Of a stretch of DNA of 64,000 bases, positions 1 to 64,000 are shown piece after piece (the stretch's first letter is position 1; every line of letters begins with the position of its first letter). The translations under genes and the position numbers were made by a program. This DNA is from Planctomycetota bacterium (GTDB lineage: Bacteria; Planctomycetota; PLA2; JAEUHO01). The stretch lies in the NCBI GenBank assembly GCA_965222115.1, contig CBDCTJ010000005.1, positions 64,001 through 128,000 on the forward strand. The letters are read 5' to 3'. A model generated the notes under the pieces. It did no database searches and was not told where the DNA came from. It worked only from the letters and a program-made list of their open reading frames with translations.

Positions 1-141
1 CACGTCGCGCCACGTATCGCCCGTCACGGCAACCGACACAGCGGTCACATTGCCTGCACGAACGCACGCAAGGATAGCCGCATCACTTTCGGCGCAAAAT
101 CCAGCGTCATCCGCACATACAACAATGCGCGGCATGTTCAT
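1..141 (-). CDS. YdjC/ChbG/HpnK-family carbohydrate deacetylase, N-terminal part only (runs off window start)
   Basis: Not in ORF track. My translation from ATG at 141 gives [39 protein letters not shown], matching the YdjC N-terminal pattern (LIVNADDFG...GI...G.VTS.S). Start overlaps the methyltransferase stop (ATGA). Confidence 0.7.
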   Translation of the reverse strand, partial: MNMPRIVVCADDAGFCAESDAAILACVRAGNVTAVSVAVTGDTWRDV

Positions 142-1031
142 CGTCGTGTTGCTTTCCACACGCAACCCATCACGCCTTCGCGCTCGCCATCTCGAACGAG
201 ATAGCTTTCGCCCTTGTCGGCCCGAGTTCGCCACGCAGATCGCATGGGGAGATACTCCGTTTCTCCGAACCAGCGCACTTTCCACGACATGAGTGTGAGG
301 TCGTAACGCTCGCCGTAGGCCTTCAATAACTCGGGCGCTGGAAGTGAATGAAGAAACGCCAACACACGGCCCGCAGGATTGAGGTGGGACGCGGCGCCCA
401 TGAACAACGGACGATGATGGGCACGCCCGCCCGCGCCCCCATGCTGCGACACCGGAAGCACGTCGTGCGGCGCAGCAGGCTTGTGAGGAAGATTGGCGAC
501 GATCATGTCGGCTCGTTCGGCGGGGCCAAAGGGCTCAAGCACTGAACCATCTCGAAACTCGATCTCAACGTCGGCACGCGCGGCATTGATGCGCGCCAAC
601 TCAAGTGCGGAGGAACTGACATCGGTCGCAATCACCCGCACGCCTTGATGTGCTGCCCAAATGGCGAGCAGCCCCGTGCCGCAGCCAATCTCCCAAAGTG
701 ACGAAAACGGAGCGACGCGCGCCTCACGTTCCAGCGCAGCCAAGACATCCATGGTCGCGTGATCGGCGGCCACGGCCCCCGCCACATTGCGCGCCTCGAC
801 TACCTCGCGTGTACCAGACCGAAAAATCGAGACCGACTCCGCGTCACGCCCGAGGGGCCCAACGAAATCGTCGCGCCGCACGAGGTCGTCAGCGACCGCA
901 AAATCGACGTCGCAGCGACGCAGAAAGTGAATGTACTCATTCATCGATTGGTGAGTATCGGCATAGGAACGGGGCGTCCAGCGGAAACCGTAGGCACGTT
1001 CGGGATGATCGATAGATCCGCTCTGCAGCAT
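138..1031 (-). CDS. Class I SAM-dependent methyltransferase (HemK/PrmC-like)
   Basis: Motif I WEIGCGTG, acidic IATDVS, DGSVLEP, and motif IV variant DMIVANLPH (NPPY equivalent). Confidence 0.8.
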
Positions 1032-1313
1032 CGACAGAGGCTACAGCGGCCCTTGGTGCGCCGGCGGTGTTCCCATGCGTCCAATCGGGCGACGAACCTA
1101 TCCCCAAATGGTTGCGGAAGGACGCCATTCAAGTGCGGCGCAGGCAATTCAGCGCTCCGCGCGGGAGGCGGGTCTCAGATCTCTCCCTTGGCCCCGGGCA
1201 GCGCACCGCCATGCCCTCGGGTCGTGGTTCAATGCCTCGAATTCGCCGGAGGTCGGCATGGCCCTTCCTCGTCCCCGCGAATTTGTCCCCTAACGAACAC
1301 GTGGAGACCCCGC

Positions 1314-2387
<1,074 letters not shown>

Positions 2388-3287
2388 AGTCCTCGACAGG
2401 ATTTCGAGCCTGGAACTCAAGGCTCGGCTGATTGTCGAAGGCTATGTATCGGGGCTCCACCGAAGTCCGTTTCACGGATTCTCGGTCGAGTTTGCTGAAC
2501 ACCGGGAATACGTCCCCGGTGACGACATTCGCTTTCTGGACTGGAAGGTCTACGGCAAGACCGACCGGCTCTATGTGAAGCGATTCGAAGAAGAAACCAA
2601 CCTCGAAGCCCACCTCGTGGTCGACGTCTCCGCGTCGATGGCCTACGGCAATCATCGCGAAGTCAAATCCAAGCGCACGCTCGGTCGCAGCAAGTTTGAG
2701 TACGCCCGTCGCATGGCCGCGGCACTCGCCTATTTGATTACGCAACAGCAAGACGCAGCCGGGCTCGTGCTCTTTGACTCCGCGGTGCGAAAGAAGTTGC
2801 CCGCGCTCAACAACCCGGCCCACTTCGCACACATTATCTCCGAACTTGAGAAGGCCGAACCCGCTGAAGATACCGGCATTGCGCGCGCATTGGCTGAAGC
2901 CGGGGAAGCCATCCGCCGCCGCGGTCTCGTCGTGCTGATCTCCGATTTGATGGACGACGGCAAAGAGGTGTTGCGCGGTCTCAAACGCGTGCGCCATCGC
3001 GGGCATGAAGTGCTGTTGGTTCATGTACTTGATCAAGACGAAGTAAACTTTCCGTTCGAACGCCTGTCGCGCTTCGAAGGCATGGAAGATGATCGCCGGC
3101 TCACCCTCGACCCGGTGGCGCTTCGCAATGCTTATCTGGAGGAAGTGCGCGGATTCCAAAAACGGCTGCGCAAGGTGTGTCTAGCCAATCGCATTGATCT
3201 TGTGGAGATCACCACCGCCGATTCTATGTCGATCACACTGGCCGCGTATCTCGCCAAACGCGCGGCGCGTGCGAGGAAGCGCGCCTA

Positions 3288-5825
3288 ATGGTTCTCGCCG
3301 CACTCATCAACGGAAGCCTACTCTTATGGGGCGCAGCCCTGGCCTCCGTACCGATCATTATTCACCTCTTGAGCAAGCGCAAGGTGCGTCGCGTCAAGTG
3401 GGCCGCCATGCACTGGCTCGAAGCGGCCATGAAGCGCCATCAGCGGCGCCTCAAGCTAGAGAACTGGTTGATCTTGGCCCTGCGCGTGGCCGCCATCGCA
3501 TTGCTTGGCCTCGCCTTGGCACGCCCGGTACTCACCGACTCGTCGCTTGCAGGCGCTCTGGGCAATAAACGAAGCGTCTACCTGATCGTAGACAACTCAC
3601 TGAGTACCGAGGCCAAGGTGGACGCACGTTCCGTGTTTGAACGCGTCAAACACGAGAGCGACCTCATTCTCAAGAACCTCAACAAGGACGACTCGATCGC
3701 CGTCATCGTGACCAATCATCCCTACGAGGAAGCCAGCGACGGACTGGATCCGTTCGTGCTTATTCCGCGCAGCGTCGGTGGGAAATCGGTCGAGCGTGCA
3801 CGCGAAGCGCTCGCCTCGCTCCGTTCGCGACAGGCACCAGCCCGTTGGAGTGATGCACTTCGGCGCGTGCAGGCACAAACCACATTGGCCGATGTCAATC
3901 GACAGATCTTTGTGGTCACCGACTTGCAAGCGGGCGACTGGCTGCGCGCGCCGCGCGAAGTATCCGACGGGCCGTCCGATCCCGGTACGACACGTGACGG
4001 CTCCTCCAGCGCGGGAGAAGGTTCGGCGTCATCCACTGGCGACGCAACCCGAGTCAGTCAGCGACTTGAAGATCTCATCCGCTTGCCCTCAAGCATTCGC
4101 GTGATCAATGTGGGTGGCAAGGATCGGCGCAATATGACGGTCGCAGGTGTCTCCCTTCGCGAAGCACAAGACCCATTCATCGGACGACCCCTTCATCTCG
4201 CCGTGGAGGTCGCCAATCACGGCGCCAAACCTGTTCGGGGCGCAACGCTTGAGGTGTACGTCGACGATCAAGGCACCCGGCGACTGGTCAACATTCCCGA
4301 CCTTCCTGCCGCCGACGCCGGACTGCGCATTCCCAAGCCGGCAAGGGAAACCGTGCACGTTTCGTTGCCGCGCGACACGTTTGAAGACGACGGCACACAC
4401 ACGGTGCGCGTGGTGGTGTCACCGCCACGCGAAGACGCCGCGGCGGATAGCTTGGGAGCCGACAGCACACGCTACGCATCCTTCCAAGTGCGGCGTCGCA
4501 TTCGTGTGCTCGCATGGACACGCGACAGTAGTAGCAACGCATCCTTTCGCGCCGAGCGATACCTTGAGGGTATTTACGCGGGGAGTGATCCCAGCGAAGG
4601 CGGCATTCCACTAACCGGGGGGCTATACGGCTTCGAACACGTAGAACAGGAGTCGATGCTGCAACAGGCGCTTCGCGAACGAGACGCTTCGCCCATCGAT
4701 CTCATTGTGCTCGCCAATGTTGCGGTGAGTGATTCTCGCACCGCCCGCGCATTGGCCGACTTTGTGCGTTCCGGCGGTGGCCTGCTCGTGTTCACCGGCA
4801 ATCGCCTTGAAGACCCCGCGCAACTCAACACCGTGTTTCACGATGTGGACGACGATCAGCGATTGCTTCCATACCCTGTCGCAGAAGCCGAGTTGAAAGA
4901 TCGCGGCGGCAGCGAAACGGCGTGGACGTTTGACCTAAGCGAACGCGAGGCGCCCCACCCGGTTGCCGCGCCGTTTACTAACTTCGATCCGGTATCGAAT
5001 ATCGATCCCGCGGACTGGATCAAGAAAATGCCGCCCGAGATTTGGGGTCGCACGCCATTCGTTGTGCCGGAGCAACCCAAAGGATCCGACGCGCCTTCGC
5101 CCGAGGACCTGCCGAACAATAACGAGGCCGATGTTCTTGCCGCGCGAAACAAGGTCGTGCTCCGTTTCAATGACGGCAAACCTGCCATCGTGTCAACGCA
5201 CGTGGGCGAAGGACGCGCCATTTGGGTGGGTACAAGCCTCGATAACGGCTGGCTCGCGCAGACCGCGTTGTTCTTGGCACCGTTCCTCGAAGAGTCGGCG
5301 CTCTACCTCACCAAACCAGCCGATCGCGGTCGCAACGTCACGGTGGGTCAACGCCTGCGCATCAATGTTCCCGCCGACGCACGGCAAGTTCGCTTGTCGC
5401 TTCCCAAGGGCGGACAGGCCCCCCTCACACGCATCGGCAAGGAAGACGAAAACGCCGCGCGCGCCGAGTTCGATCCCGATGTGGTGGGCACGGCGGGCCG
5501 TTGGGACTTGACGTACGAGCGCACAATGCCCTCCGGCGAAATGCGCAAGATTCGCGACTCGTTCTCTGTCAATGTCGATGCGTCGGAAGGCGCACTCTTG
5601 CCCGCCTCGTCGTCGGCGATTACGTCGGGACTTCCCGACGAAACCGACATTGCGTTTTCCACTAGCTACGGATCCGAAGAGAAGGCCGAAGACAACGCAC
5701 GCGAAGGCGAGATCACGCGCATTTTGTTGTGGATCTTGCTGGGACTCTTGGTGTTGGAGTCGATTCTTGCCATGCGCTTTGGACGTCGATCAACGGCGCC
5801 CGCCGGCGATGCGCCAAGCACATAA
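3288..5825 (+). CDS. BatA/N-terminal double-TM domain plus vWA membrane protein
   Basis: N-terminal PIIIHLL...W.AM.WL...LLALRVAAIALLGLALARP (BatA N-terminal domain), DNSLS and TDLQ vWA motifs, C-terminal TM LLVLESILA; TAATG overlap with DUF58. Confidence 0.85.
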   Translation: MVLAALINGSLLLWGAALASVPIIIHLLSKRKVRRVKWAAMHWLEAAMKRHQRRLKLENWLILALRVAAIALLGLALARPVLTDSSLAGALGNKRSVYLIVDNSLSTEAKVDARSVFERVKHESDLILKNLNKDDSIAVIVTNHPYEEASDGLDPFVLIPRSVGGKSVERAREALASLRSRQAPARWSDALRRVQAQTTLADVNRQIFVVTDLQAGDWLRAPREVSDGPSDPGTTRDGSSSAGEGSASSTGDATRVSQRLEDLIRLPSSIRVINVGGKDRRNMTVAGVSLREAQDPFIGRPLHLAVEVANHGAKPVRGATLEVYVDDQGTRRLVNIPDLPAADAGLRIPKPARETVHVSLPRDTFEDDGTHTVRVVVSPPREDAAADSLGADSTRYASFQVRRRIRVLAWTRDSSSNASFRAERYLEGIYAGSDPSEGGIPLTGGLYGFEHVEQESMLQQALRERDASPIDLIVLANVAVSDSRTARALADFVRSGGGLLVFTGNRLEDPAQLNTVFHDVDDDQRLLPYPVAEAELKDRGGSETAWTFDLSEREAPHPVAAPFTNFDPVSNIDPADWIKKMPPEIWGRTPFVVPEQPKGSDAPSPEDLPNNNEADVLAARNKVVLRFNDGKPAIVSTHVGEGRAIWVGTSLDNGWLAQTALFLAPFLEESALYLTKPADRGRNVTVGQRLRINVPADARQVRLSLPKGGQAPLTRIGKEDENAARAEFDPDVVGTAGRWDLTYERTMPSGEMRKIRDSFSVNVDASEGALLPASSSAITSGLPDETDIAFSTSYGSEEKAEDNAREGEITRILLWILLGLLVLESILAMRFGRRSTAPAGDAPST

Positions 5826-5890
5826 CCCCCGTAACGTTTGTCGTATTTGGAGCAAAGGCTCCTTCACTCAACTACAGGAACCTAGGCCTC

Positions 5891-8605
5891 ATGAATGGCA
5901 GCCCCTTCCTACGAGCCGTAGACAGTTCGTTTCTGGGCGCCCGCGTGGAAACGGGCCCCTGGCAATGGGCCAATATGCCGCCCGCCTGGTTGCTTGCTCT
6001 GCTCGTAATTGTCGGCTTTCTTGGCATACGTTCGATTTACGCCCAGGAACGTGGCAAGGCCACGCCGCTGGGCCGTTTCTTTCTCGCCTGTTTGCGCACC
6101 ATCAGTTTGATCCTGATCTTCTTGGTGTTGGCGGGGCCGTATCGCGAAGAGCGCACCACCATGACCGAACGCTCCCACCTCGTGGTGCTCGTTGACTCGA
6201 GTGCAAGCATGGCGGTCAAGGACAGTTATCCTGAAGAACAGGCCGAGAAGTTGCTCGCGGCTGCGTTTCCAAACAGTGCGGATCGCCCCCGGGAACTCGA
6301 CCTGAGTCGCGGCGAATTGGTCAAGAAGGTGCTCACGGCGGGCGACGGGAGCGCCCTGACTACGTGGAACGAGCGGTTCGTGCTTCACACCTTCGCGTTT
6401 GATAGCGATTGGCGAAGTCTTGGCTCCACCGAATTGAAACGCGGCGCCGATGGTGCATCGGGTGACGACACCTCCGACGAAGGCGCGCCTGACGCAATCA
6501 AATCCATGCGCGAGAAGATCCTTGCTACGCCCATGGACGGTGGACGTACGCGACTGGGTGCGGTCCTTCGAAACGTGGCCAACGAATTTGCGCGCAGGCA
6601 AGACCAAGACTTGGCCGGCGTGATTCTCATCAGTGATGGCCGGGACACGAGCGACGGTGAGGCGCCCACGGAAGTGCTCGCCTCCCTCGGCGCCTTGCAA
6701 GAAGCGCTCAAAGTGACGGCGGTGGGCGTGGGCAATCCCGCCAGTGGCAAGAATCTCTGGCTCGAACGCGTGCGTGCGAAGGAGGTCGTGCTTGTTCGCG
6801 ATGAAGTCATCTTCGAATCGGCTCTTCGCCACACGGGCTTTGATGGCGCACCCGTGCAGGTCTCCATGAAGGTCGAGCAAGTAGCCGATGCCAAAGGCAA
6901 TGCGATCGAACCCCGTGAATACAAGTTGCCAAGTAAAGCTCTCAAACACGCCCGCGCCGACATTGACGCCCTCGGCGTAGGTGACGAATCCACGCCGGTC
7001 CGTCTGCGCGCGCCCTTTGATCGCGCGGGCACGTTTCGGGTGACGCTCAAAGCGCGGCTTCGAGACGATGTGGATCGCCGCGCCGATTCGGTTCCGGAAG
7101 ACGACACGAGTGTGCACGAGTTGCGCGTGATCGATCAGCGCATCAAAGTTCTCTTTGTGGACCACCGCCCGCGGCGCGACTGGCGTTTCCTCTCCGACTA
7201 CCTCACGCGCGAGCCCCCCGACACGTTGGTGGGCGACGACGGCCCGTCCAAAGGGCGCTTCCAAGTGCACGTGTTGATGCAGTTGGCCGACCCGTCGTTC
7301 CGCCAACCGTCAAGTCCGGGTGAGCGACCCATTCGCGCATTTCCGCGCACGCGTTCCGAGCTCTTTCAATACGACGTCATCATTTGGGGTGACGTGAAGT
7401 GGAATACGCTCGCACCATCGACGGAAGCGTGTCGTGAAATCCTGCAACTCGTGACCGATTTTGTGGATGAGGGCGGCGGCGTCGTGCTCCAGGCCGGCAC
7501 CGACAACAATCCCATTGAGTACCTCAATACACCGCTAGCGCAGTTGTTGCCCATCACGGTGCGCCGCAGCGACATCGCCGGCGATGAAGACTTGACCAAA
7601 CCGTTTCGATTGGACCTAACCGCCGCGGGCGCGGCACATCCAATCTTTCGCGTCGTGGAAGCTATGGACGGTGGCGTCCCGTCACCGGAACGCGTGGCCC
7701 AAGTGTGGCGCGGCGAAGACCCAACGTCAGAAAACTGGATGTGGTACTGGATGTATCGCGCGCGCGGCGGTTTGCGTCCCGGCGCACTGGATCTCGCCCG
7801 CATTCGGCCCGGCGGTCGCACCGATTTGAAAGACGACCGTGGGCGCCCACTCGTTGCCTTTGCAACGATGAACTACGGCAAGGGCAAAGTCTTTTGGTCG
7901 TCGCTCGACACGGTGTCGCGCATTCGCGACGGCCAGGGCAACCGCGTGTACGGCCCGTTCTGGGAACAGGTCATTCGCTACCTCGCAACCTACCGGCTGC
8001 TCGGCGGCAACAAGCGCTTCAAGATCTTCACCGACAAAGAGAGCTACTTCGTGGGAGAAACCGCCAACGTCACGTTTACGGCCCTTGATCAATACTACGA
8101 GCCGCTCGAAGACGACATGCTCGACGGGGTACACATTGAACGCGTCGACAAGGGGATGGTGCTTAGCAGCAAGGCGCTTGAGGGCGATCGACGACCCGAG
8201 AGTTTGCGCGATGAAGGTATTCCCGGCAGCTACCGCCTCTTGCTGCCGCTCCGTCAACCGGGCACCGTGCGTATCTTCATTGATCGTAGCGATGAAGCGG
8301 GACGCGGCGAACGCGCCGAGCGACGCATTCAAGTCAACTTCCGTGCCAAAGAAGACATCTTAAAGGTGCCCGATCACGAGCAACTGCGCGAAATCATGCG
8401 CGCGACCCATGGCAAGGGCGTGGAACCCAAGTTGCTTGCGCTTCACGAACTGAACGATTTCGTCGCCACCATGAAGACGCAGCCCCGCGAAAAGGTACTT
8501 GACCGCAAGGAAGAGACGCAGTGGGACAACTTATGGACGCTACTCCTCGCGGTGGCGCTGTTGGCGTTGGAATGGGCGCTGCGCAAGCGCTGGCAGATGG
8601 TGTAG
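5891..8605 (+). CDS. vWA plus glutamine-amidotransferase-like domain membrane protein of the MoxR cluster
   Basis: Two N-terminal TMs, DSSASM...ISDGRD MIDAS motifs, ELFQYDVIIWGD, GKGKVFW, C-terminal LALEWALRKRW. Start ATG 5891 preferred over GTG 5729, which overlaps the upstream gene. Confidence 0.82.
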   Translation: MNGSPFLRAVDSSFLGARVETGPWQWANMPPAWLLALLVIVGFLGIRSIYAQERGKATPLGRFFLACLRTISLILIFLVLAGPYREERTTMTERSHLVVLVDSSASMAVKDSYPEEQAEKLLAAAFPNSADRPRELDLSRGELVKKVLTAGDGSALTTWNERFVLHTFAFDSDWRSLGSTELKRGADGASGDDTSDEGAPDAIKSMREKILATPMDGGRTRLGAVLRNVANEFARRQDQDLAGVILISDGRDTSDGEAPTEVLASLGALQEALKVTAVGVGNPASGKNLWLERVRAKEVVLVRDEVIFESALRHTGFDGAPVQVSMKVEQVADAKGNAIEPREYKLPSKALKHARADIDALGVGDESTPVRLRAPFDRAGTFRVTLKARLRDDVDRRADSVPEDDTSVHELRVIDQRIKVLFVDHRPRRDWRFLSDYLTREPPDTLVGDDGPSKGRFQVHVLMQLADPSFRQPSSPGERPIRAFPRTRSELFQYDVIIWGDVKWNTLAPSTEACREILQLVTDFVDEGGGVVLQAGTDNNPIEYLNTPLAQLLPITVRRSDIAGDEDLTKPFRLDLTAAGAAHPIFRVVEAMDGGVPSPERVAQVWRGEDPTSENWMWYWMYRARGGLRPGALDLARIRPGGRTDLKDDRGRPLVAFATMNYGKGKVFWSSLDTVSRIRDGQGNRVYGPFWEQVIRYLATYRLLGGNKRFKIFTDKESYFVGETANVTFTALDQYYEPLEDDMLDGVHIERVDKGMVLSSKALEGDRRPESLRDEGIPGSYRLLLPLRQPGTVRIFIDRSDEAGRGERAERRIQVNFRAKEDILKVPDHEQLREIMRATHGKGVEPKLLALHELNDFVATMKTQPREKVLDRKEETQWDNLWTLLLAVALLALEWALRKRWQMV

Positions 8606-8614
8606 TCTCTCGTC

Positions 8615-11600
8615 ATGCGATATGTCTTCGGTCGAGATCGTACGTCGAAAAGCCGCATGCTCATTCGACGTCGCGTCGTGCTACTCGGTGTTGTTGTAGG
8701 CATCGCACTTGGTGCTTCCCACGTTCGTGCCAAGGATGACGAACTCGAACCCGCTGCCCTCGGCTTCCTGTTTGCGGTTCGCGATACGCCCGCAGCCCGG
8801 TTTACGTTGGAAGAAGCGCGCGATGCCCTAGAGGGCGGACGAACCGTGCAGGCGCTGCGCGCGATTCAACGCGTGCTCGACACGATGTCGAACGACTTCT
8901 ATCTCATGCCCGAGGAGTCGAGTCGCAAGTCGGTGTTATGGCGGAGTGCACCCGAAGTGGCGCGCAGCTTGCTCGAAGGCCTGTCGCCGCAGCATCGGCA
9001 AACGTATGCCAACATGACCGAGCCACAGGCAAAGCCGCTCTTTGAACGTGCGCTACGCGCTGGCAGTGAACACGACCTCAATGAGGTGCTTCGGAGGTTT
9101 GGCGCAAGTCCTGTGGGACTTCAAGCCGCGCGTTTGCTGGCCGAGCGCGCGTTGGGTGAGGGTCGTTGGCGCGATGCTGCCCGCGTTGCACGCGAAGGAC
9201 TGCGTTTCGCGCCAAAGGACGCTGGTCTATGGGCTCGGTTGCTCGATGCCGTTGGCAAGTTGGACAATCACCGCACACTCAAACGCATGCAGGCGCCTGA
9301 CGATGTCACGCTAGGGCTTCGCGGACGTTCGAGGACGGCCAAGGCCTATCTTGCGGAGCTGTTGAAGAAGAGCCATCGCAGCGCTGCGCTACGCGATTGG
9401 CCCACGCTGGCAGGCAACGCATCCAGGGATGCGGTCAACAGTCACATGCCGTCGCGTCCTTCGCATTTGCGTGCCCGCGAACGGATGGCATTCAAGTTAC
9501 GCGAAGACGATCCCCCCAATCGTCGTCGCAACTATGGGTTCATGTCCGGTGGACGCAGCAATGCATCGCTCAGCGCTCACCTAAAGACCTTTCGCCCCAT
9601 CTTTCCCGTCAACGAAGGCCGCAACGTCTATGCGTGTGACGGTCGCACGGTGCGCGCATTTGACCTCTACAGCGGCCGAAAACTGTGGCAGTTTGATGCG
9701 CGCCGTGCGCCGCGATCACTCAATGTGGTCGAGCCCCACGATGAAGCCCTGGGACGTACGAGTCTCGAACGTGTCTTTTCGCCCACCGTGGCAGGCGACA
9801 CGGTGGTTGCCACGCTGGAAGTGAAACGCCCCTACGAACGGCAACAGCTTCATAACGTGTCCATCACCACCTACCTCCCCCACCGTGTTGTCGTCGCACT
9901 CAACAAACACAGTGGCGCATTGCTATGGTCGATGGCCGACAAGGGACTCAGCCGACTGACCCTTGCCGACGAATCCGTCATTGCGCCAGTGGCGATCTCC
10001 GAGGGACTTGTGATCGCCGTGACAAGTCGCCACGAAGGCAATCACAACGTCTCCATGATGGCGTTTGATCTTCGCAGCGGCGAACTCCGTTGGCGCCGAT
10101 CCTTGGGAAGCGGGCAACAAGAACTCAACTTGTTTGGCTACCCCATCAAAGAACCCGCGGGAACTACGCTTGCCGTCGCGGACGGCGTGGCCTACGCATC
10201 ATCGGGTCTTGGATTTATCGCGGCGGTCGACATTCGAACCGGGGTACCACGCTGGCTCGCATCCTATGAGATTGACGAAATCGAACCGGTGCGGCATTGG
10301 TACACCGCGCCGCGGCGCACATTGCGCATGGCACCCTCGCCCGCCATTGTGCGCGGCGATGCGCTGATCGTGGCGGCCTCCGACGCGAAGCACGTACACG
10401 TGTATGACCGAAACTCCGGTGTCCTTCGCTGGCGTCACCCGTATGTGCGCGGTGGCATGCGCCGTGGATCATTGGGACAACTCATTGGTGTCGCCAACGA
10501 CGGCAAACAAGACGTCGTGCTCGTTAGCGACGCGAGACTGCGCGCGCTTGCACTCGACGGCGTGAATCAAGGCAAAGAAGTGTGGTGGGGCCGGTTCGAT
10601 CCAGAAGTTGCCCACGGCATCGGTCGCGGCGCCGTCGTCAAGAACGAAGTCTTGGTGCCAACGGTTGAGGGATTGCAGCGATTTTCATTGACTGGCCACG
10701 GCAAGTTCTTGGGTACGTCGCCTTGGCCCGCAGGCGCGGCACCGGGCAATGTGTTGGCGCTGAGTCACGTCCTTCTCATTAGCGGCTCAAACTCCATACA
10801 GTGGTTCTTTGACTGGAAGGACATTGAGCGCGACATAGCCACGCGCCGGCGCGAGCGCCCCAAAGATCCGTCGGTCTTGATCGAAGCGGGGGAGCTCTAC
10901 TTGCGCGGTGGCGGTGCCACCCAGCGAGCGCGCACCTCATTTACCGAGGCCCTGCGTATGCTCAAGGGCGCAGCCAACAAGTCGCTGGCGCGCCGGGCGG
11001 AAGAAGGGCTCTTTCGCGCATGGATGGACGACGCACGCAAGGTGCTGCCCACCAATCCGAAGAAGGCTCGCAAGCACTTTGCATCGGCCTTGAAGCATGC
11101 CAAGACGCCGCGAGACATTACCGAAGTGCGCCTGGCCCAGCATCAAGCGTTCCAAGGCAACTTCGACGCCCAGGCCGAGAACCTTCGCGCCTTGGCCGAC
11201 GCCGTAGGTGACGCGCGCGTATCCCTTCAACCGACCGACGCACCGATTCCGGTTCGAGCCTATGCATTGACTCAGTTGGCCGAACTATATCTCGGACGCG
11301 AAGACGACGATAAGGCCAATGCGAAAAGGGCCGTGGACGTATATCAAGAGATCATTCGACTCCACCCCAAGTCGGACGACGATGCCGACATGTGGAATGC
11401 GGAACTCGCGGCCGGCGCCATCGACGACGTGATCGATGAGTATGGGCGTGAGGTGTACGCTGCGCACGAACGCAAGGCGCAGGCGCTGCTGAAGAAGAGC
11501 GCAGTGGGTGGCGATCTCGATCAACTCGATCGATTGCTTCGAGAGTATCCCAATGCCAGCGCCGTATCCCAGGCCATGGTCAAGCGCGCCGAAATCCAAC

Positions 11601-13156
11601 TTGCGGGCGGCGATGCAGAGAAGGCCTCCGCGACATTGCGCGACATTTTGAGCGAAGGCACCACCGAAGACCTCACGCCAAGCATTGTTGCGGGTCTCTA
11701 CCTTTGCTATCGGGAGTTGGGCGCAGAGGGCGCGTCACGCACAACGGCGCAACGACTTGCGACGGAGTTTGCCAGCACCTCCTTTAGCTGGGCAGGTAAG
11801 GACTACACGGGGCGACTCCTACTCAAGGCCTATCCACGCGCCAATCCGCCCTCCAAAGCAACGAAACCAAACGCGCGACCGACCATTGAAGGCCCGCTCC
11901 GCGAAGTTCACTTCGAACCCTCCGGCGAAGACGTGGCGCGTTCGGTACTTGTCGAGATGGACCCCGACGACCCGGGCGGCTTGCCGCAAGTCCCCTACAG
12001 CGTCATGGCCTTCGACAACAATGCCGCCGCAATCGACTTGCGCACCGGCAAGGTGGCATGGCGCCAAACGATTGTGCCCATTCAACAGGCCACCTACTCC
12101 AATGGCACGCTGGTTATCGCTGCACTGGGTCGTTTCATTGGACTCGACGCAGCTACGGGTGAACAGCGATGGGATAGGAAGATCAGTGCGCAGCACAAAG
12201 ATCTAGGTTCGATTGGCGGTGTTGTGATTTCGTTGCACCGTCCTCTCGGTCGTTCCTCGTCTACCGTAACGCTCATGGCGATGGATGCGCGCAAGGGCAT
12301 TGAGCTATGGAAACGCTCATTCCCATCCAAGTCGGTACGGCGCTTCTCCACATTCCCCAACGCGATCGTGTTGGAACACGACAGATTCACAGGAGCGCGC
12401 GCGAGCAAGAAACTCGTCGTGGTAGACCCCCTGAGCGGCCGCACGCGCCATGAGATTCGCTTACCGAGCCCTCTCCAACTCCGCACGCCCTATGTAGACC
12501 ATGAGATTTGCGTAGCGGTGGACGGTTATCGTGGCCGCAAGGGCGCCCGTGTACACCTGTTTGATATGCGCATCGGCAAAGAGCGCTTCAAAACCACACT
12601 CACGGGCAAAGCCCAAGTGAAGGCCGTTCAACGCTACAAGGATAAAGTGTACGTGCTGCGCAGTGACGGTCACCTCGTCACGCTCTCCACCGACAACGGC
12701 AAGATCCTTCACGAAACGCGCATTTACCTTGGTGATGGCGTCTTGGTGCGACCGTTCCCTCGCACCGAACTGTTGGTCAACGACACGTCACTCATGATCG
12801 TGCCCTGGACAAGTCGCCAGAACGCAGGCGTACTCTGCTACGAACTCCGCTCTGGCAAGTTGCAGTGGGAACTCCCCTTCGCCGAGAAAATGCGCCATAG
12901 CTACGCCCTGTTAGCACAGCACGGCGATACCCTCGTAAGCGTTACGTCGCATACCAAGCGACGCGAAATGAGCATTACCTTGCGATTGGTGGACCCCAAC
13001 ACCGGCAACGTGCTGTTCACTGCAAAACCTGAGGGCATTTCGCGCGCCAATTGGATGCCCACCGTGATCGTTGGCTACGGAACGCTGGTGGTGTACGGGC
13101 GTTCGGGCTGTAGTGTGTTTCGTGGAGCGTCGGAAGCGCCGCTGAAAGTTCGGTAA
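8615..13156 (+). CDS. Large secreted protein with PQQ-like beta-propeller repeats and TPR-like helical regions
   Basis: Signal-like N-terminus; repeated A.D...G...W blades (FDLYSGRKLW, FDLRSGELRW, IDLRTGKVAW, LDAATGEQRW) in two blocks separated by a helical TPR-like region (REYPNASAVSQAMVKRAE). Confidence 0.8.
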   Translation: MRYVFGRDRTSKSRMLIRRRVVLLGVVVGIALGASHVRAKDDELEPAALGFLFAVRDTPAARFTLEEARDALEGGRTVQALRAIQRVLDTMSNDFYLMPEESSRKSVLWRSAPEVARSLLEGLSPQHRQTYANMTEPQAKPLFERALRAGSEHDLNEVLRRFGASPVGLQAARLLAERALGEGRWRDAARVAREGLRFAPKDAGLWARLLDAVGKLDNHRTLKRMQAPDDVTLGLRGRSRTAKAYLAELLKKSHRSAALRDWPTLAGNASRDAVNSHMPSRPSHLRARERMAFKLREDDPPNRRRNYGFMSGGRSNASLSAHLKTFRPIFPVNEGRNVYACDGRTVRAFDLYSGRKLWQFDARRAPRSLNVVEPHDEALGRTSLERVFSPTVAGDTVVATLEVKRPYERQQLHNVSITTYLPHRVVVALNKHSGALLWSMADKGLSRLTLADESVIAPVAISEGLVIAVTSRHEGNHNVSMMAFDLRSGELRWRRSLGSGQQELNLFGYPIKEPAGTTLAVADGVAYASSGLGFIAAVDIRTGVPRWLASYEIDEIEPVRHWYTAPRRTLRMAPSPAIVRGDALIVAASDAKHVHVYDRNSGVLRWRHPYVRGGMRRGSLGQLIGVANDGKQDVVLVSDARLRALALDGVNQGKEVWWGRFDPEVAHGIGRGAVVKNEVLVPTVEGLQRFSLTGHGKFLGTSPWPAGAAPGNVLALSHVLLISGSNSIQWFFDWKDIERDIATRRRERPKDPSVLIEAGELYLRGGGATQRARTSFTEALRMLKGAANKSLARRAEEGLFRAWMDDARKVLPTNPKKARKHFASALKHAKTPRDITEVRLAQHQAFQGNFDAQAENLRALADAVGDARVSLQPTDAPIPVRAYALTQLAELYLGREDDDKANAKRAVDVYQEIIRLHPKSDDDADMWNAELAAGAIDDVIDEYGREVYAAHERKAQALLKKSAVGGDLDQLDRLLREYPNASAVSQAMVKRAEIQLAGGDAEKASATLRDILSEGTTEDLTPSIVAGLYLCYRELGAEGASRTTAQRLATEFASTSFSWAGKDYTGRLLLKAYPRANPPSKATKPNARPTIEGPLREVHFEPSGEDVARSVLVEMDPDDPGGLPQVPYSVMAFDNNAAAIDLRTGKVAWRQTIVPIQQATYSNGTLVIAALGRFIGLDAATGEQRWDRKISAQHKDLGSIGGVVISLHRPLGRSSSTVTLMAMDARKGIELWKRSFPSKSVRRFSTFPNAIVLEHDRFTGARASKKLVVVDPLSGRTRHEIRLPSPLQLRTPYVDHEICVAVDGYRGRKGARVHLFDMRIGKERFKTTLTGKAQVKAVQRYKDKVYVLRSDGHLVTLSTDNGKILHETRIYLGDGVLVRPFPRTELLVNDTSLMIVPWTSRQNAGVLCYELRSGKLQWELPFAEKMRHSYALLAQHGDTLVSVTSHTKRREMSITLRLVDPNTGNVLFTAKPEGISRANWMPTVIVGYGTLVVYGRSGCSVFRGASEAPLKVR

Positions 13157-13236
13157 CGCGCCATACGGTGTCAGGAACGAATTCACACTTTTTGTGGAAT
13201 GTGAACGGGTCTTGTGCGGTCGTGTGCAGTTCACCT

Positions 13237-13269
13237 CACGCAGGGGCGCCAAGTTGCAGAGGCGCGGAG
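13237..13269 (+). repeat. Left copy of 33-bp inverted repeat
   Basis: CACGCAGGGGCGCCAAGTTGCAGAGGCGCGGAG; matches reverse complement of 23547-23579 at 32/33 positions. Confidence 0.9.
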
Positions 13270-13490
13270 GGCGCAAGCGATGGGGAACGCGTATAGCGAA
13301 CGTGCTCAGGGACTGGATGTGGATCGCCGCCTGAAGACGCTCACACGAAGAGCGCTAAGAAACAAAGCGCAAGCGTTGGGTGGCGCGTCTTGGCGAGGTC
13401 GTACACACTCGATGGTGGGACGCAGCTTGAAGAAGAGGCTCTCACCAAGGAAAGGCCAAGGGCACCAAGCGCAACCGGACGCGTAGACAC

Positions 13491-13621
13491 TCCCCTCCTT
13501 GGGTGATCGAAGGGGAATGGCTCCGAAGGAGCCAAAGCTGATAGCTAGGGGTGAGCGAAGCGAACCCTGTGTAAGCGAATCTCTGATTCGCGCCGTGCGC
13601 ATCGAGGGACCGAATCAAGAG
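13491..13621. repeat. REP-like multi-hairpin cluster
   Basis: TCCCCT/AGGGGA (13491-13516), GGCTCC-GAA-GGAGCC (13519-13533), GGGT-GAGCGAAGCGA-ACCC (13549-13567), TGATTCG/CGAATCA (13584-13617). Confidence 0.55.
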
Positions 13622-13789
13622 CCGCGTCAATGGGTCACACACGACGTCCGCTCAACCGCTCGCACATCCGAGACGACTTGTGTAACGCACGCGTGTCGGT
13701 TGTGTCACGCTCGAATTTATGCAACAAGCGTTCACAACAAACGGTGTTCCAAACTCGCAAAGCCGCAAGCAAGCTATGTTTGAGCGTGA

Positions 13790-13837
13790 TTGACGCGTCG
13801 TTCACACGCGGTGTACTGTTAAAAACACGATTGTTTT
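13790..13837 (+). promoter_or_regulatory. Putative sigma70 promoter with adjacent palindromic operator for the HEAT-Rhs operon
   Basis: TTGACG (13790-13795), 18 nt spacer, TACTGT (13814-13819), then AAAACA-cgat-TGTTTT (13822-13837) in an AT-rich patch. Confidence 0.35.
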
Positions 13838-14028
13838 CTTTGTAAAAAACGTTGAGAATTTCCGCGCCACCGGTTGCGCATATCTCTACTGTCGGCCTTG
13901 CGCTGTCGAGAAGCACGCGCACGTCGCCGTGTTCCTCGTTTTCTCCGCAACGAGCGACAGTCACACATATTGGGGTACGTATCCGCGCCAATCGCGGAGT
14001 GGATAGCTTCCCCAGTTAGGGGCACACC

Positions 14029-15264
14029 ATGGCCAACGGCACATTGGATAAGAAGAGGAATCGCGAGCCAAATCGGGGCCGCGAGCGTGAAGTTGGTTCC
14101 TCGGATCGCGTTGATCGCGCGCAGAAGGTGAGGCGCGCTGCACCTGTCGCCGGTGTGATGCTTGTGGCACTTGTAGCAGCGGTGATCACCGCAGCGCCAA
14201 CGCCGTACGAAGCTGATTTGGCGCTTTTGTCCAATGTCGATGCTCAGAAGCGCCAAGACGCGAGCGATCGTCTGGGAAAGGGCGGTAGCGAGCAGGCCAC
14301 AAAGCTCTTGGACGAACTTGCAGGCAAACACTCCGCCGTCACACGCGCCGGTCTTGTGCGCTCCCTTTCAAAGCTACCTGTGGGTGGTGATCACGTGAGC
14401 GCACTTCGTGATCTCTTGGCGAGTGACAACGTCAACATTGCAGCAAGCGCCGCGCTGATTCTTCAGAAGGCGCCAAAGGCACGTGACAAGCTCGTTGCTG
14501 AGCTTGCAGACGTTCTTGCCGATGATCGCGTAGCCGATGGCGTCAAGGCTCGTGCAGCGCGTGCGCTCAAGGGAACCACCGGTGCAGGCGCCAAGGCATT
14601 GGAGGCTGCGGCAGCGGGTAGCGGGCTCACAAAGCTGGCTGCAATTCGTACGATTGGCTTCATCCCAACGTCTGGCCCCGGCAAGCTCGCATCGATCGCC
14701 ACGGATGAAAAACGCGAAGATCGAGATCGAGTTCTCGCGATGCGTTCTCTTGGTGAAGTCACGGGCAGCAACGCGAGTTCTGCTTCTTCCCAACTCAAGA
14801 CGCTCGTGAAGAACACGTCGGGGTTTGTGCGCGAGCACGCCACAGCAGCACTTAGTGCGAGGGGCGAGTCTGGAAACACCTCGACGTTCGTCACGCTTGC
14901 GAAAGACAAAGACGCGCGCGTTCGGCTGGAAGCACTTCGCGCCATTCAGAAGGCGAAGGCAGTTTCAAGCGAGAAATCCACGGTCAAGACGCTGCTATCC
15001 GATTCGGATGTTCGCGTGCAAGAACTTGCCTTGCGTCTCGCGGCCGCTGAGAAGCCGTGGGACTTGTCCGATGTCAAGAGCACATTCGTTTCCGAGCTTG
15101 GTTCCAAGAACTTCAAGATCCGTCTCGGTGCTGCCTTAGCGCTTGCCGCGTATGGCGACAAGGGCGGGCTTCAAACCATGAAGACCGACAAGGATTCATC
15201 CACCAAATCCGTCGCGGCCCAAGCCAAGGCCGCGTACGACCTCATTGACAAAATCGAAGAGTAG
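14029..15264 (+). CDS. Exported or membrane-anchored HEAT-repeat (PBS lyase-like) protein
   Basis: Basic N-terminus then hydrophobic segment; repeats such as LAKDKDARVRLEALRAI, LLSDSDVRVQELALRLA, SKNFKIRLGAALALAAYGD. Confidence 0.8.
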   Translation: MANGTLDKKRNREPNRGREREVGSSDRVDRAQKVRRAAPVAGVMLVALVAAVITAAPTPYEADLALLSNVDAQKRQDASDRLGKGGSEQATKLLDELAGKHSAVTRAGLVRSLSKLPVGGDHVSALRDLLASDNVNIAASAALILQKAPKARDKLVAELADVLADDRVADGVKARAARALKGTTGAGAKALEAAAAGSGLTKLAAIRTIGFIPTSGPGKLASIATDEKREDRDRVLAMRSLGEVTGSNASSASSQLKTLVKNTSGFVREHATAALSARGESGNTSTFVTLAKDKDARVRLEALRAIQKAKAVSSEKSTVKTLLSDSDVRVQELALRLAAAEKPWDLSDVKSTFVSELGSKNFKIRLGAALALAAYGDKGGLQTMKTDKDSSTKSVAAQAKAAYDLIDKIEE

Positions 15265-15320
15265 GGCGCAACGCATCACCGAAAACCATCAAGCAAGGTG
15301 TGAGCGAGATTGGGGTAGAC

Positions 15321-18300
15321 ATGGCCAGCAAGAACAGAAACAGTCGAAAGCGTTCAAAGAAGGACAGCCGCCCGGAAACACCTCGCCCATGGGTGCATAC
15401 GCCTCTGGGGCTGGTTGCCGTAGGGCTTGCAACCTACGCTCTGGCATTCCTCGTGCTAACCGGTGGTCGTCGCATTCTTGCTGAGGCGGCGCCTCCAAGT
15501 CCGATCGTCATCACCGACTTCGGAATGAAGGACACGAGCACCACAGGAAATCCAAAGGAGTCGTACAACTTGGCCGGGCAGGCTGGCGGCATCTACCAGG
15601 TCGATAACGCGAACCGCCATGCGGTTTCGTTCACGTCACTAAAGCCCGCCCACTCCAACAACGCGGTTCAGCAGATTGACTTGGATAAGACTTCCGGGGA
15701 TGTCATCTACGGTGCGAGCAACGGTGAGATTGTTCGCGTTGACATGACGACCAACACGTCAACCACTGTCGGAACGGTTTCGGGTGCAGATTTCAAGGTA
15801 GCCGCGGCCGACAACAACTCCTCAAGTGTGGATGCCTGGGCGATCGACGCGAATACCAACTCGCTTTATGAGTTCAAGTCCAGTGGTCCGTCGGTACTCG
15901 GTAATCCCTCGTTTGGTCAGGGTCCAACCGAACTGGCCGGCCCCAAGCCCGGTAACAACAACGTCGTCGCTTTGGGAGACGGTTCGGCTGAGATCTATCG
16001 TCTCGATGTGACGCTCTTAGTTGACTACGACGACACGTTTGCCGGTACCAATGTCGAGCCGACGGGTCTTGCGGTGGCCGACGCAGACTATTGTTACGTC
16101 TCGATCAATGACGGCTCGACAGCAAAGGTCTTGCAGGTTGACTTGCGGGCATCGACCTTCGGTTTTGTGACGCCTGTTATGGGCACGTACTCAAACGTAA
16201 GTGCGGTGGACATTTCTGTTGCCGGTCCATGGGTCACCGTACTCATGTCGGATAGCGCGAACAACGAGACGACCGCGCGCGTGTTTGATGTCGGCGTTCC
16301 AAGTTCGCCGCTTTACGTGGGCAGCGTGGACTTGTCGTTGGGCTACCAAGCCTACGGCGGGTTGACCACTTCGCTTATTGGCGGGGAGACCTATGACGAT
16401 CTCGAATTTGTTTGGGCAAACGCCACCCAAGACATGAGCGTGACGACTGGACGAGATGTTGACAACGAATGGACCTATGGGACTGCGACAACGGTTGCTT
16501 CCGGCTTAAATCCTGTCGTGACACCCGCAGCGCCGGGATCACACAATCAAGCGGCGCTCGGCTGCTGCGGGCCTTGTCCACCCTGGGGGCCCGAGGGCCA
16601 AGGCGAAGTTCGTCACAACGGCACGTGCGGCACAGCCACGATGTTTCCGGGTGGGGCAAGTGGCGGAGGCAGGATTCAGGGAAGCACGGGAGGTGCGTTG
16701 TCAATCTGCTCACTCGGCTCTTTCCCAGGCAGAGGCAAAGGTCTAGAGATTGAGCTGACCTATCGGTCACGTAGTAACTTTCCATATCGATACGGGAACG
16801 GGTGCAATCTCAGCCAGGATGTCCGCCTCAAGACCGAGACAAACGGCGACCTGACGTTTCAAAGTGCGTATGGACGCATGGATACGTATGTAAGCAACGG
16901 TGCGGGCGGATTCGTGAGCCCCCGACATTACGACACTACGCTAGTTGCGAGCGGGTCGGGGCATACGATCACGGATCGATTTGGCCAGACAGCTACATTC
17001 GACGCGAATGGATACAGAACCAGTCTGGCGGACAGATATGGCAACACTCACACGTTTACCTATTCTTCAGACAAGCTGACGAAGATCACAGATTCACTTG
17101 GCCGGATCTACAATTTTAATTACGACACCACGGGCCGACTTTCAAGCGTAGTAGACTTCGGCGGGCGAACGTGGACACTCAAGTATGATTACATTGGCAA
17201 TCTGCGGCAACTGACAACTCCCGCATCTGCTCAGTTTCCTAACGGCCGTACAACCACATACTCATATTCGCCAAGGAACGCGGACTCCCGGCTCCAGGGC
17301 AACTTGATTCATGTAGAGAACCCCGGCGATGAGGTTGTGCAGACTCTGAAGTACAATGAGCACGACATGGTCGTTGAAGAAGTTCGAGGCGACACTTCGA
17401 AGATCATCAGTTATGACATCACGAACAACCAGACGACCTTCGTAGACCATGCGGGGAATACGACGCGATGGACTTTTGACGCGAACGCGATGGTGACTGA
17501 GACGAAGATTTACACCAAGGGCCTGAGAACCGGGGAACCTACAGCGTTCACAACCGCATACACAATCGATTCAGTATCAGGATTTGTTAAGGCCGTCGTG
17601 TACCCGCGCGGCAACCGAACCGACTACACATATGACAGCTCCCTCAATCTCACTGAGGTCCGGCACCGGACGACGGACACCAGCACCAACAGCGGCACGG
17701 ATCTCGTTACCTCGTACCAGTACACGGCCCAATACAACCAAATGAGCCAAGTGACCGACCCCAAGGGCAACGTCACGTCCATGACGGTTGATTCCTCTGG
17801 GAACACGACGGCCGTATCGCGACCTGCGGTCACGCAGCCGACGAGCCAGTCCATCGCAGAGACTTTTGCATACGATTCCTACGGGCGCATCACGTCGGCA
17901 ACCGATGCGGAGAGTCGCGTAACGAATTTTGTGTATTACACATCTGGTTCCCAAAATGGATACTTGCACAAAGTCATTCGTGATCCTGACGGGCTCTCGA
18001 TCACCACGACGTTCCAATATGATCAGTATGGAAACGTAACCTCTGTAACAGACCCGAGTGGTGCCACGACGACCATCACGGTGGACGCCGAAAACTTTGT
18101 TACACAGATACAAGCGCCTACGCCGCTTAACTACAAACGCAAGTTCACCTACGATGCCAATCGAAATCTCACGCTGCTTGAAACGGAGAACCGCGACAAA
18201 GACGGCACGCTCGATCCCACCACGCCCTGGATTGAGACAAGTTATACGTACAACGAGATGGGCTGGCGTTTGACTGCCACCCAAGATCTGACGTCGTCAA

Positions 18301-21300
18301 GTCAAGCGGTAACGACATATGAGTACGACGGCGAGGGCAAGGTCACCAAAATTCAAAGCCCGACGGGCGAAGAGACGAAGATCGAGTACGACGAGCGAGC
18401 GTTGCTTTTCAAGCTCACGCGGGGCTACGGCGCGGCTGAAGCCTCGACGATTCAAGTGGACTACGATGCCAACGGCAATCGCAGCAAGACGATCAATGGC
18501 GAAGGCGACGCGACGAATTTCACGTACGATCTCTTTGACCGCGCCACGAAGCGAACGAACGCGCTGAGTCACTATGTTTCTTGGACCTACGATAAGAACG
18601 GAAACGTCCTGACGGCGGCAGCCTACAACGCCTCGAACGTGCTTCAGGCCAAGACGACGAATCATTTTGACGAAGTGAACCGGATCTGGAAGCGTGTTCA
18701 GGATCGATTTGGCTCGGGCCTCACGCCGAGTTACCCGACGGTCACCATCCAGCACGATAAGACGGGTCGCGTCACCGAGATCAAAGATCCGCTCAACAAT
18801 AAGACGACCTATTCATACGACACTGCAGGACGCCAGACCAAGGTCCAAGACGCCGTTGGAAACGAAACCGAGTGGGTCCTCGATGCGCGCGGGCAAGCCA
18901 CCAAGATCAAGCGCAAGGACATTCCTACGGCAGGCGGTTCCGAAACGTTTGAAACCGAGTTTGTCTACGATGCCCTGGGCCGCCTAACCTCCAAGCGCGA
19001 GATCGACCGGCTCAACGCTTCAAACATTTTGACGACGAATTTTTCGTATGACAGCCGCGAAAATTTGACCTTCCGAGTAGACGCCGAAGGGAATCCTGTT
19101 CGTTGGGCGTACGACCTCGCGAATCGCCAGACGAGCTATGAGCGCGCGCTTGCTATTGGCACGTCGATTGACGATTTCACCAATAGCATACTTGAGACAG
19201 CGAGCTTTGACGCCTCGGGCCGATTGACGTCGGTGACTGACGACAATCTGAACACGACGTCCTATTCTTATGACGCCCTTTCGCGCGTGTTCAAGACGAC
19301 CTTTGCCGACACGAAGTTCGTGACCCGAACTTTCGATAAGAACGATCGCGTCAAGACGTGGACGGATCAGAACGGCACCGTGGTTACCAATACCTATGAC
19401 ATGCTGAGTCGTCTGACTTCGCGCACGGTCAATCGCGCCACCGGTGTCTTGGGAACGACGTCGGAGACCTATTCCTACGATGCGCTAAACCGCATGCTCA
19501 CCGCGAAAGACAATGACTATGAGGTGCAGTTCACGTATGACAGCGTGGGCAACGAGCTGAAGGAAACGCAGGGCTACACAGTGACAGGTCAAGAGAAGTG
19601 GCGCACCGTCACCTCGACGTATACCGACGCGGGCTCGCGTAGCGCGATTCAGTATCCGAGTGCCTTCAGTGTGCTTCACCAACGCGACGCCATCTACCGC
19701 ATGACGGCCATGGTAGATTCCGCGGCCTCCACCAACATCGCGAGTTTCACATTCCAGGGCGCAGGCCGCCTTGCCAAGACAACCAACCAGAACTCGACCA
19801 CGACGGACCACGGGTACGACGGCTTTGCGCGTCTCTCGCAGCTCGATCACAAGAATGGCTCGGCGCAGAGCTTCCACACATTCGACTATTTGTATGACAA
19901 AGTCCACAACCGTCGGATGGAGAAGAACTCGTTCAACGCCACCTGGATCGGCTCGTTACCGACCGGGATCCAGCCCTTCCTGAATGCGCGAAACGGCAAG
20001 GGCGATGTCTATGCCTACGATATGGCCTACCGCATGGTGGACACGCGTTACGACGTAACCAATCCCGCAACGGAGGTGGGCACACCCGGTTCGCAGACTT
20101 ACGTCACCAAGCAAGTCTACACGCTCGATGGCCTCGGCAACCGCAGCCAAACGCAGCAGACTCCGTGGGGCGGCTCAGCCACAACAGTTGCTTACTCGTT
20201 CAATGCGATGAATGAGTACACGGCGATTGGCGGTACTTCGCGCACACACGATAGCAACGGCAATCTGACGGACGACGGCACGCAGACTTACCACTACGAT
20301 TACAAAAATCGCTTGGTCGAGGTGCGGGTCAGTGGATCGAGCACTGTTGTTGCGAAGTACAAGTACGACGCGCTCGGGCGGCGGGTTGAAAAGCACGTCG
20401 TCTCCGGCGCGGTCACGACGCGCTACATTCTCGATGGCCAGGACATCGTCGAGGAGTTTGACGGGAACAACACATGGCTTGCGCGCTACTTCCACGAAGA
20501 CCGTATTGACCATCCGCGGGCGATGGATCGCGCGGACATTGCGGATGTGGATGGGGACAGCAATACGGCAGAGATTCTTCGGTTCACGTATCACCAGAAC
20601 GCGCTTGGGAATGTGAGCGAAATTTCAGCGCCCGGTGGCGGAGTAGTTGAATGGGTGACGTATGACGCCTATGGAAAGGCGACCGTTCGAAACTCGGCGG
20701 GGACGACGCAGGGGTCGAGCTATGTTGGAAATCCGTTCTTGTTCACGGGGCGCGAGTTCGACGCCGAGTCGGGAATGTATCACTATCGTGCGAGGGCGTA
20801 CGACCCAGAGACGGGGCGGTTCTTGCAGAGGGATCCACTGGGGTATGTGGATGGGTTGGGGTTGTATGAATACGTGGGAAGCCGGCCGAGCACGTCCGTG
20901 GATCCTAGTGGGGCGCTCTCCGAAGCAACGGAGGCAGCGATAAAGAAAGCTGAGGCCGCCTTTAAAAAATGGGCGGCTAAGAACCAACAGATGCAGTCGT
21001 TGGTAGCAAAATTGCTGGCAGAGATCGCGAAATTGAGGAAGGCCCGTCAGGGCAACGATACGAAGAGGAGGCAACTCAAGAAAAAGAAACAAACGGACGA
21101 GTGCGTAAAGGAGATCGCGGTTTTGTCCGCCTCAATCGCGCAGCAGGATAGTCAAATCAAGAAATTACTGGAACAACTCAAGGAGATCAAGAAGAGTGAT
21201 GAATACAAGAAGGCCAAGAAGGAAGCGGAAGATGCCAAATCTGACTTCGAAGACGCCCTCAAAGACGCCATTGATGCTATCGACAATGACAATACGACCA

Positions 21301-21647
21301 GCGGTGATACTGATGGAGAGAAAAACAAGAAGAAAAATAAAAAGGATGAGAAAGAAGAGGCAAAGGACGGATTGTTCGCGAGAGAGCGAATACATGATCT
21401 CATTTGGGAGCATCTGAATAGGGGATCCTGGCCACCCAATGCGGGAAAGGGAGGAGGGACATTCAAGAACGACGGCCGGGGCGGAACCGACGTAATCCGA
21501 GGTGCACCTGCCGGCACAACGTACAGGGAGTACGATTTACCTAGCGACGCTCAGGACCGCGGAAACAACCGGCTAATCATCGGATCGGATGGTTCGGCGC
21601 ACGTGACCAATGACCACTACACTCGCATTAGCAACATTGCTAGATAG
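15321..21647 (+). CDS. RHS/YD-repeat polymorphic toxin with N-terminal signal/TM and C-terminal microbial (barnase/RNase Sa-type) ribonuclease domain
   Basis: Many YD repeats; Rhs core end GNPFLFTGREFDAESGMYHYRARAYDPETGRFLQRDPLG...PSTSVDPSG (DPSG at 20901-20912); tip GGGTFKND...YREYD...RGNNRLIIGSDG...TNDHY. Start ATG 15321. Confidence 0.93.
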   Translation: MASKNRNSRKRSKKDSRPETPRPWVHTPLGLVAVGLATYALAFLVLTGGRRILAEAAPPSPIVITDFGMKDTSTTGNPKESYNLAGQAGGIYQVDNANRHAVSFTSLKPAHSNNAVQQIDLDKTSGDVIYGASNGEIVRVDMTTNTSTTVGTVSGADFKVAAADNNSSSVDAWAIDANTNSLYEFKSSGPSVLGNPSFGQGPTELAGPKPGNNNVVALGDGSAEIYRLDVTLLVDYDDTFAGTNVEPTGLAVADADYCYVSINDGSTAKVLQVDLRASTFGFVTPVMGTYSNVSAVDISVAGPWVTVLMSDSANNETTARVFDVGVPSSPLYVGSVDLSLGYQAYGGLTTSLIGGETYDDLEFVWANATQDMSVTTGRDVDNEWTYGTATTVASGLNPVVTPAAPGSHNQAALGCCGPCPPWGPEGQGEVRHNGTCGTATMFPGGASGGGRIQGSTGGALSICSLGSFPGRGKGLEIELTYRSRSNFPYRYGNGCNLSQDVRLKTETNGDLTFQSAYGRMDTYVSNGAGGFVSPRHYDTTLVASGSGHTITDRFGQTATFDANGYRTSLADRYGNTHTFTYSSDKLTKITDSLGRIYNFNYDTTGRLSSVVDFGGRTWTLKYDYIGNLRQLTTPASAQFPNGRTTTYSYSPRNADSRLQGNLIHVENPGDEVVQTLKYNEHDMVVEEVRGDTSKIISYDITNNQTTFVDHAGNTTRWTFDANAMVTETKIYTKGLRTGEPTAFTTAYTIDSVSGFVKAVVYPRGNRTDYTYDSSLNLTEVRHRTTDTSTNSGTDLVTSYQYTAQYNQMSQVTDPKGNVTSMTVDSSGNTTAVSRPAVTQPTSQSIAETFAYDSYGRITSATDAESRVTNFVYYTSGSQNGYLHKVIRDPDGLSITTTFQYDQYGNVTSVTDPSGATTTITVDAENFVTQIQAPTPLNYKRKFTYDANRNLTLLETENRDKDGTLDPTTPWIETSYTYNEMGWRLTATQDLTSSSQAVTTYEYDGEGKVTKIQSPTGEETKIEYDERALLFKLTRGYGAAEASTIQVDYDANGNRSKTINGEGDATNFTYDLFDRATKRTNALSHYVSWTYDKNGNVLTAAAYNASNVLQAKTTNHFDEVNRIWKRVQDRFGSGLTPSYPTVTIQHDKTGRVTEIKDPLNNKTTYSYDTAGRQTKVQDAVGNETEWVLDARGQATKIKRKDIPTAGGSETFETEFVYDALGRLTSKREIDRLNASNILTTNFSYDSRENLTFRVDAEGNPVRWAYDLANRQTSYERALAIGTSIDDFTNSILETASFDASGRLTSVTDDNLNTTSYSYDALSRVFKTTFADTKFVTRTFDKNDRVKTWTDQNGTVVTNTYDMLSRLTSRTVNRATGVLGTTSETYSYDALNRMLTAKDNDYEVQFTYDSVGNELKETQGYTVTGQEKWRTVTSTYTDAGSRSAIQYPSAFSVLHQRDAIYRMTAMVDSAASTNIASFTFQGAGRLAKTTNQNSTTTDHGYDGFARLSQLDHKNGSAQSFHTFDYLYDKVHNRRMEKNSFNATWIGSLPTGIQPFLNARNGKGDVYAYDMAYRMVDTRYDVTNPATEVGTPGSQTYVTKQVYTLDGLGNRSQTQQTPWGGSATTVAYSFNAMNEYTAIGGTSRTHDSNGNLTDDGTQTYHYDYKNRLVEVRVSGSSTVVAKYKYDALGRRVEKHVVSGAVTTRYILDGQDIVEEFDGNNTWLARYFHEDRIDHPRAMDRADIADVDGDSNTAEILRFTYHQNALGNVSEISAPGGGVVEWVTYDAYGKATVRNSAGTTQGSSYVGNPFLFTGREFDAESGMYHYRARAYDPETGRFLQRDPLGYVDGLGLYEYVGSRPSTSVDPSGALSEATEAAIKKAEAAFKKWAAKNQQMQSLVAKLLAEIAKLRKARQGNDTKRRQLKKKKQTDECVKEIAVLSASIAQQDSQIKKLLEQLKEIKKSDEYKKAKKEAEDAKSDFEDALKDAIDAIDNDNTTSGDTDGEKNKKKNKKDEKEEAKDGLFARERIHDLIWEHLNRGSWPPNAGKGGGTFKNDGRGGTDVIRGAPAGTTYREYDLPSDAQDRGNNRLIIGSDGSAHVTNDHYTRISNIAR

Positions 21648-21700
21648 TACGTTAGAGTTGCGTACTTGGCTTAGACTCGCATCCACAGGAGTACCAGGCT

Positions 21701-22279
21701 GTGTATGACATCGAGGGCTTCTGCGTCAAGGCGATCTCAGAATTAAAGAGTGAGTCCAAGATTGAGTTCAGAGAGGGGCTTTCTAAATCGAAAATACTCT
21801 CTTATGAAACAGAATTTGATTGCAAGTTTCCACCGGAGTTGAAGGTTTTCCTTGAAATCGCCGTACCGGTGGGCCACGGTTGGCCCAAGTGGCATGGACG
21901 GGCCTCCGATCTGGTTCGAGGCGTTAGAGAGTTCTTCGAATACGTCTTTCGCACTGCAATACGCGATGACTATGCGGTATGGGTCCCGAGCAGATGGGGA
22001 ATTCGACCGACGGATGATAAAGAGGCAGTGTCAATCGCACTTCAAGACATTCGTTCTCTACCACCACTGATTCCTATCTACAAGATTAGGCATATCCCAT
22101 CCTTCCCTGCAAAGGTGGGCAATCCAATTTACTCGATCTACAGTCCGTATGATTCGGTAGTGTACGGGGTGGACTTTCCTGAGTATCTTCACAATGAGTT
22201 CGGAGTCAGCGTTCCTGAGGATCACACGCCGCACTTCCGAGCCGCGCCACATTGGCATGACTTGCTGACCACTTGCTAA
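21701..22279 (+). CDS. Putative immunity protein, SMI1/KNR4 (SUKH) superfamily
   Basis: GLS...I...E.EF...FPPELK.FL...VPVG.GWP.W and LPPLIPIY...IP..P...GNPIYSI...D.VVYG.DF..YL..EF; immediately after toxin; GGAG RBS; AT-richer codons. Confidence 0.78.
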   Translation: MYDIEGFCVKAISELKSESKIEFREGLSKSKILSYETEFDCKFPPELKVFLEIAVPVGHGWPKWHGRASDLVRGVREFFEYVFRTAIRDDYAVWVPSRWGIRPTDDKEAVSIALQDIRSLPPLIPIYKIRHIPSFPAKVGNPIYSIYSPYDSVVYGVDFPEYLHNEFGVSVPEDHTPHFRAAPHWHDLLTTC

Positions 22280-22334
22280 GATACCGCAAAGGATAACCGT
22301 GCCGAGATACCAGATACCGCAGATACCGTGCCGC
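22279..22334 (+). repeat. Short imperfect tandem repeat of AGATACC(G)
   Basis: AGATACC at 22279, 22305, 22312, 22321; variant GGATAACC at 22291; ACCGTGCCG twice (22296, 22325). Confidence 0.75.
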
Positions 22335-22520
22335 ATCTTCTCTCACCAACTTCGTGACTTTCGACTTTCGCACCTCCAAGTACGCTCCGCGTGATTCACC
22401 GGCGCGACCCGGCACAAAGGATGACGGCCGTGGAGACGAAGAGCAGTTTCGGGGCCTAACCACTCCTTCGACATCTTCAAGAGAGTCGAGCACATCGCCT
22501 TGTCACGGTAAACTATAGAA

Positions 22521-23384
22521 ATGCCCGGTCGCCCACTACCGCACCGCCTGCGTCGACTGATATGGACGGCTTGTATTCCCGCAACAGTTGCCGCGATCAT
22601 CATGTCTATTGAGTTCGTAAGCAACACCCAGCGCGCGTCGCCAAAGCCATTTACATGGATTCGACCTCACGTGGAAGCGCCAGCGTTGGCAACAAAGCCA
22701 ATCGACAATACGTTGCTCCATCTCATGGAACGGATGCACCCGTATTCAGCACGGGCGGCTACGCCAAGAAACCAGCAACTATCCGCGCCGACTATCCCCC
22801 CACTACGCGCCTTCGCCATCTCTATGTGGATACACGGCGCATCCGGAACTACGCTGACTCTTCGTTGCAAAGATCCAGCCCACGACATCGCGTATTGCAT
22901 CGGCACCGACAAGCCAGATCGAGACGTGAAACTCGTTTACGTGGACGTGGATGACAAGCTTGCGCGGTTTACCGTCAATCGCGGCGACGAGCAGCACACG
23001 TTTAAGTTCAATCGCAGCCGCGAATTTCACAGCAACGTGATTCGTTTTAGTCCGCCTCGTCCTAATCCACCGAGCGCACGACGGAGCGAGGATGGCTATC
23101 ACGCCCAAGTCATTGCAGGCACCGCGCACACAGCCCTCAAAGCCGTCCCTTTCTATGACACTCGCGGTATGTGTATCGGTATGCGTGTGACAGGGGTTCG
23201 ATCCAACTCGGATTGGGCGACACGCGGCATCGTACGGGGCGACGTGTTGCTAATGGCTGACGGCATATCGATGCGTGAACCGGCCGAGTTCAGAAGGCGA
23301 ATCCGCGCCGGCTGGTCGCCAAGCTCGATTCGCATCGGGCGACTTAAGAACGGAACGCTGAACAAGACCGTTCTCGGTGGATAG
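22521..23384 (+). CDS. Single-pass membrane protein with C-terminal PDZ domain, GspC-like architecture
   Basis: N-terminal TM (LIWTACIPATVAAIIMSIEFV), central beta-rich region, PDZ-like AVPFYDTRGMCIGMRVTGVRSNSDWATRGIVRGDVLLMADG. Confidence 0.55.
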   Translation: MPGRPLPHRLRRLIWTACIPATVAAIIMSIEFVSNTQRASPKPFTWIRPHVEAPALATKPIDNTLLHLMERMHPYSARAATPRNQQLSAPTIPPLRAFAISMWIHGASGTTLTLRCKDPAHDIAYCIGTDKPDRDVKLVYVDVDDKLARFTVNRGDEQHTFKFNRSREFHSNVIRFSPPRPNPPSARRSEDGYHAQVIAGTAHTALKAVPFYDTRGMCIGMRVTGVRSNSDWATRGIVRGDVLLMADGISMREPAEFRRRIRAGWSPSSIRIGRLKNGTLNKTVLGG

Positions 23385-23546
23385 GGGGATGGCCCATTCC
23401 AGGTAACGGTGAGAGGCAACAAGCACTCCCGGAAGCGACGACATTGGCCGGGTTTGGCTCGGATGGGCACTGACCTCGAGGCTCTAACCTCTCGTTGCGA
23501 GGACGGGCAATTCATTGCTGGTTCAGCAGCCAACGAAACGCATGCG

Positions 23547-23579
23547 CTCCGCGCCTCTGCAACTTGGCGCCTCTGCGTG
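23547..23579 (-). repeat. Right copy of 33-bp inverted repeat
   Basis: CTCCGCGCCTCTGCAACTTGGCGCCTCTGCGTG, the reverse complement of 13237-13269 with 1 mismatch. Confidence 0.9.
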
Positions 23580-23648
23580 CGATAGCCCAATCCTAACGAA
23601 TGGGCGCGCCCCCGCCCACAGCTCAACAGCAAGCCGGCCCACCGCATG

Positions 23649-23657
23649 TGGTAGACT
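23649..23657 (+). promoter_or_regulatory. Extended -10 element (TG-n-TAGACT), probable leaderless or short-leader promoter
   Basis: TGGTAGACT ends 9 nt before ATG 23667; no SD; the same GGTAGACTTC word precedes ftsH at the same spacing. Confidence 0.4.
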
Positions 23658-23666
23658 TCTTTGCCT

Positions 23667-24878
23667 ATGCCTCATCGCATTTCCCGTTACGCCGTGTTCG
23701 CACCGATCCTCGCCATGCTCGTGGTGCTGTCGGTGGTCTTGCAGCCTCTACCCGTGCGCGCCGACGCCGAGTTGGGGCAGGATCTCGTGACGCCCCAGAC
23801 CATGCGGGCGATTCGCAGGGGCACGAAGTTTTTGGTGTCGCTGCAGCGTCCCGATGGCTCGTGGCCGAGCGATGCGGGTAAGAAGATCAACGAGCGCTAT
23901 AGTCGGTTTCCGAAGGGCTCAAACGTCTCGCATGTGGGTGTGACGAGCTTGGCGGCATTGGCGTTGCTCGCCGGTGGTCATCTTCCGGGTCGAGGCCCTT
24001 ATGGCAAAGCCATGGAACGCGCGATCGACTACATCGCCGCACAGGTGCGTGACTCGGGTTACATCACGGCCAATGGCACGCGCATGTATAGCCACGCCTT
24101 CGCCACGTTGGCGCTAGCTGAGGTTTACGGACAAACCAACGACGCTTCGATTCACCGCAAGCTGCAAGAAGCAGTGCAGTTCACCATTAAGTCGCAAAAT
24201 CAAACGGGCGGTTGGCGCTACGTGCCGCAGACCAATGACAGCGACATGAGCGTTGCGGTGTGTCAGGTAGTTGCTCTTCGTGCTGCGCGCAACGTGGGCA
24301 TCAAAGTGCCGCGTCGCACGATTGACCGCGCGCTCCGTTATGTCTTAGGCAGCGCCGTTCCCGGGCCGCGTGGCCCCACGGGCGCGTTTTATTACCAGCC
24401 GCAGGACCAACACCAACACAACCGCGATAGTTTCGCACTGTGTGCCGCCGGACTCACCACGCTCTTCCAGGCGGGCCTCTACGACAACAAGATGTTGCGT
24501 CGCAAGGCCAAGGAACTCGGTGTGCCGCCGAGGAGCGTGCCGGATATTCAGGCGTCAGTTGCTTATATGCGCGATCGCTACCGCCGCATTCACGGTCGCT
24601 ACGGCGGTCCCGATCATTACTTCTACTACTACGGCAACTACTACGCCGCCCAGGCCATGTACCAGGTTGGTGGCAAGCACCCGAGCGTGTGGCGCAGTTG
24701 GTACCGCATGGTTCGCGACGACTTGCTCGAAATGCAACGCAACCGCAAGGCATCGGGCTCCGGCGAGCGCGAGTATTACTGGAAGAGCAACGTGGACGAC
24801 ACCCACGCCTACGCCACCGCATCGGCGCTGCTCATTCTTCAGTTCCCGCTGGACCACTTGCCGATTCACCAGCGGTAG
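23667..24878 (+). CDS. Secreted prenyltransferase/squalene oxidase repeat (alpha6-alpha6 barrel) protein
   Basis: Signal peptide ending VRA; QW-type repeats QRPDGSW and QNQTGGWRY; VGVTSLAALALLAGG; MYSHAFATLALAEVYG; SDMSVAVCQVVALRAARNVG; HYFYYYGNYYAAQAMYQ. Confidence 0.88.
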   Translation: MPHRISRYAVFAPILAMLVVLSVVLQPLPVRADAELGQDLVTPQTMRAIRRGTKFLVSLQRPDGSWPSDAGKKINERYSRFPKGSNVSHVGVTSLAALALLAGGHLPGRGPYGKAMERAIDYIAAQVRDSGYITANGTRMYSHAFATLALAEVYGQTNDASIHRKLQEAVQFTIKSQNQTGGWRYVPQTNDSDMSVAVCQVVALRAARNVGIKVPRRTIDRALRYVLGSAVPGPRGPTGAFYYQPQDQHQHNRDSFALCAAGLTTLFQAGLYDNKMLRRKAKELGVPPRSVPDIQASVAYMRDRYRRIHGRYGGPDHYFYYYGNYYAAQAMYQVGGKHPSVWRSWYRMVRDDLLEMQRNRKASGSGEREYYWKSNVDDTHAYATASALLILQFPLDHLPIHQR

Positions 24879-24935
24879 CTCTCAATGCCGCAATTGACGT
24901 GAACCCTCCGCGGCCCGAATCGTTCAGGTCGCTAT

Positions 24936-26024
24936 ATGTATTGGGCAAGGCACATCACCACGGTTCTTGCGCTTCTTCTCGTAGCATGTGGTCCGTGCGG
25001 GGGCGGTCCGTGTGGGGGCAATGTGCACGAAGTTCAATCTTTCGAGGTTCCGCGAGAACCCGCTTCGTCGGCGTCGGAAAACGGTGAACAGAATGTCAAG
25101 CGAGGTAGACGACGGCTTGAGGTGCGCGACCCCATGCTGTCGCATATCCATAACCCTACGCGGGACGACAATGGCTCGAGCATGCTTGCCGATGCATTTC
25201 GGCGTAGCGATCTAGCTCACGAGGCGTTGGGCTTGACCGCGTACGCGTGTCTAGCAAGCGGCTACACCCATCGTGGCAAGGAACCGTGTAGTCGCCTCGT
25301 CGGGCGTGCAATTCGTAAATTCAAGGATGAGGTCCGCGCCCTCGACTCAAGTAGACCACCTTCGCTCAATCCTTTGATAGCCCTCGTATTGATTAAGTCC
25401 TATGGCATGACGGGAAATGTGTGGATACGAGCGGAAGCGCAGCGCGCCCTGACCGACGCTGCCAACCAGTGTCGTCGGGGCGGAGTCACTGACGAAACTA
25501 CGGCGGGCTGGATGCTCTTGACGCTCATGTACGCGCGACGGACAAACAATGGTATGCAGCGGCGCCACAAGGGCACAAAGCAACTGCTTAATATTGACGA
25601 GTCATCGTTCGCAATTCTTGCCGACTGGTGCGGTGATGACGTACGCAACTCGTATCGCCGTCGTGCCGTCGCCGCCCTCGCCACACTCCTGTTCGCGCCC
25701 AAGGACACGGCGCGCGCCGAGCTTGAATCGATCGCTCGTGATCTTACGAGGCGCCCTTACTCAAGAGATACTCGGGACGGCACGACCGATTTGATTGGAT
25801 CCGTGTTTGCGGGCATCGCCCTCGGCTTTGTCGACTCAAATGTCGCGCTGGCATGGAGACAGAAGACTTCCGGTGCGGCAAACGAACAGTCGCACGCACT
25901 CCAAGAACAGGCAAAGGCAAGTACCATCAACGCGAGATCCATACGAACGCTTGCCTTGCTTGCTATGCTCGAAAAAAAGACGTGGTTGGGGTATGACCTT
26001 CCGTCCATCGACACGGTGCGTTAG
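24936..26024 (+). CDS. Divergent prenyltransferase-repeat-like protein, possible lipoprotein
   Basis: LLLVAC lipobox-like; LGLTAYACLASGYTHRG, IALVLIKSYGMTG and DETTAGWMLLTLMYARR echo helices of the upstream barrel family, but the QxxxGxW repeats are missing. Confidence 0.5.
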   Translation: MYWARHITTVLALLLVACGPCGGGPCGGNVHEVQSFEVPREPASSASENGEQNVKRGRRRLEVRDPMLSHIHNPTRDDNGSSMLADAFRRSDLAHEALGLTAYACLASGYTHRGKEPCSRLVGRAIRKFKDEVRALDSSRPPSLNPLIALVLIKSYGMTGNVWIRAEAQRALTDAANQCRRGGVTDETTAGWMLLTLMYARRTNNGMQRRHKGTKQLLNIDESSFAILADWCGDDVRNSYRRRAVAALATLLFAPKDTARAELESIARDLTRRPYSRDTRDGTTDLIGSVFAGIALGFVDSNVALAWRQKTSGAANEQSHALQEQAKASTINARSIRTLALLAMLEKKTWLGYDLPSIDTVR

Positions 26025-26072
26025 CAAACGGTAGCCGGCGCTCAACGATCAACGGCAAGTGATCTTGCGGAG

Positions 26073-26975
26073 CTACTCCCACATCAACGAAATACGGCTC
26101 GGCGGTTTCTCTCGCGAAAATGGAACCAATACCTTGATTTCACCCGGATCCTCAGGCGCGCCAATACGAACCACATGACTCGTGATCCACTTGCCTTGGT
26201 CGTCGTATTGCTCAACCCGCGCATAGCCCGCCGCTAGCGACTCCAGCACCCGGCGCAGTGCCAATCCGGTGTTCTCGGAGCTTGCAAGCGATTCAACGTC
26301 CGCCTGCGAGGCGGGATACCCGGGGAGACGGTTCATGGTGAGCTGCAACTGGCGGCCACCGGACGCCGATTCCACGCCTTCCACCTTGAGATAGGACGCA
26401 AACGGACCGGGGTCGAGTTGCACGGATTTCACATTGACCGGCCCGACCTTGTTCCAAACCTTGGCAAAGAGCTCCTTGTAGTCCACGAAAATCGACGACA
26501 CGAGAAACGCTCCGCAGAGCACAAGAAATGCCAGTGCGGCGGTTTTCAATAGTTGCGCACGGCTCAGCGGTTTGCTCGCAGCGCGTGTGTTGGCGTCTAC
26601 GGTTCGTTGACGCGCTTCTACGTGCCCACCGGAAATCACGTACAGCGTCTGTGTTTCGGTGCCTTTATCCCATTGAGTCGTTCGAATCGTAGAAAACAGT
26701 GAAGCGCGCTGCTCCGCGGGTGCCATGTCCACAAGTTGCTGCAAAAGATCGCGCAGGGGCACGGATACGTCGGGATGTTGCGCGTGCGCCGGACGGTTGT
26801 CGCCGAGCAAGCTGAAGTTGCCCCCATCCAACTCGATCGAGAAGCCGTATCCACCTGAACGTGCAAGCGTTGTCCATTCAACAAGCCGATCACGAAACGA
26901 CTCATCGCCCCAAACCGGACCCTCCAAGAGTCCGTCCACGGAAAAGGTGCCCACTTCGCGCACTTGTGCACTCAT
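26073..26975 (-). CDS. Hypothetical single-pass membrane protein
   Basis: 300-aa ORF with central TM (AALAFLVLCGAFLVSSIFV); 2 nt after the upstream - strand gene. Confidence 0.65.
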   Translation of the reverse strand: MSAQVREVGTFSVDGLLEGPVWGDESFRDRLVEWTTLARSGGYGFSIELDGGNFSLLGDNRPAHAQHPDVSVPLRDLLQQLVDMAPAEQRASLFSTIRTTQWDKGTETQTLYVISGGHVEARQRTVDANTRAASKPLSRAQLLKTAALAFLVLCGAFLVSSIFVDYKELFAKVWNKVGPVNVKSVQLDPGPFASYLKVEGVESASGGRQLQLTMNRLPGYPASQADVESLASSENTGLALRRVLESLAAGYARVEQYDDQGKWITSHVVRIGAPEDPGEIKVLVPFSREKPPSRISLMWE

Positions 26976-26977
26976 CG

Positions 26978-27565
26978 CTAGGACAGAAAACTCGAACGAA
27001 ACATTTGAATCTCACTCAATGGTCGCCAATTTTCCATTCCGTCTCTCCATACAAGGGTGGTGCCATCGATCTTGCCGTCCGCAAGTCCCTTACGTAAGGC
27101 CGCGGCCGACACCGGCCCACACTCTCCCGCCCCGGTGTCGTACTTCCACTCCTTGACTGGGACGACAGGCTCGTCTAACTCCTGATGCTCAGCGGCGTCT
27201 GAATCACCCGGGAGCGCCTGGGGACCGTCGTCGTGCATGCCGTGTCCCGCGGGCAGTGGGGTAATGCGGCGCGTGTCTATTCCAAGCGAACCGTCATGGG
27301 CGTTCAGCCGGGCTTCTGCGTGACGACGATGCGCCTCGTTTTTCATCTGTTCCTGACGAAGTTTTTCACGGAGCCTTCGCCGCTCGGATCGTGCGGCTAC
27401 TCGGTGACGCTCGCGTTCACGTTCATTGGAGACCACCAATACGATGATTAATCCAATGAGCCCCAGAAGGAAGCCGATAAAGAACCAGCCGAGTGGATTG
27501 CGGCCCTTGTTCGATGCAATAATCGCGCAAGCCGCCGCACAAATGACCGCAACAATCCAAACCAC
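26978..27565 (-). CDS. Membrane protein with C-terminal GYF_2 (DUF4339) domain
   Basis: N-terminal IASNKGRNPLGWFFIGFLLG TM hairpin, coiled coil, WKY...GPVS...L...GKIDGTTLVWRDGMENWRPL. Confidence 0.8.
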   Translation of the reverse strand: MVWIVAVICAAACAIIASNKGRNPLGWFFIGFLLGLIGLIIVLVVSNERERERHRVAARSERRRLREKLRQEQMKNEAHRRHAEARLNAHDGSLGIDTRRITPLPAGHGMHDDGPQALPGDSDAAEHQELDEPVVPVKEWKYDTGAGECGPVSAAALRKGLADGKIDGTTLVWRDGMENWRPLSEIQMFRSSFLS

Positions 27566-27625
27566 GGAATGACCTCACCCGGTGACGATCACGGCATTAT
27601 GCCTGCCTCCGCGTGCCCCTGCAAG

Positions 27626-28450
27626 TCACGCCCGATCAATCATCAAGACCGCCAAATTGTGAAGAAAGTGAGCAAGCATGGCGGGGTAGAGGCTGCCGGT
27701 CTTCATCCGTATCCAGCCCAATAAGTAGCCAACGAGAAAGAGATAGGGCGCACGAAGTATCGAAAAGTGCATGGCGGAGAACAGTACCGCCCCAAGCGCG
27801 ATGGCGCGCGCGGGTCGAAGCGCCGACATGAGCCACGTCTGAACAAGGCCGCGAAACGCAATCTCCTCATTGATTGCAGGAAACACACAGATCAGTAAGA
27901 CCAATGCGGCATCGGACAGTCCGTCGCTGCTCAACTGCGCCACCCAGGAACTCCCGCCAACGCCATCCAACGACTGCAAGAACTCGTGGTACCCAAAATT
28001 CAATGCGAGCATCGGCACGAGCAATGCTAGTCCGATGTAGGCGTAGCGACCGCCAAACCCGGTGCGCGCCAACTGGGTGCGAAGAAGTGGCCAATAGCGA
28101 ACGGCGAAGACTGCGGTCGTTATCAAAACCGCAAGATCGGTAACTATGATGTGCATCCCGAGCCGCTGCTGACCGGCGGTAACGAACAACAAAAGACTCA
28201 CACCAAAGATAACGCAAAAGTATGTCCACCAGACGCGGCTAACATTCGGCGCGTGTAGCTTGACGAGCTCGCCCGCGGAAGGCCGCATGGCGCGCACCGG
28301 CGTCAAAACGGATGCAACGTCCTTGTAGGGCGTCGCGCAGCGGCGACAAAAGTAGTACGTTGGATCCAAGGGCGCATCACAGTATCGGCAATGCAAGTCG
28401 TCTCCCGACGTGGCAAGTTCGACGGGCGTTGGCGGTCGGAGGTCGCTCAT
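27626..28450 (-). CDS. CPBP (CAAX/Abi/Rce1-like) intramembrane protease with N-terminal zinc ribbon
   Basis: CRYC...CRRC zinc ribbon; motifs EEIAFRG, FSAMH, HFLHN; multiple TMs. Start set to ATG 28450. Confidence 0.88.
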   Translation of the reverse strand: MSDLRPPTPVELATSGDDLHCRYCDAPLDPTYYFCRRCATPYKDVASVLTPVRAMRPSAGELVKLHAPNVSRVWWTYFCVIFGVSLLLFVTAGQQRLGMHIIVTDLAVLITTAVFAVRYWPLLRTQLARTGFGGRYAYIGLALLVPMLALNFGYHEFLQSLDGVGGSSWVAQLSSDGLSDAALVLLICVFPAINEEIAFRGLVQTWLMSALRPARAIALGAVLFSAMHFSILRAPYLFLVGYLLGWIRMKTGSLYPAMLAHFLHNLAVLMIDRA

Positions 28451-28650
28451 GGCGGGTTCGTTACCGTCCTTGCGGCGGGGGAACAACGGGTAGGCAGAGG
28501 ATGCCACAGATGAGCGGCGACACATGACCAACGCAATGGACGCATTCATTCACGAGGAGAGGAAACCCGTAGAATTGCGCGACCCATCGTTCCGCAGCGG
28601 TCCAATTGCTGGGGCTCTCGTCCAAGACCCGCATTGGTGGGAGAATCGAG

Positions 28651-28676
28651 GGAACCCCCACACCCCACCCTGGTTC
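28651..28676 (+). promoter_or_regulatory. Putative autoregulatory ECF sigma promoter
   Basis: GGAAC (28651-28655), 17 nt spacer, GTTC (28673-28676), 19 nt upstream of the sigma ATG. Confidence 0.4.
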
Positions 28677-28695
28677 TACGTATTGACGCCCCCCC

Positions 28696-29493
28696 ATGAG
28701 CGAATCACCCACCCCCACCCCGGATGCACGCACTACTGGGCAATCCACGGCTGACCGCTCGTCGGCGAATCAGGCGTCGGCGAGTCATGCGTCCGTCGAT
28801 TCCGACGGAGCAACTCGCACCGAACCAGGTGACTCCGGCGAGCCCGCGTTGGGTTACCGATTGATGGCCGATTTGCAACGCGTGCTGGCGGCGTCCTCCC
28901 CGAATGAATCATCTCAAGGGCAAGGCACTCCTGCCGACTCCATCGATGCGTTTCGCCCCATCTACGAGGCCTATGCCCCGCGCGTCATGCAGTTTTTCTT
29001 TCGCATGTGTGGCGATCGGTCCTTGGCCGAAGACTTGACACAGGACGTGTTCGTCAAAGTGTGGCGTGCAGCGCCATCGTGGCGCCCCGAAGCGCCGCTC
29101 CATACGTGGATCTTCACCATCGCTCGCTATCACGGGTGGAACGCACTGGCGTTTCGACGGCGGCGCAAGTCGGTTTGGCAACAGGCCGCAGATCAACCCG
29201 CTGTCAACGAACCGGCCGATTCCACGGCATCGAATCGAGTACCCCACGAACGACTCGCCGCGCGCGAGTTTGGAACCCACTTGCAGCGTGCGGTGCTCTC
29301 GCTTTCACCGCGCCTGCGAGTGGCGTTCGTCTTGGCGCGTTTCGAACGTCTCTCCCTGGCAGAAATCGCCCACATCGCAGGCGCCCCCATCGGCACCATC
29401 AAGAGCCGCATTGCCCGTGCGGAAAAACGGCTTCGGCGAGCGCTTTCGCATTCGCATGCATCCATGAAAGGGGGCTCTCATGACTCCCAATAA
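28696..29493 (+). CDS. ECF-type RNA polymerase sigma-70 factor
   Basis: Region 2 AEDLTQDVFVKVW...TWIFTIAR; region 4 LSPRLRVAFVL...LSLAEIA...PIGTIKSRIARA. Confidence 0.92.
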   Translation: MSESPTPTPDARTTGQSTADRSSANQASASHASVDSDGATRTEPGDSGEPALGYRLMADLQRVLAASSPNESSQGQGTPADSIDAFRPIYEAYAPRVMQFFFRMCGDRSLAEDLTQDVFVKVWRAAPSWRPEAPLHTWIFTIARYHGWNALAFRRRRKSVWQQAADQPAVNEPADSTASNRVPHERLAAREFGTHLQRAVLSLSPRLRVAFVLARFERLSLAEIAHIAGAPIGTIKSRIARAEKRLRRALSHSHASMKGGSHDSQ

Positions 29494-31036
29494 ACAGCAC
29501 AAGTCGCCCAATAAATCGCGCGGCGGCAGTTCGCACGATCTTGCTTCATTTGCATTGCATCTCCTCGATGCCGACGAGGCGCAATCGATCGAAGCGCGCG
29601 TTGCTCAGTCGCCCCGTGAATCCCGTGAACTCGACGATATCGCAGCGCATTTGGTCATGTACGACCGAATCGAAGGCGCACCGCCTGCCCCCACCTTTGA
29701 ACAGTTTCGTACACACGTGAAGTCGTCCGACGACGTAGATGCACCGCAGGCGCGTTTATCCGCCACAGTCAACGACTTCAGCTCGACGGACTCGTCAAAA
29801 CGTTGGTTTCGGCTTGGCATGGCAGCGGTCGCGCTACTGGCAATTGGCGCGGCAGCGCTGTGGGGATTCACGCGAGATCGCGGTAAGACGAATTCATCGC
29901 AGCTTGCAAGCATTTCGTGGGTTGGCCCGAGCGTTCAAACAGTTGCGGATGGTGCGCCGGCGCCCCTCAAGTCATCTTCGGCATTACAACCTGGCACGTG
30001 GCTCTATGGCGGCGAGGATGCAGGCGAGGTGCGCTACACAACGCGCAATCATACCGTTCGCCTCGTGCTTTCGTCCGGTGCATCGCTGCGATATACAAGT
30101 CCCACGCAGGTTTACTTGGAGAAGGGCAAGGCGTGGTTTGAGGTCACGAGACTTCAAACTGACACGAACGCATCGCCGATCACATTCCGCGTGTACTCAC
30201 CTCGCGGTGCAGTAAACGTGCTGGGCACGTCATTTCTTGTGGACGTCAACCGCGACGCGTTTTCCGTGGGCGTGTGGCATGGTGCTGTTGAGGTAAAACG
30301 TGCTGTGCAAATCACGCAAGACTCTAAGAACGATGCGAATGACGCCTTTCGTGTTGGCGCACGTGAATCGCTCGCATTTCACAGTTCGAGAGACGCGAGT
30401 ACGCCTGCTCCCACACGCGCGCCCTTCGCTTCACTTCCTGCATTCCTGTCAAAGGGCTTGGAACTCAGCACGCGCGTCGTGGCCGACGGCAAACAAGGCG
30501 ATGAATGGATCGTCGATTGCGTATTTCGAAATCGCGGTGGGCTGCGGCTATCTCTCAATGGCGACGACGAGGGGCAAAGCCCGCTTTGGTTGCACGTGAG
30601 CGATGCACAGGGCGGCCAAGTGAGCGCATTACCCGTGCTGCCAGTCAACATCGTCTCCCGATCCAACGAGACCGACTCAGATGCTGAGTTGGCGCCCTGG
30701 ATCGTTGCTACGAGCTCCGGACAGGCATCAGGCGCAGATTCAATCCTCGCGCCGGGCGAGTCGCGCGTGGTCCGAGTCCGATTCAAGGCGCCGCGCGTCC
30801 GAATGAAGGTCTCCGATGGTCCCCTGCCCCGCTACGTTTGTCGGGCGGTGTACCGAGGCGAAGCGCTCCCCCCGCTCCAATCCGCGCCAGTCCCAATTCA
30901 CGCCGCTCCCTCTCCTTTGAAGGAAGATGAGGCGGCAGAAAATGGGTCGATTGGCAACGGTTCGGAGCGAGCAGACGAGGCTCCGTCCGATGCCGCCAAC
31001 GGCGAATCGAAATCCACGGAGCAGCCCGGCCGATGA
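29480..31036 (+). CDS. FecR-domain transmembrane anti-sigma factor
   Basis: Overlaps sigma stop; N-terminal anti-sigma-like region without ZAS cysteines, TM, FecR motifs YLEKGKAWFEV, FRVYSPRGAVNVLGTSFLV, VWHGAVEV. Confidence 0.82.
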   Translation: MTPNKQHKSPNKSRGGSSHDLASFALHLLDADEAQSIEARVAQSPRESRELDDIAAHLVMYDRIEGAPPAPTFEQFRTHVKSSDDVDAPQARLSATVNDFSSTDSSKRWFRLGMAAVALLAIGAAALWGFTRDRGKTNSSQLASISWVGPSVQTVADGAPAPLKSSSALQPGTWLYGGEDAGEVRYTTRNHTVRLVLSSGASLRYTSPTQVYLEKGKAWFEVTRLQTDTNASPITFRVYSPRGAVNVLGTSFLVDVNRDAFSVGVWHGAVEVKRAVQITQDSKNDANDAFRVGARESLAFHSSRDASTPAPTRAPFASLPAFLSKGLELSTRVVADGKQGDEWIVDCVFRNRGGLRLSLNGDDEGQSPLWLHVSDAQGGQVSALPVLPVNIVSRSNETDSDAELAPWIVATSSGQASGADSILAPGESRVVRVRFKAPRVRMKVSDGPLPRYVCRAVYRGEALPPLQSAPVPIHAAPSPLKEDEAAENGSIGNGSERADEAPSDAANGESKSTEQPGR

Positions 31037-33798
31037 GCACCTCTTCTAAACAACACGGCTCCCTCCCACCAAGCGACGGATCGCGTAAGCAGAGCTCCCC
31101 GGAGGTGCGCAAAGTTCGCACCAGGCTCGGGTTGTTGCGCGCGCGTGTGCGCGGCATTCTCGCCACGGTAGCCACATGCAAATGGATCGTCGCTGCGGTC
31201 GGGGCATTGGCCGCATTCTTTGTCGCCGATTGGTTCCTCGACCTGCCCATGCATGTACGTCGTTTTCTGCGCTCGGGTCTCTTGACCCAACCGGAAACGT
31301 GGTCGGTCTTCGCGTGGTTGGCGGCGCTCGCGATAGCTATCGCCGTCGCGGTGGTATTTACGAAAGCACGCAGGCGCACCGCACCCTTCTTTGCGTTTAT
31401 CGCCTGTGGTCTCGTTGGACTCTTGGCGTGGTTTGCCTATCAGCAGTTTGCCCCCATCGGCGCACGCATTCGTGACGAAGAGTTGGCACTCGGTGTGGAG
31501 GCCCGTCACGCGGGGCTTCGACATCGCTTGGCGTCGGCGCTCGATTTCGACAAGACCATTCAGGGAACGACTGTAGAGAGTCCCCGAGGTGAAAGCCGCG
31601 AGTTGATGGAAGCCATGGTGGCCGAGACCACCGCCGAAGCGAAAGGCGTCAAGTTTGCGCGCGCTGCCAATAGCGCACCGGCCACGCGTTGGGTATCGCT
31701 TGCAGGTTTGGCACTTGCGGGTGCGGTGATCGCCATGATTGCGTTGCCGGCAACCAAACTTTGGGCACGACGCAGCCTGTTATTGGAAGACGTGGACTGG
31801 CCGCGCGACACCACCATGCTCGCCGTAGATGTTGACGTATTGGATGAGGCGAAGGCCTCGTCGGGCGACAACGCCAACGTTTCCACAGAAGGTGACTCAA
31901 ACAGCGCGATCAATACGCGCATCACGCCACACGATCCTAAGGTGCCATTTTCCGTAACGGTGGGACGACCGCTCACGATCTACGCATTGGCCGAGGGCGA
32001 CGCGCCCGATGAGGCCTACTTGTTGGACTTCGTCGAAGGGCAACAACCACTTTCGCGCCGCATGTATCAAGTGCCGGGACGCGACCATCTCTTCGCGTTT
32101 GAGTTTCGCGATGTGCGCCGTCCGTTCACCTTCATTCTTCGCGGGGGCGATGACGACGATGACCGCCCGGTCTATTCCGTGGAGATCAGCATTCCACCGC
32201 GCATTCAGTCCATTCAGACGTCGGTGACCTACCCGAGCTATCTGGGACTGGACGCCACAACGCACGATCGCGGCAGCGTGAGTGTTCCTCAGGGCTCAAT
32301 CATCAATGTCACGTTTGTGCCCGATGTCCCATTGTCCGCTGCGTTTGCATTGGTCGGCGGCAAACGCAGAGAGGTCACGCCCGTAAAGGTCCCCATGGGC
32401 GACAGCGAAGCCGACGGCTACCGCTTCACGTCCACGACGGAGTCATCGTTCCGCTACTCACTGGTGCTCGAAACACAGAGTGGCAAACGCAATGAATCGG
32501 CCGCCGATAGCTACGAAGTGCGAGTCAAAGAAGACCGCGCGCCTCGGCTCGACTGGATCTTCCCGCGCGGGTTGGGTGAGCGCACGGCCAAGGGACGTAT
32601 TCCCCTGTTGGTGCGTGCCTCGGATGATTACGGCATTGGCAGCCTTGCGCTTGAGTTGCGGGCAGGTGGTCAATCGGTTCAGCGTTTCGAGTTAGGGAAG
32701 GACGTAAGTGAGTCCGGCGAAGAAGAGTCCATAGCCACTGAACTGCGCCGTCGCCTACTGGAAAACGCCAAGATGGATGGTGATTTAGGCCGCGGCCAAA
32801 TCCTTGCGTATGTACCCATCGACATTCCTATGCTGCGCGACGACGAAGGTGTGCCTGTGTCTTCGCCCTCCCGTGTGAGCTTTCGCTTTGTCGCCAAAGA
32901 CACCAAGGGGCAAGTTCGCGAAGGCGAGTGGAACGCCATGGACATTTCGAGTGCCGGCGACATTGAACGCGGTCTGAGCAGCAGTCGTGCGTCGTTGCGC
33001 TCACAGCTTGCCGCGTTGCAACGCGAACAAAATGCTCGCCGTGATGATGTGGCAGCGATCCTGACCGAGTTCACGCGATCGGGCGCCGTCGATACCGATA
33101 CCACACGCGCCGACCGCGCCGAGGCACTTCGCAGCATTCGCTTTCGACAGGGACGCATCGCGCAGGATGCCCAACGTGCCACACGTGCGCTGATTCGCAT
33201 CTTCAATGACTTTGTTTACAACCGCCTCGGTGCGGCCAATCCTAATGAGCGCATCCTTGGCTACCTCAATCGCTATCACAATCAGACCTTTGGCGTCCCA
33301 GCGGCGGTTCGCGATCCCACGTTGCCTAAGTCAGCGCGTACATCAGCAGATAGCAGCCGCTCCTCGGATGTGAATGCCAATGGCGATCCCGTGTTTCCCT
33401 ACCGCCTCTATGACGACATTCTGGATGCGTGGCGCAACAAGGTCATTTATGACAAGGGACTCATTGAGCGCATGTTGTTGGTGATGCAGGACGCAGTGGA
33501 TATCGCTGCGCGCCTTGCACCGAAAACACACACGCTGGCGATCGACGCGGCGGGCGGCTCGCGCGCAAAGCGTGGCGCGGATGCACCCCTCGGCGACGCA
33601 CTAGAGACAGAACGCAAACGCATCAATGACCTGCTTAACTCGCAGGAGTCCGTGCTGGCGTCACTCGATCGACTGCTAAAGGCCATGAGCGGCTGGCAGA
33701 GTTTGAGCGACCTCACGATGGCGCTGCGCGGCATTGTGGAAGAGCAAGAGAGTCTTCGTGACCGCATGGAAACGATCGATTCGGAAGGATCGAAGTAA
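31033..33798 (+). CDS. DUF4175-like membrane protein (MoxR-cluster associated)
   Basis: N-terminal TMs, VEARHAGLRHRLASALDF, WPRDT, YPSYLG, DRAP, ASDDYGIGSL, C-terminal coiled coil; ATGA overlap with the FecR-like gene. Confidence 0.72.
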   Translation: MSTSSKQHGSLPPSDGSRKQSSPEVRKVRTRLGLLRARVRGILATVATCKWIVAAVGALAAFFVADWFLDLPMHVRRFLRSGLLTQPETWSVFAWLAALAIAIAVAVVFTKARRRTAPFFAFIACGLVGLLAWFAYQQFAPIGARIRDEELALGVEARHAGLRHRLASALDFDKTIQGTTVESPRGESRELMEAMVAETTAEAKGVKFARAANSAPATRWVSLAGLALAGAVIAMIALPATKLWARRSLLLEDVDWPRDTTMLAVDVDVLDEAKASSGDNANVSTEGDSNSAINTRITPHDPKVPFSVTVGRPLTIYALAEGDAPDEAYLLDFVEGQQPLSRRMYQVPGRDHLFAFEFRDVRRPFTFILRGGDDDDDRPVYSVEISIPPRIQSIQTSVTYPSYLGLDATTHDRGSVSVPQGSIINVTFVPDVPLSAAFALVGGKRREVTPVKVPMGDSEADGYRFTSTTESSFRYSLVLETQSGKRNESAADSYEVRVKEDRAPRLDWIFPRGLGERTAKGRIPLLVRASDDYGIGSLALELRAGGQSVQRFELGKDVSESGEEESIATELRRRLLENAKMDGDLGRGQILAYVPIDIPMLRDDEGVPVSSPSRVSFRFVAKDTKGQVREGEWNAMDISSAGDIERGLSSSRASLRSQLAALQREQNARRDDVAAILTEFTRSGAVDTDTTRADRAEALRSIRFRQGRIAQDAQRATRALIRIFNDFVYNRLGAANPNERILGYLNRYHNQTFGVPAAVRDPTLPKSARTSADSSRSSDVNANGDPVFPYRLYDDILDAWRNKVIYDKGLIERMLLVMQDAVDIAARLAPKTHTLAIDAAGGSRAKRGADAPLGDALETERKRINDLLNSQESVLASLDRLLKAMSGWQSLSDLTMALRGIVEEQESLRDRMETIDSEGSK

Positions 33799-33881
33799 TG
33801 AACGAACAATGGCTACGCGATCCTCGCCCTGGTAGGCACGCGCCGCGTGCACGCAACAACAGTTTTGACATGGAGAGCACG

Positions 33882-36800
33882 ATGAACACGACCACCCGCT
33901 TGGGCATGACGCGATGGGTTCTCGGACTTGCCATCTGCTTGGTTGCACTCCTCGCGGTGCCGCGTTTTGCGCGCGCCAAAGACGAGGCGAACGACTTGGA
34001 TGCGAAGAAGGAAGCTGAGCGCTTCCTCGCCGACCAACGTCGTATCCAGGGCAAGATTCTTCAGCTCGAAGACAATATGAAGGTCTTGGCGGCTGAACTT
34101 CGCCGCACCGGCCACGAGTACGAGGCCAAGCTGCTTGAGAACGGCCTTTCACACCTAAAGACCAGTGGTATCGGCGGTTATGTGTCGGCTGTGTTGGCGG
34201 CCCTCGGCGACAAGCAGCCAGAACGCGCGCGCGCCGCGGCCGATCAAGTGCGAGAGAGTCTCGGCGAACTGCTTGCCATTCTCGAAGACCGCAATCGCGA
34301 GTTTACTGAAAAACAACTCAAGGAACGGATGGAAGCCACCAAGAAGGCAACCGAGGTGTCCAAGGAGTTGATTGAGCGCGAAAAGAAGATCGAAGAAAAG
34401 CTGCGTGACCTCGCCGAAGGTAAGACGAGCGACGCGGGCAAGCAGGCGTCGGAACTTCGCGATCAAGTAGAGAAGCTCAAGCGCGAACACCAAGAGATCA
34501 ATGAGGCTATGAAGGATGCAGCCTCGAAAACCAAATCAGACAACCAGACCGATAAGCAGCGCGAAGAAGACGCGCGACGGGCGGCCGAGCAACTTGCGCG
34601 CCTCAACGACATGTTGGCGCGTCAGAAAGAAGCGTTGGAGAAAACTCGGAACGCCGAAGAAGCCAACAAAGCGAATGCCAATAAGAGTGACGCGAAATCA
34701 AAGGACTCAAAGTCCGATGATGGCGACAAGCGCGATCCCACAGCGTCGAGTTCGAAGGCGAGCGAGGCAGCAAAGGCGCGGCAAGAACAGGCAAAGAAGC
34801 TCGCCAGTGATGCGGCCCGACTTGCGCGGGCCGAGCGTCTCGCCCAGCAGAAGCTCATGCTGGATCAAACGCGCGAGGCCATTGGCAAACAGGCTCAAGC
34901 ACTCGCCGAGCGCGTCAAGCGCGAACGCGAAGCATCCAAGGCGCGGGCAGCAAAGGAAGCCACCGAGAAACTCGCCAGCGAAGCGAGCGCGGCCGGATCC
35001 AAAGCACCTGCATCAAATGACGACGCAAAGGCGGCTGCCGAAAAGTTGGATGCGATGGCGGCCAAGGCGACGGCTGAGGCAAAGAAGCTGAGTCAACCGT
35101 CTGAAAAGAACGCCGATGCTTCATCAAAGGACGAGCCGTCAAAGAGTGGAGAGTCGTCCAAGAGTGGTGATCCAAAGGGCTCTCCTTCTACTGCCGATCG
35201 GGCTGCCACTGATCCGGCTGCCAAGGCAGTTCAAGATGCTTTGAAAAAGCTCGCTGAAGCAGCAAAGAAGTCGGCCGATGCGGAACGAGGCCGTGCAAGC
35301 GCCGGCGGCAAGGGCGATCAAGCAAAGGCGGCATCGAAGACCGCAGAAGAAGCGCGCAAGGGATTGCGAGCGGCAGCCAATGAACTCAAGAGCGCCCAAC
35401 AAAAGGCGTCACGCGCACGCGCCGCCGCCGAGAAGCGCGCCGATGCATTGGCGAAAGACGCCGATCGGTTGAAGTCCACCACCGATTCGCTGGCGAAAGA
35501 AGCCGACAAGTTGCGCGCCGCGATGGATGCCCTTCAGAAGCAAGCGGAAGCCGCAGCGAAGGCCGCTGGGGCTCCAGCAAACGCAAACGGCGGTTCGCCA
35601 AGTGGCAACGCACAGGCGGAAGCTGCGCAAAGGGCTGCCGACGCCAAAGCGAAAGCAGCCATGGCTGCGGCCAAAGACAAACTCGACGCGCTTTCCAAGT
35701 CGGTCGGCGAAGGCAAAGACAGTGATGCCGCAAGTGCTGCGACCGCCGCCGAAAAGGCACTCGCAGAAGCCGCAAAGGCACTTGGTGCCGACAGTAAGGG
35801 GTCACAAAAGGCTGGATCGGAAAAGGGCGACGAGGGATCAAATTCGGGTGGCGAGTCGGGTTCATCCGGTAACGAGTCGGGTGAGAACAAGACTGGCGAG
35901 TCCGCTTCGAGTTCGTCGAGTCAACGAGAAGCAGCCGCCAATGCCGAGTCGGAACGCGCGAAGGCCGCGGCCGCACTTGCTGCGAAGCTAAAGGCACTGG
36001 CCGAAGCCCATCGCGCTGCGAAGCCCGGCAGTAACGCCACAGGTGACGAATCGGGTTCTGCGGGTGAACAGAATGACTCCGGTGAATCGGATGAAGCGTC
36101 TGCTAAGGCCGCCGAAGAGGCAGCCAAGCGCGCCGATGCAGCAGCGGGCGCAATGAATCGTGCTGGCGAAGCCATGGGTGAAGGCGATACGGCTGGCGCC
36201 ATGTCGGCACAAGATGAAGCCATTGGCAACCTTGAAGAAGCTGCCCGAGCATTGGGTGAAGCCATGGGCGAGGCCAATGACGGCTCGACCGGCGGCGAGT
36301 CGGGCCAATCATCGGAAGCCGACTCCGAGTCAAACCCATCCGGTGAGAACGGATCGGAGAGCGGCGGTTCCGAAAGCGGCTCGTCCGGTGAACAGAGCGG
36401 TTCAAGCGGCGAGTCACCAGGTGTCTCTCCGGAAGAACTCGCCGAGATGCAAAAGAAGATTCGCGAAGCCACTGAAGCGCTTGCCAATGACATGCGCGGC
36501 GGCGGATCCGAAGGTAGTGACTCAGAAGGCACTGATTCCAAAGGCAGTGACTCGAGCGGGTCTGAGTCGTCTGGATCGGAGTCATCGGGTTCTGAGTCAT
36601 CCGGTAGTGAGTCCAAGGGTAGTGAATCAAGTGGATCGGAATCTTCGGGATCGGAGTCGTCTGGTTCAGAGCAGAGCGGTTCAGAACAAAGTGGCTCCGA
36701 GAGCAAGACACCCAATCCTGAGAAGGCCCCCAAGGTGGATGTGGCCACGGAGTCCATGCGCGAAGCCGAAGAGGCTCTGGAGCGTGGTGATTTGGATACG

Positions 36801-38171
36801 GGTCGCCGGGCACAAGAAAACGCCGTGCGTGAGTTGGAAGAAGCGGCGGGCGAACTCGCAGAGAAGACCCGTCGTCTCCGAGAAGAGGCCAAGAAAGCTG
36901 AAGCCCTTGCTGAACAACAACGGAAACTCGCCGAGCGCGCAAAGAAGCTCGCCGAGCAGTCGCGAAAACTCGATGCGAATACCGACAAGGCAAAGGACGC
37001 CGCCCGTCGTGCAGCCGACGCGCTCAAACGTGCCGAAGAAGGCATGAAGAAGCAAGCGCAGCAATCCAAGAGCGGATCCCAGCAGTCCGGCTCGCAGCAA
37101 TCCGGTTCACAAGAATCTGGTTCGCAGCAATCGGACTCTCAACAGCAACAGCAGCAACAAGAACAAGTGCAACAAGCGCTCGACGAAGCGCAGAAAGCCC
37201 TCGATGAAGCGGCGAAGAGCGAAGAGAGCACGCCGCCCGATTACGACCGCATCAAGAAGCAGTTGATGGACGAGCAAGAAGAGGTGCGCAAGCGCCTCAA
37301 GTCGCTCAAGGAAGCGCTTGAGAAGAGCGAGTCGGACGGTGCGCAACAAAGTTCACAGCAGGCGCAAAAGTCCATGCAGCAGGCGCAGGATCAGATGCAG
37401 ATCGACTCCCCCAAGACGGCGGCCGAGAGTGCAGAAGAAGCGCGTAAGTACATGGAAGAAATGAAAGAACAACTCGAGAAGGAACAGCGTCGCTACCAGT
37501 CGCTGCGCCAAGAGGAGTTGCTCTACCGTCTCGTACGCGATCTCAAGTCCTACCGCGATCGCCAAATTGAAGTGCGCTCCCTCACCAAGGAGTTCGCGGA
37601 GAAGATGGCGCTCAAGGGACGCTTGAGCCGTAAGGACAAGAAGAAGGTGCGTCGCGTATTGGCGAAGGAGCAAACGCTACTGGCCAAGCTTGTCGCCGAG
37701 CGTCTGGAAGCGGTCAAGAAGGAAGAATCCACGGCGTTCGCTGCCATCATGGAAGAAGTGATGCTCGATATGCAGGCCGTTGCAGGCATGCTTGAAGACA
37801 TCGACCTCGGCCCGCTCACCGTGGGCATTCAAACTGAGATCATTCAGCGCATCAGTGACTTGGTTGGCGGCTTTGAAGACATCATTAAGCAGAAGCAAGA
37901 TCCCCCCGGCAACGAACCCCCGCCGCAAGGTCAACCCAAGCCCAAGCTCGTTCCGCCCATCGTGGAGATCAAGCTATTGCGTCGTCTCCAGAACGACCTC
38001 AACGTGAAGGCCCAGAACTTCTGGCGCCGCAATCCCAAGCTCCAGCAAGGCGAAGTGACCGAGCGTCAACGGCGCATGCTTGAGCGACTCTCCCTCCAGC
38101 AGGGACGTTTGAAGAAAGTGCTCGACGAGCTGATTCAACAGGTATTTGGACAGGAAGAAGGTCCTAAGTAA
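33882..38171 (+). CDS. Large secreted coiled-coil protein with Ser/Gly/Glu/Gln-rich disordered linkers (DUF4175/TIGR02302-like)
   Basis: Signal peptide ending ARA-K; long heptad regions; C-terminal PKLVPPIVEIKLLRRLQNDLN. Start ATG 33882 has GGAGA RBS (ATG 33798 possible). Confidence 0.75.
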   Translation: MNTTTRLGMTRWVLGLAICLVALLAVPRFARAKDEANDLDAKKEAERFLADQRRIQGKILQLEDNMKVLAAELRRTGHEYEAKLLENGLSHLKTSGIGGYVSAVLAALGDKQPERARAAADQVRESLGELLAILEDRNREFTEKQLKERMEATKKATEVSKELIEREKKIEEKLRDLAEGKTSDAGKQASELRDQVEKLKREHQEINEAMKDAASKTKSDNQTDKQREEDARRAAEQLARLNDMLARQKEALEKTRNAEEANKANANKSDAKSKDSKSDDGDKRDPTASSSKASEAAKARQEQAKKLASDAARLARAERLAQQKLMLDQTREAIGKQAQALAERVKREREASKARAAKEATEKLASEASAAGSKAPASNDDAKAAAEKLDAMAAKATAEAKKLSQPSEKNADASSKDEPSKSGESSKSGDPKGSPSTADRAATDPAAKAVQDALKKLAEAAKKSADAERGRASAGGKGDQAKAASKTAEEARKGLRAAANELKSAQQKASRARAAAEKRADALAKDADRLKSTTDSLAKEADKLRAAMDALQKQAEAAAKAAGAPANANGGSPSGNAQAEAAQRAADAKAKAAMAAAKDKLDALSKSVGEGKDSDAASAATAAEKALAEAAKALGADSKGSQKAGSEKGDEGSNSGGESGSSGNESGENKTGESASSSSSQREAAANAESERAKAAAALAAKLKALAEAHRAAKPGSNATGDESGSAGEQNDSGESDEASAKAAEEAAKRADAAAGAMNRAGEAMGEGDTAGAMSAQDEAIGNLEEAARALGEAMGEANDGSTGGESGQSSEADSESNPSGENGSESGGSESGSSGEQSGSSGESPGVSPEELAEMQKKIREATEALANDMRGGGSEGSDSEGTDSKGSDSSGSESSGSESSGSESSGSESKGSESSGSESSGSESSGSEQSGSEQSGSESKTPNPEKAPKVDVATESMREAEEALERGDLDTGRRAQENAVRELEEAAGELAEKTRRLREEAKKAEALAEQQRKLAERAKKLAEQSRKLDANTDKAKDAARRAADALKRAEEGMKKQAQQSKSGSQQSGSQQSGSQESGSQQSDSQQQQQQQEQVQQALDEAQKALDEAAKSEESTPPDYDRIKKQLMDEQEEVRKRLKSLKEALEKSESDGAQQSSQQAQKSMQQAQDQMQIDSPKTAAESAEEARKYMEEMKEQLEKEQRRYQSLRQEELLYRLVRDLKSYRDRQIEVRSLTKEFAEKMALKGRLSRKDKKKVRRVLAKEQTLLAKLVAERLEAVKKEESTAFAAIMEEVMLDMQAVAGMLEDIDLGPLTVGIQTEIIQRISDLVGGFEDIIKQKQDPPGNEPPPQGQPKPKLVPPIVEIKLLRRLQNDLNVKAQNFWRRNPKLQQGEVTERQRRMLERLSLQQGRLKKVLDELIQQVFGQEEGPK
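36513..36707 (+). repeat. 13 tandem pentapeptide units (consensus GSESS) within the CDS
   Basis: GSDSE GTDSK GSDSS GSESS x3 GSESK GSESS x3 GSEQS x2 GSESK, with synonymously diversified codons. Confidence 0.85.
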
Positions 38172-38307
38172 GCAGTTTCGGCGCGACGCACCCGCGGCAT
38201 TTGATTCTTCAAGAACCGCTGGCTCGCGTTTGTGTCATACTAGAGAGTGGATGTTGCGTAAGCGCTGTGTTTGCAGCCGTTTCGCATGCCACCGCGGAGG
38301 TACTCGC

Positions 38308-39195
38308 ATGAGCCTTAAATCGATGAGCCCTAACCCGATATGTCGAGCACGCTGGCTGATTCCAGCGGTTGCGCTTGGCTTGATGATCGCACTTGCACCC
38401 GCGAGTCGCGCCGAAGAGGAAGCCGGTGGCGACCTCAAGGAGAAGATCCGCAAGCAGATGGAAAAGATTCGCGACCTCATGAAAGAGAATGAGGACGCAC
38501 TTCTTGATCTGAGCACCGGTGGGAAATCCAAGCCCAAGGCGGTGGACGTCGAAGTGCCCAATCCGCCTTCCTCTTCAGGCGGCTCGTCGTCAGGCGATGA
38601 ATCGGGAAGCTCGGGCGAATCGGGATCATCGGGTGAGTCCGGTAGTGAATCGGGATCAAAGGGCGAATCTAATAAGGGCACGGGCGAAGAGATCCGTCGC
38701 AAGCTCGACAAGTTGATCGAGAGTCAAAAGGGTGCCTCCAAGGCCATCCCCAGCGAACTCGAAAACCTCGTCAAGATGATTCCCTTGTGAAACAGTTGCA
38801 GCGGCCAGTTTGGTTCGCAGTCAAAGTCTCAGAAGCCTCAAAGCGGTTCAAAGAACGGTGAAGATCAACAAGCCGATGCACGCGACGCGCGCAGCAAGGA
38901 GTTGTCGGAAGCCGAACGTCGTCGCCGTGAACGCGAAATGGCGGGCAAAGAAAACCAGCCCCAGAACGGCGAGAAGAGCAAGGATCCCACCGCGCGTGGC
39001 AACAACGCCAAAGAAGATCCAAACGCCGATAAGGTCCCCACGCGCGACGACAAGTTGGCGCCGTGGATCACGGCCTTGCCGCCGGAGTGGCGCGATGCTG
39101 CCAAGGCAGGCGTGTGGGAGAAGATTCCTGCGCGCTATCGCGAGCTGCTTCGACGCTACAGCAAGGACTTGCAGAAGAACGACACGGAACGTTAG
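38308..39195 (+). CDS. Secreted protein with in-frame TGA (candidate selenocysteine, U161-x-x-C164)
   Basis: GGAGG RBS, signal peptide ending ASRA. Track ORFs 38146-38790 and 38902-39195 are in the same frame with only TGA 38788-38790 between them; readthrough gives KMIPL-U-NSCSG...PWITALPPEWR...IPARYRELLRRY. Confidence 0.6.
38795..38824 (+). promoter_or_regulatory. Putative bacterial SECIS element
   Basis: Stem GCGGCCA (38801-38807) / TGGT-T-CGC (38811-38818) with bulged U and apical loop GUU starting 17 nt after the UGA; extendable lower stem. Confidence 0.45.
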
Positions 39196-39232
39196 AAAGA
39201 CAAACGTTAGAAAGACAAACGTTAGAAAGACA
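39188..39232 (+). repeat. Perfect 15-bp tandem repeat x3 spanning the stop codon
   Basis: AACGTTAGAAAGACA at 39188, 39203, 39218; partial CGTTAGA at 39238. Confidence 0.95.
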
Positions 39233-39390
39233 CAGGTCGTTAGAGCGACTCACTCGATTTCGCTCACCTAAAACGCCGCGAATGCCGCATGCATTCGCGG
39301 CGTCTTCATTTTTTGGTAGGTCCCTCACCTGCGCTCAAACGTGCGCCCCGTACACTCGGATGCATTCGAACTGTGTCGGAGGACTTACCG

Positions 39391-42300
39391 ATGAAGCAAC
39401 TACTTCTACTCGTCACGTTGCTGGCGTTGGCCGCCGCGGCCTACTTCGTTCTCAGTTCGGGCATGGGCGAATCCGACAGGGACGCGTCGTCTACAGCCAC
39501 CGACGTAGATCCTTCGCACAGCAATGAGGCATTGACCGCCAGTGAACGCGACAAAGAAGCGTCGTCCATGACAGGACTGCACGTAGCCGATTCGGTTCGC
39601 CGCAAGCGCCCCGCCTCCAACTTTGAACCGGGCAACAGTGCCATCGTCGGACGCGTAACGCTTGGCGGCGCACCGGTGGCGGCCGCGGTGGAGCTTAGGT
39701 TCGAGCGAGGCCTACAGGCCAGTCGTCCGGGCGAACCCACGCTCACCGGCTTCATCAAAATGATCGATCAGTTTCTTCAAGGCGGTCTCACGGCGGGGCC
39801 GGCACTGAAGTCAGCGACGGCAAACAAAGACGGCCAGTTTCAGTTCGATGGCCTCGGGCGTGGACACTACGAAGTTCGCGCCTTCGATGACCAAGGTCGC
39901 CTGCAGAACGAGCGCGTCGCCATCGAAGTTGAGGGCGTGAACGTACGAACGGACATTGCCCTGCCAAACGGTGAGCACGCTCTTCGCGGCAAGGCCATGT
40001 TCTCAGACAAGACGCCATTTCAAGGTTGGGTAACGGCAACGCACAGCTCGGGTAACGAACGCATGTCGCCTTTCGGGATGATCGGCGGTCAATCGACGCG
40101 CGTCAAGAGTGATGGGTCGTTTGAGATCCCCGGCCTCGTCGAAGGTACGTACGGCATCACGCTCGTGCAGCCGCGCAAACTGCGTTTCACATCCATGGGA
40201 CACCAGGTGCCTTCAGAATCCAATGTTGACGTCATCATTCCCTTCGGCGAAGAGAAGCTCACTGGCCAGGTTGTATCGTCGGTCGATCAAACGCCGATCG
40301 CCAGCGCCCATGTCTTGGTGGGCTCTATGAGTGAGCGCGGCTTCTTGGTGATGACAACCACAACGGATGGCGGCGGCCGGTTTCAAGCATCCTCCAGCGG
40401 CATCGATCGGGGAGGTCTCGTTGTCCGCGCAAAGGGCTTTGCGGCCAAGCAGGTCCAACTGCGCGGCATCGATCTGACCGAACCCATCACCATCGCTCTC
40501 GACCCCCATGGAAGCGTTTCTGGGCGAGTGATTGACGCGAGCGGAACCGGCATCGAAGGCGTCACAGTTACCCTCCATTCCCAAGGCCCGGATGGTCGAG
40601 AAACGATGAGCCAAGTGTCAGCGGTTAGTGGCGCTGACGGCGCGTACGCTATCGAGACTGTACCTGCGGGTCGCATATCCGCATCCGCCGCGGGTAACGG
40701 ATATGTGAGCGAACTCGTAAGTGAGATTGCGTCCGGTCGCATGAAGGGCGAAGCGCTTGAAGCGAATGGCTCGTTGGAAATCGACGTAAAAGTCACGCGC
40801 GCAGCACGGGTAGAAGGAACGATAACATCAAGCGACGGGAAGCCCATCGCGGGCGCCAAGGTGTCGCTTGAAGAGAAAGAATCGCAGGCGTCGTTCATGC
40901 GCAGGTTCCTCATGTTGGGTAGCAATGAGGGCTCGACAGCCACCGATGAGCAGGGGCGCTACGTCATTGAAAACTGTGTTCCCGGGGAAGGGCAGTTCAT
41001 TCGCGTTGTCACCACCGACTATCCCGAGGCGAAGTCCGATCCCTTCAAACTCAAGGGAAGCGAAACGCGTCGCGTCGATCTTCGCATCGACGCAGGGCGC
41101 GACGTCACAATTCGAGTAACCGATGCCGAGTCCAATGCGCCGATCCCCGCAGCCACGATCATGCTGCTCAACGCTAGCAATGACGCACGCAGCATTGCCA
41201 TCATGATGGGTACGGCAAAGCCCATAACCGTGACTACGGACGAGTCCGGAGAGGCCGTGGTGAAGGCGCCGAGTGGACCGGCCAATGTCATGGTCAGCGC
41301 CTCGGACTACATCAACCCGGAAAAGCCCGTAACTCTCGAACCCGACGCCACGTCGGTCGCCGTGTCGCTAGTGAAAGGTATGGTGATCTCAGGTAGAGTT
41401 GAGACGATCGACGACGTTCCCATGTCTTCGATTCGTGTTTCGGTTGAACGTACGAGGAATCTCGCGGGCGGTCGTTGGTATCACGAGTCGACGAGTCCCG
41501 ATACATCGGGCGCCTTCAAGATTAGCAAGGTGCCTGTGGGCCAGTTCAAAGCGTCGGCGCATGCAACGACCAAGACCTGGAAGTACGAGGCCTCGGCCGT
41601 CGTCGATGCAGGGGTCACAGATGTCGTGTTAACACTAAAGCGAGCAAGCAAGCGACGTGTGCTCACGATCAAGGTTATAGGGCCCGACGGCAAGCCGGTG
41701 AAATCAGGACAGGTCTCGTTGCAATGGGAACACGACGGCGGCACGCACTCCACGAGCGGCCGCGTTTCTATGGGCAAGGGCACGTTTGAACTGAATGATC
41801 AAGACGCAAAGGGCGCATTGTACGTCCATGTGAAGTCACTTCCCCGTGGACTGGGTAGCGCGACCGTTGGACCTCTGGATGCGATACCATCCGACAACGA
41901 GATCATTGTCAATGTCCCTCGAGGACGTTCGATTTCGGGGCGCGTTGTCAGCGGCGGTAATGGCGTCCCTGGCGTTCAGATCTACGCCAAACTTCAAAGC
42001 GAGTCAATTAACACCTACCTCCGTCAATCCGAACGCGTAAACTCCGGCGCAGATGGATCGTTCTCCATCGATGGACTGGGGCCCGGCTCCTATGAGTTGT
42101 CAATTGATGACCATCGTTCGTGGATGGGCCCCGAAAAGAATCCCGTGGTGCGTGCGGGTGCCAACGGCGTCGTGATCAACGTCACGCAGCTCGAACGCGC
42201 CACAGTACGGGTCGTGGATACGTCGGGTCGTCCGGTGGTTAGTGCACGGATTCAGTGTTATCCAGCGGCCCAGCCTACCGGCAAACGTCGCGTTCACTAT

Positions 42301-43296
42301 CCGAGTGCTCCGAAGTCTGACAGTGACGGCGTGAGCGACATCTCGGGACTCATGCCCGGCATGAAATACAACCTACAGGTGTCACCGCCAACGGATCAGA
42401 TGGACACGTTCGGCACCGTGAGCAAGAAGAACTGGACGCCGGCCGACGAAACCATCATGCTTCCGCGCGGCTACGTGATCTCGGGCCGTGTACTGAATGC
42501 AAAGGGTGCACCCATTCGCGCGGGCATGATCTACATAAAGCCAGTCGATAGCAATGCGTGGAACGGAACACCAATGAAGGAAAACGGAGCCTTTGAACTC
42601 AAGGGACTCACAAAGGGCGAATACGTGATCAAGGCAGTACCGACGGGGATGGATCACTTCATGCAGCCGCCCGATTCCGATGCGCCGGTACCGTTTCAAG
42701 ACACGGTCAGCGCTGGAACCCACAACGTAGTGCTTCGAGGAGATACCAAAGAATCCATCGACGTCACATTTGAAGGCCTCACCCCAAGCGCATCACCGAG
42801 CGACGTCCGCGTTCGGGGCATTCCCGTGATGATCCCTGGAGGAAGCCACCGGCACGTGTACATGATCGAAGAGCAGAATGGCACACGCAAGCAAGCCATG
42901 CTCAAAAACGGCAAGCTCATCGTGTATGGCATTGACGCAGCCAAGACGTACACCGTGGGCCTCTACCGTCTCCCGAAGGGAAAGTACTACCTTCGGAAGG
43001 GACTCAAGGCCGGCGACAACGTCACGCTTCAGCCTCAACAAGGCGTCACGCTTACGGGCGAGGTTGCCTTTCCACCGGGTGTGAGCCCTGCGCGGACGTA
43101 CGTGCGGATTGAAGTTCCCGGCGGAACGCTGAGTGCAAACGTGCGGTCGAATGGCGAGATGTCAATCGAAGGTGTCCCCCCCGGTACATGGAAGGTGGCG
43201 GCTACCGCGCAAGTCGACAAACAAGCCTACCGCGGTACGGCCAACGTAACACCGGGCACGCCCGCCACAATTACGCTGACGCGCGTCGATCAATAG
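39391..43296 (+). CDS. Carboxypeptidase-regulatory-like (beta-sandwich) repeat protein, membrane anchored or secreted
   Basis: N-terminal hydrophobic segment; repeated GRV.D..G.P..GA.V...T...G.F.I..L..G.Y motifs. Start ATG 39391 with GGAGG RBS. Confidence 0.85.
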   Translation: MKQLLLLVTLLALAAAAYFVLSSGMGESDRDASSTATDVDPSHSNEALTASERDKEASSMTGLHVADSVRRKRPASNFEPGNSAIVGRVTLGGAPVAAAVELRFERGLQASRPGEPTLTGFIKMIDQFLQGGLTAGPALKSATANKDGQFQFDGLGRGHYEVRAFDDQGRLQNERVAIEVEGVNVRTDIALPNGEHALRGKAMFSDKTPFQGWVTATHSSGNERMSPFGMIGGQSTRVKSDGSFEIPGLVEGTYGITLVQPRKLRFTSMGHQVPSESNVDVIIPFGEEKLTGQVVSSVDQTPIASAHVLVGSMSERGFLVMTTTTDGGGRFQASSSGIDRGGLVVRAKGFAAKQVQLRGIDLTEPITIALDPHGSVSGRVIDASGTGIEGVTVTLHSQGPDGRETMSQVSAVSGADGAYAIETVPAGRISASAAGNGYVSELVSEIASGRMKGEALEANGSLEIDVKVTRAARVEGTITSSDGKPIAGAKVSLEEKESQASFMRRFLMLGSNEGSTATDEQGRYVIENCVPGEGQFIRVVTTDYPEAKSDPFKLKGSETRRVDLRIDAGRDVTIRVTDAESNAPIPAATIMLLNASNDARSIAIMMGTAKPITVTTDESGEAVVKAPSGPANVMVSASDYINPEKPVTLEPDATSVAVSLVKGMVISGRVETIDDVPMSSIRVSVERTRNLAGGRWYHESTSPDTSGAFKISKVPVGQFKASAHATTKTWKYEASAVVDAGVTDVVLTLKRASKRRVLTIKVIGPDGKPVKSGQVSLQWEHDGGTHSTSGRVSMGKGTFELNDQDAKGALYVHVKSLPRGLGSATVGPLDAIPSDNEIIVNVPRGRSISGRVVSGGNGVPGVQIYAKLQSESINTYLRQSERVNSGADGSFSIDGLGPGSYELSIDDHRSWMGPEKNPVVRAGANGVVINVTQLERATVRVVDTSGRPVVSARIQCYPAAQPTGKRRVHYPSAPKSDSDGVSDISGLMPGMKYNLQVSPPTDQMDTFGTVSKKNWTPADETIMLPRGYVISGRVLNAKGAPIRAGMIYIKPVDSNAWNGTPMKENGAFELKGLTKGEYVIKAVPTGMDHFMQPPDSDAPVPFQDTVSAGTHNVVLRGDTKESIDVTFEGLTPSASPSDVRVRGIPVMIPGGSHRHVYMIEEQNGTRKQAMLKNGKLIVYGIDAAKTYTVGLYRLPKGKYYLRKGLKAGDNVTLQPQQGVTLTGEVAFPPGVSPARTYVRIEVPGGTLSANVRSNGEMSIEGVPPGTWKVAATAQVDKQAYRGTANVTPGTPATITLTRVDQ

Positions 43297-43306
43297 ATTT
43301 CCTTCC

Positions 43307-45337
43307 GTGAGCCGCATCACGATCATGATGACCCTGCTCGCGCTGACGGGAACCATCATGCTGGCGCATGGATGGCTGTCTTCATTCGCTCAGCATAAAC
43401 ACACGAGCGAACCCTCTGCGGAACGGGTCGAGGCGGAGCGCGGCACGCGTTCGGGAGCCGTGGGCCTTACGCCAGGCGGATCTCCAAGATCACGCGGCGG
43501 TACCCGCCGTGAATCGAACGAAGAGGCCAGATTGAATGGCAACGGTCCCGAGGTGAACCCAACTCGTCCGCAGTTCGACTCGGGCGACCTCATCACGGTA
43601 CGTGTTGTGGATCGACACGGAGCCCCTGCAGCGATTCGAGAAATGACGCTGGGGCTTGCAAGTCCGCTGGGCACCCGAATTGATTCATCGTCTCCAGCGC
43701 ATGGCGGCGTGAGCCACTTTCCACTTGGTATCGGCGAGCACTTCGGTCCCGTGTATATCGTTGTCTCGCCATCCGATGCGACGCAGCCCGAGTACTTGTT
43801 CGGCCCTTTCCAATCGATACCCGAATCCAAGTCGTTCGCGCTGACCATCGAAGTAGGCAAGCGCCTCTACACCATTGCGGGCCGCGTATCGGACGCTTCG
43901 GGCAACGCCGTTCCCGGTGAACTGGTCGTCGCATCGCCGTGGAATCGCCGCGACCTCGGCTGTCACCGAGGTTACGGCCCGGAAGCGCGCACCGATAGCG
44001 ATGGGCGATTTGTGATCGATCGCCTGCCAAAGGGTAGGTACCACATCGCCGCGTGTCACTCGAAACTGCCCTCGAACTACTACGAAGCGAGCGTGCCCAC
44101 GCCCGTCGAGGGTGGCGCCGACAACGTCGTGATTCTTGTGCAGCCGAAAGCGATCTTTGAAATCGTCGCGGAGAACCACGCGGGCGAACCGGTGCGAGGG
44201 TCTGTCTCGTTACGAAGTACGTGGACCGACGCCACGGGACGCAGCCACGGTCGCCGCACGCATGCGACGTTGAAACGGGGTAGGGCCCGCCTTCCTCACA
44301 CGACAAGATCTACGCAAGCCGCACACCAACTCATCGTCACCCCTCTGGGTGCCACAAATCGAGAGTGTACGACGACCGTCCTCGATGACTGGACGCCCCA
44401 GAGCGAAACGATACGACTCACGCGAACATACCCCGTGCAGGGCAGTGTATTCACCGCAGACGGACGCCCGCTAAGAGGCGCTCAAGTGCGTGCAGGGTCG
44501 AAAAAGGCCATAACCGACAACCTAGGTGCGTTTTCCTTGGGTTATGCGATCGCCGGAGAGATGACACTCGAGGTCGTACCGGAAGGCATGAATGTACCGG
44601 CATCCATCGGCGGCAATTGCAACGTCTCCGTATCCGTTCCGCTGGTCTCTGACTCACTTCGCCTATCGCTTGACCCTTTGTTACGGATTCAAGTTACGGT
44701 TGACGAGTGGTCACGACTCGTGCGGCAAGGCCCGGTATCCGAAAAGGATGAGCCCCACGATCTCTTGTTGATTGATGAATCAAGTAACGAAGTGGCAAGA
44801 CTTCCTTTACTCAGCGCCACGGTTACGTTTCTTGGTGTACAAGACGGCGCGTCCTATACAGTCGCGGGCTACGGACTTCCTGGCGAGCGGTACATCTTAA
44901 AACGTGGCATTCGAGCTGGCACCACGCTTCATGTAACACCGAAGCGCGGTGTAATGCTCTCGTGCAAGCCGGCCTATCCCGACGAGCTTGAGCATCGTGG
45001 GGGCACCCACGCGACGCTCGAACTGCCCGGTGACCGTTTCGGCAAAGCAGCGCACCAAGGTGCGGTCACCGTGTTTAGAGGCGTTCCGCCGGGCACGTGG
45101 AAGCTGAGTCTATCGGACGCCTTCATGCACTCGCTCGACTATGGGTTCATGGAAGGCGCGGCCCGTGCCAAGACGGAATCGCTAACGCTTGTGCCGATGG
45201 CGATCAAAGAGCCGACGGAAGCCCCGCCGTTGCTGTACGCATCCGAGCAACCCACGCCAAACGATGACGGTTTGCCGAACCGCGCTGCGTCTCCAACGAT
45301 TCCAAATCCACCGGAAGCGCTTCCCGTACCGCGGTGA
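43307..45337 (+). CDS. Carboxypeptidase-regulatory-like repeat protein, shorter paralog of upstream gene
   Basis: IAGRVSDASGNAVPG...TDSDGRFVIDRLPKGRY; shares WTP..ETI, YTV..Y.LP...Y....G..AG and GVPPGTWK with the C-terminal half of 39391-43296. Confidence 0.75.
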   Translation: MSRITIMMTLLALTGTIMLAHGWLSSFAQHKHTSEPSAERVEAERGTRSGAVGLTPGGSPRSRGGTRRESNEEARLNGNGPEVNPTRPQFDSGDLITVRVVDRHGAPAAIREMTLGLASPLGTRIDSSSPAHGGVSHFPLGIGEHFGPVYIVVSPSDATQPEYLFGPFQSIPESKSFALTIEVGKRLYTIAGRVSDASGNAVPGELVVASPWNRRDLGCHRGYGPEARTDSDGRFVIDRLPKGRYHIAACHSKLPSNYYEASVPTPVEGGADNVVILVQPKAIFEIVAENHAGEPVRGSVSLRSTWTDATGRSHGRRTHATLKRGRARLPHTTRSTQAAHQLIVTPLGATNRECTTTVLDDWTPQSETIRLTRTYPVQGSVFTADGRPLRGAQVRAGSKKAITDNLGAFSLGYAIAGEMTLEVVPEGMNVPASIGGNCNVSVSVPLVSDSLRLSLDPLLRIQVTVDEWSRLVRQGPVSEKDEPHDLLLIDESSNEVARLPLLSATVTFLGVQDGASYTVAGYGLPGERYILKRGIRAGTTLHVTPKRGVMLSCKPAYPDELEHRGGTHATLELPGDRFGKAAHQGAVTVFRGVPPGTWKLSLSDAFMHSLDYGFMEGAARAKTESLTLVPMAIKEPTEAPPLLYASEQPTPNDDGLPNRAASPTIPNPPEALPVPR

Positions 45338-45414
45338 TCGCGCCTACGCGGATTTGCTGGGCGAGGCTCTGCGCCTTCCGTTAGCCACCGCCGGACCGTT
45401 CGTATCCTCTCAGT

Positions 45415-48400
45415 ATGAAACCCATCCAGATTCCCATCGCTACCTTTGGCGTGCTCATCCTGCTTACCGGGAGCTTCTATCCGCAAGCCGTCCGCGCGAA
45501 GGAGCCTGCCACACAGACACGGGTAACAGCGCACCGAGTTTCTGCACGATTTGATCCGCCGCGCCATCGCATCATTGCCAGCGACACCCTGACGCTGGCA
45601 TCTTCGCCGGCGGCCATGCGCGTTGCATTGGATCTCGCGCCCACACTCAAACTTCGGAAGGTGACGCTCGGTGAAAGCGATGCGCCGCTGCCAGCGCGTG
45701 AGAAGGACGGCCAGTTTACGATCGACATACCGGCGGGGACGACCTCAATTACGCTTTCGTACGACGGCGAGATCTTTGACGCCGTCAAACGTGAGGACGA
45801 TCTTGCGTGGGTTGTGGGTGACGACACCAAGGGCGTCATTTCGGAAGAGGGCGTGTACTTGTCTGGTGCTTCGCGGTGGATTCCGCGGCTCGTGGATCAA
45901 CGTGTGCCGACCACGTTTGAACTCGAAACGTGGATCCCGGCACCATTCCTCGTGGTGACGCAGGGCGGTGTACCGAAGCGGTCAGAAATCAAGAGTGACA
46001 GCTTTGACGACGCGGGCAATGAACTCGTGCCAACGCCGGCCAAAGATAAGGCAAGCGCAACCGCTGCCACGTGGCATCACGCCATTCATCCCGCCGGCAT
46101 CCCCACCGACAGTGTGGCTCTCAGTGCGGGCGACTACGAAGTCAATCATCGCGATGTAGAGGGCGTACGCCTGGCCACCTACTTCTTTCGACGCAAGGGT
46201 TCCGGCGGCGCCAAACGAAACGGCAATTCCAAGTCGGCCGGCAACTCAGGTTATTCGTCGCTCTGGCTTGACAGCGCCGCCGAAACGGTGAAGCGCTACA
46301 CGCCGATTCTGGGCAAGTACCCCCACCGCAAGTTCGATATTGTCGAGAACTTCTTTCAATCCGGCTACGGCATGCCGTCCTACACGTTGCTGGGCAACCG
46401 CGTCATCGCCTATGTGTCAATGAAGGCGCGTCGAAGCGGCGGGAAGATTCCCCCCGGTTACCTCGATCACGAGTACGTACACGGCTGGTTTGGCAACGGG
46501 TTGCTGGTGGACTATGCATCGGGCAACTGGTGTGAAGCGTTTACGACCTACTACAGCAACTACTTGGCCCAAGAACTCGAGTCGACCGAGAAGGCTCGCG
46601 ACTATCGTCGAGCCGTGCTTGAGAAATACACGCTGAGGATCAATCCCGAGAAGGACTACCCTATCCGCAATTTCGTGACCAAGACGGAAGACTTCGACAA
46701 CGACATTGGTTACGGCAAAGGCAGCATGTTTGTGCACCAACTTCGTCGGCATCTCGATCTCGAGGGCGAAGGAACCTTCTTCAAACGTATGCGCGCGTTT
46801 ACGCAGTCGCGCATGGGCACCGTTGTGCGGTGGCCCGATCTCTTGGAAGCATTGTTAGGCAACGATCAGGACGCGTTTCTCCCCTATCTCGATCGGTCTG
46901 GCTTGCCTCAGTATCGAATTCGCGGTTCGCGCGCAACAAAGAAGGACAGCGGCTGGCAGTTGGTCGTTGACATCGAGCAAGTTCGACGAGAGGGCGAGAT
47001 CACGTGGCCCGGAACGATTGACGTTCAAATCACCGGCAAAGACGCAGGTGGCAAGACGCAGCAAGAGACGCGGACGGTCACCATGAAAGCCGGGCATGCA
47101 CACGTCTCGTGGGATATGAAGCTGAAACCCACCCATGTGACGCTCGATCCGGATGCCCACGCGCTTCGTTCCATCAGCAAGCACGAACTGCCGGCATGTC
47201 TCAACGCGACCTTGGAATCGCCTGGGGATGGCATGGTCGTCGTGCGTGGACCCGATCAACTCTTCGGACGTCTTGCGCAACGCTTCGCCGAGCAAAAGGG
47301 CTTTCGCGTGGTCAAGGGCGACTTCGATGTGGAGCACCATCGGGGGCCCGTGGTTACGTTTTCGATTCAACCGGGCGCGGACCAAGTGGCGGGCGTGCGA
47401 TTGCGCGAACCGCATCAGTCCATCCTGTTTAGCACGCGCACGGTGGACGGTCATCCACGAACACACTACGTGGCCACATCGCCGTCGGCAGCCGCGCGCG
47501 TGGGCTACGCGCCGTTTTATGGATGGGACACACGCATCGTATTTGAACGCGGGCGTCCCATCGATCGTTCGGTGGCACGCACGCCGTCAAGTGACACACA
47601 CCAGCGACTGACGAGCCGCGCCGAGACGATTCGTGATGACATCCGCGCGCTCGCAGCGATGCCACGCGGTGCCCCGTGGCCCCCACAAGAAAAGGACGCC
47701 AAGCAGCCACTGCCAAATCGCGACGACGTTTACACGTTTATCAACCGTCAACTCGCGCTGCCCTCGCCGCTTCCCGCAATCGACGACAACGGCCAAGATC
47801 CACATGCGTTTCGTGTATCCGTTCCGTGGATCGCCAATGCCACGCTCTCCTACAAGAGCGACGCGAACGCCGGCCAGTTGATTGGTGATCCTTCGGTCTG
47901 TCGCCCCTTGAGCTTTTCGGCAGAAGCAGGTCGTGGTTCGTTTGATCCCGTCGGCGAGGCAAAGGGCAGTGTGCATCTCGTTTCGCTAGAAACGACATCG
48001 ATTGACGCGCTATACAAATCTGCAGTGGAACGCGAACGAGCAGGTGCGAAGGCTGTGGTATTCGTCTTGGGCAGCAACGCCTGGAATGCCGTACGTCCTT
48101 GGCTTGATAGCGTGAGCAAACTTACGAGTGAGTCGGAGGCCGAGTTGGCCAAACCTGGCCGCAGCGGAAAGCCACGACCGCGACCCGACATCGGTTCGTG
48201 GATCCTTGGCAAGCGTGCACGCAGCAAACGTGTAGACGGAGCGCCTCTGTCGCTCAAGGCCTTGAAGATTCCGGTCGTCGCCATCAAAGCGAGTGCGATG
48301 CCCAACGAGCAGTCAAGCACAATCAATCTCTCGGTTCGCATGCAGCGCGAGGCCCTTGCGCTACGAAACATCGTGGGCGTTTGGGCGCGCAAGGGTCCGG

Positions 48401-48999
48401 TGAGCCCCAAGGCCAAGCCCCGGGCATGGGTTGTCATGGCCCACTTCGATACTCCAGTCAAAGAAGGCGTGACCTACCCCGGTGCCGACGACAATGCGAG
48501 CGGTGTGGCGTGTGTCTTGGAACTTGCGCGCGCGCTCAAGGCCTACGATGCGTTTTATAACGACAAGGATGCGATCAATGTATCGCATGTGATCTTCGCC
48601 TTTCCCGACGGGGAAGAACGCGGGCTGCTTGGATCGCGGCACCTGGTGAAACACCTAACCGGACGCTTTCAAATTCAAGGCGTGATCAACGTAGACAGCG
48701 TGGGCCGCGCCACCAGCAAGTCGGTGCATGTCATTGGCGCGAGTGTCCACAAAGACCTCGGGCAACGCCTATCCACGGCACTCGAAGGTGCTTCGCTCAA
48801 GCTGGGTAAGAACATCGACCGCTTCGCGTTTCCTCACGGCAGCGACCACTGGCCATTTCATGAGGCCGGCATTCCCGCTGTCAGCCTGTGGGCTTCGGAC
48901 TACCGAATCATGAACACGGCTGCGGACACACCCGAGAAGGTTGAGCCGGATGGCATTGCAAAGATCGTTGACGCGCTGCTGAAGGTGCTCAATCAGTAG
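45415..48999 (+). CDS. Secreted M1-type (gluzincin) aminopeptidase fused to an M28 peptidase domain
   Basis: Signal peptide; GYGMPSYTLLG, HEYVH...NWCE, GYGKGSM (M1); AHFD, GADDNASG, GEERGLLGS, NVDSVG, SDHWPF (M28). Confidence 0.85.
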   Translation: MKPIQIPIATFGVLILLTGSFYPQAVRAKEPATQTRVTAHRVSARFDPPRHRIIASDTLTLASSPAAMRVALDLAPTLKLRKVTLGESDAPLPAREKDGQFTIDIPAGTTSITLSYDGEIFDAVKREDDLAWVVGDDTKGVISEEGVYLSGASRWIPRLVDQRVPTTFELETWIPAPFLVVTQGGVPKRSEIKSDSFDDAGNELVPTPAKDKASATAATWHHAIHPAGIPTDSVALSAGDYEVNHRDVEGVRLATYFFRRKGSGGAKRNGNSKSAGNSGYSSLWLDSAAETVKRYTPILGKYPHRKFDIVENFFQSGYGMPSYTLLGNRVIAYVSMKARRSGGKIPPGYLDHEYVHGWFGNGLLVDYASGNWCEAFTTYYSNYLAQELESTEKARDYRRAVLEKYTLRINPEKDYPIRNFVTKTEDFDNDIGYGKGSMFVHQLRRHLDLEGEGTFFKRMRAFTQSRMGTVVRWPDLLEALLGNDQDAFLPYLDRSGLPQYRIRGSRATKKDSGWQLVVDIEQVRREGEITWPGTIDVQITGKDAGGKTQQETRTVTMKAGHAHVSWDMKLKPTHVTLDPDAHALRSISKHELPACLNATLESPGDGMVVVRGPDQLFGRLAQRFAEQKGFRVVKGDFDVEHHRGPVVTFSIQPGADQVAGVRLREPHQSILFSTRTVDGHPRTHYVATSPSAAARVGYAPFYGWDTRIVFERGRPIDRSVARTPSSDTHQRLTSRAETIRDDIRALAAMPRGAPWPPQEKDAKQPLPNRDDVYTFINRQLALPSPLPAIDDNGQDPHAFRVSVPWIANATLSYKSDANAGQLIGDPSVCRPLSFSAEAGRGSFDPVGEAKGSVHLVSLETTSIDALYKSAVERERAGAKAVVFVLGSNAWNAVRPWLDSVSKLTSESEAELAKPGRSGKPRPRPDIGSWILGKRARSKRVDGAPLSLKALKIPVVAIKASAMPNEQSSTINLSVRMQREALALRNIVGVWARKGPVSPKAKPRAWVVMAHFDTPVKEGVTYPGADDNASGVACVLELARALKAYDAFYNDKDAINVSHVIFAFPDGEERGLLGSRHLVKHLTGRFQIQGVINVDSVGRATSKSVHVIGASVHKDLGQRLSTALEGASLKLGKNIDRFAFPHGSDHWPFHEAGIPAVSLWASDYRIMNTAADTPEKVEPDGIAKIVDALLKVLNQ

Positions 49000-49075
49000 C
49001 AGCGTGCATCTAGCCGTCGGCGGCGAGGCGGTTGGTATAGTCACCCCTGCCAGCAAGCGGTTTACGGAGTGGTCC

Positions 49076-50188
49076 ATGTCGATTGTCAAACCCCGGCGCA
49101 AGACGCGCAGTGTGCGTGTGGGCTCACTGCAGATGGGCTCCGAGCACCCGATCGTGGTGCAGACCATGACCAAGGGCGACACGGCCGACGTCCACGCCAC
49201 GTTTGACGAGATCATTGGGCTGGAAGCCACGGGCTGTGAAATGGTGCGCGTAAGCGTGCCGAGCATGAAACAGGCCCAGGCCCTCGGCGAAATCAAGAAA
49301 ATGATCAGCATCCCGCTGGTGGCCGACATTCATTTCAGTGCACCGCTTGCACTGGAGGCCATTCGCCAGGGCGTGGACAAGGTGCGCATCAATCCAGGCA
49401 ATATTGGCCGGCCCGACGAAGTGGAAAACGTTGTACGCGCCGCCAAGGAACGCGGCGTGGCGATGCGTATCGGCGTGAACTCGGGGTCGATCCGCGATCG
49501 CAAGGGGCTCAGTGTTGTTCAGAGCGAAGACGATTTGATTGAACTCAGCATCCGTGAAGCCCTGCGCCATATCGAGATCCTAGAAGCGCTCGATTTCTAT
49601 GACACGGTCATATCCATCAAGGCACACACGGTGGGCTTAACGGTGGAAGCCAATCGACGACTTGCCGAAGTGTGTGACTATCCGATTCACTTGGGCGTCA
49701 CGCATGCGGGCAGTTTGTTGCCCGCCACCGTGAAGTCGAGTGCAGCACTTGGCATGCTTTTGGCCGACGGCATTGGCGACACGATTCGCCTGTCGATCAC
49801 GGGCGACAATCGCGATGAGGTCAAGGTTGGACACATGTTGTTGCAGAGCCTGGGCTTACGCGAAAAGACGTTCGATCTCTATGCCTGCCCTAGCTGCGGT
49901 CGCGCCGAAGTCGATCTCATTGGGCTCACCGAGAAGGTGGAAGAAGCCACCAAGGGTCTTACTTATCCCTGTCGCGTTGCGGTCATGGGCTGCATAGTAA
50001 ATGGTCCGGGTGAAGCGGCAGATGCCGACGTGTCGGTGAGCGCGGGTCGTGGCTTTGGCTTTATCTACCGCGGCGCCACTATGATTCGCAAAGTCGACGA
50101 GAAGGATCTCGTCAATGAACTCCGCGCCGAAATCGATCGCTGGATCGCCGAACACAAAGCCGGCGAGGCAGTAAGCGGAGGCGTATGA
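49076..50188 (+). CDS. ispG: 4-hydroxy-3-methylbut-2-en-1-yl diphosphate synthase (flavodoxin)
   Basis: PLVADIHF, RINPGNIG, RIGVNSGS, GIGDTIRLS, CPSCGR, MGCIVNGPGE. Confidence 0.96.
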   Translation: MSIVKPRRKTRSVRVGSLQMGSEHPIVVQTMTKGDTADVHATFDEIIGLEATGCEMVRVSVPSMKQAQALGEIKKMISIPLVADIHFSAPLALEAIRQGVDKVRINPGNIGRPDEVENVVRAAKERGVAMRIGVNSGSIRDRKGLSVVQSEDDLIELSIREALRHIEILEALDFYDTVISIKAHTVGLTVEANRRLAEVCDYPIHLGVTHAGSLLPATVKSSAALGMLLADGIGDTIRLSITGDNRDEVKVGHMLLQSLGLREKTFDLYACPSCGRAEVDLIGLTEKVEEATKGLTYPCRVAVMGCIVNGPGEAADADVSVSAGRGFGFIYRGATMIRKVDEKDLVNELRAEIDRWIAEHKAGEAVSGGV

Positions 50189-51156
50189 CCGCCCATTGGG
50201 ATCAAGCCGCACGCGAACTTCGTCGCGATCTCGCCCGCGCACTCCCCACCGACGTCATGCGCGATCTCCATCGTTTGCGCCCGTGGCGGCACGCGCTCGT
50301 TGTTCTCCGGCAACTGCTCATGCTCGTCGCGGCGGTGATTGTGATTCTCAAATGGGGGGACCGCGCCTACGCGTGGATTCCTGCAAGTTTCGTAATCGGC
50401 TTCTGGGTGTTCAACGGCACGATCTTGCTTCACGAAGTGATCCATCGGCTCGTGTCACTGCGTACGCCCAAACCACTTTTGCGTTTTCTTGCTCTGTTCT
50501 ACGCCGTGCCCAGCGGACTTTCCGCCACGCAGTTTGAACGTTGGCATCTCGACCATCACGACAACCTTGGCACAGTTGATCGCGACCCCAAGCGCGCACA
50601 CCTCTCACCGAAGCGCACGAGTCGCTTGCTGAAATTCGCCTATTTCACGCCTTTGCTTTTCCCGATCTACTTTCGCGCTGCAGCAAAGGCAACGGCCGAT
50701 TACAACGAAGCCACGCGGCGCCGCATTCGATTCGAGCGCGTGCTCACTACATTGTTTCATGCTTCCGTTTTGGCAGCGCTATGGATTGGTCTGGGGTTTG
50801 ACGCTGCACTCAAACTCTACGTCGTGCCCGTGTTTTTCGTGTTTCCCATCGCCTTTGCCATTAACCGACTCGGACAGCACTACGACATTCGAAGCGACGA
50901 TCCAGCGACGTGGTCCACGTGGATGCGCTCGAGCCCGTTGTTCTGGGACGTCATCTACCTGTGGTCCAATTACCACTTAGAGCATCACTATTTTCCACGG
51001 GTTCCGTTTTACAATCTGAGACGACTGCACGTGGCGCTCACGCCGTTTCTTGAAGGGAAGGGCGTTCGCAAACGCAGCTATAGCGGCCTGCTTGCCGACT
51101 GGCTAATCGGCAACAAGACGCCCCACACCGACTGGCGAGCGGAGGCTTCAACGTGA
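50185..51156 (+). CDS. Membrane fatty acid desaturase family protein
   Basis: His boxes HEVIH, HLDHH, QH, NYHLEHH; TM segments. Confidence 0.88.
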   Translation: MTAHWDQAARELRRDLARALPTDVMRDLHRLRPWRHALVVLRQLLMLVAAVIVILKWGDRAYAWIPASFVIGFWVFNGTILLHEVIHRLVSLRTPKPLLRFLALFYAVPSGLSATQFERWHLDHHDNLGTVDRDPKRAHLSPKRTSRLLKFAYFTPLLFPIYFRAAAKATADYNEATRRRIRFERVLTTLFHASVLAALWIGLGFDAALKLYVVPVFFVFPIAFAINRLGQHYDIRSDDPATWSTWMRSSPLFWDVIYLWSNYHLEHHYFPRVPFYNLRRLHVALTPFLEGKGVRKRSYSGLLADWLIGNKTPHTDWRAEAST

Positions 51157-51419
51157 CGTCCGACGTAGAGACAATTCCCCTAACCGTGCGCTTCTTCGCT
51201 GCCGCACGCGAAGCGACAGGGGCACAAAAAATCGAAATGAAATTTCCAGTCGGTTCCACACTTGCCGACCTCGTACGCGAGCTTTACACCCGCCACCCCG
51301 CGCTACAGAAAATCGAGCCCTCCCTTCGGTTCGCCATAGACGAGGCCTTTGCCTCCACCGACACTCCCCTCACCTCGGGAGCACAGGTAGCCGTCATTCC
51401 CCCAGTTGGCGGCGGGTAG
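51153..51419 (+). CDS. moaD: Molybdopterin synthase sulfur carrier subunit
   Basis: VRFFAAAREATG...VAVIPPVGGG with C-terminal GG. Confidence 0.9.
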   Translation: MTSDVETIPLTVRFFAAAREATGAQKIEMKFPVGSTLADLVRELYTRHPALQKIEPSLRFAIDEAFASTDTPLTSGAQVAVIPPVGGG

Positions 51420-51452
51420 GCCTTCTGCGTTCCTCCCGACGGAGGGCAGTTC

Positions 51453-51914
51453 GTGTTCCATATCACCACCGAAGCGATCGACGCCGATGTGCTGCGCCAA
51501 GCGGTGGAGCATCCGGGGTGCGGCGCGGTGATCGTGTTTCATGGCACCGTTCGCAATCGCACCGGTGAACGCTCGGTGCGCTTTCTTGAATACGAGGCCT
51601 ACGACAGCATGGCCGTCAAAGCGATGACGGCCATCGCCGATGATCTCACGTCTTCGCTCCACGTTGAAGCCATCGCATGTACCCATCGCGTGGGGCGCGT
51701 GGAAATTGGCGAAGACGCAATGGTCCTGGCCGTCGCAAGTCCCCACCGTGCCGCGGCACTAGAAGCCGTTGGCACGTTCATCGCGCGTCTCAAACAAGAG
51801 GTTCCCATTTGGAAGAAGGAACACTTCGATGGCGGCGACGTGTGGGTAGGAACCCCAGAAGACCCCCAAGGCACGAATCTCGTCGGTGATGGGCGACTGG
51901 GGATCAACGCGTGA
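51453..51914 (+). CDS. moaE: Molybdopterin synthase catalytic subunit
   Basis: GAVIVFHGTVRN, LEYEAY, HRVG, SPHR, LKQEVPIWKKEHF. Confidence 0.93.
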   Translation: MFHITTEAIDADVLRQAVEHPGCGAVIVFHGTVRNRTGERSVRFLEYEAYDSMAVKAMTAIADDLTSSLHVEAIACTHRVGRVEIGEDAMVLAVASPHRAAALEAVGTFIARLKQEVPIWKKEHFDGGDVWVGTPEDPQGTNLVGDGRLGINA

Positions 51915-52762
51915 CGCGCCCCATCATGTTGGCGATTTCCGATGCAACGGGCGAAACGGCGGAACAGTCGTGTCGCGCTGCGCTAGCACAGTTTGGTCAC
52001 TTTGAAGATGCGCGCATCCGCATGTTGCCCCACATTCTGAATGAACGCGCCCTCGAACGCGCTGTGTTGGAGGCCAAGACCGAGAAAGCACTCTTGGTCT
52101 ATACGCTGGTGGGCCCCGAGCTTCGGGCGCGCGTCAAAGACTTGGTGGAAGAACACGATGTGGGCTCGGTGGACTTATTGGGTCCTTTGGTATCGCGCTT
52201 GGGGAAACACCTCGGCCAGCGACCCCTCGCCGTACCCGGTCTTGGCCACGAACTCGATGAGGACTACTTCCGCCGCATTGATGCGATTGAATTTGCGGTG
52301 AGCAATGACGACGGTCGAAGACCCGACAACTTGAAGAAGGCCGAGCTGGTCATCGTCGGCATTAGTCGCACGTCGAAGACGCCGCTGTCCAACTACATCG
52401 CGCATCGTGGGTATCGCGTGGCCAATGTGCCGATTGTGCTCGACATGCCCCCACCACCGCAGTTGGACACGCTCGACCCCCAGCGTGTATTCGGACTCAC
52501 CATCGATCCCGTGACCCTCATGAAGATTCGCCAGGCACGCATGGCGGCGCTCAAGATGGAGTCCAACAGCGACTACGGCGACCTGCGGCAAATCCGTCGA
52601 GAGATTGCCTTCGCACGCAAGTTATTTGATCGGCATCCTGGATGGACCGTGATTGAAGTGTCGCGCAAGGCCATCGAAGAAACGGCTTCACTCATCCTAG
52701 AAACCTATCGTCATCGGTTCGAAGGTGCCTCGGCACCCGCGGCATCGAGCGAGGAACGATAG
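51911..52762 (+). CDS. ppsR: PEP synthase / pyruvate phosphate dikinase regulatory kinase-pyrophosphorylase (DUF299)
   Basis: ISDATGETAE, YFRRIDAIEFAVSNDDG, GISRTSKTPLS, ANVP, KAIEETA. Confidence 0.92.
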   Translation: MTRPIMLAISDATGETAEQSCRAALAQFGHFEDARIRMLPHILNERALERAVLEAKTEKALLVYTLVGPELRARVKDLVEEHDVGSVDLLGPLVSRLGKHLGQRPLAVPGLGHELDEDYFRRIDAIEFAVSNDDGRRPDNLKKAELVIVGISRTSKTPLSNYIAHRGYRVANVPIVLDMPPPPQLDTLDPQRVFGLTIDPVTLMKIRQARMAALKMESNSDYGDLRQIRREIAFARKLFDRHPGWTVIEVSRKAIEETASLILETYRHRFEGASAPAASSEER

Positions 52763-52765
52763 TCC

Positions 52766-53716
52766 ATGGCTGTCATTTCTACTCAAGGACTGACCAAGCA
52801 ATACGGGAACAACCCCCCTGCGCTGAAGAACGTCACCATCGATATTCCGGATGGCGTCACGGGACTGCTCGGCCCTAACGGTGCCGGCAAATCGACACTG
52901 CTTCAGTGTGTGCTGGGCCTCTTACCCGACTTTCGAGGCGACGCCACGGTCTTGGGCAAAAACACCCGTAAGGAACGCCGTGCGCTTCGACGCAATGTAG
53001 GCTTCATGCCCGAAACCGACACCTACATCGCCGGCATGACCGGCATTCGCGCCGTGCGCTACTTAGGACAACTGGGTGGCATGCCCTACACGGAAGCGTT
53101 GCGCCGCGCACACGAAGTGTTGTTTCATGTGGGCTTGGGTGAGGCCATCTATCGGAAGGTAACGGAATACAGCACGGGCATGCGTCAGCGCTTCAAGCTC
53201 GCCCAGGCTTTGGTGCACGATCCGGATCTCCTGTTGCTCGATGAACCGCTATCGGGCTTGGATCCCAAGGGACGCGTCGAAGTTCTCAACCTCATTACCG
53301 ATTTGGCCACCAACCACGGCAAACATGTGGTGTGGTCGTCGCACATTCTTCCCGATGTGCAGCGCGTAGCCGAACATGTCGTGATCCTGCATCATGGGGA
53401 GTACCACGGTACCCATCGCCTGGACGCGCTCGCCTCCACGCAGGGCCAATACGCGCTTGATGTAGAAGGCGACACGGAGGCACTCGGCGTGTTCCTTGGG
53501 GACCGCTCGGTTACGTTTGACGTCGCGCCTTCCGAAGACGTCGTGCCCGGCGGACGCGTCACGTGGACCGTGTCACTTCCCGATGGCGTGGGCCCGGCGG
53601 CGCTGCTTTCGGCCGCAGCGGAAACAGGTGCGCGCGTTCGGCGGTTGACGCCCGTGCGCGAGAGCTTGGAAGATGTCTTTTTACGCGTCCTCGACGGACC
53701 CACGGAGGCCGCGTGA
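52766..53716 (+). CDS. ABC transporter ATP-binding protein
   Basis: GPNGAGKS, YSTGMRQR, LLLLDEP, SSHIL. Confidence 0.93.
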   Translation: MAVISTQGLTKQYGNNPPALKNVTIDIPDGVTGLLGPNGAGKSTLLQCVLGLLPDFRGDATVLGKNTRKERRALRRNVGFMPETDTYIAGMTGIRAVRYLGQLGGMPYTEALRRAHEVLFHVGLGEAIYRKVTEYSTGMRQRFKLAQALVHDPDLLLLDEPLSGLDPKGRVEVLNLITDLATNHGKHVVWSSHILPDVQRVAEHVVILHHGEYHGTHRLDALASTQGQYALDVEGDTEALGVFLGDRSVTFDVAPSEDVVPGGRVTWTVSLPDGVGPAALLSAAAETGARVRRLTPVRESLEDVFLRVLDGPTEAA

Positions 53717-54663
53717 CTGTCTATACCCGTGGCTATCGCCCGTACGAGGGCACCTTCGGTGGTGCCCCCGCCTTCTGGGTCATTACGCGCGAAGGGTTGC
53801 GCGCTGCGTGGGAGCGCCGCGGCGTTCGCATGCTCGGTATCTTCTTCTTGCTGTGGTTCATCATTGGCTCCGTCGCGCTGTACATGACCATCAACATGTC
53901 GGAGATGATGGGTCGCAGCACAGACCTAAAAAAAATGATTTCGCCGGAGTTGTCACGAACCGCCCTCTGCACTGCGTATCAGTTCTTCTACAGTGGAATC
54001 GCCGTGTTGGGAGCGCTAGTGGCTGTCATGGTCGGCACGGGGCTCATTTCCGACGACTTGCGTCACAAGTCACTTTCGCTTTACCTCGTGCGCCCCATTC
54101 GTCCGATCGACTACGCAATCGGTAAGGCTGCGATCATTCCCGTCGTGTTCCTTTTTCTGAGCGTACTTCCCGGCATCTCGTACTACTTGCTTGTCACCGT
54201 GTGGCAGGAGCCTGGAGAGAGCGCAAACTTTTTCAACGGCAATACAGATCTGTTGTGGCTCGTCCTTAAGCACTACATCATCGCGGCTACGAGTTACACG
54301 GGACTCATGCTTATTGCTTCGTCGCGCACCGCGCGCCGCGGAGCGGTTGTGGGGTTGAGCGCGGTCATTCTCTTTGGCGGAACCATGCTCGGGATCGTGG
54401 GCGCGGCTTTGAAAGGACCCATCGGAAGCGCATTTCGGCACATGGGACTCCCCGAAAACGCAGCGGCGCCGCTCATCATTGCCAACCTCGAGCAGACGAT
54501 GAAGAACCCCCAACGGATGCGCTTTCGCAGCAATCGACACTTTCAACGCATCATCGACTCCTTGCCGAGCACGGAGACGTCACTGATCATCGGCTGTGCG
54601 CTCTTTGCGCTCGGTCTATACCTCGTGTATCGACGCGCGCGTTCTGCGGAGGTCGTTTCGTGA
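53713..54663 (+). CDS. ABC-2 type transporter permease
   Basis: GTGA overlap start; GLISDDLRHKSLSLYLVRPIRPIDYAIGK; about 6 TMs. Confidence 0.85.
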   Translation: MTVYTRGYRPYEGTFGGAPAFWVITREGLRAAWERRGVRMLGIFFLLWFIIGSVALYMTINMSEMMGRSTDLKKMISPELSRTALCTAYQFFYSGIAVLGALVAVMVGTGLISDDLRHKSLSLYLVRPIRPIDYAIGKAAIIPVVFLFLSVLPGISYYLLVTVWQEPGESANFFNGNTDLLWLVLKHYIIAATSYTGLMLIASSRTARRGAVVGLSAVILFGGTMLGIVGAALKGPIGSAFRHMGLPENAAAPLIIANLEQTMKNPQRMRFRSNRHFQRIIDSLPSTETSLIIGCALFALGLYLVYRRARSAEVVS

Positions 54664-55580
54664 GCGCTCCGCGTATTGAACTAAAGTCCGTCAGCAAATG
54701 GTACGGCGAGGTGATGGGCCTCAACGAAGTCACGACCGAGTTCGGGCCCGGCGTGAGCGGACTTCTTGGACCCAACGGCGCCGGCAAAAGCACCATGCTC
54801 AAAGTCATTTGCGGCATGCTCAAGCCCGATTTGGGCACGGTGCGCGTAAACGGTCGGCGCGTGTTCAATCGCACGGGCGTCATGCGAAGCATTGGCCTTT
54901 GCCCGGAACAAGATGCGGTCTATCCACGCGCGTCGGCATTGCTCGTAACGACATATCTCACCAAGCTTCAAGGATTCGGTGCCAAGGAAGCCAAAGCGCG
55001 GGCGAAACGCGGCCTTGAGCGCGCGGGGCTGAGTGACGCCATGCACCGAAGCGCTACGGGGTTTAGCAAAGGCATGCGGCAACGGTTCAAATTGGCTCAA
55101 GCATTGGCTCACGACCCCTCCGTCGTGATCCTTGACGAACCGCTCAATGGGCTCGATCCGCCGGGGCGACGTCAGTTTTCCGATGTGATTGCAGAGCTAG
55201 GCGACGAGGGCAAATGCGTGCTCGTAAGCAGCCACATTCTTCATGAAGTGGAATCGCTCGCCCGTCGATTGTTGGTCGTCTACTCCGGGCGCGTATTGGC
55301 GGAGGGAACCGCGCGCGAACTGCGCGAGGAGATGTCTGAATTCCCGCTCACCATTGAAATTCGAACCCGCACTGCGCACGCGATTGCCACGGCGCTCATT
55401 GCCGTCGATGGCGTGCGACGCATCGAACACACCCCCGATGGATTGGAGATACGAACCGAATCACCGCGGCACTTCTTCGACGCGCTCGGCGAACTCGCAT
55501 CCGACCCTGAGATCGACGTACAGGCCGTGATTCCCACCGACGAAGATTTAGAGAGTGTCTTCCGCTACTTGACCCAGTAG
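54660..55580 (+). CDS. ABC transporter ATP-binding protein
   Basis: GPNGAGKS, FSKGMRQR, VILDEP, SSHILHE. Confidence 0.93.
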   Translation: MSAPRIELKSVSKWYGEVMGLNEVTTEFGPGVSGLLGPNGAGKSTMLKVICGMLKPDLGTVRVNGRRVFNRTGVMRSIGLCPEQDAVYPRASALLVTTYLTKLQGFGAKEAKARAKRGLERAGLSDAMHRSATGFSKGMRQRFKLAQALAHDPSVVILDEPLNGLDPPGRRQFSDVIAELGDEGKCVLVSSHILHEVESLARRLLVVYSGRVLAEGTARELREEMSEFPLTIEIRTRTAHAIATALIAVDGVRRIEHTPDGLEIRTESPRHFFDALGELASDPEIDVQAVIPTDEDLESVFRYLTQ

Positions 55581-55591
55581 GTACGCACCGA

Positions 55592-56557
55592 ATGATCGAA
55601 TCAAGTACTCCACTACCAACGACCCCACCGCCCGCAAGCGGATCGTCGCCTTCAAGTAGCTCGACGAGCACCTCGCCAACCATGCTGGGGCCCGGATTCG
55701 GTCGCGGATTCGTAGACTCGTTCGTATGGGGCGTACGGCAATCGCTTCTCAGTAAGCGCTTCTTGATCGCCATGGGCATTGCAGCGATTGGTGGCTATCT
55801 GCTTGGTTCGGAAGGCGTTGGCACGCAGCGCCGCGCGTGGATGCCACCACCCGACGCGGTACACGACGTGTGGAAGCTGCTCGACAATCCCATACTTCCC
55901 TACGTGCTGCCAATCGTGGCGATGTTCGTTGTCGCGGGCGGGTTCTCCAAAGAAGTCGGCCAACGCACGCTTGTCTATCACCTCGTGCGCCCCATATCGC
56001 GGTCCACGCTATTTGTATCTCGTTATCTATCCGGCGTAATTCCTGCGATCGCTATCTCGCTGGTGCTCTTAATCGTATTCAGCCTCACGAGCGGCGTGTC
56101 GTTGCCTGGGTCTTACTGGGTATCACTACCCGTGACCGCAGCGTTCGGCACGATCGCTATTGGCGCGGTGTATTACACGCTCGCTGCGCTCATGCGTTCT
56201 GGAACAATTCTCGGGCTGGTCTACACCTTTGCCTTCGATCCTCTGTTTGCCAGCTCCAAGGGTTCGATGCAGAAGTTTTCCGTGATGTATCACGTGCGTT
56301 CGCTGCATCACCAAATGACCGACGAATTCTTCATTGAGAACTCCGCGCGGGTACGCAATGAGTTGACCAACACGCTTGAAAAGCTCATTGAAAAGGCCGC
56401 GGGTGTAACCGACCCCGGCCAGTTGCTCTCAATCAGCGAGACCATCGCGTGGTCGTCGAAGAGCAGCGCCGTCACCACGCTCACACTCATTGCGGTCGTG
56501 GCGCTCGCCATTGGCTGCTTCCGCATCGCCCGACGCGACTTCCCGCTCAAGGACTGA
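55592..56557 (+). CDS. ABC-2 type transporter permease
   Basis: EVGQRTLVYHLVRPISR motif; multiple TMs. Confidence 0.85.
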   Translation: MIESSTPLPTTPPPASGSSPSSSSTSTSPTMLGPGFGRGFVDSFVWGVRQSLLSKRFLIAMGIAAIGGYLLGSEGVGTQRRAWMPPPDAVHDVWKLLDNPILPYVLPIVAMFVVAGGFSKEVGQRTLVYHLVRPISRSTLFVSRYLSGVIPAIAISLVLLIVFSLTSGVSLPGSYWVSLPVTAAFGTIAIGAVYYTLAALMRSGTILGLVYTFAFDPLFASSKGSMQKFSVMYHVRSLHHQMTDEFFIENSARVRNELTNTLEKLIEKAAGVTDPGQLLSISETIAWSSKSSAVTTLTLIAVVALAIGCFRIARRDFPLKD

Positions 56558-56581
56558 TCCGACTCGGTGTACTGTGATCGG

Positions 56582-57271
56582 ATGATTGGCGTCGTGATCA
56601 CAGCCGCGGGTGCATCAAGTCGTTTCGGCGGCTCGTTGCCCAAAGTGTTTGCCCCGCTTGCGGGTCGCCGCGTGATCGATTGGACGCTGGCCGCGTGGTC
56701 CGAGGCCCTGCTCGAAGAGCCCCATGAGCTGATCGTCACGCTTCCTCGCGTTCACCGAAGCGCCATGCCTGAGAGTGCCACCGTAGAAGGCGGTGATACG
56801 CGGCAAGCCAGTGTTCGACGCGGGTACGAGGCACTCTCAAAGGCGTGCGATGTTGTCCTTGTTCACGATGGAGCGCGCCCGCTCATTCGCGCCGAGACGA
56901 TCCGCGCCGCCGTCAAGGCGATTCGCATGCATGGCGCCGCGGCCGTAGTTACAAAGACCACCAACTCCTTGCATCGACTCCACGAATCGCTTGAGGGACC
57001 GCTGATTGAGCCGATTCCCCGGCAACAGGTTGTTGCTGCACAAACGCCGCAAGGCGCTCGTCGTTCTCTTCTGGACGTCGCGTGGAAGCATGCCGATGCG
57101 TCTGGAGAGGACTTTACTGATGAGGCGTCCGCGCTGCGCAGCGCGAACATAGACGTGTGGCCGGTGTATGGCATCAGCGATAACATCAAGATCACCACGC
57201 AGGCAGACTTGGTGGTCGCCGAAGCGCTGATGACGCTTCGCCTTGATGAAACACACGAGGCCCCGGCATGA
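56582..57271 (+). CDS. ispD: 2-C-methyl-D-erythritol 4-phosphate cytidylyltransferase
   Basis: AAGASSRFG..PK, GGDTRQASV, VLVHDGARP, QTPQ, TDEAS, NIKITT..DL. Confidence 0.92.
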   Translation: MIGVVITAAGASSRFGGSLPKVFAPLAGRRVIDWTLAAWSEALLEEPHELIVTLPRVHRSAMPESATVEGGDTRQASVRRGYEALSKACDVVLVHDGARPLIRAETIRAAVKAIRMHGAAAVVTKTTNSLHRLHESLEGPLIEPIPRQQVVAAQTPQGARRSLLDVAWKHADASGEDFTDEASALRSANIDVWPVYGISDNIKITTQADLVVAEALMTLRLDETHEAPA

Positions 57272-57852
57272 ACGGGCCTCGGCTACGCATCCTTGGCATT
57301 GACCCCGGAACCATTCAAGCAGGCTGGGGCGTGATCGATGTAAACGGGTCACGCCTCACCTGTGTGGGATGTGGCACGCTTACCGCGAAGCGCAGCGCGC
57401 CGGTGGCTGAACGACTGCTCGCACTCGTCTCCGAACTGCGCGTGGTGATTCGGGAAACGAACCCCACCGAGGCCGCCATCGAAGAGGCGTTCTACGGTCG
57501 CGATGTTCGATCGGCGCTGCGCATTGGAGAAGCGCGCGGCGCGTTGGTCACCGTCATGGGCGAGGCGGGTCTCTCCGTGCGAGGCTACACCAACAATGTG
57601 ATCAAGAAGGCGGTCACGGGCGTGGGGCGCGCGGGCAAGTCTCAGGTACACGCCATGGTCTCGCGCATGCTCAACTTGGAGACGGCGCCCGCCACGTCCG
57701 ACGCGTCTGACGCCTTAGCGATCGCCATCTGTCACAGCCATCGACGAAGCGCGCTTGGTGCCACGGACGCCCGCCAAAACGACGGCGGCACCCCACCACG
57801 CGTCCGCGCGGCCATTGAAGCGGCTCGCAAGGAGCGCCGCAATCGCTCGTAG
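57268..57852 (+). CDS. ruvC: Crossover junction endodeoxyribonuclease RuvC
   Basis: ILGIDPG, AIEEAF, GEARG, IKKAVTGVGRAGK, DASDALAIAICH. Confidence 0.95.
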   Translation: MNGPRLRILGIDPGTIQAGWGVIDVNGSRLTCVGCGTLTAKRSAPVAERLLALVSELRVVIRETNPTEAAIEEAFYGRDVRSALRIGEARGALVTVMGEAGLSVRGYTNNVIKKAVTGVGRAGKSQVHAMVSRMLNLETAPATSDASDALAIAICHSHRRSALGATDARQNDGGTPPRVRAAIEAARKERRNRS

Positions 57853-58065
57853 AGGGCCTACCTGAGCCGCTTTCAGGTTTCGGCAGGACGCGCTATCAGT
57901 TCGTCGTATCGTTGGGGCCAGTCGCCGGGGCGTGTTCGCCCCGCGCCTCGTCTTTCGGAGCATTGCCCTTCCATGCCACGCAAGCGCTATGGCGCTCGTA
58001 CTCATTCAACGCCTCGTGTTCAATCAACGCGTCGTATTCAGTCAACGCAGAGTGGTCGTCGCAGC

Positions 58066-59523
58066 ATGCTCTTGCTGTCATTCGGCTTGCCGTCGATCGT
58101 CGTGGCGGGTCTGTTCCCGTCCGCCTTTGTGCCCACCTCCCTTATGCCGCACGTGCCCCTCGCACTCTCCATGGTGACGTGGATCTCGCTGCTCATTTTC
58201 GCGGAGGCTGCGGCATGGTTTAGCGCGAGTGCCGAGGCGGCACTTGATCGCTGCAGTCATTCGGGCGTTCTGGCCATCGCGGATCGTCACGGCAAACGCG
58301 AGCAGACAGAGGAGCGATTAAAGAACGCGTCGCGTTATCAATTCGCGGCCCGCCTCACGCGATTTCTCGGGAACGCGTGCGTAGTCGTGAGTCTTGCCTA
58401 CTTAGCGCTGCGGGGCAGTGCCATCCAAGACGACGAGGGCGTGGGCACATTCTCGGTGAGCACGGCGGTCGTCGTGCTGGGCACCGCGTTCCTGCTTACA
58501 TTCATTATTAACGATGTGTTGGCGCGGCTTGTGGCCTGTCGCAACCCCGATCGCTACGTATATCGCGCATTGCCGTTCCTGCGTTGGCTTCGATTTGCAA
58601 CCGCGCCTCTGTGCGCCCCCTTGCTATGGCTGGGCTCAAGGCTCTTTCAAGTTCGATTGCTACGCAAAACGGCTTCGGCTCGCGAAGAGATCTTGGAGTC
58701 CGTGGAGGAGGGTGAGCGCGCCGGAAGTTTTTCCGCCACCGAAGCCGACATGATCGAGTCGATTATCGACATGGGCCGTTCGCGCGTTGAAGACGTCATG
58801 ACGCCACGCGCCGACCTCGTCATGTTGCATGTGGACGCCTCACTCCAAGACGCACTCACCACGATTACCGAAGAGGGGTATTCGCGCATACCGATTTACA
58901 AGAGCGATCGCGACGACGTGGTGGGTGTGCTCTACGCGCGCGATCTGCTTCCCCACTGGGGTCAGGACGAAGGCTCGCCCGTGACCGTGGAGAACGGCGA
59001 GACCACCCATACCGCGCTCACCGTGCGGGGCATGATGCGCAAGCCGCTCTACGTGCCCGAAGGCAAGCGCGTGAGCGATCTTTTGGGCGACATGCGCGCC
59101 AACAAGGTGCACATGGGCATTGTGCTCGACGAGTTCAACGGCACGGCGGGTGTGGTCACCATCGAAGACCTCTTGGAAGAGATCGTTGGAGAGATTCAAG
59201 ACGAGTACGACGAGGACGAAGACGAGGTCACCAGCGCTTCGGCCGATGGTGTGATTCAAGTGCCGGGCCGGACCACGATTGAAGACGTCAACCGCGCGCT
59301 GCACATTGAACTGCCCATCGAAGAGGATTTTGAAACCGTGGGCGGCCTCGTCTTCAACCGACTGGGGCAGGTGCCCGTGGCGGGTGATGAACTCCGACTC
59401 GATGGCGCCACGCTCACCGTGTTGGAAGCAGACGAACGAACCGTTCAGTCGGTGCGCGTCGCGCGCCAGGACACGACGAACGAAACCGACGTTCCGCCGT
59501 CACCGGCGCGCCATGTAAGCTAG
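58066..59523 (+). CDS. CNNM/hemolysin-family (DUF21 + CBS pair + CorC_HlyC) transporter-associated protein
   Basis: FSASAEAAL TM region, VMTPR, YSRIPIY, VLDEFNGTAGVVTIEDLLEEIVGEIQDEYD, ETVGGLV. Start uncertain (57973-58171). Confidence 0.9.
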   Translation: MLLLSFGLPSIVVAGLFPSAFVPTSLMPHVPLALSMVTWISLLIFAEAAAWFSASAEAALDRCSHSGVLAIADRHGKREQTEERLKNASRYQFAARLTRFLGNACVVVSLAYLALRGSAIQDDEGVGTFSVSTAVVVLGTAFLLTFIINDVLARLVACRNPDRYVYRALPFLRWLRFATAPLCAPLLWLGSRLFQVRLLRKTASAREEILESVEEGERAGSFSATEADMIESIIDMGRSRVEDVMTPRADLVMLHVDASLQDALTTITEEGYSRIPIYKSDRDDVVGVLYARDLLPHWGQDEGSPVTVENGETTHTALTVRGMMRKPLYVPEGKRVSDLLGDMRANKVHMGIVLDEFNGTAGVVTIEDLLEEIVGEIQDEYDEDEDEVTSASADGVIQVPGRTTIEDVNRALHIELPIEEDFETVGGLVFNRLGQVPVAGDELRLDGATLTVLEADERTVQSVRVARQDTTNETDVPPSPARHVS

Positions 59524-59572
59524 CCGTGTGAGGTCTACATCCACCCGACCATCGAAGACCGGCGCCAAACAA

Positions 59573-60322
59573 ATGTCGGCGGTTACGACCGATACCATCT
59601 CGGTTCGTGTGACGCCATTTGGTGAGACCAGTCAAATCGTGCTGTTGCTCACACCCGACATGGGTGCTGTGTCCGCACTTGCAAAGGGTAGTTTTCGTCC
59701 CAGTGCCTCGTTTCAAGGCGGGATTCCATTTTGTGTAATTGGCAAAGCCCAATTGCGGCGACGGCGCGGTGAGCTGCACTTACTTCAAAAGTTCACCGTG
59801 CAGGACGGACTGCGCGGGCTTCGACGCTCGCTCCATCGGTTTTATGGCGCCAACTATGTCGTTGAGTTGCTACGCCTTTGGGCACAACCCGATTTGCCCG
59901 CCCCGGGATTGTTTGGCGCCGCCGTAACAACGCTGCGCGCCTTGGCACATACCAAAGAAGAACACATTCCCACGTGGCTCGTATGGTTCGAAGCCCGGGC
60001 TATAGCGGCAGCCGGACAACGGCCGAGACTGGATCGCTGTGCCGTATGTGAAGAGGTGGTTGGGACCGGTGCGCGATTCTCAGGACCCGCTGGTGGACTT
60101 GCACACGCATCTTGTATGCCCGTGGGTCCGCAGATTGGCGTGAGTTCTTCCGCCCTTGGCACCTTGCGGCGGCTCTACACAGAACGCCTTCCGGTATTGG
60201 CCGCCTCACCGCCCTCGCTGCGCGAGGCGCTAGAAGTCCGCCGCATCCACGACCTCTACGTCCCTTACAGCCTTGAACGCCAGCCCCGAGGACTCGCGCG
60301 ACTCCAACGACGGGTACTGTGA
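59573..60322 (+). CDS. recO: DNA repair protein RecO
   Basis: FGETSQIVLLLTPDMGAVSALAKG OB fold; PRLDRCAVC...GGL Zn region. Confidence 0.85.
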   Translation: MSAVTTDTISVRVTPFGETSQIVLLLTPDMGAVSALAKGSFRPSASFQGGIPFCVIGKAQLRRRRGELHLLQKFTVQDGLRGLRRSLHRFYGANYVVELLRLWAQPDLPAPGLFGAAVTTLRALAHTKEEHIPTWLVWFEARAIAAAGQRPRLDRCAVCEEVVGTGARFSGPAGGLAHASCMPVGPQIGVSSSALGTLRRLYTERLPVLAASPPSLREALEVRRIHDLYVPYSLERQPRGLARLQRRVL

Positions 60323-60421
60323 CCATCGGGTGAATCGCCGCGGCCCGCGGACACGCTTCGCCCCGTTTCTCGGCGAAACGAAGGTCGATGGATGGGCGGT
60401 GTTCGTAGGTATGTTGATCGT

Positions 60422-61939
60422 ATGGAAGTCGTACGCCCCCCGCGCCCCCTCCCGACCGTCGCCGCCTCCCTGCTCGCGGTATCTCTTGTGGCCTCTTCGC
60501 TCGCGTGCGGCGGCTGCGCCTCAGGCGTGAGCCGCATTCGCGATGCGGGTGACAGTGCACTCGATACGCTCTCGCGATTGGGGGGCAGCAAGGACACGGG
60601 CAATCCGTTTATCCCCAACCAAGTCGCGGGTGGCGATCCCAACGACCCAGGCCTACGCGGTCGCCGTGGCGGAACCACAGATGAACGCCTGAGTCGCGAG
60701 GAAGTTAACAAGTTGATTGCCGAGCGTCGCCGCCAAGGGGATGCACTCTGGCAGTCAGCCAATCGTGAACGCAATCCGTCGGACGCAGCAGTTCGGTTCA
60801 ACGACTTCGCAGCGGGCGTCCCCGAACACCCGCGCGCGGCGGAGGCAAAGTACCGCCAAGGCCGCCGTCATTTTGATGCCGGCGAATATGACGCTGCGTT
60901 CGAATCACTTAAGACGTATATGCGCATCGCACCGGTCAATCCGCATCTAAAAGAAGTCGAAGAACTGATCTATCACTCGGGCATTCGGCACCTGCAGGGC
61001 GCGCGCTCCGGTTTCTTGGGGGGTGCGTTCAAGAACGACGATTCCGGGATTGAAGCGCTTAACTACATCCCCACACACTTTCCCGCAGGTGATCGCGCCG
61101 ATGACGCCCTGCTTGCTTTGGCGCGCTACTACCAAAAGAAGCGCGACTATGACGCGTCGGTGTTGCGCTACAAGGAACTGTTGGTGCGCTACCCCAATAG
61201 CGAATGGAGCTTCCTGGCACGCATCGGCTTGGGGGATGTGTATTTGGCTCGCGACAATGGTGAGCCCTATCACGCCGGCTACGTGGACCGCGATCCGCGC
61301 GAAAAGGTTCGCAAGGAAATGGCCAAACGCGCGGGCCATGTCAAGAGCGCCGGCGAGTTGGCCCTTGAGCAATACGAGTTCTTCCTACGACGCATTGAGC
61401 GTGATCCGGGCCGCAAAGCCGAGTACGCCAAGCACGTGGCCTACGTCACAAAGCGCGTCCGTGAAGTCCGTACGGCATTGGCCGCCAAGGATCGTCGTAT
61501 CGCAGCGTGGTATGCCTCGCATGGACAGCCTCAGGCTGCACGGCTCTATGAGCAGTCGGCGCGGCGTTGGCTCTCGGGCGAACAATCTGTCGGCGCAGCG
61601 TCCGAGTTTCGTGTAGCTCCGCAACCCTCAACGACCCCACCAGCGAGTACCCCCGCTATTGGCGTTCCGCCAACCCAAGTTCCTCCGGTACAGGTCCCCC
61701 CGGTTCAAATTCCGCCATCGCAGATCCCTCCGCGTCAGCTACCTCCCCCACAACCACCCGTTTCAATTCCACCGCCGGCGACGGGACCCGGTTCCGTAGT
61801 GCCCCCTTCCGCTCGCGGCCCCGGACCCGTTGTGCAGGTTGCGCCCCCACAGATCCAACCCACGCCAGTTCCAATGCGCCCAGCACCTTCACACACGCCA
61901 GTTCCACCGCCCCCGCCTCCGCCACCGTTGGCGCCGTAA
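60422..61939 (+). CDS. bamD: Outer membrane protein assembly factor BamD-like TPR lipoprotein with Pro-rich tail
   Basis: Lipobox LAC/GGC, TPR motifs (RAAEAKY, RADDALLALARYY, LLVRYPNSEW), LAAKDRRIAAWY; between recO and lptE. Confidence 0.72.
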   Translation: MEVVRPPRPLPTVAASLLAVSLVASSLACGGCASGVSRIRDAGDSALDTLSRLGGSKDTGNPFIPNQVAGGDPNDPGLRGRRGGTTDERLSREEVNKLIAERRRQGDALWQSANRERNPSDAAVRFNDFAAGVPEHPRAAEAKYRQGRRHFDAGEYDAAFESLKTYMRIAPVNPHLKEVEELIYHSGIRHLQGARSGFLGGAFKNDDSGIEALNYIPTHFPAGDRADDALLALARYYQKKRDYDASVLRYKELLVRYPNSEWSFLARIGLGDVYLARDNGEPYHAGYVDRDPREKVRKEMAKRAGHVKSAGELALEQYEFFLRRIERDPGRKAEYAKHVAYVTKRVREVRTALAAKDRRIAAWYASHGQPQAARLYEQSARRWLSGEQSVGAASEFRVAPQPSTTPPASTPAIGVPPTQVPPVQVPPVQIPPSQIPPRQLPPPQPPVSIPPPATGPGSVVPPSARGPGPVVQVAPPQIQPTPVPMRPAPSHTPVPPPPPPPPLAP

Positions 61940-61940
61940 C

Positions 61941-62441
61941 GTGTATCGTCGATTTGCCACTGTGTGTGCGCTCGTGGTCGCATGCGGTGTCGTCGTGGGT
62001 TGCGGCTACTCAACACGGCGACTGAACGACTTTCCTTCCGCCCGCACAGTTGCCGTCGTTCCGTTTACCAACACGGGGTTTCGTCGAGATCTTGAACTGG
62101 AGCTCACCCAGGCTGTGGTACGTGAGGTACGCGCGCGAACCGACTTCGCTATCGGCCATCCATCACGCGCCGACCTCATCATCCGCGGTTCCACGACACC
62201 GGAAGAAGCTGCTACCGGACTGGGCCCCGATGGTCTCGTGTTTCAGCGTCGCTTGCTCGGCACACTCGAGGTGGAGGTCGTAGACCGCGCACGTGACAAG
62301 GTCGTCCGGCGTGCAACCCTCACTGCCAACGAGGAATTTCGCCCCCACCTTCCCAGTGAAGGACTCGACACGACGGCGCGAGAAGCATGGACGCGCCACA
62401 TGGCGGAAAGGGTCGCGCAACTGCTTGAGCGGGGATTTTAA
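61941..62441 (+). CDS. lptE: LPS assembly lipoprotein LptE
   Basis: VVGCGY lipobox; TVAVVPFTNTGFRRDLELELTQAVVREV...ADLIIRG. Start GTG 61941. Confidence 0.8.
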   Translation: MYRRFATVCALVVACGVVVGCGYSTRRLNDFPSARTVAVVPFTNTGFRRDLELELTQAVVREVRARTDFAIGHPSRADLIIRGSTTPEEAATGLGPDGLVFQRRLLGTLEVEVVDRARDKVVRRATLTANEEFRPHLPSEGLDTTAREAWTRHMAERVAQLLERGF

Positions 62442-62554
62442 ACTGGGGGTAGTTCACGACGCGCGCACCGAGGAGTTACGAGGAATTGCAGCGCGTCCCC
62501 AGCTTTCTGAGCCGAATCGCCTGGGAAACTCGGGCCGGGTAAGGCAACCGTGCG

Positions 62555-62582
62555 TTGCCGCCCCAACCCTCGGGGGTAGACT
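62555..62582 (+). promoter_or_regulatory. Putative sigma70 promoter of ftsH (leaderless or short leader)
   Basis: TTGCCG (62555-62560), 16 nt spacer, TAGACT (62577-62582), ATG 9 nt later, no SD. Confidence 0.45.
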
Positions 62583-62591
62583 TCCCCCGTT

Positions 62592-64000
62592 ATGACACAA
62601 CCAGATGGAACGTCCCCGCCCGGGGCCCCCCAACGCCCGCGCCGGAACATTCCGATGCTCCTGCTGCTACTTGGCCTCGCCATGATTGCGGTCCTCGTTT
62701 TGGGCAGCAACCAGACCAAAACGCGCACGCTCGAAACGATGGCGCAAGTGGAAGAAATCCTCCAAGAGGGTTTCGCCAGCGAGCTCACCATCGTGGACGG
62801 GACGCGCGTGCGCGGCACGTTTCGTCCCTTGGGGAACAATCCTCACGTTCCCGCATACGAGGCGTTTGAACTCGCCTACACCGGCCCTCCTGAAAACTCT
62901 CCCATCACACCCGAACGGCTGGCTGCATGGGAGAAGTCGCTCGGCAAAGACGGAAAACTCAAGTACGAAACCACCAACACGGCCATGAAAGGTTTGCTCG
63001 CATTCCTGCCGTGGCTGGTGTTGATGCTGCTCTTTTGGTTCTTCATATTCCGTCAGATGCGCGGCATGGGTGGCAGTGGTGTGATGCAGTTCGGGCGCAC
63101 GCGCGCCAAGATGCACATGAAGGAACAAACCGGCGTTTCATTTGACGACGTCGCAGGCATCGAAGAAGCGCTCTCGGAAGTGGGCGAAATCGTCGCCTTT
63201 CTCAAGTCGCCGCAGAAGTTCAAGACCATTGGTGCGCGCATACCACGTGGTGTGCTGTTGGTCGGTCCTCCAGGTTGCGGCAAGACGCTGCTGGCCAAAG
63301 CCATCGCGGGCGAAGCCGACGTGCCGTTTTTCTCTGTATCTGGAAGTGACTTCGTGGAGATGTTCGTGGGCGTTGGCGCAAGCCGCGTGCGCGACCTCTT
63401 TCGGCAGGCGCGCGAGAACTCGCCGTGCATTATCTTCTTGGATGAAATCGATGCCGTGGGTCGCAAGCGCGGCGCCGGGCTCGGCGGTGGCCACGACGAG
63501 CGTGAACAGACGTTGAATCAAATCCTGGTTGAGATGGACGGCTTCGATACCGACCAGGGCATCATCTTGTTGGCAGCAACCAACCGACCCGACGTGTTGG
63601 ATCCTGCGCTGCTTCGCCCAGGTCGTTTTGATCGACAAATCGTGATCAATCTGCCGGACCTGAATGGACGCGAAAAGATCCTTCGGGTGCATGCACAGAA
63701 GGTCAAGATGGATCCGTCCATCGACCTAAAGCGCGTTGCACGAGCCACGCCAGGCTTTTCGGGTGCCGACTTGGAAGCGCTCATCAACGAGGGCGCGCTG
63801 ATGGCGGTAACTGCCGGTCGCGACCGCGTCACGCTTGCCGACCTTGAAGAAGCCCGAGACAAGATCCGGTTCGGTCGCTCGCGCAAGAGCATGCTGATGA
63901 CCGACGACGAGAAAAAGATCACGGCGTATCACGAGGCGGGGCACGCGATTGTGACCGTGCTTGAGAAGAAGGCCGATCCGCTACACAAGGTCACCATCAT
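62592..64000 (+). CDS. ftsH: ATP-dependent zinc metalloprotease FtsH (partial, runs off window end)
   Basis: Absent from ORF track (no stop in window). My translation: two TMs, [77 protein letters not shown]. Confidence 0.96.

Follow-up and report, generated by a model that had tools for sequence, protein, structure and literature searches.

A five-gene cluster lies on the plus strand of the window, which here means the whole 64,000-nucleotide stretch of DNA that was analyzed. The order of the cluster is ECF sigma factor, FecR-like anti-sigma factor, 921-aa membrane protein, 1457-aa secreted protein, and candidate selenoprotein gene, and its features are as follows:

28696..29493, plus strand: ECF-type sigma-70 factor, first gene of the cluster (Pfam Sigma70_r2 and Sigma70_r4_2; NCBIfam TIGR02937, 91.3 bits versus 42.9)
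29480..31036, plus strand: FecR-like anti-sigma factor (Pfam FecR, 38.4 bits; NCBIfam anti-sigma, E 1.6e-8, below cut-off)
31033..33798, plus strand: 921-aa membrane protein, modeled with N-terminal helices, tandem Ig-like beta-sandwich domains, and a C-terminal helical bundle (AF2 pLDDT 73)
33798..38171, plus strand: 1457-aa secreted protein with coiled coil, S/G/E-rich low complexity, and a C-terminal region conserved over about 300 aa
38296..38300, plus strand: Shine-Dalgarno sequence GGAGG, read from the sequence, 7 nt before ATG 38308
38308..39195, plus strand: candidate selenoprotein gene, 295 codons plus TAG, UGA161 proposed as Sec
38308..38412, plus strand: putative signal peptide, residues 1 to 35, with cleavage placed by sequence pattern only after S-R-A and before E-E-E
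38788..38790, plus strand: in-frame TGA, proposed Sec161, shared at one alignment column by 13 genomes and 3 metagenome loci
38797..38799, plus strand: TGC encoding Cys164, the U-x-x-C partner, invariant in every TGA form and absent from 18 of 18 TGA-less aligned homologs
38801..38818, plus strand: SECIS-like hairpin GCGGCCA/GUU/UGGU-U-CGC, its stem starting 11 nt and its loop 17 nt after the TGA
39064..39192, plus strand: C-terminal helical domain (W253...LPPE.RDA...IP.RYR.L..RY), conserved and the best-modeled part of the protein (pLDDT 87 to 95)
39273..39303, plus strand: terminator-like hairpin closing the operon, 13 pairs of which 9 are G-C, followed by a T-rich tail

Translation of the last gene of the cluster gave a single 295-codon frame that ends at TAG and contains one internal TGA, at codon 161, in the context K-M-I-P-L-[TGA]-N-S-C-S-G-Q-F-G. 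The predicted tryptic peptide spanning the proposed Sec161 is MIPL-U-NSCSGQFGSQSK. The frame is common to two table-11 ORFs, one ending at 38790 and the other running from 38902 to 39195, and the 37 codons between them are stop free. Downstream of the TGA, AAGGAG immediately adjoins TTG 38902 without spacing, and ATG 38938, the sole other in-frame start, is without a Shine-Dalgarno sequence. The shared frame with its single TGA and the lack of a well-spaced ribosome binding site and start in the downstream half had been reported in a preliminary description of this DNA, and both were reproduced, the former at the same coordinates. TGA is also the stop codon of the FecR-like gene (31036) and of 5 of the 19 stop-to-stop frames of at least 400 codons in the window. 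Because TGA is the ordinary stop of other window genes, we conclude, as had been proposed, that there is no global codon reassignment.

The start of the FecR-like gene overlaps the sigma gene, and an ECF sigma factor and a FecR-like anti-sigma factor are encoded upstream of the cluster in 5/5 long loci of relatives. Synteny is kept in all five of these loci and, in shorter loci, as far as the flanks reach: the 921-aa gene is syntenic wherever the flank extends that far, and the 1457-aa gene is always directly upstream of the TGA-family gene. The 921-aa protein matched no Pfam or NCBIfam family and only generic Ig-domain arrays in Foldseek. The 1457-aa protein likewise matched no family, and its C-terminal region is 44 to 57% identical among relatives. 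The locus had been taken for the end of a MoxR-associated, DUF4175-like operon, a designation that did not hold. The closest AAA_3 gene of MoxR type lies 37 kb upstream, at window positions 1482 to 1886 and past a block of minus-strand genes, and one weak six-frame match to DUF4175 in the 921-aa gene (29.7 bits) was not reproduced by hmmscan. Long, low-complexity envelope neighbors and that weak match are what the window operon has in common with DUF4175/MoxR operons, but a MoxR, DUF58, or VWA gene is absent from it.

A homolog was detected at E <= 1e-3 in 34 of 61 related genomes, and 13 of the 29 genomes of the window's own family had a copy whose frame contains a single TGA, in every case at the alignment column of the TGA in the window gene. 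The 13 genomes span 11 genera, all within that family; a weak match with one TGA was also seen in another family (G050, E 9.4e-4). Three metagenome loci were found in a search with a 10-row alignment, and each was a TGA form. In the TGA forms of the 13 genomes the motif always reads [TLQM]-U-[SNDK]-[SG]-C; U-x-x-C is also kept in the three metagenome loci, and the residues that follow it are conserved. One alternative, which the preliminary description had itself raised, is that the TGA arose as an error of sequencing or assembly, or as a nonsense mutation specific to the strain. Frameshifts do occur elsewhere in the assembly (selD at a contig end), and a base is missing at 38176 in one contig of run X1. 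The TGA, however, was without any difference in the contigs of the three public runs covering the site (two samples from one study, the source sample possibly among them), the same TGA is found in 12 other genomes and in the 3 metagenome loci, and 59 database fragments end exactly at its position. Error or strain-specific mutation is refuted by this conservation in genomes, metagenome loci, and run contigs, and its probability is vanishingly small.

A second alternative is that the TGA is a true stop, in which case only an N-terminal protein of about 160 residues would be made and the downstream frame would be either a decaying remnant or a small gene with its own start. The C-terminal domain argues against such a stop. 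Its W...LPP motif keeps frame 0 relative to the TGA in 15/15 TGA forms, at 10 different distances of 225 to 285 nt and with no stop between, and TGA forms and uninterrupted forms show the same degree of conservation in the domain; W253, L257, P258, and P274 are invariant across 31 homologs. No conserved start or Shine-Dalgarno sequence was found 3' of the TGA among the TGA forms. The first in-frame start lies 9 nt before the W...LPP motif in two genes, beyond it in two others, and nowhere in a fifth, so that three genes are without a start able to serve a separate downstream gene. Among the best 150 of 583 profile matches in the database, 59 are fragments of 91 to 182 aa that end in ..[LIVM]P plus 0 to 2 residues, exactly before the TGA site. 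About two dozen further database clusters are orphan C-terminal halves, the called starts of which differ widely. Neither the conservation of U-x-x-C and the residues after it nor the presence of the downstream frame in 13 genomes of 11 genera would be expected of a remnant.

TGA-less homologs, one of which (P0002) was the single match in a word-index protein search with the read-through protein, are single proteins without interruption. The residue at the TGA site is non-Cys in 18/18 aligned TGA-less homologs, with neither motif Cys kept, and both Cys residues are also absent from 47 of the 49 proteins that continue past the motif among the best 150 database relatives. The scaffold can therefore do without the motif. 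At least five state changes are required on the family tree, and TGA-less and TGA copies are found in tandem in three genomes. In our reading, these homologs have lost or lack the motif as a whole, and their non-Cys residues are not evidence against Sec. A scaffold that tolerates motif loss and a state that changes often each speak for a true stop, as do the frameshifted selD, the weak hairpin of the window gene, and the nonsignificant covariation described below. Moreover, Sec insertion in bacteria is inefficient, so the gene probably yields some truncated protein whichever reading holds. With the evidence on both sides considered, we regard a true stop as improbable.

Bacterial SECIS elements, by the criteria of bSECISearch and the example of E. 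coli fdhF, are stem-loops that directly follow the UGA and carry G or GU in a small apical loop. The hairpin reported earlier at 38801 to 38818 was recovered with its loop 17 nt after the TGA, and RNAfold predicted a SECIS-like hairpin of 5 to 7 bp with a loop of 3 to 5 nt in 15/15 TGA forms. A rule was applied that required at least 5 bp, a loop of 3 to 6 nt with G in the first two letters, and a loop start 14 to 25 nt after the codon. Hairpins of this kind were present in 13/15 TGA forms, in 1/18 TGA-less forms at the same site, and at 1310/7641 (17%) other in-frame sites. The mean stability z was -1.32 in TGA forms versus -0.05 in TGA-less forms, a comparison for which p-values are overstated because the sequences are related. 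No fewer than three distinct stem sequences are found at this position among the TGA forms.

The hairpin of the window gene is the weakest of the set, at -7.1 kcal/mol. Other 30-nt segments of the gene fold as well or better in 82 of 261 cases, and the 61-nt stretch containing the hairpin had a z of +0.66 against shuffles. We conclude that the hairpin is unexceptional within this gene alone and that the signal comes from comparison with other genomes. Covariation on 12 sequences was not significant in either of two registers, as the observed score was reached by 69/500 and 112/500 shuffles; double changes in the stem were restricted to two pairs, with a single sequence showing each, and the three core pairs are invariant. 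We note that the hairpin overlaps the conserved codons C-[SG]-[SG]-Q-[FL]-G, such that constraint on the RNA and constraint on the peptide are inseparable. An Rfam search around the TGA returned no family and two chance-level matches (E 6.8 and 7.9).

The genome encodes intact selA (416.3 bits), selB (346.6 bits versus a cut-off of 242.25), and tRNA-Sec (71.6 bits versus a threshold of 47). A match to SelD exceeded its cut-off (150.6 bits versus 125) but was broken by several frameshifts, with five TGA and one TAA codons and three frames needed to read it; its N terminus reads G-G-TGA-A-A-K. As selD falls within the final 1.2 kb of contig C1, assembly error and pseudogene are indistinguishable. 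Of the selABCD set that the preliminary description had proposed to look for, the first three members thus stood, while selD did so by score and not by reading frame. Four other genes of known families have one in-frame TGA each: an Rdx gene (C-S-M-U), a Prx gene (F-T-F-V-U), and two Trx-fold genes (G-T-x-U-x-P-C). All four carry the same type of hairpin 17 to 22 nt after the TGA, and in one Trx-like gene the hairpin CCCA-GGU-UGGG has a spacing identical to that of the window gene, 17 nt. Judged by the reading of the Rdx, Prx, and two Trx-fold genes, Sec is in use in this genome. Across the 61 genomes of the order, SelA was found in 53, SelB above cut-off in 54, and tRNA-Sec above threshold in 46. 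With the machinery near universal in the order, co-occurrence cannot separate genomes with the TGA form from those without it.

A third alternative is that the TGA is read through without Sec, either by near-cognate Trp or Cys decoding or by a local recoding unrelated to SelB. The frame is kept across the TGA, and a hairpin could in principle stimulate readthrough of this kind. Against it, matches to SelA, SelB, tRNA-Sec, and SelD are all present (selD with its frameshifts), other genes end in TGA, and the hairpin has the spacing and G-containing loop of the known selenoprotein genes of the same genome. Moreover, the codon is part of a U-x-x-C motif in which the Cys never varies, and one homolog has Cys in place of the TGA. 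We give readthrough without Sec a very slim probability.

The Cys homolog is P0009, a 271-aa protein in which L-C-D-S-C-SGQLG aligns with L-U-N-S-C-SGQFG (38% identity, E 3e-45) and which is nested within a TGA-form clade with support of 100/99. The Sec/Cys pair consists of this one database protein, present on two contigs and known from protein sequence alone. P0020 is a second Cys form, with the different spacing C-S-G-N-C. A search of loci with P0009 as the query returned no match, and a degenerate DNA motif pattern run against the genome contigs gave no match with TGY and seven with TGA. A protein-cluster search with P0009 returned only Planctomycetota clusters without names, and a lead to DUF4175 in that search scored 0.79, below use. 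The preliminary description had looked to homologs for support, and here the conserved TGA, the Cys of P0009, and the unbroken TGA-less proteins bore it out but the non-Cys residues of the 18 TGA-less homologs did not. Taken with the conserved coding on both sides of the TGA, the results are in accord with the secreted, gene-caller-split U-x-x-C selenoprotein that had been suggested. We conclude that the UGA at 38788 to 38790 is very probably decoded as selenocysteine.

The N terminus of 31/31 aligned homologs consists of a hydrophobic stretch followed by small residues and an acidic mature end. An AF2 model of the window protein contains helices and coil only (pLDDT 64 overall and about 47 to 68 around U161; pTM 0.26). 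U161 is in a loop of the model, and U-x-x-C falls in a flexible stretch right after the conserved helix 'IP.ELE.LV.MIP'. A thioredoxin-fold identity was rejected, as the model lacks the fold, no Trx-type Pfam match was found at E <= 1, and Foldseek matched the model to no PDB fold at E <= 0.001. By this model, the protein is a set of helices joined by disordered S/G/Q/K-rich linkers and, as had been proposed, has no thioredoxin fold. Searches of Pfam (best E 0.28) and NCBIfam release 20 (best E 0.34) returned unrelated matches only, far below cut-off, and a literature search found no description of this exported U-x-x-C selenoprotein family, in agreement with its earlier designation as a candidate new selenoprotein. 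We conclude that the gene most likely belongs to an undescribed family of bacterial selenoproteins that are exported and whose genes are routinely cut in two by gene callers.

One candidate for a partner of the protein is its upstream neighbor. In complex prediction, a TGA-less family member and the C-terminal region of the neighbor scored 0.44, and the best of three controls scored 0.00; the complex-score mark was reached by 58/80 solved and 2/110 mismatched pairs, and at 0.60 or below by 7/80 solved pairs and both mismatches. The prediction runs agreed in at least 25% of contacts, with a partner pLDDT of 41 to 43. These predictions lend weak support to docking of the family member on the C-terminal region of the neighbor. 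Profile comparison of the TGA family with that region gave a homology probability of 0.8%.

Overall, the best explanation of the locus is likely a Sec-decoded UGA that gives one exported 295-aa protein. If decoding follows the standard Sec pathway of bacteria, SelB with Sec-tRNA(Sec) would be recruited by the hairpin that starts 11 nt downstream of the UGA, a single 295-aa protein would be produced, and the protein would be exported by way of its N-terminal signal peptide. In the envelope, Sec161 and Cys164 might then form a reversible selenenylsulfide or a soft-metal site. Since many relatives seem to have a working scaffold without it, U-x-x-C looks like an add-on module rather than the center of what the family does. 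It could be a redox- or metal-responsive addition to a small helical adaptor that docks on the C-terminal region of the 1457-aa protein, in a role like that of the periplasmic accessory proteins of other envelope-stress systems. We propose this functional part, in which an envelope adaptor with a selenenylsulfide or metal site docks on the 1457-aa neighbor, only tentatively.

The UGA could also act as a selenium-gated switch and not just as a codon for a catalytic residue, with two products that act differently on the ECF sigma/anti-sigma envelope module. When Sec-tRNA is scarce, the product would be a secreted protein of two helices and about 125 residues that ends at ..MIPL, and when selenium is available, the full mature protein of 260 residues would be made with both U-x-x-C and the C-terminal docking domain. 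A switch would explain why the family toggles between Sec and nothing and not between Sec and Cys, why TGA-less and TGA copies are in tandem in three genomes, and why the motif is positioned exactly at the joint of two modules. We nevertheless consider a switch unlikely.

SELENOS- and SELENOK-type selenoproteins of eukaryotes are membrane-anchored, cytosol-facing adaptors with Sec in an intrinsically disordered segment. The predicted Sec of the window protein would likewise sit in a disordered segment of a nonglobular adaptor, a comparison of working mode only, as the two differ in domain of life and SECIS system and have no sequence relation. Similarly, RseB with RseA/sigma-E and CpxP with CpxA are periplasmic accessory proteins of envelope-stress systems. 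The window protein resembles them as a small, putatively exported protein, encoded by the last gene of a sigma/anti-sigma cluster, that may plausibly modulate a larger envelope partner, but it has no sequence or fold relation to them.

Among bacterial selenoproteins, Table 1 of a 2026 review (PMC13188914) includes motif-defined families of unassigned function, namely, UGSC-containing protein (NF041046), CYCXC (PF13798), and hypothetical GOS_C (NF045500). As far as that table describes them, they and the window family share a short redox-type motif (UxxC/UGSC) that includes an in-frame TGA, a SECIS-like hairpin after it, and the lack of an assigned enzymatic function. Unlike them, the window family, which their models do not match, is exported, long, and largely disordered, lies in an ECF sigma cluster, and has almost no Cys counterparts. 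[quoted passage not shown] To the extent of its entries, the window protein has in common with them a signal peptide (putative here), U-x-x-C, and presumed selenenylsulfide chemistry in the envelope. The genome itself has two genes of this type, the one with CCCA-GGU-UGGG having a hairpin near identical to that of the window gene. Unlike theirs, the motif of the window protein is modeled in a flexible linker and not at the N terminus of a helix after a beta-strand.

Selenoprotein discovery by the standard route depends on Sec/Cys pairs. The 2026 review states that nearly all selenoproteins have more abundant Cys homologs (PMC13188914). In this family, the best 150 database relatives include TGA forms and Cys forms in a ratio of about 59 to 2, and the common alternative to the TGA form has neither Sec nor Cys. 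The family was missed because the standard route needs the very pairs that are so rare in it. Re-annotation is now possible for at least 59 database clusters that are N-terminal halves and for the roughly two dozen that are orphan C-terminal halves. The window gene would thus add a selenoprotein family without a Pfam or NCBIfam model, one that is exported, mostly disordered, of non-thioredoxin fold, and tied to an ECF sigma envelope cluster. It may offer a tractable case of the role of Sec outside a catalytic fold and of whether selenium supply feeds into envelope signaling in Planctomycetota.

The gene under study, here called the target, is a single frame of 295 codons whose sole break is an in-frame TGA at codon 161 (U161), and the residues around the break read K-M-I-P-L-[TGA]-N-S-C-S-G-Q-F-G.

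Features in and around the target (window coordinates)
38308-39195, + strand: target gene, with the Shine-Dalgarno sequence GGAGG 7 nt upstream of ATG 38308, + strand, read from the sequence
38788-38790, + strand: in-frame TGA
38801-38818, + strand: hairpin, its GUU loop beginning 17 nt after the TGA
39273-39303: terminator-like hairpin after the target

Under translation table 11 the target appears as two ORFs, one ending at 38790 and the other spanning 38902-39195, and translation bore out the preliminary description in that both share a frame and the 37 codons separating them are stop-free. Also as described there, the downstream half has no well-spaced ribosome binding site and start: the only in-frame starts past the TGA are TTG 38902, which AAGGAG abuts directly, with zero spacer, and ATG 38938, which lacks a Shine-Dalgarno sequence. 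Global reassignment of TGA was rightly discounted, as TGA is an ordinary stop in the window and terminates the FecR-like gene and 5 of 19 long frames. As to read error, the contigs of three public runs, which represent two samples of one study and perhaps include the source of the assembly, cover the TGA without difference. Another contig from the sample of run X1 (record 4) matches only the most conserved parts of window 38439-38791 and past the TGA carries a different sequence, U-S-S-C-S-G-Q-G-G; it is a further TGA-containing homolog from a different organism of that sample. A perfect 15-nt unit (AACGTTAGAAAGACA) occurs in three head-to-tail copies at window 39188-39232 and overlaps the TAG stop of the target.

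With the read-through protein as query, 34 of 61 related genomes yielded homologs. Among the 29 searched genomes of the window's own family, 13 had a copy whose frame contains a single TGA (TGA form), 11 had only copies without one (TGA-less forms) and 5 had no match; the metagenome loci found were all TGA forms (3/3). The TGA of every TGA form fell at one alignment column, invariably within U-x-x-C (MIP[TLQM]-U-[SNDK][SG]-C). A weak match with one in-frame TGA (E 9.4e-4; G050, contig C41:21464-21961) was seen in a genome from a different family of the phylum.

To ask whether the paired ORFs are one gene or two, coding on both sides of the TGA was compared. In 15/15 TGA forms a conserved C-terminal motif, W...LPP, shared frame 0 with the TGA, at 10 different distances (225 to 285 nt) that were all multiples of three, and that frame contained no stop. 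The first in-frame start after the TGA was situated past the motif in two TGA-form genes and just 9 nt ahead of it in two more, and one gene had no in-frame start codon after the TGA at all; thus, the C-terminal domain could not be made as a separate protein in those genes. All 18 TGA-less homologs were uninterrupted proteins of the same architecture, and orphan C-terminal pieces in the database had start codons called at many different places.

The preliminary description placed a selenocysteine insertion (SECIS) hairpin at 38801-38818. Its position and loop distance were confirmed, but its fold strength alone was ordinary (z +0.66 versus shuffles), and folds as good were reached in 82 of 261 target-gene windows. 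Every TGA form folded a stem of 5 to 7 bp with a loop of 3 to 5 nt, 10 to 14 nt past the TGA, by at least three sequence solutions.

Hairpin solutions among TGA forms
solution 1: (C)G[AG]GCC / AGUU[CG] / GGCUC(G)
solution 2: GCGGCCA / GUU / UGG[UC]-N-CGC
solution 3: CGGCUC / GGUC / GAGCCG, plus relatives with GGGC loops

A simple rule (at least 5 bp; a 3- to 6-nt loop with G among its first two letters, starting 14 to 25 nt after the codon) was passed by 13/15 TGA forms, by 1/18 TGA-less forms at the same site and by 1310/7641 (17%) other in-frame sites, and in both TGA forms that failed, the stem was bulged. When stability was scored against the remainder of each gene, the mean z was -1.32 in TGA forms and -0.05 in TGA-less ones; because the sequences are related, the tests overstate the difference. 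Covariation of the stem was not significant, the observed score being reached by 69/500 and 112/500 shuffles; two pairs were changed on both sides, each in a single sequence, and three core pairs were invariant. A more telling observation comes from an internal positive control: four genes of known selenoprotein families in the same genome have hairpins with G at the first or second position of the loop, which starts 17 to 22 nt after the TGA. In one of them, encoding a thioredoxin (Trx) fold, CCCA-GGU-UGGG has exactly the spacing of GCCA-GUU-UGGU in the target. The E. coli fdhF SECIS reportedly has 11-nt spacing and a GU loop; the bSECISearch model is the other yardstick for bacterial SECIS hairpins.

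At least four other genes of the genome have a single in-frame TGA within a classic motif, and table 11 gene calling would split or truncate all of them.

Further TGA-containing genes (C3 and C7, contigs of the same genome)
C7:2324572-2324787, Rdx, C-S-M-U (CxxU)
C7:2272665-2273063, Prx, F-T-F-V-U (TxxU)
C3:119856-120200 and C7:2028037-2028303, Trx-fold, G-T-x-U-x-P-C (UxxC)

Of the machinery that the preliminary description proposed to seek, SelA (416 bits; C7:4-1092, the very start of contig C7), tRNA-Sec (71.6 bits versus a threshold of 47) and SelB (346.6 versus 242.25) were found. selD also matched (150.6 versus 125; locus L034, C1:654443-655201, within 1.2 kb of the end of contig C1) but was readable only by hopping among three frames. 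The N terminus of selD is of the Sec form, G-G-TGA-A-A-K. The broken frame could reflect either assembly error or decay; the selD-bearing end of C1 and the selA-bearing start of C7 are possibly adjacent, and errors at the contig end may account for the frameshifts. Sec machinery is near-universal in the order and so does not discriminate between genomes.

A profile of 31 homologs was compared with 1.84 billion representative proteins, giving 583 matches at E <= 1e-3. Among the best 150 of these, 59 were fragments of 91 to 182 aa ending in ..[LIVM]P plus 0 to 2 residues, exactly before the TGA site, about two dozen were C-terminal pieces, and 49 ran beyond the motif, 47 without Cys there and 2 with it: P0009 (L-C-D-S-C-SGQLG) and P0020 (L-C-S-G-N-C). 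P0009 aligned with the target protein over its full length (38% identity, E 3e-45) and has Cys where the target has the TGA, the pairing that the preliminary description proposed to look for; it was the sister of two TGA forms (support 100/99). The Sec/Cys pair is thin, P0009 being one sequence, on two contigs, known here at the protein level. A degenerate DNA pattern of the motif gave 0 matches in species-representative genomes in its TGY version and 7 in its TGA version. Protein P0087 (850 aa) is a fused form with the family region at its C terminus (residues 634-846), and P0117 ends ..MIPC, with Cys directly ahead of the presumed TGA in that variant.

TGA and TGA-less forms were intermixed on the tree, and well-supported branches force at least five changes. 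Three genomes carried a TGA-less copy followed in tandem by a TGA copy; two of these pairs were mutual closest relatives (99/99 and 90/94), a pattern that points to repeated duplication or gene conversion. One genus also contained a TGA form and a TGA-less form as sisters (100/98). These changes and pairs indicate a family that switches between having U-x-x-C and having no motif, Cys forms being rare. We conclude that the target TGA is very probably decoded as selenocysteine, a well-supported reading; the Sec-insertion mechanism that it would use is the standard one.

The target protein has a signal-peptide-like start (putative cleavage after A35), then a conserved helix (KI+xQMEKIxxLMxENExALL), an S/G-rich linker and a helix ending IPxELExLVxMIP. 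U-x-x-C comes next, so that it indeed lies between a helical region and a linker, the latter Q/K/E-rich; the C-terminal domain after this linker is helical and was modelled well. The AF2 model (pLDDT 64, pTM 0.26) placed U161 in a loop and contained zero beta-strands, in agreement with the earlier exclusion of a thioredoxin fold. No match to the family was found in Pfam, NCBIfam release 20, PDB folds or the protein atlas. Nor was a description found in the main-text literature compared, which included most of Table 1 of a 2026 review (PMC13188914), PMC12013277 and PMC4807772; as far as these sources reach, the family is undescribed, as first suggested.

Five genes whose junctions overlap or are close form a cluster, and the target is the last of them.

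Genes of the cluster
gene 1: ECF sigma
gene 2: FecR-like anti-sigma
gene 3: 921-aa membrane protein, tandem Ig-like domains and helical bundle
gene 4: 1457-aa secreted protein, coiled-coil, low-complexity
gene 5: target

The order was the same in 5/5 long loci of relatives, and shorter loci agreed as far as their flanks extend. The cluster is not a MoxR operon, contrary to the preliminary description; a MoxR-type AAA_3 ATPase gene at window 1482-1886, one of six in the genome, was probably the origin of that label. Long GSESSGSESSGSE tracts (window 36400-36700) in the 1457-aa protein and the S/G/E-rich target linker (GSSGESGSSGESGSESGS, window 38560-38680) are alike in composition and in repeat style, which are the same in both. 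The terminator-like hairpin, a strong one, falls within the 5' end of a listed 1335-aa ORF (39289-43296), whose true start is probably later, near a signal-like M-K-Q-L-L-L-L stretch about 100 nt downstream. In the 1335-aa protein there are 11 repeats of the carboxypeptidase-regulatory-like (CarboxypepD_reg) type, and in relatives its gene does not keep synteny with the cluster.

Complex prediction for a TGA-less family member and the C-terminal region of its neighbor scored 0.44 (best of three controls, 0.00), with runs sharing at least 25% of contacts and a partner pLDDT of 41 to 43. The mark used was reached by 58/80 solved and 2/110 mismatched pairs, and at scores of 0.60 or below by just 7/80 solved pairs and both mismatches; the model thus lends weak support to docking of the family on that region. 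Our best guess is that U-x-x-C would equip an envelope adaptor of the ECF sigma module with an added selenenylsulfide or metal site.
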